Below, in pieces: positions 1-64,000 of a DNA stretch of 64,000 bases; the stretch's first letter is position 1; each line of letters starts with the position of its first letter. The position numbers and the translations under genes are program-made. The stretch lies in the NCBI RefSeq assembly GCF_009914755.1, contig NC_060930.1, one strand, 5' to 3'. The notes beneath the pieces are model-generated. The model did not search any database. It was given only the letters and a program-made list of their open reading frames with translations, and was not told where the DNA came from. This DNA is from the human T2T-CHM13v2.0 reference genome, Homo sapiens.

Positions 1-878
1 CCATCCTGGCTAGCTTTCCTTTGACATAGACTTTTCATCCTTATCTTCCATTTTCCTGTTACTGCCAAAGTGTACATTTACCTCGTGTCTGGGATATCAA
101 TCATTATTGGATCAACTGCCTTCCCTATGTCCTGCCCCTTTGCTTTGCAGCATAACCAGAATAAGTCTGAGTCACTGCTTTGTATATTCATTCACTCTCT
201 TCCAGCAAACACTTTATTCAGAAACACTGACCTTCTAAACACTGTGCTAAGGAACAGGGCTAACAAACATGATTAAGGCACATTCCCTGCCCTCTCTTCA
301 TGTCTTTCTCTTAAGTGACTCCTGTTGGAAGTGAAATATAAATGCAGTTTCTCAGCCTCTCATTCTAAATATTCCCAACCTAACCATACAACTGTTACTT
401 ACTTATACCAATCTTTCATTACAAGAAAAATACTAAATTCAATACTTTCTGTATCTCTCAGTGTAATGGCCGTGTGTGCTATCTTATATTACTAGGTGTA
501 ACTATATTTGTTTTTAAATTGATTTAAGTACAATTCAGACTCAGTAAGGGAAGTTTTACCTTGATAAACTTTTTTATTCCTAATGCTTCATTTGGAAAAA
601 GTAGACAATCATTGTTTGATTTATTGACTTACCAATTACTAAAAAAGATAAATGGGACAGAAAGATATTCAAAGGGGACTGGTTCTAAAAAAAAGTACAG
701 AAAGAGCATATGAAAAGTGCAAGTAAAAGGTGAAAATGTCTTTTCTTTGGATCTTAGATTTCATAAATGTTCTATACTTGCCATAGAAAATTATATGAAA
801 ATTTTATCAACAATTTATGATTCAAAAATATTTTTGACTTTTGTAGCTCACTTTGGGTAGTGAAATAAGAATGTGACC

Positions 879-922
879 AAAGCATAGCTTAAAGCATAGC
901 TTTAGTGACTTAAAGCATAGCT
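879..922. repeat. Three copies of AAAGCATAGCT
   Basis: aaagcatagctt aaagcatagctt tagtgactt aaagcatagct. Confidence 0.85.
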
Positions 923-2483
923 AAGTCTTTCAAGTATTATATGTTTTGCTTTTGTAACTTGGCTTTATAAAGCATATCTCCAATCCACTTCATGTATCTC
1001 ATTCCAAGTAAAATGCCAGCCAGCCAAATATCTTTCTATAAATATCTGAAAAGATAATTTAGAATGCCAATCTACAGACTTGAAATACCTAGACTTCCTG
1101 GAGCTACACATTTAAATCTTAAAGATGTTAATTCCCCCAAAATTTTGTTTTTAATTATGCTTTTTTGATGTCAGAGTTTTTAAAGTAATAACTTTCTCTG
1201 GTTGTAAAGTAATATAATGATATTTTGATATATCTGAATATTATATAATTAGCCAGTAATCACTGCCCTTTATCATTATATTAATGTAATAGAAACTTTC
1301 CACCTGATTTATGAGGAAATTGTTTAAGAAGTATAGGTGATGAATTGGGTGGAATGGTTGGTAATTCAAAGCAGTGACATGATCTCACACATTTTGAACA
1401 AAAGATTTTTAAATCATATTTTGAAAAGATTATTTGGGAGTTAGTTTTAAAGAATAGAACACAAGGTAGGAATTTATCTCTGACTATGGAAAAAATAAGG
1501 AAAGACTGTATTTTTGCTGACAATTATTTGGAGGGGATATCACCATTCATTTAATGACTAACAAAAAATAGAAACATACTACATTTTATGAATAGGAATG
1601 TACAGTTGGAAGGATAAATAATTATATAAAAGCCATTTAAATGCATCTGCTCTACTTCCAATACGAATTGTATTTATTTTCTTTTTTGTTGCAAAATGTT
1701 TTGAACTCAGAAATTTTTAATGTAGTTGCTTAAATATCTAATTTTGTCCTGGAATTTCAAATCACACATGTTTTCTGGTTGTCAATATTTTATAAAGCAT
1801 TTCAAAGGCAACATTTTTTAAAGATCACCTATAAAGATGCTTCTTTGTTTCTATTGGATTTTCAGTTTCTAAAGTAGTTAAGTTTCATGACTCTAGATAT
1901 AAAAAGAATGAAGAACAAATATTAAGAGAAGGATGAAATCAGTAACATTTGTTGAAAATAAATGAGAAATGTGGTTAAATTTTTAAGGGCTAATACTGAA
2001 TATGTGTCAAATCAAAACCAGAGGTTTTACGAGGAGAAGAGTCCTTACTTGTATGTTTGGTGTTGCCTCTAGGCACTTTTTGTGGAGTGTGGACAGGTTT
2101 ATGGTGAAGCCTGAGACATACTTTTAAAGTTATTTAAATCCTCAATTTAATATAGTGACTCAGTTATCCAGAGCAGAATTGTGAATTCTAAGTGGGTCTT
2201 GGTTATCTGACTGGAAAGCCATGAGGTAAGAACTGGCTGAAACATCATATCAAATCAAATGAGATGAATGAACTGTTTTGGTAATAACCTTGTTCCATTC
2301 AAATATACAATAGTTTTTAGACTTTCAAATTTGGGAACTTGTTAGGATAAATAATCCTGAAATCTGGAGAGAGTAGATTTGAAAGAACTAGTGGTGGATA
2401 CAGTAAACTAGTTGCTGTATTTCTGGGTGTTGGTTTTGTTACAGTTTTTATTGTAATTATCAAAGAATTCAACTACTACCAAG

Positions 2484-2600
2484 TTTTTTTTTTATTTCTT
2501 ATTTCCAACTTTTATTTTAAGTTCAGGGGTACATTTGCAGGATGTGCAGGTTTGTTACATAGGTAAACGTGTGCCATGATGGTTTCCTGCACAGATCATC
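2484..2600 (-). mobile_element. Short 5'-truncated L1PA 3' end
   Basis: poly-T followed by ttttaagttcaggggtacatttgcaggatgtgcaggtttgttacataggtaaacgtgtgccatg. Confidence 0.85.
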
Positions 2601-3561
2601 AAAATGAATTTTTGTTACAAAACTTATCTATGTTTACTGGAAAATATAGCCAAATCCATAAAAGAAAATAAATATCAATCATGATTTCAACCACAGTAGA
2701 AAACCACAGATAATATTTTAGTTTTGTATCCTGAAAATACTTTACCATGCATTTATAATTTGTGGTATACAAAGTAATGTATTAACTCTCTCCTAGTGCT
2801 TTCTCTTCGTGAAATTGCAAATTCAGAGTGGAAAACTATGGTGAGAAGTCTGGTACATGATGTTGAGAAAAAACAATGTGTTTATCCTCCTCAGATTCTC
2901 CATTTGGGTTAATTTTTTAAAAAATGTTCGTTGCTTTGTAACCAAATTGCACTTCACTTTGTCCAGCATGCTCTGAACCCACTGGATAAGTATAAAATGC
3001 ACTACTTGTCTGTTGTAGTGGAGACCTTTTTAATATCTTTAAGGAACAGTAGACTAGAACAAAGTATACTTTGATTTAATAAATGTTGTCTAAGAGTGTA
3101 AAAAGAATTTATTTTCTACTTTATATGCTTTAATAATCATCTTGTTGAAGGAAACCATATTTTATAGGTTCAAATTACATGTTTCAACTTTAATTTTTGT
3201 TCCCAAAAGATGTATTCACATGTTGTTTGTACAAATTATTTTATTGCAACAATACAATTATTATAAATGTATGAAATTTCTGTACTTATCAAAAAGTTAC
3301 CTAATGTAACTTTGTAATTCCTTACCAAGACCATTATTTTAAATATTTTTCTTGCATGTTGTCAGTATAAGAAAACCCATGGGCTCAGGCGGAAAGTGCA
3401 AAAGTGTGATAAACATTCTCACACTGGTGTTAACTTTTGGTTAGTAAGAAGCAGTTCTTGCAGGCAACCTCAGCAATCCCTAGTTTAGTGGGAGCCAGTG
3501 TTTGGAACATGAGAATGTTTGGAATTGACCCCATTTCCTAAAGCCTCTTTTTGGATTTTAG

Positions 3562-3687
3562 TGCCCAGAGCAGGATGGCTTTGGAAATATTGCATCATCA
3601 TGGGTAACTGCTCATGCCAGTAAAATGTCTTCATATCTGCCAGCAAAGCAGGAACTTAAAGACCAGTGCCAGTGCATTCCAAACAAG
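3562..3687 (+). CDS. COL19A1: Collagen XIX alpha-1 coding exon, 126 bp, end of N-terminal non-collagenous region (about exon 8 from memory)
   Basis: ttttag|TGC...AAC AAG|gtatgc. Translates CPEQDGFGNIASSWVTAHASKMSSYLPAKQELKDQCQCIPNK, phase 0/0, in frame with the next exon. The CxC motif precedes the triple helix, and the peptide matches the recalled COL19A1 protein. Confidence 0.95.
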
Positions 3688-4814
3688 GTATGCTAGTTTT
3701 AATTGGTGCACACTGAAAGCCACTCCAGACTATGAGCCCAGCTCCTTGAATGTGGCCTCTGTTCACAGAATGTGTCTTGCCATTCAGTGTTTGTTGAAGT
3801 AAATACCTCAGTTACTGGGGTGGGTTAAGAAAAAGGCATTGAAGATAGGACTTCCTGGATTCTTACCTGGATAGTTTCAAGCCCATCTGAACTTCCTTCC
3901 AGGGTGTGAACTAGAATGAATAGAAAAGTGAAGGGAGGAACTACCTGTACAACAGGCAAGTACTGAGTACTTAGCATGTGCCAGGAATAGGCTGAAGTTC
4001 TGGGAATTCACAGTTGAAGAAAACACAGTGCCTGCTCTTCAAAAACATACACAAAAATACTCTACATTGTATTTCTTTTTCTGTGTAGACTGTGTTTTTC
4101 CAGCATCCCTAAATTTTCAACTGGCTGTCTCCATCCACCATAAGTTATTAGGGGAATATACAGAGGGGCTCTGTTGTTACTCAAATAATTTGTTTCATCT
4201 GCACCAATATGATCCCCTGGTCAAGAAGGCTGTGCCATGGACCTTTATGAACTTCCTTTATGGATGTTAATGGCAGTAATAAAGCCTGTGCTAAAAGGCT
4301 GAGTGGTGTCTTGGTGGCTTTTTCCAGTGCCCATACCTGAGGAAAGGAGAACTTGCCCCAGTTTCTAGAGCAGAGTGTGCCCTAGCACTGTGACTTAAAA
4401 CATGTCATCGACTTACTCATCCACCACCACTTCAACTCCTGGCTGAGCCAGATGGGGATGGGGTGAAAGTTTAAGGGAAACTTTCATTTTTTCTAGTGGC
4501 CAATATTGCATAGTAAGCTCTACGAGAAAGGCAAGGTTCGGGGGTCCATAGAGAAACAGCTTGTGTTCCAGCTCATGGAAGGTCTGGAGGAGATGATGCT
4601 AAATGGTGTTTGGAAGAGTGAGGAACAGTGAATGGAATTCCATTGGCATGCCCTTTTTCCCTTGTTCACGTGGCTCACTATTCCTCACTCTAAGCATCAG
4701 CTCAGAGGAGAACAAAGCGTTATCTTGCTAGTGCCAGCTTCACATTTATAAACCATTTGGCTTTAGATCAATGTGACAGAATGTTTGCTAACACAGATAT
4801 GCATTTTTGCTCAG

Positions 4815-4877
4815 GGAGAAGCAGGATTACCAGGAGCTCCGGGTTCACCTGGGCAGAAAGGGCATAAAGGAGAGCCG
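4815..4877 (+). CDS. COL19A1: Collagen XIX exon, 63 bp, 7 Gly-X-Y triplets (about exon 9)
   Basis: tttttgctcag|GGA...CCG|gtaaga; GEAGLPGAPGSPGQKGHKGEP. Confidence 0.97.
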
Positions 4878-6074
4878 GTAAGAAAAAAACAAATACTGAT
4901 GGAGAAAACAGGGTTTTGTTAAAAAATGACTTAAAAATGTGTTCATCTCATTTTTCTTTATTCTGTACAAATATATGTTTCTATAAAAGGCTATCAAAGA
5001 CTATATTAAAATGCTGATTACTGAAATAGAGACTATCAGCATTCTAGTCAGCTTTTGAATTCATATTGGTAGGCTGGTGTGAACTTTGGAAAGATCTGGA
5101 ACTGCAAGTCTTTGTACCTATAAGCTCTAGCAAAACTGTGAAGCAGAAAAGTCTATTTTCTAGCTGTGCCCTAGCCTTCTTTAGCATTCCCTTCCCCAAA
5201 TCCCTGTTGAATTCTTGCTTCTCTTGTCTTTTGATACATCCCCACCAGAGATTTTTCTGTAGCTCTCTACCTTTTTTTTTAAACGGCCAACTTTTTTTGA
5301 ATACTTTCTGTGTATGAGGTATGTTGCTTGGTGTTGTAGAGCACATAAAGACAAATAGGATATATTCCCTGTTCTCAATGATTTTACATCTAGAAAGAGA
5401 TCGTGGAAAATTACAAGGCCATACGTGTTAGGTGCTGTAGGAGAGTTGCAAGTGTCCTGGAGAAATGATCTGGGGAGCTAGGGAGGATTTAATGGAGGAA
5501 TGGCCAGTGGACTGGACCTCTAAGTGTGTAATTCTAGGCTATATCCCATGCTTAGAGATTTGTCTTTCCCTTCTCCCATGACTCAAAACTTAACTGTAAT
5601 GTTTCTGACTCTTTTGAGTATATCTTTTGTCAGCTAATCAGGTAAATGAATGAGCACTGTTAGAAGTTGATTCTGTTTTTATTATCTCTCCAAGGTAAAA
5701 TAGATTTTAATTCCTTTCCTGCCTTAACTTGGGAAGTCCATGATTCTAAATTATTTGTATAATCTATTGCTCCCCCCGCTTTAAAAAGACAGGAGACGGA
5801 AGTCTGAGAAATGACTGATCCCTCAAAGCTTCAACAAAGCTAAAGTCATTTGATTCCTGAAGGAATGTATTCCCATGTACCTTTCATGGGAACTTCTGAC
5901 AACTCAGCAGGTGTTTGAAAAAGATTTTTGAGGAGGGACAGGCCATTTATTATTGCTCTTTAAAATGCATTGCTTGGGGTACCTTTACTTTCAATATCAT
6001 TTTATGAAAATTCAAAATAATTGAACAATATCTGATTCTAAAGACCACTTCAATCAAACTAAACATACAAATCA

Positions 6075-6300
6075 TTATACCAATAGCAAGTATTTGTTTC
6101 ATGGTTACATGTACCAGACACTGAGAAGAATGTTTTAGATATGTTATCATACTTGATCCTTACACTCACTCTTCATGTTAGGGATTAGTATTAGCATTTT
6201 ACAGATGGAAAAACTGAAGCTTAGGGGGGTTAAATTATTGCCCAGTGCCACATAGCTTGTGGCCAAACTGGGATCTGAAACCAGTAGGTCTGTTGACTAC
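6075..6300 (-). mobile_element. MIR SINE
   Basis: Core cattttacagatggaaaaactgaagcttag...ttgcccagtgccacatagct. Confidence 0.75.
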
Positions 6301-8467
6301 TCATGACCAGTATCCATTTTTAAGGCTGCCACTATGTTCTAAAAGCAATTCAGTATTATGTATCTGTGTTCTTTGATCAGGTACTTCCACTTGCGATATT
6401 TTACTCTTAAAACATCATTTAAAGATGCCAGCCTAGTGTCTCTATCCTCATTTTACAGCTGAGAGCCACACATAGGTAAATTGATGTGCCCAAGGTAACA
6501 CAATTAAGAGGACTCAGAAAGTGGAAAGATCTCTGAGTTAATCCCAACTCTTCTCTGGTTAGAGGGTGAATTTGGCCAAGCCACTCAGACTCTCCATACA
6601 TAAGTTTTCTTATCTGCAACGGAAGGTGTTCTCACTTATCTGTTATACCTATACTATAAAGTGACACCAAAATGCCTTGAAAAAAATGCATGTGGCTTAA
6701 TTTTTGGTGACTGTGATTTATACACGTTCACATACACATTTCTTAACTTGTCTTTTCACTTCTTTGATTTATCAGTTCCTTCATATTTAAGATTGCTGGC
6801 ACAGGAAGAAATTTCATGTGTTGCTTTTAGGAAAAATACCCTGCCCACTGAAAAAAAAAAAATCTATGTCATAAGTACAGTCCTATTTGAATAATTATTT
6901 TAAAAATCGTTAAATCTACTTTAAATTCTTTTTTAAAGATTAAGTGCTTAGTCACTGTTGTTAGAGCCTATACCTTTTAAGGATGCATTTTCCCCCTCGA
7001 TTCCCTTTAATCATAAATAGACATCTCTCACTTTAACATTTAAATATTTATTTTTCTTTATTCATTCATCCATCAACACCTATTTATTGAGCTCCTGCTA
7101 TTATAATAAAAAATGTGCCAGACTTTGGAGCCTTAGCAGTAATAATAAAATACAGGGCCTGCTCTCACCGAGTTTACAATCTTGTGACAGTTTGTTCACA
7201 GAACATTCTCTCCTTCTATAGAAACTAAAACCAGTAGAAAAGAACTAGGAAAAATTAATAAAAATGGATAAATATTAGCCAATTTATTGTATGTCAAATC
7301 TATAAAATATACAAAAATGTATCTTAGAGTAACAATGCATTATATGACTTCTCATCTGCAGTATGTTTTAAGAATATTAACATTTGTTTTAAATTCCATG
7401 ATAATTCATAATGGCAAGAGATTTTAGTGGCAACGTAAAAACAGCTGCAATAAAGGAAATTTATAATCTACACAACGAATAACTAATCTGTGTATTTCCC
7501 TTATCTTTTCAATACATGCACCCACATTTGCTTAAACCAACATATGCTCTGCCTTGTAAAAATGACATTAGATGACCATGACCATGAATGCATTCAACCT
7601 TCCTGGCACTTGAAATAAACATGGATGTATTGTTTCATTTTAAGGAATGGAGGGTGGGTTTATTTCTGCTCCTATTGCACTATGTGATCTTGCAACTTTA
7701 ATGTGCAATAAATAAAGAAGGCTTTCCTTCATTTTTGATTCTGGCATGTAATTGTCATTATTAGAGCAGGTGCACAAAATAATGCCTACATAACTTGAAG
7801 ATCGAAAGTCATTTTTGCTCTAAGGCATATTCAGTAGTAAATTTTGTGAAATGATCAGAAGTGCAATGTTACTAAGGGAATCAGATGTTGTTCTAAAGGT
7901 TTTCTTTTTGATCTGTAAGCCCAAGAAGGAATATTTAGAGGAGGTAGAACAGTATGTTGGAAAGAGTACCACTTTGGAGCCTGAACCACTTAGGATTGAA
8001 TCCTCTCCACCTCTTACTTGCTTTGAAAATTATCCTTAATAATACCTAGCCAGTGGTTGATTGTGAAGAAGGAATACAATACAATATATACACAGCACTT
8101 AGAAACTGGCATATTATAGATATTCAACAAATATATGTTTCCCCTGCTTTCTTATCCACCATATAATTGTCCATATATTGAAGGAGAGGTGGAGATAACT
8201 ATTTTAGGTTGAGTTTAATTTCATTTGTGGCTTGATGAAGAACAAAGGAATCTTCATTTGTGAGATACTGCCTTAGAATTTTCAATTTATTAGATGTAAA
8301 AATGTTGAGTTATCATCACATGCTACTTGTGGTAAATAGTAATAATTGATCAATAGTTGATTTCTTCAAAAGATTACTCAATAAGTTGACTATTTCATTC
8401 AACTCTGTATCTTTTATTTCCAATATTATCTGTATCTGACCTTCTCTGGATACAATGTGCTAGTTGC

Positions 8468-8764
8468 TTTTTTTTTTTTTTTTAGACAGAGACTTGCTCT
8501 GTCACCCAGGCTGGAGTGCAATGGTGCAATCCCTGTTCCCTGCAACATCCGCCTCCCGGGTTCAAGCGATTCTCCTGCCTCAGCCTCCTGAGTAGTTGAG
8601 ATTACAGGCACCCGCCATCATGCCTGGCTAATTTTTGTATTTTTTGGTAGAGATGGGGTTTCACCATGTTGACCAGGCTGGTCTCGAACTCCTGACCTCA
8701 GGTCATCCACCCACCTCGGCCTCCCAAAGGGCTAGGATTACAGGTGTGAGCCACTGCTCTCAGC
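8468..8764 (-). mobile_element. AluS (Sx-like), full length
   Basis: Alu consensus with poly-T; TSD acaatgtgctagtt at 8452-8465 and 8765-8778. Confidence 0.95.
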
Positions 8765-9000
8765 ACAATGTGCTAGTTTTTCAAATATGTTCCTTGCATT
8801 GTTTTACTTAGATAATGTCGATTAGAAGCCATCCAGACACAATTATAACTTACTTTTTCTCATTAACTGTATAATATTAGTCTTTTGGTGCATTTTACTT
8901 TTGGCCCAATGTAATAAAGTGAGAAAAGATTTGAGAATACAACTTCCACATCTCTTTCAAATTATATGTCACTACATTACAGTATTTCTAAAGGTGTTAA

Positions 9001-9511
9001 GATTTTTATTAATATGTTAATTGACATAACAATTATACGTATTTATGGAGTAAAGTGTGATATTTTCATTCATTTATACAATCTGTACTAATCAAATTGG
9101 GATAATTAACATGTCCATCACCTCAAATATTCATTATTTCTTTGTATTGGGAACATTCAAGATTTTCTCTTTTAGCTATTTGAAAATATTCAATAAATTA
9201 TTGTTAACCATAGTCACCCTACAGTGCTATTGAACAGAAGAGCTTATTTATTCTTTATAGCTGTAATTTTGTATCTGTTAACCAACTTCTCCCTATCCCC
9301 ACTCCCACCCTTCCCAGCCCCAGTAACCATTATTCTACTCTCTACTTCTATGAGATTAACTTTTTAAACTTCTACATATAAAGGAGAACATGCAGTATTT
9401 ATCCTTCTGTGCCTGGCTTATTTCACTTACAACAATGTCATTCTGACTCGTCCATGTTGCTGCAAATGATGGGATTTTACTCTTTTTTATGGCTTAATGT
9501 CATTCCATTGT

Positions 9512-9558
<47 letters not shown>

Positions 9559-10557
9559 AAACATTTTCTTTATCCATTTATTAATTGATAGACACCCATT
9601 TTGATTCCATGTATTAGCGATTGTGAGTAGTGCTGTAATAAACACAGGCTTTCAGTTATCTTTTCACCATACTTATTTCCTTTCCTTTGGATACATATCC
9701 CCAGTGGGATTTCTGGATCACATGGTAGTTCCATTTTTAGTTTTTTGAGGCATTTCCATACTGTTCTCCATAATAGCTATACTAATTTACATTCCCACTA
9801 AAAGGGTGCAAAAGTTCCCCTTTCTCCACAACTTTGGTAGCATTTTTTTTGGTCATTTAGATAATAGCCATTCTAAACTAGGGTAAGATGATATCTCATT
9901 TTGATTCCAATTTGCTCCTCCCTCATGATTAATGTTGAGCATTTTTTGATGTATTTCTTGGCCATTTGTATGTCTTCTTTTGAGAAGTGTCTATTCAGAT
10001 CATTCACCCATTTTAAAATCAGATTATTGGGGTTTTTGTTTGTTTGTTGCTGTTGAGTTGCTTGAGCTCCTTGTATATTGTGGATATTAATCCCTTGTCA
10101 GATGAATACCTTGCAAACGTTTACTCCCATTCTGCAGGTTGTCTCTTCATTCTCTTGATGGTTTCCTTTGCTGTACAAAAGCTTTTTATTGCAATATGGT
10201 CCCATTTGTCTATTTTTGCTTTGGTTGCCTGTGCTCTTGAGGTTGTAGCCACAAAATCTTTGCCTAGACTAATGTACCAAAGCATTTTCCATACATTTTC
10301 CCCCAGAAGATTCATAGTTTTGGGCTCTACATTTAAGTTTTCAATCCATTTTGGGTTGATTTTTGCATATGGTGAGAGATAAGGATCTAGTTTATTCTTC
10401 TGAATATAGTTTTTCCAACACTGTTTAACAAAAAGACTGTCCTTTCCTCAATGCACGTTCCTGGCACCTCTGTCAAAAATCAGTTGGTTGTAAATACATG
10501 GATTTATTTATGGGTTCTCTAGTGTGTTCCATTGGTCTGTGTGACTGTTGATGACAA
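9001..10557 (-). mobile_element. L1MA-type 3' fragment (3'UTR plus ORF2 end) containing (TG)n at about 9510-9555
   Basis: L1 ORF2-like peptide in ORF 10121..10315 (KAKIDKWDHI..KSFCTAKETI); degenerate TSD tctaa(a)ggtgtta at 8987-8999 and 10558-10569. Confidence 0.9.
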
Positions 10558-10689
10558 TCTAAGGTGTTATGCTTTGAGCATCCTTACTTTAATGCAGCAA
10601 ATTCATAGAGAAAAATGTTACTCTTATTTATACACATACATTATGAGTTAGACAATTATTCCGAATAGTCATGTAAGCAAATCCTGTCC

Positions 10690-11165
10690 CACCTGAGCCA
10701 AAACCCACTAATGACTTCTTGTCTCTCTTAAGGTAAACCCCAAAGCTCTAACCATGGGCTATGAGGCTTCACATAATGTGTAGAGCTCTCCCCTACCTGA
10801 CTCCTCAATCCCAGATTGTCTCGTACCCTCTTCCCTTGTTCACTTTTGCTCCAAGTCCTTTGTACCAGTTATGTATGCCTGAAGTGTCCTTGTCCACATC
10901 CACTTGGCTCGCTCTCTTCTTCACATCATTTAGGCCCTTGCTCAAAAATAACTTTAAAATAAAAAGGCCTTCTGGCATCTCTATATAAAAAGCATCCTTA
11001 CTCCCACCTCTATCCTCTTACTTTGCTTAGCACTTTTACTGCCACCTGACACATTGTCATCACGCATCTATTTCTTTCCCTGTTGGAAAATGAGTTCTGT
11101 GAGCCTATACATAGAACAACACATAAATAATAGGAGCTAAAAATATGCTGAATGCATGAATGAAC
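10690..11165. mobile_element. L2 remnant
   Basis: L2-like 3' portion ending in aaatatgctgaatgcatgaatgaa. Confidence 0.6.
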
Positions 11166-12154
11166 ACTATACCTCAAGGAAAGTTTAAATAATCAACTCA
11201 GCTATTTCTAGAAACTGTAAGTTCTCCTTCCTAATTGCCCAGGAGACTCTGCTGAGCAAGGCAAAGATTCAATTTGCAAGGAAAGAATTAAATAATATTA
11301 TATTGTTAACTATTGTTCTACTACAGTTTTTTCTTTTAAAAAACAAAAATTCTTTTCACATTGATTTAATCAGGTTTAGCTTAGTATTGTCTAGGTAATG
11401 AAGCATCAAAAATATTTTGCAAAAAGCCAGAAGTTTTGGCAAAACTTAATATGTATTTTTATTTGCCTATTTTCTTATCTACTATGATGGTTTATTAATA
11501 TGATTTACTACTTTTTCTTTTTTTATAAAGGTGATGGTCACCTCTCATGGAATAATGCAGTTTTAAGTACTACTGCTTGTATTTAATTATCTAGTTGTGA
11601 TCAGCATTCTATATCAGAACACCTAATCAAGCGATTTTAACCATGCTCTTTAACACTAAACTCTGTATAACATTATTTGAAGTAATAATTAATACTTTTC
11701 TTTCATTTAGACTCAATTGTAATAATTTTCTGAATTTTTTAATTCCCTTTTGTTAGCAAATGTAGTTAGCAACCTAATTCCTTAGCAACTGCATTACTTT
11801 CTCAGTTCTTTAAGACCCTTGTTAATACCCTCACCCATTTCAGAGCTGAAATTCTCTCAGAGTTTTATAAAATATTAGCTCAATTTTAATGTTCTTGAAC
11901 CTGAGGGGAAGTGTTATCTGAGCTCCATTTTGGGAATAATTTTCCAGTTTATTTTTCTATTATTATCTTCCATATCTCCAGTTAATTTGCCAAAATGTGT
12001 TGACTTTATGAAATGATTGCTTTGCTGATATGCTTTGACAGAAAATCAAAACTGTTTAAAATGGAATAAGTTAGCTTATTTGACTTCTTAGTCAGAAACT
12101 GGTATTGATTTATTTCAACTTCTCCTGCCCTCCAATCCCACTATAGAGGTTTTC

Positions 12155-12355
12155 ATTTTGAGTAGTCTAATATGCTAACCCAGAGATGATGAGTAAGTTT
12201 CCCCTCATTTTCTTTCCAATCTGACATTACTCATATGCCCATTCTGTAACCATACCACAACAATAAAAATTAATTAAACCAAAATACGTTCATAATTTTT
12301 AAAAATAAGGATACCTTCTCTTAGTAATAACTTTACAGAAGTAGGATTTAATATT
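12155..12355 (+). repeat. Left arm of 201-bp inverted duplication
   Basis: Reverse complement of 13032-13232 with 8 substitutions and no indels (manual alignment). Confidence 0.97.
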
Positions 12356-13031
12356 ATTCTTTTGACTTCTTTTAATATGTCAATATAAGAAATAATAATG
12401 TTTCTTTATCCTTTCTAATCCCATATTGAATATATTGAAGTAATTGACAAGTCCTTTTTTTGGATCAGTTTTACCCAATTTGATATAATCTCATGTAATC
12501 TACAGGAATTCACTTGAAGGTGAAATTTACTTGTGGGTCTTCATCTGAAATTAACAGATAGTATCATTATAATAATGGTATTACATATTCATAAAATTAC
12601 AATATATTTCTTAATTTCTACCAAGTGTTAGCGACAGAGAAACTCATTCAAAAAGTGTATATTATTTTCCACTGTTTTGAGGATAAATTTATTAGACTGA
12701 ATTTGTGATAGTGCTTTTAAGGAAGCCATAGATGATCCATAGACTTCCTTGCACCTGTTTTTCCATCCCTGCTTGGCAGTTAGACAGAAGAGCAAGGAAG
12801 CTGATCATTGGATTGACCCAGCTTTGGGGTTTTTCCTGGAGGATGTAAAGGAAAGTCAGGCATACTAAATGAAACAAATAGGAATATCTTAGAATCTGAA
12901 ATTTCCTGACCTACTTGAATTGAAAGCATCGGATAGGATGTAGCTTTTAACTCATTTAAACTCATTTATCATATTAATTGAAGTAACAGCAATAGTATTA
13001 TTCCTTACATTTGGTAAATGTACTTTTGGTA

Positions 13032-13232
13032 AATATTAAATCCTACTTCTGTGAGGTTATTACTAAGAGAATGTATCCTTATTTTTAAAAATTATGAACA
13101 TATTTTGGTTTAACTAATTTTTATTGTTGTGGTATGGCTACAGAATGGGCATATGAGTAATGTCAGATTGGAAAGAAAATGAGGGGAAACTTACCCATCA
13201 TATCTGGGTTAGCATATTAGACTACTCAAAAT
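13032..13232 (-). repeat. Right arm of 201-bp inverted duplication
   Basis: Reverse complement of 12155-12355; flanked by TTTGGTAAAT direct repeats. Confidence 0.97.
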
Positions 13233-13495
13233 TTGGTAAATTACAAAGCTGAATTACATATTTCTGTGTGAATATGTCTAGTTTTAGTTATGATTAGCAC
13301 TTAGATATTTACGAATTACTGATTTTTTACAATTTATTATTTTGGCTTGTGGGCAATATGAGGAAGGAACTTGAAGCACAAACTTTGGTGCAAGCAAAAG
13401 CAACTCATCTAGGAAGAGGTAGATTCACTTTGACAACATTAGTAATTAACGCACCCCTTAAAAGTAATCTCCTAATAAGCATTTCTGTATTTTAG

Positions 13496-13549
13496 GGTGC
13501 AGTTGGTAATAAAGGTGAATTTGGTGCTCCTGGAATTCCTGGGGAAAAG
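13496..13549 (+). pseudogene. Vestigial or unannotated 54-bp collagen exon with a non-canonical (AT) donor
   Basis: ctaat...tttctgtattttag|GGT GCA GTT GGT AAT AAA GGT GAA TTT GGT GCT CCT GGA ATT CCT GGG GAA AAG|atatga; 6/6 Gly in register, phase 0. Confidence 0.85.
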
Positions 13550-13639
13550 ATATGATGGTTTACTCTTTGATCAAAATTTATGGTTATTTTATAAAGCTGT
13601 ATCAGATAGGATAGGAAAATATACAGAACAAGTCCTATA

Positions 13640-13872
13640 GTTTAGAAGTAATCAAACTGTGGCCCTATAGTAGGGCTGCCAGAAACTCTCACTGTAGGAT
13701 TTTGTACATAAAGTTTTACTGGAACACAGCCACACTCATTTGTTTTTGTATTACCTAAGGCTGCCTTTGTGCTTCATGGCCAAGTTAAGTAATTGTGGCA
13801 GAGACTGTATGGCCCACAAAATCTAAAATATTTACTCTCTGGCCCTTTGTTGAAAAAGCTTGCTGATCCCTG
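13640..13872. mobile_element. MER58A-like hAT-Charlie DNA transposon
   Basis: taaagttttactggaacacagccacactcatttgttt...ctaaaatatttactctctggccctttg...tgctgatccctg. Confidence 0.8.
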
Positions 13873-16800
13873 CTCCGGAACATTGGCTGCTATTCTTTTA
13901 GCCCTAGGGCTTCTCAAATTCACCATTTTATATATAATATGGTGTCTTAATATGTATTTCACTGCAGACAAAAATTAGGCAGTTTATGTAAACATTTTAT
14001 AATATAGACTATAAGACATACTATAATTAAAAATATAAGAAATATATTTCAGTGTATCAATAAAATGCTATACTGTAGGCTATAGCTCATAAAATGATTG
14101 ATTTTTATGTTTTTCCTGTAATACCACAAAGATGATTCCAAACAATAAATTCACTCACGAGAAGTTACTGTTGCAGTTTAGCATCTTATTCAACTTCAGT
14201 TTTTGTAGAATATTTAAAAAATTGTTGTATTTGTATATTAAACTGCAATCACCTTGTCGTATTTTTCCCTATATATGCCTATATTAATATTAATAACTTT
14301 GCTAAATTTTTAAAGTTCTCATATGTTGATGCTAAGAAAATTCTCTTCTTTATGAAAATATGCTTAGTATAAGTTTTTGTGGCATTCTAGCTGCACTGAT
14401 TATCAAGTGAGTCCATTGTGTCATTATCTAGAAGGCCATGACCATTGTGGTTTTATTCACCTAAAGTTAGCACAGCAATAACTGAAGCTGAAGCAGTAGG
14501 AGGTTCAGAGGTTTTCAGACAGATATTTTTTCAGACCTTCATAAATGTGTCTCTGGTATCTGATGGCTTCATTGATGCTACTTTTTCCTTTCATAAATTA
14601 TTCAGTCTGATATGCAAATTCTTTACTCCTATAGGAATGTAACTGTTAAACTCAGTAAAGTCCAACAAACTCTATTGAAAAACAATACCTTGCTGCAAGT
14701 TGATGTTTATTTGGGCTGCTATCTTCTTGTATAAGCTTACTGATGACATTAATTGACGATTCTTCATCATAAATAAAAGCTTCTTTAAATACTTGTTCAA
14801 AGTTCTAATTCTTTAAAAATATCTTTTCTCTAGAGAATATTACTTGATCACCTAAAGAGATGCCCCAATCTAAATTTACCTTGTACCCTTATTCTACCAA
14901 TCTTTTTCTAAAATGCATCACAATAATCTGATTGTTTAGATTTCAGATCATTAGGAGTTTTTGAATTATTCTGAACATGGGAATCTTTTTTAAAACATTT
15001 GCAGAATCACCGAAGCGCTTGAGCTATAAAATAGATTGTTTGACTTTATTGTGGGATGTAACGTGAGACTTACGTACATTTACACAATAAATTATGGCAT
15101 AGCAGGATAGAATTCCCTTTGAATGCTTTAAAACAGAATTTATCAAGGTTGGTATAAAATAGCATTAATTTTAACACTCCAAAATGACAGCCCTTGGATC
15201 CTTATGTATGACAACCAGGTGCAAACTGCTACTTATTGGTTGTGGAACAGGTTCTCAACTCCTGAAAAGGTGATGTCCACAGACTGACAATATAAGGACT
15301 AGATGAAGCATTCAGTAGAATCAATCCTGTCAAAAGCTGATCAAATGAATTGCCATCCAGGGCCATGATAGTAAGAAAACAAGTCTAGAAAGTTAAGTAT
15401 GCAAGCCAAGAAATTCTCTAGAAGAAGAGAGAGTTTCTTAGAAAAGAGAGGGCATTTGGGGCAACGTGAAGGAACTGGAGCAAGTCAGTATTTCAGAGAC
15501 AGGCACTACTCAGAACTAAAAATTTTGTTTCTTTTCCCAGAAGTCCACTTTTGTAGAAAGAATCTTGTGTGGTGATTCATCCTATATTTCACTTAAAGTA
15601 AAACTTCAGTGAATATAAAGGAAAATACTGATAATCTAGTTAGATGAAGTCATTCTGAAAACCAAAATCCTCAGCCCTTGGTGCCCATTTGGTCAAAATG
15701 GTGACTGAGAGAGTCTTGCAAAATCAGTTAATGAGTGTGTCTGTGTGAAGACACTGTTCCCAGAGAACTTAAGAAGCTAATATCATAAAGAAGCAGCTGT
15801 TTTTATGGTGTTCTAAAACCATGGCAAAATTGTCCTGGCAAATACTCTTTCATGTTTCCTCAAGCAGTTTTCTTCTGGGTCTAATTTACTTGAGTTACTC
15901 TTAAAGGGTCTCACAGACAGTTAGAGAATTCATGTAACTTCCAGTGGTGCTAAATATGGTAACAGATTACGTTTAACTCTTGGTTCCCGGATTCACACAT
16001 CATCAGAGACCGTACTTAGTGGTTAATATCCTTCCAATACCTATAGAAGCACTGAGTCTTTGACCACTTTCTCTTCCCAAGGACTCAGTCCCTGGTGGTG
16101 CCAGCTATGATTCTAACTTGTCACTTCATTTAGCTGTTAAAGGGGTGTGACACTCTTGAGTGAAAAAATGCCGCCTCAATAGTGTTTTCTCGCTTCTATA
16201 ATCCACAGGTTACCACTTATTGAAAATAATTCTAAAGAATGTATACAAAATGAAAACAAGAAAGTTACTAGCGTATTATCTAACAGTAGGTTAATAAATT
16301 GTAAAATTTTTTTTAAATTTCAAAATTTTAAAATCATCCTCATGAGGTTTATGTTTGGGGTGAAATATTTCTGTTATTTTACAAGAAAAATGGTTTGTTA
16401 GATTTTTCTAAGTAAATTTCCAGAGAAAAATTATCAGTTCTTAACATGTGTGTCACCTCAGGGCTTTGTATCCCACATTTGCTTCAACGTGAAATATGTG
16501 CATCTTCCAGAGTAACTTATCCAGCATCCCCTTAACTTTGACTCTGCTTGTCAGCAGTTATAATTCTTTGTTTTGTTTTGCTTTGCTTTACATAGAATCA
16601 GGAGTACTTAAGAGTACTGTTAAAAAATAAATAACTAGGTTGAATTGTTTAACTGTTTCACTTGGAGCAAAAACATATGTACAATACCATAGAATATGTA
16701 TCTCAGGTCTAATATTCTCAAAGTGAAGATTTTTTTCTAAAGTTAACATTTAAGCTAGGAAACTGATTTATATTAATGGAGTGAAGCATATTCTGAGCAG

Positions 16801-17457
16801 TATGAAGTATTAATTTGTACATTAACTATACTTTACACTTACATCAATGTCATACTTCAATAAATTAAGTGATTTGCATATAAATCACATTATTCTAAAA
16901 TAAACCTACACTTTGAAATTTAGCTAGGTAATAGCAGTAAATTCTTTTAAGTCAAGACTCTGAACAATGTATTAATATACTGTGGTGGCATTTTTCCTCT
17001 GACACCAAGGATAAAAATAGTACACTAAACAACACAATTTTATAAAATGTATTTATGGAATGTGGAGTCATGAGGACTCTAATAAGGATGAAGTATAGCA
17101 TTTAGTTATGTTCTTTTGTAATTGTAATACTTATCACCCAGTACAGACTTGCAGTAGACATTCTTAATCTAATATTAGTTCTAATCTAATAAAGCCTTAC
17201 TGTTAAACATTGCATAAAAATAACTGTCCCCTTTACATTTATTCAGAACAGCTATGATTTTGCCTAAGAGATTCGGTAAGTGTTCTGTTATGAGTTCATT
17301 TAAGAAAATCAGTTCTGTGTAGCAGTATTATTAGGTAGCTGGCGACTTCTGGTAAGCTTGGATGGACAGAAGGCTCTGTCAATCAAAATAAGTAAACTGG
17401 ATGGTTCCATTTCCAAGAGAAGTGAATGACTCAAAGCATGAGATCACATGAATGCAG

Positions 17458-17458
<1 letters not shown>

Positions 17459-17496
<38 letters not shown>
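17459..17496. repeat. (CA)n microsatellite
   Basis: Direct reading. Confidence 0.98.
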
Positions 17497-17499
<3 letters not shown>

Positions 17500-17949
17500 T
17501 CACACCTTGCATCCTCATGGTATGAAGTAGGAAAATGAGATGAGGATTTGGACACTATGAGCAAATTTTGCCCACTTTGCCCCCAAATATAACACTCAAA
17601 TCATGTTTGTTTTCATTACCTGAATACTTCAAACAAAAAAGTGCCTCATTTCATACTTCACTTATGTATTTAAACATAAAAGATATATTTCTCTAGAAGT
17701 GGGGATTTTTTTCTAAGTAGGAATAATTATTGTCCAATAATCTTATCCTAATAATGTGATAGTAAAAATTGAACAAATATAGAGCCTAATTTATGCTAAA
17801 ACCCATATTCTATCTACTAAATTACTTTAAATTTGCCCTAAAATGTTTATTTTAATAGGAAAACTTTTACTAAGTTAATTTTGCTCCCCATGGAGTAAGT
17901 ATGAAGTAAATCATAGCCATCATTACTTTACTATGCTAATATTAAATAC

Positions 17950-18150
17950 TCAGAGTTAGACTGCCTGGGTTTGAATTCCAGCTCAAAATCTTACTCTCTA
18001 ATTTAGAGCATGACACTTGGTCTCTCTAAATGTCAGTTTTCTCTTTTATAAAACAGGAATTATATTGCATCTACTTCTAGCTTTATCTTAAGGATTAAAT
18101 AAGATTATTCATAAAAGTGTCAGCACCTGGTATGTAAATATTTGGTAAAC
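17950..18150 (+). mobile_element. MIR
   Basis: agactgcctgggtttgaattccagctc...tcagttttctcttttataaaacagg. Confidence 0.7.
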
Positions 18151-18434
18151 AACAGATATAATTTTAACAATAAACAGTTTGATGATTCTATTATTCTAGC
18201 CTTACTGTGGGACCAGATTAGAACTTATTTGAAGGAATGTATACACTTCATCTTAGCCAAAAGGCCAAGAAGCAAACACTTGGGGGAATTTATATTAGTT
18301 ATTGAAAATATATTTACAGGAAAATGTTAAAGTCACATATCTTATGTAACCTTGACCTCTTAAAACAAACTAGATGTCAGAAAACCAGTGAATTCCTCAC
18401 TTATTATAAATATGTACAAGAATATAAACTTTTA

Positions 18435-18700
18435 CAATAATAATAATAACAGCCATTTACTCAAAAAGTGTTATATGCTAAATGCTATCAGGAGCCTTCT
18501 TCACATTATTTCATTCACTCCTTACAACACCCCTGTGAGGTAAGATTTATTGTCACTATTTCACAGATTAGGAAACAGATCTAGAGAGAGAGAGGGAAAA
18601 AAAATTAAAAACTTCCCCTAACTTGGTACGGAGAAAATAGTAGAGTCAGGATTTGAACCTCTATCCATGGAAATCCATAGCTCTTGCCCCTTTGCCATAT
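18435..18700 (-). mobile_element. MIR
   Basis: ccttacaacacccctgtgaggtaag...tttcacagattaggaaacaga...caggatttgaacc. Confidence 0.75.
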
Positions 18701-21700
18701 TACCTCATCTGGACAGCTCCTCAAATATTCAGATTTCATTTACACAGGCAGGTCTGAATTAGATCTTAAATTTGTTTGCCTGCCAGTTTAGTGAGTGAAC
18801 TGCAGTTTGCTTCGGACATCCTGCTCCAAGGAGGGCTGTGTCCCTTCCCTTTAAATCCAAGGACCCCTTTTAAACTGTATCTGACCCTAGGGATTCTGAC
18901 TCCCCCACCTTCATAAGATTGTGTTCACCTATTAAGAATCATTATGCATATGGTTTTTCACCAAATGAGAGGGTTTTGTCTAGCTTTACCTTCCAAAATA
19001 AGTATCATGGAAAAAAATTTGCTTGGTTTCCAAGTACAGGTTACATTTGAAGTGTGTTTTCAAACATTCCGCGCTTGACTCTCTGGAGATTCTTAATCTA
19101 CCCTGCATGCCCACGTCCAGGCAGCTCAATCATGGGCACTCTCCAGATTAACCTTAATGCAACACCTAATGTAGAAATTTTTCTCTTACATTCTCCACCA
19201 AATAAATATATATAATTTATTTATCAAAAACAAAATTGTTTAACTTAGTACCATGGCTTTATAAAAATATAAAATAAATCAACCTTCTGGAAGTAAAAAA
19301 AAGCTGTATATATTAAAGCACTTAAGAAGTACATCTGATAACATGATGAGAGAGTGGCCAAGCTGCATGTCTTAAAAATAGCTGGACTAACTATCATCAT
19401 TATATGAGGATATGCTTTGTATGATGGGTCTTTTCACCATAAACTCTGAAGCCCTCAGCACTGCAGTGAGATGAGACTGAATGAGGCAGATCCATTGTTC
19501 CCTAACAGTCTTTGTATTTCTTTTCTGCTGGAAAATGAAATGACTATGATCTTTGAATCTTGATTTTCCCTAAAAAGACATTTTATGAGAAGACTGCAGC
19601 TTCAGAAAATAAAGGCAGATGCTGTTACAGTTTATGTAAGTGCAGACAAGGCCAATCACTGTTGTGAATTATAATGAACTTTCTAACAGTGCTGGTCCAG
19701 ATGTAGCATTAATGCTTCAGAGACTCAGAAACTTATAGGCAAGTAGTATAAAAGCTAGAGAATTTTAAGCCATTTGGCTTCCTCTCTATATTTCTAGCCT
19801 CACCTAATTTTTCTGTGCTTAATTTTAGACTTCCTAAGTTTAAAACATAATTTAAAATGCCTAATGCATGTGACAATTTATTATAGAAATTGAGGCCATT
19901 AAATGAGGAGGAAAAAAAAAGACAACTTAGCTTTATTCTATCAATGGAATACTTCCTGCCTATGAAATTGTTAGGCTTTATAAAACAAGAATGTTTTCCA
20001 CTTTAGAGAAAAATACCTCTTAAGCAGAGAATCACCTGTATATCTGTGTAATTTAGAAAATTCTCTAATGAGTGAAGGTATAGTCAAATCTACACACAGG
20101 ATTGAATTTTTAATCATAATTAGTATTCATAGAAAAAAATGACCACAAAGAAACAGTTTTGTAAGCCTACTTGTTGGCTTTACTTGTTAAAGGTAGGAGA
20201 ATAAAACTTGAATTATCAGTGAAAAACTATTGCTCTTACATGGAATAACTGTCATTTAATTGTCTTATCTATAGACATATATTGATACAATATAGCACTA
20301 AAATAAGCAGAAACATAAGAAGGACAAAGTAATAGAAGGACAGGAAAAAGAAAAAGAAACTTGCTCACTCTGCAGCTGATTTTATTTCTTAATGGTTTCT
20401 TATTCCCTTCTAATGCCTTCCACTCACACCCCAAGTAGAGCAGTTGGCAGGGAACACAACAGATGGATGACAAGCTCACCACATGCCATGTATCTGGCAC
20501 CCAGGCACTTGACTTTTATTTGCTAAACAGTCAGATTTCAAGAACCTAGTCTGCTAATGTTCCTGTTTGGTTTAATGTACTACCAGCTTCTAGCACGTAA
20601 ATATTAAAATATTGCCATAAGAAAGCTCACACACTCTGTGTTTCTCTGCATAGTTAAGTGGCTAATTATTTTATTCTTGGTGTAGATACTGAACAGTGGA
20701 TTTAAACATATAACTGGTATTTTATAAAGACATCTATGATTTTAGATATTAGAGTTTCCTTAAAGTGGCTCTATCTAAAGGAGCTTTTAGCCAGACACAT
20801 CAGGGACTGCCAAAGCCGGTGTAAGGTATTGAATGAACCTGTTAGGGAAGACTAGAAGATTTGAGCAGATGATCACAGATGATTGGTATCTTTCTTTTCT
20901 ATCTCCATCACTGCATTTTCAGATTATTAAACTCAAAACACATGCATTTTTTTCATGAATTCTCCCAGGCCACCAGGCAAAATTACAGCTTATCCACTCA
21001 GCTCACATAGCACTTTATTTATATCACCAATGTAGAGTGTGTCTATACACCCTGCTAAAATGTGAGCTCCTGGAGTAGAAGGACTTGGGGTCTGTCTCAT
21101 CTCTAATCCCAGCAACTGACCCAGCGTATGGTACCTGGCTGGTTCTGGATAAGTGTTTGTTGAGTTGTTCAGAATTCGAGGACTTAGCCCCAAGCCAGAA
21201 ATAGAGAAGAGAAATAGAGAATGACTGTTAGAAAACTTCGCTGAGGAAAGATCGGAAAAGCACCCCAATGCCAGCAACACTTCAGTGAAAGTCCTTCGTA
21301 CTTTCTACAGAAGCATAATTTAGGGAAACAAGGGAATCTCTTCTTTGCACAACAAAGTTTACAGGTATTGCTTCCTAGAATTAAATATAATAGAAGTGTG
21401 TGCATCTCCAGAATTTGCTTTCCATTTTCTCTTGGAGAAAGTATGCTCTTCCCTCTCTCTCAAACACAAATATTCAAGTTATATTGCTTTCTTTTTATCC
21501 AAACTAGATTTGAAAATCTCCTAACTTTCTTACAACATTGTTAGGGTGTGTTCCTTCTCCATATCTTCATAACCATTTACTTCAGGGCTAAAGATAAGTA
21601 ACCAATGGCTTCAGTACATTTAAGGTCCAGTAGAAGTAATTGATATGGAATAGAACTATAAATTACTCATCATGAGGAATACTCCAGGCAGGAAATAGTT

Positions 21701-22300
21701 TTCAGTTACTGCTATATCATTGTCCTCAATTAGGAGCTGACTGATGACACTGTCCTTCTCTTTATATCTTAAATCATCTTTCACTTGTTAGAATTCTGTA
21801 TTCAGATGTCAATCACTATACTTCAGATATTTCAGTAGATGATTCACATTAAATAAGTATTTCTGTAGTATTTTTATGAAGTTTTAAGTTTGGTTTAAAG
21901 ACTCTCTTACAGTTAGTCTCATAATAAAGTGAAAAGCCCAAACATTTGTGCCTGACACTTTCAGGAAATCATCACAGTTACATAGGAGCCCAGATTTTGT
22001 AGTGGGTTCTACAACATTGACTAAGGCTTAATTCTCTAGCTTTGCTATGTGTAGGAAGAAACTTTTACCTCTCCAAGACATTTCAAAATTACTTGGGTTT
22101 TCTTTTTGTTTTTTTATTTGAATAACTCTTAGTACAACTTGTATTTAATTAATTTGAAAAAGGATTGTAAAATAACATCCCTTTGACAGGAAAACTTAAG
22201 GATTGTAGTTGACTACAAATGTAGCATATGTAAACAATTTAGTTTTAAAAAGAAGCACGTTGTATTAATAGAAGTACAAAACTGTATAGTAGCCACAGCA

Positions 22301-22302
<2 letters not shown>

Positions 22303-22352
<50 letters not shown>

Positions 22353-22368
22353 AAGAGAGAGAGAGAGA
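22303..22368. repeat. (TG)n(AG)n compound microsatellite
   Basis: Direct reading. Confidence 0.98.
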
Positions 22369-25300
22369 TGGTCCTGTTCTGTATTCTATGTGAGTAAGAC
22401 CATTTCTGGAATGATGTGCTGAGTTCTGAGAGCCACATTTTAAAAGACATGACTGACCCGTGTGTGCCCAGAGAACAGGGACCATAGTATTAAGAGACTC
22501 CAAACTATCATTTGAAAAATGAGTGGTTTACTGAATAGAAGGCTTGATAGTGGCACAAAGGGATGTCATGTATAAGACCTATAACTTTTTTTCTGTGTAA
22601 TTGCAGACAGAAGAAATAAGACTGATGGGCAAAATATGGGGAAGGTTAATTTGGGTTCAGAAAGCATTTATTCAGTAACCACACAGTGAATTTTTTTTCT
22701 TTGCTCTCCACAATGCAAATTAAGCAGCAAAAGTATTTGACTTTAAGAAGCTTTCAATAGAGTTGGTGCCTCATCAGATTCTTTGGTGGAGTTGTTATAC
22801 ATAAATGCATGAATTTATATTTGTCCTTAAATTTAAGAATGCCCATCCTGCTTGTTTTCTAGGCACATGCACCTGTATATACATACATACACACATATAC
22901 ATATACACTCAGGATAATAGATTTTAAGAGAGTAGATGTTGTTAGCTACCACTAACCACCCATACATACATTACCATGATCAAGACATGTATTGACCCAT
23001 AAGAATAAATAATAATAGGATCTAATTCATTTAAGATTAAAGTTTCAAATTGGCCTTATCCTGAGCATTAATGTGATTAAAATATCCCTATGCATTGGCC
23101 GCATTAAGGATCCAAAAAATATAAAGAATTCAAAAAGTTTGAGATTTTAAATTCTTTGCTATATATATATTTTTAACTTGGTAATTTATTTCTTAGAATG
23201 AAGTCCCAAAATATAGAAGGAAAAAATTCTCCCCTTGAAATAAAAGCATTCAGATTGGATATCTGAAAAAAATTTAAAAATATAGGTTTTTAAAAATTTC
23301 CTGAAACGTTTAATGGACTGCCAACAGTTTAAGAACCATAAAATATTTCAATTTCTAAAGATTATGGCTGAATAAAGCAGGACTATAGTCAGTAATGTAG
23401 AGGTCACCTTAGTAATACACAAAATCAAAATCAGATTTACTTTTTTCTGCCTATTTTATTGGTTTTAGTCCTAGAATCCTGGCATTCCACTTCTGATATT
23501 TCTTCTAGTTATTTCATGCAATATTCAACTTAAGTAAATTTTCTTTTAATAAATATGAACTAATGAATGGGGAAGTATGATATATTTCAAGTGGACACTA
23601 AATTTATATAGAAGGTTATACTCCTAGAAAAATATGCTCTAAGTAAAATGATAGGTCAATTTTTTCAGTACAGAAATGTTATAATAGGATCTCGGACATT
23701 TTAATCAAAGGCTGAATGTCTAACTGTTAAAAAAAATCACCACAGGATAGTATGTAACTTTCTACTTTCTGGATCAAATGCTGGTTATTTGCAATTTTTT
23801 TGTTTCCCTGCTTGCTTTATCTTTATTTGCTTGGTCTCATTTATACTGGGTTTGCAAACTATAGCCCTAGGGAATGTGATTTTTTTTATCAAATGTCCTT
23901 CAGACAATATATGTTTCCTGCACAATAAGAAATACATTACTTCCAATGTCAAAAGAATCAAGAAAACTAATAATTTATAGTTTATGACCAGCTATGCTTA
24001 CTGTTGAAAAATATGCAGTGATTACAAGGACGTAAAATTAAATCCAGTGATCAGTTTTTCAGAAAGCAACCAGCTGACCCTAAACATCACCTAACTTTGT
24101 CCCAAAAACTTCTCAAAGAGGTTATTTTGAATTTTGGAAAGGGTACTTTTTGATTGTCCTGTGAAGTTAAAGACATGCTATGTGTTATAGTAATAACCCA
24201 GGCAACGATACTATCGGCAGCAACATTAGATTTTGCCTGCTTTATATTACACATATTTATTAACTTATCTTCCTGTAGTTTGAATTTGTACCTGAAAAGG
24301 AATACAAGTCCTTTCATAGAAAACCCCGTAATGAAAAAAAAACCCTCAGAAATAAGTTTTGAAAGTTATGGTTTCTATGGGAATCATTTATTGTGATTTT
24401 CTTTCAATAATGAACTAAAGTATTGATTGGAAGCCAAAGAAGAAGCATCTTATTTCTTCTTGGACTGAAATTTTGAGGAAGGAGAGGCAGCAGGAGTTCA
24501 GAAAAGAAAACTAATGTGTACCTTCCAGTAATTTTAGGAGGATATTTATTTTATGAATAGAATTAAATTTGCCCTCAAAGTGCTTGTGGCACCTAGAACT
24601 ATAAACCTGGGTGTCAGAGGGAGCATAAAGAAAGACTTCTTCTGTTGACATAAGGTAGGTTTTAGATAAACACATTTCCTATGAGATAATCAGTGATGTC
24701 CACTGAGTTATCGTTGAGTCTAGAATTATGTTTATAAAACACATTCAGTCAAGAAAGAGCAGAGACCATTTAATGCTGGCCACAGGAAAACACAGTGTTT
24801 TAATTACAACAATCATAAAACCTGTGTCCATTAAAGACATATTCTCAATATCACAGCTCTAGAGAGTTTTGGTACCCAATTAACAGTGCATCTGGGTGTA
24901 ATCCTAACCTGACATATGGCAGGCTAGGACTTTGGGTGCCAGTACCCAGAGCACCTGGTGCATGAGTGGGCTGTGAGCAAAGAAAAAGGGGAGATACTAT
25001 CACAACCTTTTTTCCCAAAAAAGTATTTTTGGCAGTGTATACCGTATTGGCGTACTTTAATGGATAATATGCCATATCTCATGATCGTATGTAACTAGTA
25101 ATATGATATAAAACATTATACTGGATCAACTGATGAAAATAATCTGCTCCTTATGGACAAGTGGACATACTTCTGTGATGAGTAACAGGAGCTCCATTTC
25201 CATAGACTGTTTCCTGGCACCAAATACTTAATGTGTTTTCACTATCACTTTATCAAATGATATTGGAAGTTTCTAATAGATTTGTGTGATGCCTGAGGTC

Positions 25301-26771
25301 TAAAACTATAACAATTTGTTTAATGATAGAAATGTATTTATTATATAGATAAGTAGATTATATTTTGTTGATTCTGTAACATTTAATTACATTTAGCAGC
25401 AAAGTTTTACTTTAGTGTTTAGTATATACTGTGATGATAGCTGTTTTACCGTAGAATACTTTGATAATTTAATCTAATCTAAGAAAAACCTCAATCTTTA
25501 AAATAATATGTGTGCATGTATGTAGCAGACATCTCTGGTAAGAACCACTAAAACTGTCCTTAAAATGTTTTAATTAATGAAATAATGAAAAATTTCCTTA
25601 GATTTAGACAGAATATTGCTATTTTAAAGTTTAAAGATGTGACTTTTTTCTTCATAGATTTTGAATTTTGCTTAAATAATTCAAATAAATGATAGCTAAT
25701 TGCTTTCTAGGGAATGTTTAAAAACTGTTATCTTATAAATTAATTGTAAATATTTGATAGAAATAAAGCAGTTCCATGAAATTGTTAGCGTATTTTGAGC
25801 TGTCTAAACCTGGAAACTCAGAAGCCAAAGTAAATTCCTATAAGCAGGAAAATTCCTAAAACTCTATTGAGAATATGCACATCCTCTCAAGAGTATCTCA
25901 TTCTAGCCTGTGTGCTGTTTACAAACCAGACTTGTCAAAGAGATGACCCCAGAATTCCAGCAATGGAAACTAAAAGCCATCTGTCTTTTTACCCAAGACA
26001 GAAACCAGATGAACAGGAAGAACTAAAAAGTCTTCCAAGTAATTGCTTTATATTAAATGGCATTGGGTATGTATTCAAAATTGATCTAATGGCAATCACC
26101 AGATATGGGTAATAAAGTAAACATGCTTGTACATATATAAGAATACACACACACACACACATATATATAATATATATAGTGAGAAAAAATTCCGATTTTA
26201 GGCAAGAAGTCACTTAAAGCCAGAATTAAATCTTTTTCCAAAGACAGTGTAGGAAGGCAGCTAGGTATGCAGAGTTGAAGTGTTTGGGCTCAAATTCCAA
26301 GTCTACCACCTATTACTGTGCAATGACCTGTAAGAAGTTCATTGAGGCAGTATTATCTGCCTGATAGTTTTGTTGTCAAAACAGCAGTGCCTGGCCCATA
26401 GAAAGCACGATGTCAGACTTCAATATTATTCCCAGAAGTTTCAAAGAGAGAAAATGAAATGAGATACTAAATAACATGTGGAAAAACATAGGCTGTAGGA
26501 GACCTCAGTCCCAATCAGGTAAGTTACTAGTTAGGTGACCTTTGACATGTTACCAAACCTCTCGGAGCCTCCATTTCCCTATTTTAAAAATTGAGGTGAC
26601 AGTCCTGGATTTGAGAAATAAGGAACAGATGGAAAGTCCCTATGCATGATAGATATTCAGTATTAGGCTACCTTTCCCCACAACACTAGAGCTATTTGTT
26701 AAAGACCACAAAAACGTCTATGTTCATATATCTTTATGGATCATAAACATTATTCTGTGTACTTCTTTTAG

Positions 26772-26816
26772 GGTGAAAATGGTTTACATGGTGCTCCAGG
26801 ATTCCCTGGTCAAAAG
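26772..26816 (+). CDS. COL19A1: Collagen XIX exon, 45 bp (about exon 10)
   Basis: ttcttttag|GGT...AAG|gtaaag; GENGLHGAPGFPGQK. Confidence 0.97.
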
Positions 26817-27399
26817 GTAAAGAGTTCTTGAATGTTTCATCTGAGTTAAGAATTTTAACGTGTTAAAAATAAATTTGCACATAATATTCTGAAATTGTAT
26901 TTGATTAAGCTGAATTCACTCAAAGACTTTTAGAAAGCTATGGATGTCTTTTCAAAGAGAACTTGTGGAAGCAATCCCCTCTTGAAGGGACCATTCTAGG
27001 AGGAAGCTTTATCACAGAGCTTTAGTAACATGCTCCTCCAAAGAACTAAATGGTAGTAGTGCTTTCTGGGGTCCGTGATAGCTGCTCTGGAAACGTTTCT
27101 GCTTTTATTAGTCAGAGTCTAAAATGTAAAATAGAACAAACTGTACTCCCTTTGACTAGTTTTGTTACCTCTTGCTTATCTTCTTTTTTGTATATCCCAG
27201 ATAGAGCTAAACATAATAGTTAGAATGACATAAAATATTATATATTACAAAGATGCTGTAGACAACTACCTCTTCAAAAATATTTTTCTTTCAGAACAAG
27301 GGATTCCTAATAAGCAAGGAGTTTTGCATGGGCCAGGCTGCCTCTTCCTGTGCCTAGTATCTTTCTCTTTAACAAGATGAACTTCCTTTGTGCCCCCAC

Positions 27400-27706
27400 T
27401 TTTTTTTTTTTTTTTTTTTTTTTGAGACGGAGTCTCGCTCTGTCTCCCAGGCTGGAGTGCAGTGGCGCGATCTTGGCTCACTGCAAGCTCTGCCTCCGTT
27501 CACGCCATTCTCCTGCCTCAGCCTCCCGAGGAGCTGGGACTACAGGTGCCCGCCACCACAGCCGGCTAATTTTTTTTTGTATTTTTTTAGTAGAGATGGG
27601 GTTTCACCATGTTAGCCAGGATGGTCTCGATCTCCTGACCTCGTGATCCACCCGCCTCGGCCTCCCAAAGTGCTGGGATTACAGGCGTGAGCCACCACAC
27701 CCGGCC
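27400..27706 (-). mobile_element. AluY
   Basis: Diagnostic ctgcaagctc, ttcacgccattctcc, gttagccaggatggtctcgatctcctgacctcgtga; CpG-rich; no TSD found. Confidence 0.93.
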
Positions 27707-29601
27707 AGGGCTGCTTTCTTCTTCTGGGAAGAAGCATGGTTATCTGTGACAAGCATTACTAAAAACACAGAGACCATTATATTCCAGTTTCTTGGAGGGA
27801 CGGGGAGCCACTTCAGGTGGGGCCAGCTGTCATGATACCATCCAGATAATCCCGCCGCAGGAGAGAGCATTATTGATGTAATATTAGATGCCCACCAAAG
27901 CCAAGCATATCATTTCTGTGCTCTGGAGATGTTTTACTGGTTTTGGCAACAACATGTCAGAAGTTACTATGCATGTAGGTTTTTCTCTATAGCTGAAAAT
28001 ATCTTTTAAAAAGATATGCACTTATTTATAGTTACAGATTGTGTTAAAGAATTTATTTACTTGGCCCAATAAAGATAATAAGATTGAACTGGCAGCAATG
28101 AAACGGCAAGCTTCTGAATTTCTTCACAGCAGCTCTAGACAAAACCCATTAATACAGCATGTACTGCATCTGCGAGTCAAGTTGCAAGCCAAGGGATGTG
28201 CAGATTTATCTGCTGGGAAATAGTTTTGGACTTTCCAGCAGCTGTTTGTGGTGGCTGCATCATGCTGACATTGTGGCTGATGTACTGGAGGCGTTTAGCA
28301 GCTTCAATGTCAGCTTGAATTAACAGATCAAGTTAAAGTCTATATTTTAGGAAAAATGGTAGAAAAAAATATAGACCATGCATTCAGTGGTGAAAAACAA
28401 TACCTAACAACTGACATATATTCTTTCCTGGTAACTTTTAGAGGGTAGATGAAGCAAAAATAATTATTTAATTACATGCATGTAACACACACACATATAT
28501 TATTTAATCATCTAATTATATTATCTAATTATGTATACTATTTAATTATATAATCATAAACATATATGCAATTATGTGGGTATATATATATAAAAAACAT
28601 ACTCACAAACTAAATATGTATGTATACATGCATGCATGTTTCTATATAGTTAAAAGCTGGCATTCCCTTTCATATAATTAGTATAAATTTTATGTACCAA
28701 GGGTCACCTTGTTGAGGCATTACAGAAAAAATTCTAGAGATCAGAAACCCTCTATCTCCTGTCTCTGTGCACTCAGGAAATGCTTGCTGAATGCTTCTTA
28801 TGCTCCAGGCCCTCCATGGGTGGAGAGATGCACATGACCTGTTCCCAACATTCACTTGCTAGCTATGTTGTCATGAGTGCCTGACATGTAGGAGGCACTC
28901 AGTCAACTTTTGTTGAGTGTATGAATGAAACACCAGTTAAGGGGGGAGATAAGCTTGTCAGATCAGAGAGGGTGTAGATGAAGAAAGGGAGATGTACACC
29001 TTTTAGTATAATCATGGTGATTGAGAGCCAGCAGCCCTCCAACCACCAATCTTCTTTCTGTGACTGAGCCAGCATAGTGGACAAGAAGAAGCATAGCACT
29101 GGTGTCGAAGGTAGAGCCAGAACCCAAGGGTTCAAACCTGAACTCATTCATCATAAGACACTTACCAGAATGGTATGCCATAGAAGTCAGCTTTCTAAGA
29201 AGGCTGTTTCCACTGAATCTAGTAAAATAAATAGTAATTATAAGAAGAATGGCTAACTTAGTCTTTGCCATGAACTATGAGGATGAATCAAACTCTCAAA
29301 ACAAACCATTGAGGAAGATAGTATTATCATACTTATTTTATACCTGAGAAAATTCAGGCTTATCAAGATTAAATTGCCTTGGAAGTGGTGAAGCTGTAAC
29401 TTATACCCTAGAAAATTGTTCCTTTAGTATTTAGAAATATTTAAATCTTATGTAACAATATTGGTTTAGAGCTTACATGTTAGAAATGGTTATTTACAAT
29501 TACTGATTTTTCATTGTTTGAAACATAATTTTTATTGTAAAAATTGCATGTGTTATAAGTATCATTTTTATTACTATACACATCATATTCCTCTTCTACA
29601 G

Positions 29602-29646
29602 GGAGAGCAAGGTTTTGAAGGCAGCAAAGGAGAAACTGGTGAAAAG
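29602..29646 (+). CDS. COL19A1: Collagen XIX exon, 45 bp (about exon 11). It is followed by a long intron running past the window end.
   Basis: ctcttctacag|GGA...AAG|gtaaat; GEQGFEGSKGETGEK, also visible inside ORF 29518..29706. Confidence 0.97.
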
Positions 29647-30044
29647 GTAAATATCTCTTTTTACATTCACATCTGTAAAAAGAAATTGTTCTTGAAAATG
29701 TTTTGAAATAAAATATTTAACTTGTTTTGTGCATTCCCTATAAGCAATTCAATAATTTTATAGACATAACTAAAACATTTGCTTCCATTGAGGTAGAATA
29801 AATATATTAATGATTGCCAGAAATCTTTCAAAACTTATTTGGATGGTATTAATAGTTAGATATTTCTAGTTAAATTTGTTTCATTGACATGGAAATGATT
29901 TAAACATTTATAAAGCATTATATTTTTATATTATGAAATCATTCACTCACTAAGTATCCAATTATTTAAATAAATGTTTGTTTTTATGTACAACTGGTTT
30001 ATCAGTGGAATTTTTTTCCTGAAGGAGTAAATAAGAACAACTAA

Positions 30045-30500
30045 CTGTAAAAGTCAGGATCCCACAGAAAAGACTTGGCATACTAAAACTCGAATAATTT
30101 CAAAGAGTTTAATAAAGGCATGGTTTAAAAAGTACGGACAAGGTATAAGAAAACCATAGGGATTGTGCAGTATCCCAGGTCAGGTTACAGCAGACCTCTT
30201 AAACCCCACATAATTACCAGACCCAGAGACAGAGAAAAGTGTGTGGCCAAGGCTGGAGACAGGAGCTGAGGGTAGCAGTCAGCCCAAGATAAGCACATAA
30301 AGGGGAAATCAGGGCAATAAACACCTCCATCCCACTATCCTCTAGCCCTCAGCTCTCCTACTAGCCCGCACCAGCCAAACCAAGTTGAGAGCCAGTGAGA
30401 ATGGAGGAAACCTATAAGGCTCAGCCTCCCAAAGTCCAGAGCAGGTGTATAAGGGTGGACAGTGGATCATGAGAGACCAATGGCAGATGCCAGCCCACTA
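30045..30500. mobile_element. Old ERVL/MaLR-class solo LTR (LTR33-like)
   Basis: Starts tgtaaaagtcaggatcccacag and ends agagcaggtgtataagggtggacagtggatc...gatgccagcccac, resembling the recalled consensus. Confidence 0.5.
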
Positions 30501-31613
30501 ATCTAAGTGCTGTCATTTAAAGTCACCTTCTTACAAAACTAAATTCTGGGTGCTTAATTTTACATGTTAATAGAGTGTTTTATTATAATAAATAACTACT
30601 GAAAGTCATTTGATAGTGAAAATACTTAAGCAATCATTGTTTTACAAATTTACAACTTTCTATTGAAAGTACAGAGAATAGAATGCTTGGTCATCCAAAA
30701 TTTTCCTTCAGATAATCATTTGAATCCTTTTTCATTTCAAAATTCTTGTTTTGTTTTTAAATAAAACAAAAACAGTACCATTCTTTTGTTTAATAACTCT
30801 TGTGTACATCAAATGTATGTATGGAATTGGATGGCCAGGAGAGCTAGAAAGGAGAATAATCTCAAATTGGACAGTCTTGCCTGTATTTTGCTTTCTTGCC
30901 AGTGATCAGTTGTTTGCTTTTTCAATAAGTATTTATAGAGAGAATGAGCATCTATTATAATTATAAGACAAAGTACACATGTTACAAACTACATGATAAT
31001 TACTTTTCCTCACAGAACTCAGAAAGAAAAAAGAATGGCCTTATAATAACCATACTTTTGGAGATCATTTCATTAAATGATGACTATTTTTAAGGTGAAT
31101 ATCTTTTCTTAGAAATCCCTTGAACATTTTTGCTTTAGAATAACAGCCATTTGGAAGGCCATGTCTTTAAATAAATGCTTTATTTATACATATTCCTGAT
31201 TTATTAAGTGGGATTTTACCTGTAGGAATAAGTAGTGAATAAGCCTGAACAGATATATTCTCTGTAATTTAAAGTCACCAATACACTAAAGTCTTAGTAG
31301 TTGTTTTGATAGTTTATATACATAGCTGGTATAGCTCAATAATAAATAGATTCTCACAGGTTATAAGGCATTAGAAAACCATTCACCGTATTTGGCTTCA
31401 AGGATTTTCCTTGTGGTTCCACATATCTATTAACTGTTGCATTCAAATAGTCAATTTCACCACAAGGTAGAAATATGTTTGTAGAATGATTTAAATATAT
31501 TAGAAAAAAATAAAGCATCAAACAGAAAAGACAATATGTACCTTGAATGAGAATCCCAATTTAGATGATTTATAGTCAGATATAAGATTCATGTAATAAC
31601 CGTTATGTTACTT

Positions 31614-31651
31614 TGATTGGTGCAAAAGTAATTACATTACACCAACCAAGT
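31614..31651. mobile_element. Internally deleted MADE1 (mariner MITE) remnant
   Basis: ttggtgcaaaagtaatt...caccaa; matches Hsmar1/MADE1 terminal inverted repeat. Confidence 0.65.
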
Positions 31652-32912
31652 AAAAATGATGTTCTGCTTTATTATTTACTGTATATTAAATTTTTGAGTT
31701 TTTTCAATGTTAGCATGCTACATATTCTGACCCAGAACCACATGTATTTTTTCATGAGATAAATAATTGAGGTCTTGTAGTTCACTTTATTTCTAGATTA
31801 AACAAGAAAAGTCTATGAAACATTCACATTGGTGTGACAACAGCATGGATTACTCACAACATAATTTATTTTCTGAACAAAGTCAATCTACCTTGGACTT
31901 TAATTTTTTGTGGAAAACTGAGTATATAATCATTTTTTAAAAACCCACTTTCTTCTTTAATTACCCTACTGTGGCCTTTACTGTGTTTAATTTGACTGTT
32001 TGAGTGACAAGTCACCAGTTGCAAAATACAATTCAGGACATTGTTATTGGTCAGAGATGTCATATCTTCCAGAAACACATAGTTACGGTCAAAATATAAA
32101 AATTACATCAACTGCAAAAGGTAAAATACTACCTGATATTTTCAGGTGACATTTCTATAATGCAGTGGAAACCAACTGGAGTAATCTGCTTCTTCCCATT
32201 ATGGCTAAAAAAAACTAGCTTTCAGGCCAACCGAACTCACTAGACTGACAAAGTAGCTCCTCAAAGAGTTGAACACTCTCTCCTTAGTCCTGAGAAAAAC
32301 CTGTGGCACTAGAACAAGTATAAAGGACCTCATTTAAAGTATATTTCTGAATCTATAGAAACTTGTAACAACAGGGCAGAGCCTCATACATTCCTGAACA
32401 AACACAATTCAGCCAAATTAGTCCTGAAGTGAAAGTTATTTTAAGGGGTAGTAAGTTCTCTCAGAAAGGTTGTTGGTGCTGACATGACTCTCTCAGATGA
32501 CAGCTATTTGCAGGTTTACCATGCTGTGGTTTATCATGTAGACCTATAGGAATGACCCCATCCCACTTCACCATCCCTAGCTGGCAAAGTTAGGTGTGTA
32601 TCACCCAAGGATCCTTGGGCTCTCCAACAGCATAGCTCATGAGGCAGGAGGGATGAAGGACCCTCTCCACAGCTGAGAGTTGTATTTTGGCTTCTCTCTC
32701 TATATAGGAGTAGTCTTCTGGGGATTTTCCTTAGATTCCTTCAGTACTATTATTATAGTGCAGGCTGCTACTACAAACAAAATACGGAGTTCAATCCTCA
32801 GATAACAGTTATCCCCATACTATCTGTCAGCCTTCCCAGCAATGATTTCATCAAACTCTTGTTATGTAACCAAATGTAAATGCATGAACTAAGCTCTTAC
32901 ATTACATTAGAA

Positions 32913-33571
32913 GCCGTCCGGGAGGTGGGGGGCAGCCCCCGCCCGGCCAGCTGCCCCGTGCGGGAGGTGGGGGGCACCTCTGCCCGGCCGCCCCGTCTGG
33001 GAAGTGAGGAGCCCCTCTGCCCGGCCGCCACCCCGTCTGGGAGGTGTACCCAACAGCTCATTGAGAACGGGCCATGATGACGATGGCGGTTTTGTGAAAT
33101 AGAAAAGGGGGAAATGTGGGGAAAAGAAAGAGAGATCAGATTGTTGCTGTGTCTGTGTAGAAAGAAGTAGACATAGGAGACTCCATTTTGTTCTGTACTA
33201 AGAAAAATTCTTCTGCCTTGGGATGCTGTTAATTATAACCTTACCCCCAACCCCGTGCTCTCTGAAACATGTGCTGTGTCCACTAAGGGTTAAATGGATT
33301 AAGGGCGGTGCAAGATGTGCTTTGTTAAACAGATGCTTGAAGGCAGCATGCTCGTTAAGAGTCATCACCACTCCCTAATCTCAAGTACCCAGGGACACAA
33401 ACACTGTGGAAGGCAGCAGGGCCCTCTGCCTAGGAAAACCAGAGACCTTTGTTCACATGTTTATCTGCTGACCTTCCCTCCACTATTGTCCTATGACCCC
33501 GCCAAATCCCCCTCTCTGAGAAACACCCAAGAATGATCAATAAATACTAAAAAAATTAAAAAAAAAAAAAA
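32913..33571 (+). mobile_element. 5'-truncated SVA (end of VNTR, SINE-R, poly-A), sense to the host gene
   Basis: GC-rich VNTR ccgtccgggaggtggggggcagccccc; SINE-R tgtggggaaaagaaagagagatcagattgt...; AATAAA at 33539-33544 and an A tail. Confidence 0.97.
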
Positions 33572-34691
33572 GAAAAAGGCCATTTAGCAAGGATTCATTC
33601 ACGTGCTCTTCACTCCTTAACCCTGAGCTCAAGTTTTTACTTTATGTCCTTGTGAAGGTAGAAATATTACTTGGTTACATTTATGAAAAGAAACAGCAAA
33701 TAGACAATGAAATGTAAACATCTGCCTCATTATACCATTCAATATTTTTAAGTAATTGCTTCAAATCATGTAATTTAGTTTGCTTTTAAAATGATGATTA
33801 TTTTATGTTGTCACTCAAGTTCTAACTTGAAGTTTGAGAACTAATTTTCTCAAAGTTAAACTTAACTGCAGAACCTATTGCTAAATATCATTTGATTGTG
33901 AGAAACATCCAGTGGCAACTGCTACTTATACCTTACTTTTCTTGATTTATTACCTAAAATGTAGTCGACTTGGTTCACTGAATAGTGATGTTTAACTTGG
34001 GCATATATGGTGGCAGATTCTTACCTGGATCTAAGATGCTTCTGCTGGTGTGGAAATTTTCCATTTGGGAAATGAAAGTTTTCTGGTCTCTTGAGGGCCT
34101 CTTAAGTTTGATAAAAAGAAAAAAACAATCAAATGAGCACTTCTTCGTGAATCATAAGACTGAAGGAGAGGTGGAGAGCATCAAACATGTGGCATATTCT
34201 GCAGCTGTGAGAGTCCATGGTTGAGCAAGTTCTTGCTTTCTCTTGTTTAGGCTTCTGGGCATTATCTACTTTGATAATCTTTATTGCTGATCTTTTCTTC
34301 CATTCTGGGTTATACTAATAACAATAAATGCAAACACAAAACTAACAAGTTCATATGGTCCCTGCTTTAACTCATCTCTTAAAACCATTGTTGGAAAACT
34401 AGTTGTAAATTTCCAGTGACTTGTGATTTTTTTTATTGTCTTCTTCTTACCAAAATATAATCTAGGTCCTAAAATGCCATATGAGATATGTATTTAAATT
34501 AGAAAACTGTGTTTAAATATTTATTACTCTGGTTTTATAGTGGTTGCAAATATTTTTTACCAGACAGAATCCACTGGAAAAACATTCCACAGACCCGTAT
34601 TCTTAGTTGATTTATTGAACTCTATATTGTTATAAAATTCCGTACAAAATATAATATTCAAATGAATACAATTATTTAAATGTCTACTATA

Positions 34692-34725
34692 ACGTAGCGT
34701 AAAGTACACGTAGCGTAAAGTACAC
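34692..34725. repeat. Perfect 16-bp tandem duplication ACGTAGCGTAAAGTAC
   Basis: Two exact copies plus AC. Confidence 0.95.
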
Positions 34726-36067
34726 TTTGCTACCCACAAACTATCTGGGGTTATTTATAATAAAGTCATGCATCAAAACATTTGTATTTCTTTTATCACC
34801 AGTCAACATCAGCTAATTTTCAGATGACATAATTCAAATTTTTGTAAGCCAGCCTAAAATAGAATATATTTAGGCTTGGTGCTGATTGTATTAGTATTGA
34901 TTTTATTAGCACTAATTTTATATGCCACCTTTTGCCTTCAGTGGTTACTTTTGAAGATGTGATGGGGGAATGGAAAATGCTTAATAGAAAATGTCTTCAC
35001 TTATCTATTTCATAGGTTAATCATTGATATTGTTTTCTTATCAAATGAATATTAAAAATAGCAGCAGTGAATTCATTCTTGTTATTCTGTTGCTTTTTTG
35101 TTTTCAGCATTAAAAATATATCAGCAATTATGATATGTCTCATATAGTCCTAGGCTCATAAGCTTGTTGGATAATTTATTTGGTAGCATTTTGTTCATTT
35201 ATTTCAGATAGATAGATTTAACTTTTATATTTAACTTGTAACAGCAGAAATTAGATAATCAGACTATTTTTATACTAGTACCACAAATAAATAATGTCAC
35301 CTGCAAGCAACTTTCTAAAATATTGACTTCTAGCATTAAATGTCATGAAATTATAGTAACTCAGAAAATCAATAGTGATCATTTGCTACTAGAAACAACA
35401 GTTATGGCTTTAAATAAATGAGGATTTTTACCCTGAAAAATCTTTTTACTTTTGTCAATTTCTCATTCAGTTGTTATGGTAATTACATGCAGGACATGAG
35501 AATTTGAATGAGTGGTTGTGACTTTGGGCCACTTAAAATTTGGTATTGAGTGAGAAAAAGCCCAAATAAGGATGTTTATATAATATACGTAAACGATTAT
35601 TCAGGACATTCTGGGGCAGCATCTAGATCACTCAACAAGGAATCAACATTCTTAGTTTCTGGAGTACCACTCCTGAAAGAGCCTAGACTTGATGTTTATT
35701 TTGAAAGTGATGGTGACATATCGTAAAATAAATGGATTCACATATTTTTGTGTTCTGTGTTCCAGTCCAGCTCTGTAATGGCAGCTGTGTGAACTTGGAT
35801 ATGTTCCTAGCTTTCTTTATCATAGTTTCCTCTTTTATAAAATAAAGTTAATTACTACCTCACAGAATGACTGCAGGAATTAAATGAGTGCCGGTGAATA
35901 AAAGATGTTCAATAAATGTTAATATCCTCAGCAGCCAATATACAAAAGTAATATAAAATCTTAATATTTTGACAAAAATTTATTTGACAGAATTATTATA
36001 TATCTTTATTTGTGTAATATTAATTCCTAATTTTTCTTGTGAATAAGTAAATAAAAGACAGGAGGCT

Positions 36068-36940
36068 ATAGTAGTTAGCTACTGATATGTGACAAATCAC
36101 CCCAAAACGTAGTGACTTAAAACGTTCATTTATTTAGCTTGTGATTATATGGTTTAGAAATTTACACTAGGCTTAGCTCAGTGATTTTTTTTTGTCTTAG
36201 TTGATCTTATCTACGTTCATTCATACAATTCGCCTGTGTTATCGGCAGGTTGTGCATCCAGGGACTATGCATCTGTGGATTCACCCAACCATGAATCAAA
36301 AATAAATATTGAGAAATAAAAATTAAAAATAACAATACAACAATAACAAATAATACAAATAAAAAACAATATAATCTAACAACTATTTACATAGCATTTA
36401 CATTGTGTTAGGTATTATAAGTAAACTAGAGATTATTTAAAGTATATGGGAGGATATATGCAAATACTACTTCCTTTTTTATAAGGGACTTGAGCATCCA
36501 TGGACTTTGTTATCAGCAGGGATCCTGGAACCAATCCCCAGCAGATTCTGGGGCAAGAGTGTGTATCTCTTCTCAGTTGCCAGGTTGGCTGAGGGTGGCT
36601 GGGCTAGTTTGGCCTCTGCTAGACAACATGTCTCCACTCCAGATGATCTCTCATCTTCCAACAGTTATCCTGGACTTGTCCTCAAGGTGAAGGCAGGGAT
36701 CCAAAAAGAGGAAGCAGAAGCATATAAAGCCTCTTTAGCCTCCTTGCTCAGAACTAGCTTGCCCCCACCTCCATCACCACCATGTTCTACTGGCCAAAGC
36801 CAGTCTCAAACCCAGCCTAGATTCAAGGAGTAGGAAAATAGATTCCACCTCCTGATGAGAGAAGCTGCACGGACACATTGCCTAGGGTGTAAATATATGG
36901 AGAGGTGAAAAAAGGGGCCATTTTATAATAAATCTAACAC
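36068..36940. mobile_element. MLT1-type MaLR LTR, interrupted by MER2
   Basis: ttagctactgatatgtgacaaatcaccccaaaacgtagtgacttaaaac...cccagcctagattcaaggagtaggaaaatagattccacctcctgatgagagaagctgc. Confidence 0.75.
36224..36566. mobile_element. MER2 (TcMar-Tigger) nested in MLT1
   Basis: acaactatttacatagcatttacattgtgttaggtattataagtaa...gggacttgagcatccatggac...tcctggaaccaatcccc. Confidence 0.85.
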
Positions 36941-38524
36941 AAATGATATAAAATTTTATTTTAAATTAACAGTAGAGTAGAAAGATTAAACAGATTTATC
37001 AACTTTACTTCATTTTTTTCCTTCTCCCATGGCCTAAAATATAATTCTTAAAGTTAGGTTTATATAGTGGGACTTGCAGACTGTGTCAAAACATATTTTG
37101 AATTTGAAATGGTAGAAATACTTTATATGTAATAGGAAAATATTATTTTAAAAATCTTAATTAGAATGGGAAAAAAGAAACACAATATATCAAATAATTA
37201 AACCAAGGAATGGTTTTGTACTTTTACATAGCAAAATGTACTTATTAACTTTATCTAAACTAAAACTGATACAAGAATAAATGGAAAAAACAAGTCAAAG
37301 TTGAAATTTTTTTTTAGGATTTCATGATTAAAGCTTCTTGGTGATTATGCCTATTATTTAAAACTAATGCAAGTATGTTAAATACTGCTATTATAAATAT
37401 AGCACTTTCCCTTCATCACTCTAAAGCAACTGTCTACATGTTACCTTACTTCCCGTGAATTCTGTCTTGGTTCACCTTGCAGAGTTCTACTGAACATCAG
37501 CGTGTTATACAATTGTTTCCTTTACCCTAGTAACATGTAAACTAAACTTCTACAATTTTTAGGAAGGACTTACTTGTTTGATTTGACAGCTGACTTAAAA
37601 AATAAAGAGAACAGATGGAGCAAAATAATAACTATGATTTTAAAAATCATAGCAATTTATCTGTGGCCAATGATAATTGGTATGGGAGTAACCATGCCAA
37701 CTTTCAATTATCCATGGTAGCAGGCAATTGGGAAAGAGTGATGGTAATCCCACAGCCAAGCCAGAGGCTTAATGCTAGTCATTACAGATTGTGTATTATT
37801 TTCCTAATTCCTTACAGTGCTCGTGAATAACTCTAATTTATGTGAAATATGTTTAACCCTCTGTTGTTGCATCACTTGCTAGTAGTTATAGAAAAAGTAA
37901 AATGTCCAGAGAGAGAGAGAAAGAGAGAGAAATAAGAGGAGAATAACTATAAAGGGCTATAATATTTTATGAACATTAGTCTTTTAAAGTATTATTTTAA
38001 TGATTGCATAATATTTCACTATATAAATACGTAATATTTTATGTGAGCATTCCCTTGTTGTTAGAAATTTAAGAACATCTGTTAAATGTGTTTTCTTATT
38101 TGTGTCACTGGTGACTTTAGCAAAATAATTTTGATGGAATAGAGAGTAGAAGCCAGGTTGGAGTTTCCTGAAGAGTTAAATTACAGGTGACCGATAAAGA
38201 GGCCATGCAGAAAAACCCTCACGAGAACTAGCTGTGAAGAGGACAACAGCCATAGGACAGTAGCTGGAGAGGGTGTGAGTCATTTAAGAAGACTTTATTC
38301 CAAAATCCAAAGCCATCATAAGGTCCTTGGCAGGAAATATTCTTGAACAAGTTAGGACCCAAAAGAAAAACACGGACTAGTTCACTAATACAGAGAATTC
38401 CAAACGTTTTATACTTCCTAAGAAATGTCAGACTTTAGGCCATCATTTTTAAGGAATTCCCACTAAAATCAAGACTAAGACAAAGGTGTAACTGCTATTA
38501 TTTAACAATATTCTGGAATTTCTG

Positions 38525-39250
38525 ACCAATGTCAATTTTACTTCCAAATTATAGTTTAAATCTGTCTATTTCTCTCCATCTACCCCAGTGTCACCAAACC
38601 GTAATCATTAGTCACCTCCTAGTTAATCTCCCTGTTCTCACTCTTTCTCATTCATTTTCCAAATTATGGTCAGATGCATCTTTACAAAACTATTCATGTG
38701 GCTTCTATTTTAAAAACATTTTAGTTGTTTCCCATTAGGTTAAAATCCTGAATCCCACAAGGTCCTGCAAAGTTGGACGTAGATGTGCTTCTCAGAACTC
38801 ATCTCTTCCCACATTCCCCTTTTCTGCTTCTATTCCAGCCACACTGACCTTCTTTCAGTTACTTGAATGTGCCAGGCGCTCTCCTGACTCACAGTTGTCC
38901 ATCAGTGTCCCCACTGCTTTGAATATTTTCCCCTTCATTTAGCTTCCCTCTATCCACTTAGCACATCTTAAAAGTCATTTTCTTGGAGGCTTCCTTGACT
39001 CTCCAATCAAAATCTGCTCCTTCTGTTATAATTTCTCATTGTACCTTTAGCACTATACTGCACCTGTATAGCATTTACCACAATTTATAATTATAAATAT
39101 ACTGGCATGAGGATTTTGTTTGTCTGTTTTTCTTTCTCCAATAGAGTAGAAGCTTCAAGAAAACAACGACCATGTCTGTCTGTGTACGTTTTTATCTCTA
39201 ACACCTAGTTGAATGCCTAGCACACAAAAGTATTCAATTAATTCATTCTT
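38525..39250. mobile_element. L2 remnant
   Basis: ccagccacactgaccttctttcagttacttgaatgtgccagg...tgcctagcacacaaaagtattcaattaatt. Confidence 0.7.
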
Positions 39251-41543
39251 TACTGTGGGGAAGTATTATAGAGAAAGTTAAGTAGTGTTTCTTTTCAGCC
39301 TCCAGAAGTATTTAATAATTATTATCTTGATGCATTCAATTCAGTATCAACCCTATTTTTTTCAGACTCCTACTATTGAATTTGTGAGATATAGCTAGGG
39401 ATAAAAATTAATTTTACATGTATGGCCCTTAGAATTGTGTTTAAAAAGACAATATATAAAACATTAATATATTTAATAGTATGCTAAAATTTACACAGGA
39501 AATATTGTTTAACCTAGTATATTTCCAATTTTTATTATTTGTGAATCACATTGCCTTTTGGCAGGCACTATTTAGCTCATAATTCTATAAAATAAAATAC
39601 AGTTCTTTTAATACCAGATATTGCAATGTCTTTTGAATTTAGTAGTAATGTTAAAGGTTGTCTACTGGCTCCTGTATCATAATTTTACTTTCCAATTACA
39701 GTGGAATTTTGGGCTGTTGACTGTAGTGAACCTAGGTTAGTTTTGTTAAGGAAATTTATTCACTCAATATTTTATGTAATTTAAGTACAAATAAATATGA
39801 AAGTTTGGGGTCACATAAGAAAGAATAAATAGAAAAACCATGATCCTCATTTATGTAATGATTAAGGCAACTTGACTTTTAGTAGTTTCTCCTTAGTCAG
39901 TGCTGGGTATAAAAGGGTGGTTTTACAATGTGCCTACATTTTGCTTTTATTTTGACCTTTACTCCATTTATCCTATTTCTTCACTCCAGGCTCTGGAGCT
40001 GCCTCAGGTTTCTACTCTTAGCTTTTGGTCTTCCCTTTCTCCTTTCTCAGGATCTGCCTGTGCCATAGACTCCACTTCCTCTGCTCTCTGCTGGGCTCCT
40101 TGTCCTCAGCTGCTCATTAATCTCTTCACCCCCACTGCTTTCTTTTTCATTTGTTTGACTTACCTCCCATCAAGCCTGATTTCCACTTCAGGTTACTTTC
40201 TTTCATTTTTTCGCATATTTTTGTATTCAAAAACAAGGAATAGATCTCTTAGGCAGTCCCTCACCACGACTGACCCTGAGCATTTCTGAATGCAGCTGAG
40301 TTTAAATTGAGTAAAGGCAACTCTCACATTTGTTATGAGGTTTATACACACAGGGTTTTTAATGTATAAAAAAAAGATGTGTTTTTTTAAATTAAGAAAA
40401 ACAATAGATTTAAAAATCAAGCAATTTCTTCTGCTTAATACAATCATCAAATATCCATAATTTCTAACTGTTTTTAGTAAATCTCAATTAATAAATATGC
40501 TTTATTAACAAAAATCTCTTTTTTGGAAGTACATTCCAGATGGTAAAAAGATAATTAATTCGATGTCACCAAATATTACATGACAGGTGTGTTATTTTTA
40601 TTCAGGAGCTACCGGCATGTGAACTTCTTTCACAATCAATGTAAAAGCAATTCACTGTATAGGAATTGCTGAACAAGTGTGTCCTACCAGACCGAAATAG
40701 CAGAATTCCACTGCACAGAAAACAGAGGTGTTAGTGCAGCTGCTGTTCCAAGTGGATGTTGTACAGTGACTAGCTGTTTTGTAAGTTATTGTCTAGGCTT
40801 ATGGTGGTCTATTGCTTCTTAGTCTAATATCTTAAAAAAAATCATTGGTTTTTATTTTCCTTGATATCCTTGATATTTCCTTACAATCTCCTTTAAGAAC
40901 CTCCCCATCAATGATCTGTTCTAATATCAGTAAAGGATCAATGAAACAAGACAGAAATCAAATAATCAATTTGCTTTGTCTTTTTTCACTTTTCCTTATT
41001 GTTCCTCATTTTCTGCTGCTAATCATTTTGTGTAATCAAAACTCAAGGCAAAATGGTAAAGCGATAATGCTTTGGGCAAACATTTTGTGGAATGTTATTT
41101 TAATTGCCTGCACTTGTCCAGCCCTGGGGAGGAGTGTGGCAATGCAGATGGCTTCAGCTGGCTGTATTCCAGGAACTCACTGATAGTGATTCTGCCTCCC
41201 ACTTAAGGTTTACTTATGTGTACAAATGAATCATGCAGTTCATGTCTTGGTAAGAACTACAAGGCTGGAGCACATGATAGCACCCAGTAATCACAGAGCG
41301 AATCAAGGATTCTTCCTTAAGTTAGTGGAAAGTTAGGAAGTTATCTAAATTGACTTTATTCCTTTATCCGGATTTTGACAGGTGGCCCACCATTATCATT
41401 AATGTTTATAACAGACAATTCTAAGTTCTTTATTTTAAGCCAAAATTTGTTCCGTATTATTTTGACCAATCTAATTTATCCCAGTTCTAATCTTTCAGAC
41501 CAGTGTTTTCTCTGATTATATGTTCTTGCAAATGAATGACTGA

Positions 41544-41879
<336 letters not shown>

Positions 41880-42454
41880 AAGACAGCTTCTTAAACTGTC
41901 TCCTAAACATGAAGATGCATTCTCCTGAACATTTTCATGTAAGTATCTCAGTTTTGAGCAAGTGTTTCACTGTGCTTCATGGATCACTGCTAATGGATCC
42001 CTTGTCTTCCTCATAACCTTCATCTTGTAATGTTATAACTCATCAGTGTACTGTTAGTGTAATGCTCAGACATGGACAGAATTATTCTAGCACTTTGAGC
42101 AGTCATTCATATAGGCAGTTTAATATAATGAAGGCATTTGGATTTTGTGGAGCTGAGTCCTCATCCTGGCTCCTGGACAGCTCAAGTTATCCATGGCTAT
42201 TTCAATGTCTTCACCTGTGAAAGAGACAGTGAGGCTAGATTAGGCCTAGAATCACACATGTTTAGAGCTAGAGTGAATCTGAGAATATATAGAGTTTATA
42301 ATACTGTCAGGTGGTTGTTTTCTTGAGTCACAATATAAGCATTTACATGTATACGTGCTGCCTTTATTCTGGGGATTTAAGCCTGATGTTTCTGTTTGTT
42401 AACGTTAAACTTTTGATTCTGGCAGGTATTACAATGGTAACCTTTTATCAGCTC

Positions 42455-42509
42455 TGTAGACATGAATTCTAGGTCCTTGAATTTTGTAGATATGAATTCT
42501 AGGCCTTGA
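42455..42509. repeat. Imperfect tandem duplication, period about 30 bp
   Basis: tgtagacatgaattctaggtccttga / tgtagatatgaattctaggccttga. Confidence 0.85.
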
Positions 42510-43760
42510 GTAGCTAATATAAATATTGAATAAGACATGACCAGAACACAGCACTGTGACACACCACTGGAGTTCTCTTTTTAGGGGTGATGGCCTAATA
42601 GAAATGAAGGTAGAATGAGCGTATTTATTTAACTACCTATTATTTACCTCACTAAAATTTAACCAACATTTATCAAACACATCCTAAGAAACTTTATTAA
42701 ATGTCTTACTGAATTAAATAAACCAAACTCATAACACATGGTTTTTGTTTTCTGACATGGTATTGCCTATTGATAATCATCTTATTCTTAACTAAGAGTT
42801 TAAAACCAATTTGTTTAATAATTAAATCTAGAATTTTGCTAGGAATCAGTATGAAACTTACTCATCATTCATGTATATTTTTTAAATGAGCAAGCATTAG
42901 TGTGTCTAGGCCTTTCCTTCTCCAAGATTCTCAGAGATTCATCTCAGTGGCTAATTTCCATGAGCTCTTAGTTATCTGCCCTTAATCTGTCCTCTCCTAT
43001 CTTAACGTCTGTCTTGGTCTCAAGAGTGGTTATCTAGAATTAATGAATTAAAAGGCCTTCAATTTATTTTCAAAGTAGTTTGATGCCGACTATAATCCAA
43101 TATGATACTGTATCCCTTTGAAACATATGCTGGGTTTTGGAATATATTTGTTTATTCAATCATCCATTTATTTGATCATTTAGGACCCATTTTTTACCAG
43201 ATACTGTGTTCAGCACTAGGGTAGCAGATATGAAAGAGACAAAACATCCTTTCAGAGAGTAGATATGAAATGCTTGATGGTGTTTTGTATAGGACCTGTG
43301 GGAAGGAAGAGGAGTGAGTACATAACGCTCCCTAGGAGAAGGAGGGGAGTTTGATTAAGATTCTTTAGTGAGTCCTGAAGCATAGGTAAGAGTTCTCCAG
43401 AACACGGAAGAGGCAAATGAAACAGTTCATTGTAAGGTTTAGAGTAAGAACAAAGTATGAGATGTTTAAGGAACCACATGGAGTGTCTTGAGTGACAAAA
43501 AGAAAACCAGTGACCACCAGAGAAAAAAACAAAAGGACTTTTAAAAAATTCCTGAGTCATAGTTTCAGGCAAAACACTCAAGGGAGACAATTGCCAGGAA
43601 ATAACATCAAGAGGATGCCTCTGAGCATTCAGGTGATGTCATGTTTAGCTCACTCTTCCCTGGTAGGGAATACCACCTGACCAAAAGCTTGAGGGAATCC
43701 TCTTACTAGAAGACCCATCTGAAGCCGCCAGACAAAGGATTAGAGGCTGATGTCCCTTTG

Positions 43761-44361
43761 AGTCAGTGTGGCGATTCCTCAGGGATCTAGAACCAGAAAT
43801 ACCGTTTGACCCAGCCATCCCATTACTGGGTATATACTCAAAGGATTATAAATCATGCTGCTATAAAGACACATGCGCACGTATGTTTATTGCGGCACTA
43901 TTCACAATAGCAAACACTTAGAACCAACCCAAATGTCCAACAATGATAGACTGGATTAAGAAAATGTAGCGCATATACACCATGCAATACTATGCAGCCA
44001 TAAAAAATGATGAGTTCATGTCCTTTGTAGGGACATGGATGAAGCTGGAAACCATCATTCTCAGCAAACTATCTCAAGGACAAAAAGCCAAACACCATAT
44101 GTTCTCACTCATAGGTGGGAGTTGAACAATGAGAACACATGGACACAGGGAGGGGAACATCACACACCCGGGACTGTTGTGGGGTGGGGGGAGGGGGGAG
44201 GGGGGAGCGATAGCATTAGGAGATATACCTGATGCTAAATGACAAGTTAATGGGTGCAGCACACCAACATGGCACATGTATACATATGTAACAAACCTGC
44301 ACATTGTGCACATGTACCCTAAAACTTAAAGTATAATAATAATAAACTTAAAAAAAAAAAA
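43761..44361 (+). mobile_element. Young L1PA (about PA3-4) 3' fragment, roughly 600 bp, sense
   Basis: ggcgattcctcagggatctagaacc...G-rich tract...gtaccctaaaacttaaagtataataataataaa plus poly-A. Confidence 0.95.
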
Positions 44362-45074
44362 GAAAGGTTCAGGCTGGCTTAGGTAACAATTTAATTAAAC
44401 TTTTTGCTTGGCATTTCCCAGGAATTTCTGAAACTTTCTATTTTTATTATTCTTGCAATTTATAGAAACTGAACATTTCAATCCAGTGGAGGATAATAGA
44501 TGTGGCCTCTATCTAGGTTTATTTTGCTAGTTAAGTTCCTGAAGCAACTTAATCCAAATATTTTATTTTGTCCTTAATTAAGAAAGAAAAGAAAGAACAT
44601 GAAATGTAGCCATTTCTTTCATGAATCAAACAAGATTTAATATTTGATCATCAAGAATAAGTGGTAAGTTTCTTGCTTTACCTGCTAATAAATGGCCATG
44701 GTCATATTGAAAAAAAAAATTTTACTGATCTAAATTTCAATAATTTACTAGCCAGAAACACAGTCTCTTGCTGTGATCTTGCTCCTCAAATTGTCACAAG
44801 AATCCCCAGAGATTCTATATGTGTTACCTCTGTGAACTGATCAGTATGTGAGTCAACAGCAGGCCTTGCTATCATTCCCTCCTGATTCCTGAGAAGAGGA
44901 GTAAGAAATTTCAGGTATAATTTGAGCTGGCACCTGAAACTTTTGCTATATCTCTAGTTAGGTTGAAGTATAGCTGTTGCCAGATACACGTATACATATA
45001 GATACATATACATACATATATAGAGAGAGAGAAAGAGAGAGAAAGAGAGACAGACACAGAGATAAAGAGATAAT

Positions 45075-48000
45075 GTTTTGCATTTTATCCAATAGATAAT
45101 TTTTTATACGTTCATGGAACAGTTTGAAAAATTTATGATTCTTTGGACAAAAAAAATAAAAAACTCACCTTAAGTTGAAAAGTAGACATTTTGTAAGACT
45201 CATTCCTTGATATAAAGAATAATAAAGAAACCAATACATGAAGAAAACAGTCCTCAATAACCCCGGAACCAAAGAGTTAATGAAAAGGAAAATTCATAAA
45301 AATCAATGCACAAGAAAAATACTTTATATAAAACATATGGACCATATCAAAAGCTATAATGAAGGTGAAAATACATAGTGTCAAATCTGGTTATTATAAA
45401 GAAGAAAATATAAAAATAATGAAAATATGCTTTTATCTTATATAATAATAATAAATAGCCCCGAAACAAAATAGTAGATGGGAATTAATAAATATGGTCA
45501 CTAAAATCAATGAAACAGAAAATTTTAAAAATTGTAGAAGGGACAAACAAATCAAACACCTGATTTAATAAATGACTAAGAAAATGAATACACAAAGAAT
45601 TAAATTATTCTATTAAGGAAACAGAAAATAGAAAAAAGACAAGCTAGAAATAAGAAAAAAAAATGACCACAGATAGTAGATGGACTTAAAGAATTCTGAG
45701 ACTATTGTTATATGTGTAATTTGAAAGAAACAAAAATTTGATCACCTAGAGAAAATGGATGATTTCCTCAAAAAATATAAAAAATTGACCAAGAATAACT
45801 GGAAAATATGACTACACTAATTACTGTGGAAGAAATTGGAGAGGTGATTCAAAATCTACCATTGAATAAAGCACCAGGACTAATTGGGTTTTTCAGCAGG
45901 GTTTTATGTAGCCAGTGTTATTTTAACTATTCTAGGCTAAAGGAAAGATCCACAGCCTCCAAGAAGTCAGCATAATGTTAATACTAAATCTAATTTTTTA
46001 AATATAACTATATTTTATTTATTGTTATAGATACAAGTATTTTTAAATAAATATTACCAAACAGAATTCAACCATTCAGCAAAAGAAAAATCAAGTAGGA
46101 TAATACTATGAAGTCAAGGTGGATTCATGTTAAGAAGTTATATATATCAACATAATACATCAGCCAATTAAAGCATAAAAGTTAAATGATTATATCAGTA
46201 GATGCTGAAGCTTTTGATAATATGCAATATTCATTCCTAATAAGATCTTCAAGTAAAATAGGAATTGATGAAATATTTTTACTAAAAGCCAGCAGCAAAT
46301 ACTATTCTTAAAAAGGGCAAAAATAGATTAGAAATGAAATATGCAGAATTTAGACTTAAGGAGATAAAATTGCCATAACCATTACTTCACAAGAAAATTA
46401 AGTAACCTATGTAGCACTAGAAAAAAGAGATAAACTACCTTTTTTTACTAATGAGTTGACTCTATAGGTAGAAAATCTAAGAGACTTTGGGAGAAAATTT
46501 AGAATTTAGATACCAGGGATATATTTAAAAAACAATAGATTTTGTTTATTTTAGCCTTAAACATCTAGGAATGTAATGGGAAATATTCCATTAATATAAG
46601 TGGTAAAAGCAATAAGAATTTTGGAAAAATATGAATAAGAAAGGGACAAGATGTATACAAACAAAATCAAAGGGCGTAAAATAAAATCTAAATGAATGTA
46701 TGTAGATACACCATTTTCTTTAAAATTATAACCTTAAAAGTTCAGTAATTCAAAATTAATACGTAAATGTAATGCAATACAAACAGGAATTCCAACATGT
46801 TTTAAATTTTGTCTTGAAGTTGGTAAAATTTTTTAAAGTTTATATGAACAAATAAATAACTAAAAATAGTCAAAAATTTTTTGAGAAAGAGAAATGTAGT
46901 AATTTAGAAATTTAGGGTGAACTTGCTTTACCAGACATCATAACATTCTATAATGTCATAGTAACAAAATAAATATTGCATCATGTAGAATAAAGATAGA
47001 TAGACTAAACCTGAGAATCTAGAAACTGGCCTCAGAAGTTATGTGAAGTTAATTTAATAACTTTTGTATTTTTATTCAGTTATTCAGTTGAAAGGATGGG
47101 TTATTCCACAGGTGCATTGGCACTACCGAGTCTATCCACGAAAAACTATTTTATACCCTATATAAAAATAAATGCCAGATAGATGAAGGACTTATATAAA
47201 AATCAAAACAAAGCAATAAATACTTTACATTTGTGTAATCCAGGATTAAGTGTATATCTAACCAAGATTTGAAACCCAGGGACTGTAAAGTAAAAGATAG
47301 ACATATTAGACATATAAAAATTAAATGTTTCAGTGGTAAAGTCATAATCGAAATCAAGTAGGAAATAATTGTTCTGATAAAATATAATTAATAGGTGACC
47401 AGTTAACATTTGTACGTTCCAAAGAGTTTTTAAAAGCTGAGAAAAGACAACTCAATATTTGAAAATGGACAAAATGTGTGAATAGGCAGCTCGCTAAAGA
47501 GAAAAATTCTAATGCTAGTAAACATGTGTAAGGCTCAGATTCACTGGTAGTCAGTGATATGTAATGTAAAGCAATTATGAGATTTGGCTTTACAGCCATT
47601 AGCCTGCCACCTGTTGCTGGATGTGATTCAAGGACAAAGGCATTCCCATACATTGCTGGTGGTAAGTGTAGAGCTACAGTCTCTTTTAGAAAGCAACTGG
47701 GTAATATCTATTCAAAAATGAAAAAAATGCATAATCTTTTTACCTAGAAATCACCTTCTTGAAAATCTGACTTATATAAATATATTACATGCATGTGATG
47801 GCCTTTATTTTTTAAGTGGTATAAGCTTTAATACAACTCCTAACACAAATTCTGTTAAATTCAAACATTTGCTGGGTTCCTAGAACAGTGCTCACAGAGT
47901 TGGCACACAAATGTTATAACATAGTATTACTTGTTAGGTATACAAAAAACAAACCATACAGAGTTTTTGCCAATGTGGAATATAATGGTGTTTTGTAGGG

Positions 48001-48300
48001 GCAGAAAACTGGAACTGAGTGAGTGTCATTAACAAGAAAACACCTGAATACATTATGGAACATCTATATCATAGAGTATTATAGAACTACTGAATAAATT
48101 AGGATTCTGCTGGGTAATCTAAATTGATATGTAGAATGTGATGATGAGGGAGAAAATAAAAAATGCAGAAAAATGTATATAATATAACCAATTTTTAAAA
48201 CAAAAGTGATTAAAATCCTGATTGTGCCTGTATGTATGTGTGCATCTATTGTAACTTATGATGACATAAGTTTGGAGTAAAAATTTGGAAAAATACTTAC
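45075..48300 (+). mobile_element. Ancient, highly diverged L1M/L1ME ORF2 and 3' remnant
   Basis: A-rich strand with L1 motifs: ctagagaaaatggatgatttcctc, aagcaccaggac, gatgctgaagcttttgataa, catacattgctggtgg. Confidence 0.75.
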
Positions 48301-48951
48301 AAACTTAAAAGTTAATAACAAAAGTCTGGCATCCAGAAAAGGAGTAAAAGAAATTAAAAAGTGAGAGGAGAGTATGATTTATTGTCTTACTTCAGAACTT
48401 ACATTATATTATATATATTCTTCATATTTAAAAAAACATTTAACATTCATAAATTTTGTATGTGTTTTATATTTATAAACTTTTAAATTTATAAATGTTA
48501 TATTCATAAAATATAGGTATAAATATATATCACATTACATACATAGATACATGCATTGCATATGTTCCCTTGCCCATGCCAAGTCTTGCAAAGAAAACAT
48601 TTTAAAATCTGTCCTAAAATATATGTTTCATGTATTTAAGGATTTATATAAAATTACAAATATATTTTAGGTAATTTTTTAATTTCAAGAAAAGCACAAG
48701 AGAAATGGATTAAAGATAGGAAAAGCAGCAAAGTAGCTGCTACAATAATACACAAATGAAATGACCAAGGAGCATGACAAACATAATGCCAGGATTGTTG
48801 CCATCATTGTTGCCATCATAGCAATGACAATGTGAGGATCATGGTGGAAGCAGCAGCAATTTAAGAACAAAAATGAAGATATAGAAAGAAAAAAAGAGGG
48901 GGAGTTAAGAAGAATAATTCTGTTCTGATGCATTGGTCTATTTGTCTACAC

Positions 48952-49305
48952 TTTTTTATTTTTATTTTCATTTTTTGAGATGGAGTCTTGCTCTGTCTCC
49001 CAGGCTGGAGTGCAGTGGCACAGTCTCAGCTCACTGCTACCTCTGTCTCCCAGGCTGGAGTGCAGTGGCACAGTCTCAGCTCACTGCTACCTCCGCCTCC
49101 CAGGTCAAGCGATTTTCCTGCCTCAGCCTCCCCAGTAGCTAGGATTACAGGCACCTGCCGCCACACCCGACTAATTTTTGCATTTTTAGTGGAGATGGGG
49201 TTTCACTATGTTGGCCAGGCTGGTCTTGAACTCCTGACCTCGTGATCCACCTGCCTCGGCCTCCCACAGTGCTGGGATTACAGGGGTGAGCCACTGCACC
49301 TGGCC
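48952..49305 (-). mobile_element. AluS (Sg-like) with an internal 50-bp tandem duplication
   Basis: Alu consensus; 48991-49040 is identical to 49041-49090; TSD tacactttt. Confidence 0.95.
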
Positions 49306-49457
49306 TACACTTTTAACAATACAATATTGCCAAAATATTATAGCTGATGTTTATAGTGAGTATTTAGTAGGGAAAATTCCTCACCAGGCTCTTTAAGATT
49401 ATCTTGGGTATCCTAGAACCTTGGCATTTTCATATCAATTTTAAAATCAACATGCCC

Positions 49458-50900
<1,443 letters not shown>

Positions 50901-52984
50901 GCTTTGTTTATGTTTCTCCTGAAAATTTGAAATTTTTGCTCCAGTGGTTATAAGGAGAACTACATAAAATATAGTGAAGTTTCTATTTCTGCAGTCAGTG
51001 TCTATTGATTTCCTTCCCTAGAATGGCTGAATTAACATATTTCCACTTCTTCCATCCCTGCCACTCTCTGATGTCAATGAATGACATATTTTTAGTTTTA
51101 CCTTGGTATTGTTAATATGCTTATCTTTGTTACGTATTTTGGTTTTAAAGGCAACTTAAGTTGATTTTAAAGACAATCTTTTAACACCTCACTACAAAAG
51201 ATAATGGACTTAAACTACCCATTATTGCCACCCTCTTTCCTCTCCTTCCTTCTAATTTTTGTCAGATATATAATTTTAGCATTTTTTGGTATTCATAATA
51301 TTTACATCCTGTTCTTAAGTCGCAAGCCCTAATTTTTATCTTATTTTTAGTCTTGTAGCTAAATGAAACCTATGTTCATTGTCAATCTTTTGCCTGAAGT
51401 TTCTGTATCATTCTCTTGGTTGGCTGATGTTTGCCTCCTAGTTTTTTCACAAAAAGTTAATGAGAAATATATATGCGAAGGACATGGAAGTCCCCCAAAC
51501 TTTGCTTTCACTTTATACTTTAATGACAATTTAGCTGTGTTTATAGTTCTTGAAAGATTATTTGTTTCCTTGGGGACATTTTAGCCATTAGTCTTCTATC
51601 ATTGAGTGTTTGAATGTTGCTCGGGAGTTATCTGAGATTAGCCAGCCTAAAACCTATTTCCATAGGAGATTGATAATTTTCTTCATTTTAAAGAAATAAT
51701 TAATGCAAATGTAATAACCAAATGTGTAATTTAAGAGCTGCATTTAAGAACTGGTAACATTTGAAGAAAAAACATTAGGTTTAATTTGGGTAGGTTCAAA
51801 ATGTCTCCCTACCCACTTGTAGTTGGGATCAGAATACAAAGTACACCTCAAAACATGTCTTTTAAGGGAAGAATTGTTTCCTTGGGTAAGATAAAACTTG
51901 AAACTGAATTCCTCACTATTGAAATTTTAATAGTACAAGGTTAAAAATGGCATTCAATATGAGTTTTGTTGTGTGGGATGGTTTTGGAATCTTTAACTGA
52001 ATAATTCCATTTGTTTAAGTAGTGAGGTACTAACTTTCAGAGGAAGAGACTTTAAGAGAATCAGTTGAAAATGACTAATGCCAAACATGAAAGCAGCATC
52101 ATCATTTCTTTACTCATTCCTCAGAAGAGAAACACCCTTACTGCCATCCAGAGGTCTATGGTCCAGTGGCGAGTTCAGCAACATTAGCAAAGGGGGTGAA
52201 GGATGAGAGATGACTCAGAGACTTTTCAGTCAGGTCTATTGAAGAGATAGCTTAATCAGGAAAATTAGGACCACTTTAAAATGAGTATCAAGAGTGGAAA
52301 GTAGAGACATGCTAATAAGAAGATAGGACTTCTGAAAAAAAAAGTAGCTGAGTATATATGCAAACAGCCAGGACCCTGGAACCTAAGTTTCCTTCACCAT
52401 TACTGAACGTTTTCAAAAATTCCTTAAACTTCTATTTCTTTGTCTAAAAAACTGTGAAAATTTTCCTTATTTCAAAACTTTGCTCAGAAATGTCTCTCCT
52501 GAGAGTCTTTGAAAGTTTAGGGCATTTAAAAATGCATATTATTAATTTTACTGAGTTAATAGCCATTATAGTCTAGTAGTGTGTGTAATATATATCAGGG
52601 GACATCTTAAAAGGCATATTATCATAAAATGCATATTTAAGGACTTTCCACCTACATAAATTGAACTTAATAGATTATAACAAGTCTAGTGGGCCCATTA
52701 GGGTCTTTGGAAAATACAGTTCAGGGCCTTGTTAAAACATATATTCTTCATGTCATATTCTACTTAAGGAGCTTGCTTCAGTAACCTAGAATTTGAATAT
52801 GTTTGTCTTGCTTAGTCATGAAAAATGAAAATAAAGAACTCTTTCTTTTTCAGTAAGACAGTCTACAAAGTCAGGAAGAAAGCAAATTTTGCCGCTAATT
52901 ACATTGTTTTTAGTTTCAAATAACATACATAGAAAAGTGTCAATTAAAATAATAGCTGCCAGTAAAATGTTAAATGACTTACAC

Positions 52985-52988
<4 letters not shown>

Positions 52989-53032
<44 letters not shown>

Positions 53033-53043
53033 TATATATATAT
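52989..53043. repeat. (TA)n(CA)n microsatellite
   Basis: Direct reading. Confidence 0.97.
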
Positions 53044-53163
53044 TAATCCTCCTTTTATAAGTCAGAAATGTGAGGGATTATATGTTTCAGTTTAAGCTGA
53101 GGTTATTGATTGTTAGTTACCAATGGATATACTTCAATGAGAAGCATTGGGTATAAATTATGT

Positions 53164-53350
53164 CCAGTGTTTCTCATAACGTGATCTGAAAAACCACCTA
53201 CATCACAATCTCGTGGGTGCTTAAAATGCCTGTTTCTGAGCCTCATTCCTGATCCCCTGGATCAGAAGTCTAGGCATGTGCCTTGGGAATTTGCATTTTA
53301 ATAAACTCTCTTAGAGATGGTTGCATAACAACTAAAGTTTGAGAGCAGTT
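53164..53350. mobile_element. MER5-type hAT element
   Basis: cagtgtttctca...gggaatttgcattttaataaactc...aaagtttgagagcagt. Confidence 0.7.
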
Positions 53351-53674
53351 ATTTTAATGTGCAAACCTATACACATAATGTACTAAATATGTGAAGCCCT
53401 ATCTAGAACGAACTTCTGGGCATATATACTTTGACCGCAGAGTTTATACTACAATTCCTTAAACTTTCTTCAAGTAATGCTTATTTTGAAACCAGTTCTG
53501 GTCTCCAGTGCCCAACTTGGTCTTATTTAGAAAGCCACTGAGCTTTCTGGCTCTAAGACTGAGACATGGAGCTCTAACTTTGTAGCTGCAATTGGAAAAT
53601 GCATTAATAAGATATTTGAGTGCAATTGCCCATTAGAAATTCTATTTCTAAGATTTTGGATACTTTTTGTATTT

Positions 53675-53838
53675 TGTTTCATTTTGTGTTGTGTTGTGTT
53701 GTGTTGTTTGAGACAGTCTCACTCTGTCACCCGGGCTGGAGTGCAGCAGAGAAAACACAGCTCACTGCAGCCTTGACCTCTTGGGCTCAAGAGATCCTCC
53801 CACCTCAGCCTCCCGAGTAGCTGGGACTACAGGCATGA
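53675..53838 (-). mobile_element. Alu monomer (FLAM/AluJ-like) with a (GTGTT)n-derived tail
   Basis: ctcactgcagccttgacctcttgggctcaagagatcctcccacctcagcc. Confidence 0.85.
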
Positions 53839-56238
53839 CTTTTGATATTCCTTAAAAATCTTTTTTTGTTGTTGTTCAAAATCAAGAGGCATCATCCCAA
53901 AGGTGTCCACTCAAGGCCTATGGATATTCAGCAATGATAACTGACTCTTATCTGCAGCACATCACTAGCTACACCAACACAAAACAAAACACAGCAAAAT
54001 AAAATCCTTCTGTCATGTTCATTTATCCTACAGTCTTCCTCAAAGTGGAATTATAAAAAATGGAATTTTATTATTTACTAATAACTCTATGTCTAAATTT
54101 GTTTTTCCTGTTTTCTCATTTTACAAGTGCAAACATTATCCTCTTGACTCAGTGAAAATTAGACTTATTCTTGACCCAGACATACGGCTATACTGAAGGA
54201 AAATTCATCATTGGCTACTGAGAAGGATCAACTCTGATAGCTGAAATAAATTTGAAACAAATCTCACACTAGAGACTTGAAAGTCCTTAAAACGATTGCT
54301 TGGTTTCACAAACAACACTGTGTTTTTAACATATAGAATCGGCTAGAGGTCCTTATGTGCTTGTGAAATTTTCCAAATGTGAAAGACATAAGCACCACCG
54401 TTTGTATCACAGCTCTTTCTTTCACTGGCTTCTAGGACTTGAATCTAACAAAATACCTCCCAGCTGTGCTTAACTGCCTTGTGGGGTTGGTTCTTGATTG
54501 TTGGTAAGGATTCCCTGCCATGCTTACTTGGGAGCCTCCTAACATTCTTCCTTCTCCTGGAGAGAGCCCCTAATGGAATGGAGTTCTTAATACCAGAAAA
54601 TTGCCTAGAAAATTTACTCAAGTAGTGGGCTTTCTCAACCCAGGGTTACAGTAAAAGGGAAATGTGAAAAGTTTAGAATTAAGTATGAACATCTAGTTCT
54701 GACATGGGAGGAATAAACTGAGTACAGCATGTAAGAAAGATAATTATTTGGACCCTTAAAGCTTTAAACCAAATACTCTGACTCATACAGGTTCTGGAAA
54801 AGACTCAAAAATGGTTCACTATTGACCCTGCTGTAAGAAACAGATCTTTATTTTGTTTTTTAAAGAAGTTTTAAACACCAGATTCGAAATGACTTAAATA
54901 TGCAAAAGTGCAGCATTATTACCATTTTCTTTCCCCATTCTTATATGTTCATTCTCTAACTGCAGCCTCATCAGTGGTTTACTACACCAAAGGCAGTGAA
55001 AAGGTTACATGTCATTTCCTGTACTCCTCATATTCACTAGATTTGACTATAAATTCCATAGTGAATTACAGCACCACCATTATTAAAGTAATATAGGCCA
55101 AAAGATAAGCATTACTTAGTGTGCTTAGTGCTTAGGATTTTGCATGAAGTATCTGAAAAGGGTCTTCTGCCCTCCACCATATGTGGGCTTTTAATAGTTG
55201 GCTTTTCCTTATTAGTTCCCAGATGAGAAATTAATAAAACAAATGATCGTTGCTACTGATAAATAAATGCTATACCGGAATCATTTGGGAAATCACTACT
55301 GCTTATGAAAAGACTTCTAGCACCTCTTATACCTTTCCATGTATCAGACAAGAAAGTTTACTGAGTTCTGTGCTAGATGCTCTGGTGGAATAAAAAGGAA
55401 CTAGAAAACAACACCCACGTGTTAAGAGACTGATAATACCGTTGGAGATTCAAAACAAACCTCTTCCCCTCCTCCCTCAGCAGTCTCAACTTGTCTTATC
55501 AGTTCAATCATCATCTCTCAAGAGGATGGTTCCTAAATCTATAACCTAAACCTGATATCTTTCCTGGAGTCTGGTCTACTTTACCCAACTACCTGTTAGA
55601 CATCTCCTCCTGGATGTCCCATTTATTCCTTTGGTTCAGCATGTTCAAAACAAAACCCTTCTGCTTTCCTTTCACATCTGCTTTTCTTCCTGCATTTGCT
55701 CTTTTCTATTTGTGCTGATAACATCACCATCCTTCTGGGCTTTGCACAGGTCTGAAACCTGTAATTTTTATGAACTCTTGCTTCTCCCCTCTTTTCCTGT
55801 CACATCTCATTTCTCATAGCCGCCCTTCTTTTTCAGCCCCATGGCATTTCCCTAAGTTCTGGCTTTCCTTGCCTTTGCCTAGATTGTTGGAATAGGTTTC
55901 TAAGTAAATTACATACCGCTAAGTTTTTTACCCACTAATTTTTTCCTACATAACTAGCTCCATTACTCTCCAAAAAGTACAATGCCGGGGTTCTACTCAA
56001 AAAGAGTCAGTGCCTCCTCAATGGCTAAAAGAGCATGTCCAGACATCCCTAACTTGCCCTTCGTGGTTTCTACAACCTGATTCTGCCTGCCTTTCCAATT
56101 TAGTTTCATAGAATTTTCCTTTTTCGGAATCCTGTGCTTTACCTAAAGCAAGTAACTTGCTAATCCATATATTTGTGCCTTTTCTTTTACTTTTCCCTTG
56201 TTCTAGAATAACGTCCCTCTATTTCTTTTGATGTAGAT

Positions 56239-56437
56239 CAAGCTTGTCCCAACCACGGCCTAGAACAGCTTTGAATGTGACTCAACACAAATTCGTAAAC
56301 TAACATAATGAGAGTTTTTTACTTTTTTTTTTTTTTTTGCTCATCAGCTATTGTTAGTGTTAGTGTATTTTATGTGTGGCCCAAGATAATTCTTCTTCCA
56401 ATGTGGCCCAGGGAAGGCAAAAGATTGGACACCACTG
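56239..56437. mobile_element. MER30 (hAT-Charlie)
   Basis: gctcatcagctattgttagtgttagtgtattttatgtgtggcccaag...aaaagattggacacc; 8-bp TSD atgtagat/atctagat. Confidence 0.9.
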
Positions 56438-56494
56438 ATCTAGATCCTACCTAAAACATGGAAACTTGCTCAATAGCCACAGAATTAGACTAAA

Positions 56495-56710
56495 ATTTAA
56501 GAGCCAATTTCTAGAACAGAATGGTCTAGGTTCAAACCCTGGCTCTCCCACTTTACTATGTCAAAATACTTTACCTTCCTCTACTTTAGTTTCCTCATCT
56601 CTAAAGCAGAGTAGTAGTACCTAATCCCTAGTGCTATGATGAGGTAAATGAGTTAAAGCTCTTAGACTAATGTTTCATGTCTATAAGATCTTATATAAAT
56701 GCTAGACTTC
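56495..56710 (+). mobile_element. MIR
   Basis: ctaggttcaaaccctggctct...agtttcctcatctctaaa. Confidence 0.7.
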
Positions 56711-56879
56711 AATTGTGAATGAGTAATTTTTGCCTTCATTTCTAGAGCTTTATCTTGTTAAGAAAATTCTCATTGCATATCAAAAAGCTTAATAATGAAT
56801 GTGTACAAATGATGTATCTCTTTATTTGTGAGCATGTGAAGTACCCACTTATAAAGACTCTGGTCCTAGGCATAATAAA

Positions 56880-57622
56880 AAATTGTTAGTATGGACAATT
56901 TCAAATAAACACAAAAGTGTGCAGAATAAAATATTGAACACCTGTATATACTTCAGCTGTCTTCAATTCACAGCCAATCTTGTTTCACTTAGACTCCGTC
57001 TTGTATTATTTTGAGGCAATCCCAGTCAGCATATGTTTCAGCTATTAACAGTTCAGTCTGTATCTGTAAATGATAAGGCTTTTGTTTTTACATAATCATT
57101 ATTTCATTATAACACTTAAAATTTTTAAACATAACTTTTTAATATCATTAAGTAGTCATTTGGTGTTCAAATTTCCAATAGTATCATAAAATCATAATTT
57201 TCGTTAACAATTTGCTGTAGTCAGGATCCAAATAAGATAGGCACATTCTAGTTGGTTGCTGTGCTTTTGATGGTCTCTTGATCTATAATTTTCCTCCCCC
57301 TCTCTGTCATTTTGTTTGTTTTATTACATTATTTGTTAAAGAATCGGGGTTGTTTGTCCTGAAGAATCTTCCATAGCCTGGATTTGCCAACTGCAGTTTC
57401 ATGGTGTACTTTAATATGTTCCTCTCTCCTCTGTGTTTCCTTTAAAGGGTGGTTAGATCAGTTTAGGTGTGATGTTTTTAGCAAGACTACTTCATAAATT
57501 GTATGGTGGTGTGTGCCAAGAGCCACATAATGTCTGAAAATCTTTCTTTTTGTGATGATTGCAGCCATTGATCATCAATATCTAGGCCAATTAATTCATT
57601 CAGGGTCACAAAATGGTGATTT
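56880..57622 (-). mobile_element. L1MC-like 3'UTR remnant
   Basis: caatttcaaataaacacaaaagt...gccaatcttgtttca...caggatccaaataag...aaaatggtgattt. Confidence 0.6.
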
Positions 57623-57644
57623 CTTAAAAGGATTTATTCAATTT

Positions 57645-60600
57645 TAACTTTTTCTTCCTTTTTCTGACTTCTATTTTAGGTTTGGGGGGTACATGGCAGG
57701 TTTGTTACATGAGTAAATTGTGTGTCACAGGGGTTTGGTGTACAGATTATTTTGTGACCCAGGTAATCAGCCTAATACCTGATAGATAGTTTTGTTATTC
57801 TGATCCTCCTCCCACTCTCTATCCTCAAGTAGACCTTGGTGTCTGTTATTCCCTTTTTTGGGTCTATGTGTACTCAGTGTTTGGCTCCCACTAATAAGTG
57901 AGAATGTGCAGTATTTGGTTTTATGTTCCTATGTTAATTCACTTAGGATAATGGACTCTAGCTCCATCCATGTTGCTGCAAAGGGCATGATCTCATTCTT
58001 TTTTATAACTGTGTAGTATTCCATGGTGTGTATGTAGCTCATTTTCTTTATCCAGTCCACTTGGATGGGCAGTTAGGTTGATTCCATGTCTTTGCTATTG
58101 TGAATACTGCTGTGATGAATATATGCATGCATGTGTCTTTATGATAGAATAATTTATATTCCTTTAAGTATATACCCAGTAATGAGATTGCTGGGTCTAA
58201 TGGTAGTTTGTGTTCTCTGAGAAATCTCCAAACTGCTTTTCACAGTGGCTGAAATAGTTTACATTCTTACCAGCAGTGTATAAACATTTCCTTTTATCTG
58301 CAACCTTGCCAACATCTGTTATTTTTTGACATTTTAATAATAGCCATCCTGATTGGTGTGAGATGGTTTCTTATTATGGTTTTGATTTACATCTCTCTGA
58401 TGATGAGTGGTGTTGAGCATTTTTTAATATGCTTGTTGGCCTCATGTATGTATTCTTTTAAGAAGTGTCCTGTTCACGTCTTTTGCCCATTTTTTAATGG
58501 GGTTATTTGGTATTTACTTGTCCACTTGTTTAACTTTCTTATAGATTCCGGGTCTTAGACTTTTGTCAGCTGCATAGTTTACAAATATTTTCTCCCATTC
58601 TGTATGTTGTCTGTTTACTCTGTGAATAGTATTTTTTGTTTGTTTTTTGCTGTGCAGAGGCTGTTTAGTTTAATTAGATCATATTTGTCAATTTCTGTTT
58701 TCATTACAATTGCTTTTGTCATCTTCATCATGAAATCTTTGCCAGGGCTGATGTCTAGAATGGTATTTTCTAGGTTATCTTCCAGGGTTTTTACAGTTTT
58801 AGGTTTTATATTTAAGTCTTTAATTCATCTTAAGTTGATTTTTATATATGGTGAAAGGAAAGGGTCCAGTTTCAATCTTCTGCATATGGCTAGCCAGTTA
58901 TGCCAGCATCATTTATTGAATGAGTCCTTTCCCCATTGCTTGTTTTCGTAAGCCTTGTCGAAAATCAGATGGTTGTAGGTATGCATCTTTATTTCTGGGT
59001 TCTCTAACCTGTTCCGTTGGTCTATGTGCTTGTTTTTGTACCAGTGCCATACTGAACTTGTAGTATAGTTTGAAGTCAGGAAGTGTGATGCCTCCAACTT
59101 TGTTCTTTTTGCCTAGGATTGCTTTGGCTACCAAGGCTCTTTTTTGGTTCCATATGAATTTTAGAATGTTTTTCTCTAATTCTGTGAAAAATGTTGTTAG
59201 TAGTTTCATTTTGCACTTGTATACAAGAACTTAAAGTAAAATTTAAAAAAAGAAAAAAAAATGTTGTTAGTAGTTTGATAGAAATAGCATTGAATCTATA
59301 AATTGCTTTGGGTAATATGGCTATTTTAACAATATTGATTTTTTCTATTCATGAGCGTGGAATGTTTTTCCATTTGTCTGTGTCATCTCTAATTTCTTTC
59401 AGTAGTGTTTGGTAATTCTCATTGTAGAGATCTTTCACTTCCCTGGTTGGCCCTATTCCCAGGTATTTTATTCTTTTTGTTGCTACTCTGAAAGGGACAG
59501 TGTTCTCGATTTGGCTCTCAGCTTGGACATTGTTGATCTATGGGAATGCTACTGATTTTTGTACATTGATTTTGTATCCTGAAACTTTACTGAAGTTGTT
59601 TCTGAGATCTAGGAGCATTTGGGCAGAGATTATGGGGTTTTCTAGGTAAAAAATCATATCTTCTGTGGTGAGAGCTAGTTTGACTTCTTCTCTTTCTATT
59701 TGGATGTATTTTATTTCTTTCTCTTGCCTGATTGCTCTGGCTAGGACTTCCAATACTGCGTTGAATGGGAGCGATGAGAGAGGCCATCCTTGTCTTGTTC
59801 CAGTTCTCAAGGAGAATGCTTCCAGCTTTTGCCCATTCGGTATAATGTTGGCTGTGGGTTTTTGTCATAGATGACTCTTATTATTTTGAGGTATGTTCCT
59901 TAAATGCCTAGTTTGTTGAGGATTTTAAACATGAAGGGAAGTTTAATTTTATTATAAGCCTTTCCTTCATCTATTAAGATGATCATGTGGTTTTTGTGCT
60001 TAGTCCTGTTTATGTGATGAATCACATTTAGTGATTTGCATAGGTTGAACCAATCTTGCTTCCCAGGAATAAAGCCTACTTGATCATGGATGATTAGCTT
60101 TTTGATGTGCTGTTGGATTTGGTTTGCTAATATTTTGTTGAGAATTTTTGTGTCTATGTTCTTCAAGGATATTGACTTGAAATTTTCTTTTTAAATTGTA
60201 TCTATGCCAGGTTTTGGTATCAGGATGATGCTGGCCTCATAGGATGAGTTAGGGAGGGGTCCCTCCACCTTAGTTTTTTGAAGTAGTTTCAGTAGGATTG
60301 GTACCAACTCTTCTTTATTTGTCTAGTAGAATTGGCTGTGGATCTACCTGGCCCAGGGCTTTTACTAGTTGGTAAGCTTTTCATTACTGATTCCATTTCA
60401 GAACTCATTATTGGTCTGTTCAGGGTTTCAATTTCTTTCTGGTTCAATCTTGGGAGGTTGTCTGTTTCTAGGAGTTTACCTATTTCTTCTAGATTTTCTA
60501 GTTTGTGTGCCTAGAGGTGTTTATAGTAGTCTCTGAGGGATTTTTGTATTTCTGTGGAGTCAGTGGTTACGTCCCTTTTGTCATTTCTGATTGTTTATTT

Positions 60601-60880
60601 GGATCTTCTCTCTTTTTTTATTAGTCTAGCTAGTGGTCTATCAATCTTATTTATTCTTTCAAAAAGCCAGCTTTTGGTTTTGTTGATCTTTTGTATGTTT
60701 TTTTTTGCATCTCTATTTCCTTTAGTTCATCTCTTATTTTGGTTATTTCTTGTCTTCTGCTAGCTTTGGGGTTGGACTGCTCTTGTTTTTCAAGTTCCTC
60801 TAGGTGTGATGTTTGTTTGTTAATTTGAGATTTTTCTAGCTTTATTATGTGGGTATTTAGCACTATACATTTTCCCCTTT
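57645..60880 (-). mobile_element. Older primate L1 (about L1PA13-16), roughly 3.2 kb of 3'UTR plus ORF2 RT region
   Basis: Minus-strand ORFs give L1 ORF2 peptides ([29 protein letters not shown]; [13 protein letters not shown]; [14 protein letters not shown]). Confidence 0.95.
59207..59256 (+). mobile_element. 50-bp micro-L1 (extreme 3' end plus A tail) nested in the antisense L1
   Basis: cattttgcacttgtatacaagaacttaaagtaaaatttaaaaaaag...; 20-bp TSD aaaaatgttgttagtagttt at 59187-59206 and 59257-59276. Confidence 0.85.
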
Positions 60881-63490
60881 ACAAAAGTAAATAACATATA
60901 TGGATAGTTTGTAAACATCTTCTCAGGCAGCAACTCAAAATAATGTGGAGATAGATGATAATGATATTATGAAGTCAAGTTTATTAATAAGGAATCTGAA
61001 GCTCCAAAAAGTTGTGATTTTAATGATGTTAAATTCCTAGCTCTTTTCATCTTGTTCACTCTAATTGAGTGAGAATTTTTAGAAAGTTTATAGAAGTATT
61101 AATGCCCAAGCAAATAAAGAAGAAAATGCTCTAATCCATGTATCCTGGTCAAACAAGGAACGAGTTAAAGACAGCAATGAGAGTAGTGAGTCATTGGACC
61201 TAGTGGAGGTTTGCCTATGACGCTTGTGGAGAATTTCTTTCTAGATCTGTCATTCTCACTGGATTCCCAGGCAACAGCTGTGACAGACTAAATTGTCTCT
61301 CTCAGATGAGTATAAAATTTCATCTTCCTTCCTCATCAGCAAAATGAAATGAAATGGAGAATTTTGGAAATGGCCTGAAATATTATTGCAGACATTGCTA
61401 TAATTTGGAAATTGTCACATGAGTACACAGAAGATTTGGCAGTTTCAAGAATTCATTCTGGATGTGGCACCAGTTCCAAATCAGCCTATGAGACCATTAT
61501 TTAAAATGCCATCACTGTATTTTACCCCAGATGATTCCTGATGATATTTTATTCAGGAGACATTTGTGGGAGATCTGCTGTGTGCCTCTATCCATTTGCA
61601 TCTGAGAAGAGGAAGACCAGCCTAATGATTTTCAGAAATGAGCCTATGTTAGCATATCTGACCCTGCCCACGGTGTCCCCACATCCTCAGACATCACCTT
61701 AGGCCTGGCTTCACCAAAGAGGCACCTTCTAGTTTTATCTCTCTACCCAGGACTTTTTATTCCTTTGTGGACTCCCTTCCTTTGAAAATCAAATGTTCTC
61801 TCTCTCACATACACACTCTCTCTTTCTTTCTCTTAAGACTCAGCTAATCTGAAAATAACTTGCCCCATTATTTGTCATTCGAAATGTAGTACCCACAAGT
61901 TAAACAAGGTGGGAGGGTGAGTTGTGGCATGCCACCTTGCCAACATGTTCCATTGGGACCATTTCTATGGATGCATTAGTTTACTGCCAGGTGTTAGTAT
62001 TTATAGAAGTTATGGCAACAGTTCTATGAATGTCTCCTTTATCCCTCTACCACAAAATAAGCTTCTAAGAAGTCTGGAAATTCTGAGAGTATATTAGCCA
62101 ATGTGAGTGATCACTATCTAATAGTATATTTTCCAAAAGCCTAGCTTTCTAAAAGAGAGTCTTGAATTTTAGACTGTCATACAAATGTCAGTTAGGTAGC
62201 TTTCCTGCCATAGCAATTAGCCAAGTTAACTAGGTAGCCAAGACAAGGATAACTTGATGATAGATGGTTTGATTTAAGTAAAACCGTGTGATTTTTTTTT
62301 TTTTTTACCAAAAGCATGCTCTGGGTAAGTTAGCAAATCAAAGCAAAGACTATGTCTTTCTATCTGGAATTCCAACAACCATCTAAATTCTTTAATTATA
62401 CAGATAATTTTGCATTTAAAATTTTTGAAGTAGTGGACTATTAACTAGATCTTAGAAATGGTTTGTGAAACTTCAATAAAAGTGTTTCTTGAAAGAAGAT
62501 TTGATTCTCATATATGAAATATGAACCAAGTTAAATGTACAATCTATTGATACCTACATTTGTAGTTACTAAAGGGAATTGAGATAAGCTGATTTTATAG
62601 AGTTATTTCGTTAGATTAAGTCCTTTCTCTCCTTGGAGAAATAACTTAATTAGGTATATGTCACAAATGCAATTAGGTGAGGAATCTTGGCCCTAATTCA
62701 TTTAGTTGAAAGAATTACGAACAATTTGTGACATAGCAAGTAGGTTTTTATCAAGACAGTCTTTTTGAGATCAGCTATTCAAAAAGCAGGGGCACTGGAC
62801 TCTGAACACAAATTTATCTCAAACTTTATCTCGATTCATCTTTGTGGCCTGATGAGGTCATCATTTGAAAAGAATCTAGGTGAATATAATTTATAATACA
62901 GTACCTTACCTATAAATTCTTCTTTATCTCAGTATTGACACAATACTATTCAGGTGGCTTTAGGAGTTATTTGCTTCTATCTGTTAAAAATCACAAAGGA
63001 TAATAATAGAAAAAGACATGTATATTCGGACAGCTATAGAGGCAGACATGTGATTAGAATCGGACCTCCTGTTTCCAAGCACTAGACTCAGGTCACTAGA
63101 TCACAATTACAGCTTTATGCTTTGGCTTGGCAGTTTTGAAAAGCTCTTATTTTTCTTAGCCTTATATTTGACTGCCAGAGACATAATCATTTCTTTACCA
63201 CTCATCATGAACAACAAAGCACTAAATTAGTATCTAGTGTTAAGATGGTAAGCTACAGGTATATTTAAGTTAGGAAAGAATTTCTTATTTGGAAAAAGAA
63301 GTTATATTTTGTAACTTCCTTTGTTTAACTAATTTATATAGGCAGGTTAGTAGTACACTATACATGTATTTTTTTAATGTTTAAATTTAAAACATTTAGG
63401 CAAAGGAGTTTTGTCTAAAATAATATTCCTTAGCTTACTGATTCTTAATAATTAATCAAAACCAATATATTTTAATGATTTACATTACTG

Positions 63491-63591
63491 AAAAACTGTA
63501 ACATAAGCTTATTTAAAACCTTTAAAAAACTATAACAAGCTTATTTAAAACCTTTAAAAACTACAACATAAGCTTATTTACAACCTTTAAA
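63491..63591. repeat. Minisatellite, 3 copies of about 32-34 bp
   Basis: aac(at)aagcttattta(a/c)aacctttaaa repeated three times. Confidence 0.92.
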
Positions 63592-63685
63592 TAGAGTCTG
63601 TAAAACAGTACATTCAGTGAAATCTAGTTTTATTCCTATTCTTCTACCTTGTTAGACTGTACATAATCTCTCTCTCAAAAAGACT

Positions 63686-63717
<32 letters not shown>

Positions 63718-63783
63718 TATGTACATATATAGTATGTGTACATATATGTATGTGTACGTATGTGTGTGTGTGTTTATATATAC

Positions 63784-63826
<43 letters not shown>
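63686..63826. repeat. Complex (TG)/(TA)/(GA) microsatellite
   Basis: Direct reading. Confidence 0.97.
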
Positions 63827-64000
63827 ACCAAAAGAGAATCTAACAGAGTAGAAAAAGGAGAAGGATCACTGGGAAACTTAATGCATATGTGGGGGATATC
63901 AAATAAGCCCAGCAAAAAGAAAAAGCAAAGAAGCCTTGAGAAAGGACTGCAACATTGAATGCCTTCTCCAACCCACCCACAGATTGATCAGAAGTGGATG

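What the first reader, a model, noticed from the sequence alone, without database searches (positions are those of the whole stretch)
13465..13555. Hidden 54-bp collagen exon with a single GT>AT donor lesion inside a COL19A1 intron
Seen: a branch-point-like CTAAT (13472-13476), a pyrimidine-rich tract and AG, then exactly 54 nt encoding GAVGNKGEFGAPGIPGEK with 6/6 Gly in register and no stop. It starts on a Gly codon and ends AAG like the neighbouring exons, then reads ATATGA, one transition from a GTATGA donor. Established: 54 bp is the archetypal collagen triple-helix exon size, and phase 0 would fit in frame between the 63-bp and 45-bp exons. My recollection of human COL19A1 runs GHKGEP-GENGLH directly, without this peptide. 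Inference: an exon lost by donor mutation recently enough, or still constrained enough, that the Gly pattern has not decayed. That would mean lineage-specific shortening of the first collagenous domain by 6 triplets.
Basis: partly seen in the sequence, partly recalled or inferred. Interest (0 to 1): 0.9.

Follow-up and report, generated by a model that had tools for sequence, protein, structure and literature searches.

The report
Dead collagen exon inside COL19A1 intron
A perfectly collagen-like 54-base exon lies unused in an intron of the human collagen XIX gene because its downstream splice signal reads AT instead of GT; it looks like a relic of an exon the gene once used, but when it was lost could not be settled here.

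Summary
Window 13496-13549 (+) is a 54-nt, stop-free frame encoding GAVGNKGEFGAPGIPGEK (6 of 6 Gly in register). It is preceded by CTAAT, a pyrimidine tract and AG, and followed by AAG|ATATGA. It lies in COL19A1 intron 9, between two phase-0 collagen exons, and is in none of the 8 RefSeq transcripts.

It is not chance. It is the only non-coding run of 5 or more Gly-X-Y triplets in 212 kb of the gene. Its acceptor beats 17 of 49 real acceptors of the gene. Its donor context without +1/+2 beats 31 of 49 real donors, but the donor as it stands scores below all 49. Its X/Y codons alone are collagen-XIX-like.

Best reading: a vestigial triple-helix exon silenced at the donor.

The "recent, lineage-specific" part is not shown. 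No vertebrate genome or orthologue was reachable. The published mouse chain (1,136 aa, same exon numbering) has no extra exon. Neutral drift would keep the frame intact with P about 0.06-0.16 since the primate-rodent split.

Moderate interest: a new member of a known kind.

The parts
13472..13476 (+). Branch-point-like CTAAT (fits yUnAy; candidate branch A at 13475, 21 nt before the first exon base)
   Evidence: Read directly. The consensus is recalled knowledge.
13477..13493 (+). Polypyrimidine-rich tract before the acceptor
   Evidence: It is part of the 28-nt acceptor that scores 9.19 bits against a matrix of the gene's own 49 acceptors (leave-one-out mean 10.12, sd 4.41). That is higher than 17 of 49 real sites. 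Only 6 of 1353 AG dinucleotides in intron 9 reach this score, itself included.
13494..13495 (+). AG acceptor dinucleotide (the TAG at 13493-13495 also closes the frame upstream)
13496..13549 (+). 54-nt relic triple-helix exon: six Gly-X-Y triplet pairs, GAVGNKGEFGAPGIPGEK, phase 0 at both ends
   Evidence: One search gives the translation; it is the only non-CDS run of 5 or more units in 212 kb; codon model 1.98 bits/codon against 2.14 +/- 0.67 for 34 real exons, and 0 of 21,590 intron 54-mers reach it. On X/Y codons alone it scores 0.60 against 1.05 +/- 0.58, reached by 0.037% of intron 54-mers.
13550..13555 (+). Disabled donor: AAG|ATATGA, with A where every real donor of the gene has G; in-frame TGA at 13553-13555
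   Evidence: The full donor scores 1.87 bits, below 49 of 49 real donors. The same 9-mer without +1/+2 scores 5.37 bits, above 31 of 49 real donors, and only 0.47% of 21,885 intron positions reach that. GTATGA is a real donor tail in this gene (CDS piece 39).
4815..4877 (+). Upstream annotated exon 9 (CDS piece 8, 63 nt, phase 0), GEAGLPGAPGSPGQKGHKGEP; start of the COL5 domain
26772..26816 (+). Downstream annotated exon 10 (CDS piece 9, 45 nt, phase 0), GENGLHGAPGFPGQK; the closest sequence relative of the relic
   Evidence: It matches 33 of 45 nt in Gly register. At non-GG positions the identity is 65.7%, equal to the maximum of 561 pairs among the gene's 34 in-register collagen exons. No similarity remains in the flanking intron.

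Best explanation
Window 13496-13549 is a vestigial triple-helix exon of COL19A1. It once lay between today's exons 9 and 10 and added six Gly-X-Y triplets (18 residues) to the N-terminal collagenous domain, COL5 (144 residues today by my sum of the exon lengths).

It is no longer spliced into mRNA because its 5' splice site begins AT instead of GT, so U1 snRNP cannot define the exon, and the 21.9-kb interval is removed as one intron. The rest of the exon definition apparatus is still in working shape: branch point, pyrimidine tract, AG, and donor positions -3 to -1 and +3 to +6.

Shown: the exon-like anatomy, its statistical rarity, the broken donor, and the absence from RefSeq transcripts. 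Inferred: that it was once used, that the donor change is what silenced it, and any date. It may share an old tandem-duplication origin with exon 10.
For: 1. Anatomy at the stated coordinates.
2. Both neighbouring exons are phase 0 and start on Gly codons. 54 nt is the commonest exon size in this gene, at 16 of 50 CDS pieces (my count).
3. Rarity: it is the only non-CDS run of 5 or more units in 212 kb on either strand. A looser scan (5 or more of 6 Gly in register) adds only G-rich or stop-containing chance windows: 1 other on the sense strand and 4 on the antisense strand. Markov simulations gave no run of 5 or more units in 40 x 212 kb.
4. Splice signals were scored with the gene's own sites. 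The acceptor is within the real range (above 17 of 49; 6 of 1353 intron AGs reach it). The donor context is above 31 of 49 real donors once +1/+2 are set aside. The donor as it stands is below all 49. No GT within 120 nt downstream scores above 2 of the 49 real donors.
5. The codon choice at X and Y positions alone (Gly ignored) resembles collagen XIX. Only 0.037% of intron 54-mers score as high.
6. It is not in any of 8 RefSeq transcripts.
7. The best in-register match among 34 collagen exons is the adjacent exon 10. No flank similarity is left. If the two are old duplicates, the coding pattern must have been kept by selection long after the duplication.
Against: - No orthologous exon was seen in any species. 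No vertebrate genome or full-length collagen XIX protein could be reached.
- By published description, mouse mRNA has the same exon numbering and a chain of 1,136 against 1,142 residues. It therefore lacks this exon too.
- If the loss predates the primate-rodent split, neutral survival of the intact frame is only about 0.06-0.16 (at d = 0.15; that calibration is recalled, not computed here). The splice signals would also have had to survive.
- The match to exon 10 has a rough chance probability of about 0.06 (34 comparisons, top 1 of 561 background pairs). It could equally mark a duplicate that was never used.
- Transcript evidence is RefSeq only. No RNA-seq was available, and the reference is one haplotype.
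- Phe at a Y position (GEF) occurs 0 times in 204 Y positions of the real exons. This shows some departure from the working pattern.
Confidence: 0.7

Rival explanations
1. Stillborn duplicate. A tandem duplication of exon 10 left a second copy in intron 9. This copy was never a constitutive part of collagen XIX, or was at most a rarely used alternative exon, and is simply decaying.
For: The closest relative among 34 exons is the adjacent exon 10: 33 of 45 nt, equal to the best of 561 background pairs. Both share ttttag|GGTG at the acceptor. Mouse mRNA lacks an extra exon.
Against: No flanking intron similarity remains, so any duplication is old. An unused copy of that age should have lost Gly codons or gained stops or indels: P is 0.004 or less at 0.3 substitutions per site. 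The alignment also needs a 9-nt length difference. The X/Y codon usage is still collagen-like.
Confidence: 0.1
2. Not dead. The exon is still used at low level or in particular tissues. This could happen through a non-canonical donor, or in haplotypes that carry G at window 13550, since the reference is a single haplotype.
For: The acceptor and donor context are in the working range. The frame is fully open. A reference listed in the review (title only seen) says the mRNA 'displays many unique splicing variants'.
Against: None of 8 RefSeq transcripts has it. AT at +1 scores below 49 of 49 real donors. The site does not fit the U12 AT-AC donor consensus (recalled as ATATCCTT), and the downstream exon has an AG acceptor. 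The nearest GT (13558) scores -1.18 bits and would bring the in-frame TGA into the mRNA.
Confidence: 0.08
3. A relic kept by selection for a non-coding role. For example, it could act as a decoy or stepping-stone site that helps the spliceosome handle the 21.9-kb intron, which would explain why it has not decayed.
For: Preservation is better than neutral expectation if the loss predates the primate-rodent split. It also sits in a 17.3-kb stretch without masked repeats of 100 nt or more.
Against: No direct evidence. A decoy role would not need the Gly-X-Y frame or collagen-like X/Y codons. The acceptor is not followed by GT, as recursive splice sites are (the rule is recalled). The whole gene is poor in masked repeats.
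Confidence: 0.1
4. Chance: an intronic sequence that merely happens to read Gly-X-Y six times.
For: By rough arithmetic of my own, a 3-Gb genome should hold some tens of six-unit GGN runs by chance.
Against: Within this gene the expectation is about 2.5e-4 per 212 kb of strand. This is extrapolated, where counts fall about 30-fold per added unit. On top of that, the acceptor is in the top 0.4% of intron AGs, the donor context is in the top 0.47% of positions, X/Y codon usage is in the top 0.037%, and the orientation and phase are correct.
Confidence: 0.02

Closest known systems
Working 54-nt triple-helix exons of COL19A1 itself (for example CDS pieces 11, 12, 14, 15, 21-23)
   Same: Length of 54 nt, phase 0-0, first codon GGN, ttttag-type acceptor, AAG exon end, and the Gly/Pro codon choice (GGT, GGA, CCT).
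   Different: The donor begins AT rather than GT. It is absent from all RefSeq transcripts. The X/Y codon score is in the lower part of the real range, above 6 of 34. It has a Phe at Y that is never seen in the real exons.
COL19A1 exon 10 (CDS piece 9, window 26772-26816)
   Same: 33 of 45 nt identical in Gly register, a shared GAPG.PG.K core, and an identical ttttag|GGTG acceptor junction.
   Different: 45 against 54 nt, no flank similarity, and exon 10 has a GT donor and is constitutive.
Disease pseudoexons switched on by one deep-intronic base change, such as COL6A1 c.930+189C>T
   Same: An intronic segment of a collagen gene that is one base away from a usable donor, with a ready acceptor. 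For the papers I saw only the search listing and the starts of the abstracts (PMC10996746, PMC7321786).
   Different: As I recall, the COL6A1 pseudoexon is ordinary intron sequence whose inclusion interrupts the Gly-X-Y repeat. The present element already encodes a perfect Gly-X-Y block and looks like a former exon, not a fortuitous one.
Evolutionary exon loss in matrix genes, e.g. loss of tropoelastin exons 34 and 35 in primates
   Same: Lineage loss of a short repetitive-domain exon that leaves the reading frame intact.
   Different: As I recall, those exons were removed by recombination. Here the exon body is still in place and only the donor is broken. The lineage in which this one was lost is unknown.
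U12-type AT-AC intron donor
   Same: The intron side begins ATAT.
   Different: The next bases are GATG rather than the recalled CCTT consensus. The partner acceptor of exon 10 is AG, not AC.

Membership tests
Collagen triple-helix exon (54-nt class) | Gly codon at every third codon, no stop | tested here: met
   6 of 6 Gly, 18 codons open
Collagen triple-helix exon (54-nt class) | Length a multiple of 9; starts with a complete Gly codon and ends with a complete Y codon, compatible with its neighbours | tested here: met
   54 nt. Both neighbouring exons are phase 0.
Collagen triple-helix exon (54-nt class) | Functional 3' splice site (branch point, pyrimidine tract, AG) | tested here: met
   9.19 bits against 10.12 +/- 4.41 for the real sites; above 17 of 49. 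This is a sequence score only, not a splicing assay.
Collagen triple-helix exon (54-nt class) | GT (or GC) at the 5' splice site | tested here: not met
   AT at 13550-13551. The donor scores 1.87 bits, below 49 of 49 real donors.
Collagen triple-helix exon (54-nt class) | Present in mature mRNA | tested here: not met
   Absent from 8 of 8 RefSeq transcripts. RNA-seq was not available.
Vestigial (lost) exon | Coding and splice-signal signature beyond chance, in the sense orientation and correct phase of the host gene | tested here: met
Vestigial (lost) exon | Identifiable disabling lesion | tested here: met
   A at donor +1. Whether it was the first or the only lesion is an inference.
Vestigial (lost) exon | Orthologous exon still spliced in another lineage | not testable with these tools
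   No vertebrate genomes are held. A protein word search with the largest exon (92 aa) found no named candidate. The Atlas search returned no ids. Mouse mRNA appears to lack it.
Tandem exon duplicate of exon 10 | Sequence similarity exceeding that of unrelated collagen exons, extending into the flanks | tested here: inconclusive
   The exon body equals the best of 561 background pairs, with a rough p of about 0.06. The flanks show nothing.
U12 AT-AC intron boundary | ATATCCTT-like donor paired with an AC acceptor | tested here: not met
   The donor is ATATGATG, and the exon 10 acceptor is AG. The consensus is recalled.
Poison (NMD) exon | Spliced exon carrying an in-frame stop | tested here: not met
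   A stop would enter only through the GT at 13558. That site scores -1.18 bits, below 49 of 49 real donors. No transcript uses it.

The most novel reading that the evidence does not exclude
The exon is still spliced in other primates or mammals and was silenced only on the hominoid or human lineage by the single G-to-A change at the donor. Human collagen XIX would then carry a COL5 domain six triplets shorter than that of its closest relatives. That would be a lineage-specific structural change in a matrix protein tied to muscle basement membranes and inhibitory synapse formation (roles as stated in the abstracts listed). The perfect state of the frame and of all other splice signals fits a young lesion best: P of intactness is 0.79-0.93 at 0.006-0.0125 substitutions per site. 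The mouse data would then need an independent loss, or alternative use, in rodents.
Probability: 0.15. Interest if true: 0.65.

Novelty: new member of a known kind. Interest (0 to 1): 0.4.

Why it matters
If it is a true lost exon, it records a change in the length of the collagen XIX COL5 triple helix. Loss of exons through splice-site decay is known, but clean examples are rare in which the exon body, acceptor and donor context all survive and only one base is wrong. Such examples are useful for dating and for testing exon definition.

There is also a practical point. The element is one base from a consensus donor, with a ready acceptor. A variant at window 13550 (T2T chr6:71,127,550) could plausibly cause in-frame inclusion of 18 residues. 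Variant interpreters should know this, by analogy with the COL6A1 deep-intronic pseudoexon.

I found nothing in print. Full-text searches for COL19A1 with 'pseudoexon' gave 0 papers. COL19A1 with 'exon loss' gave 0 papers. The peptide string gave 0 papers. COL19A1 with 'exon' gave 140 papers, of which I saw only the 25 listed, none on this topic. Subscription papers on the gene structure (Khaleduzzaman 1997, Sumiyoshi 1997, Inoguchi 1995) were not readable.

Tried and rejected
Cross-species test by proteins. The largest COL19A1 coding exon (92 aa, L006:151-426) was used as the query of the search for homologous proteins. No named candidate was found, and 40 unnamed candidates were left out. 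That search only sees proteins of up to 1.75 times the query length. I considered two ways round this and did not use them. One was a long unrelated open frame (the big COL8A1 exon, or the collagen-like minisatellite frames seen) as a stepping stone. The other was padding an alignment with such a carrier. The first had little chance of listing collagen XIX, and the second would have gone round the tool's length limit.

The Atlas search with the same exon returned only laminin-G-like fragment clusters and no usable ids.

The control genomes of the genome search are bacterial, so no vertebrate genome was available.

Literature. The zebrafish col19a1 paper (PMC2990213) is not held. Review PMC7034273 gave domain nomenclature only, and its '55 exons' disagrees with the 51 of RefSeq. 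One search added nothing.

Other identities were rejected. There is no Rfam family in 11500-15500. There is no repeat family or local duplication covering the element. No second copy of the peptide was found in the genome.

Whole-gene scan. Relics in the unscanned alternate 10-kb pieces cannot be excluded.

Exon tables in supplements of comparative-splicing papers might bear on the question.

Full report
WHAT IS THERE. On the + strand, one search shows CTAAT (13472-13476), a pyrimidine-rich tract, and AG (13494-13495). Then come 54 nt (13496-13549) that translates as GAVGNKGEFGAPGIPGEK. Gly occupies every third position (6 of 6) and there is no stop. The codon before the block is TAG. The block ends AAG and is followed by ATATGA, whose TGA is in frame.

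WHERE IT LIES. The window is inside COL19A1. The select transcript NM_001858.6 has 51 exons and 50 coding pieces. The extra exon is the 5' non-coding one, so coding piece n is exon n+1. The element lies 8.6 kb into the 21.9-kb intron 9. Upstream is exon 9 (4815-4877, 63 nt, GEAGLPGAPGSPGQKGHKGEP). Downstream is exon 10 (26772-26816, 45 nt, GENGLHGAPGFPGQK). None of the 8 RefSeq transcripts (1 NM, 7 XM) has an exon between 4877 and 26772. By the field's numbering from the C-terminus (PMC7034273, passages), this part of the protein is COL5, the N-terminal-most collagenous domain. Summing the exon lengths gives 144 residues for COL5.

IS IT MORE THAN CHANCE?
- I scanned 212,000 nt of the gene (the window plus 15 pieces of 8-10 kb, 61% of the gene) in all frames of both strands for stop-free runs of GGN-NNN-NNN. 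Outside annotated CDS, the only run of 5 or more units is this one, with 6. The other non-CDS runs are one of 4 units on the sense strand and two of 4 units on the antisense strand.
- A looser scan (5 or more of 6 Gly in register, at least 60 nt from CDS) found 4 sense windows. Three of them are this element and its two 9-nt shifts. The fourth is a G-rich stretch near the gene's 5' end. It also found 4 antisense windows that are Gly-rich or contain stops.
- In 40 first-order Markov simulations of 212 kb, the mean number of starts fell from 265 (2 or more units) to 9.0 (3 or more) to 0.275 (4 or more). None of the 40 gave 5 or more. Extrapolating the roughly 30-fold drop per unit gives about 2.5e-4 expected six-unit runs. 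That figure is my inference.
- The DNA (300 nt) and the peptide each match only this place in the T2T genome. It is therefore not a repeat or a retro-inserted fragment.

SPLICE SIGNALS. I built weight matrices from the gene's own 49 acceptors and 49 donors and scored real sites leave-one-out.
- The relic's acceptor scores 9.19 bits. Real acceptors average 10.12 with sd 4.41, and it is higher than 17 of 49. Only 6 of the 1353 AG dinucleotides of intron 9 reach that score, itself included.
- The donor as it stands scores 1.87 bits, below all 49 real donors.
- With positions +1 and +2 set aside it scores 5.37 bits, higher than 31 of 49 real donors. Only 0.47% of 21,885 intron positions reach that.
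- AAG is the commonest exon end in the gene (19 of 49). GTATGA is a real donor tail, at coding piece 39.
- No GT within 120 nt downstream is a credible substitute. The best, at 13648, beats 2 of 49. The nearest, at 13558, scores -1.18 and would carry the in-frame TGA.
- The site does not look like a U12 AT-AC donor, and exon 10 has an AG acceptor (the consensus is recalled).

CODING SIGNATURE BEYOND GLYCINE. I used a position-specific (G, X, Y) codon model from 34 in-register collagen exons of the gene, scored against intron trinucleotide frequencies.
- The relic scores 1.98 bits per codon. Real exons average 2.14 with sd 0.67, and it is higher than 9 of 34. None of 21,590 intron 54-mers reaches it.
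- Using only X and Y codons it scores 0.60. Real exons average 1.05 with sd 0.58, and it is higher than 6 of 34. Only 0.037% of intron 54-mers reach it.
- It is thus collagen-XIX-like but in the lower part of the real range. Phe at a Y position (GEF) is seen 0 times in 204 Y positions of the real exons. This could be a trace of drift after silencing (inference).

RELATIVES INSIDE THE GENE. Among the 34 exons, the best in-register match is the adjacent exon 10. It shares 33 of 45 nt, or 65.7% at non-GG positions. That equals the single best of 561 exon-exon background pairs. With 34 comparisons this is only suggestive, at roughly p = 0.06 by my estimate. The two also share the junction ttttag|GGTG. 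There is no similarity in the flanking introns. If the two are tandem duplicates, the duplication is old. An unselected copy of that age should have lost its frame, which argues that the relic was a working exon for a long time after the duplication.

WHEN WAS IT LOST?
The protein word search cannot reach full-length orthologues from single exons (one search was blank with the largest exon, 92 aa). The Atlas gave no ids.
- The only cross-species evidence comes from passages of PMC2172222. The mouse chain has 1,136 residues, against 1,142 in human. Mouse exon 4 codes for 32 residues plus split codons. [quoted passage not shown] The human exons of the same numbers have exactly these sizes: 100 nt in phase 1, and 51 + 45 + 27 nt. 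Mouse mRNA therefore has no additional exon between exons 4 and 38.
- I simulated neutral decay of the 54 nt. The chance of keeping 6 of 6 Gly with no stop, without and with an indel term, is shown below.

| Substitutions per site | No indel term | With indel term |
|---|---|---|
| 0.006 | 0.93 | 0.89 |
| 0.03 | 0.69 | 0.57 |
| 0.06 | 0.48 | 0.32 |
| 0.15 | 0.16 | 0.06 |
| 0.3 | 0.03 | 0.004 |

- From memory, not from a call, the human lineage has accumulated about 0.006 substitutions per site since the chimpanzee split, about 0.03 since the Old World monkey split, and about 0.15-0.17 since the primate-rodent ancestor.
- A single loss before that ancestor is therefore possible but somewhat unlikely under pure neutrality, the more so because the acceptor and donor context also survived.
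- The alternatives are a later loss in primates with an independent loss or non-use in rodents, an alternative exon missing from the canonical cDNAs, or some continuing constraint. I cannot choose among these.

VERDICT. The element is very probably a former triple-helix exon of COL19A1, silenced at its donor (confidence 0.7). The claim that the shortening is recent and lineage-specific remains untested and is not favoured by the mouse data. I put about 0.15 on a hominoid- or human-specific loss. Exon loss by splice-site decay is a known process, so this is a new member of a known kind. It is unannotated in RefSeq and, as far as my searches reach, unpublished. The practical corollary is that the site is one base from a usable donor, like the disease pseudoexon of COL6A1 (listing and starts of abstracts only). 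That makes window 13550 a position worth flagging for variant interpretation.

Noticed in passing
window 10056-27389: 17.3 kb of intron 9 around the relic holds no masked repeat of 100 nt or more in the annotation file. Alu-like copies sit just outside both edges (8468-8765 and 27409-27722). The whole gene is poor in masked repeats, so this may not be special.
   Followed up: partly
window 9502-9575 and 22295-22368: Two (GT)n microsatellites lie in intron 9. The review cites CA-repeat markers elsewhere in the gene, but none at these places.
   Followed up: no
G000 chrX 1215612-1217888 and chrY 1230078-1232533 (inside IL3RA, PAR1): Long stop-free frames (up to 716 aa) score above the Pfam Collagen cut-off many times over (gene overlap). 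They are probably a G-rich minisatellite read in a Gly-X-Y frame.
   Followed up: no
G000 chr15 58151894-58153225 (+ strand, inside ANXA2, which is on the - strand); chr8 828800-828955 (DLGAP2); chr16 7260865-7261183 (RBFOX1): These are further collagen-like open frames (598, 544 and 235-321 aa) outside collagen genes. Their nature was not examined.
   Followed up: no
window 13514-13522: The triplet GEF puts Phe at the Y position. This occurs 0 times in 204 Y positions of the 34 in-register COL19A1 collagen exons. It may be a substitution that arose after the exon fell silent.
   Followed up: partly
literature (PMC7034273): The review states that COL19A1 has 55 exons in 250 kb. RefSeq on T2T gives 51 exons over 346 kb.
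   Followed up: no
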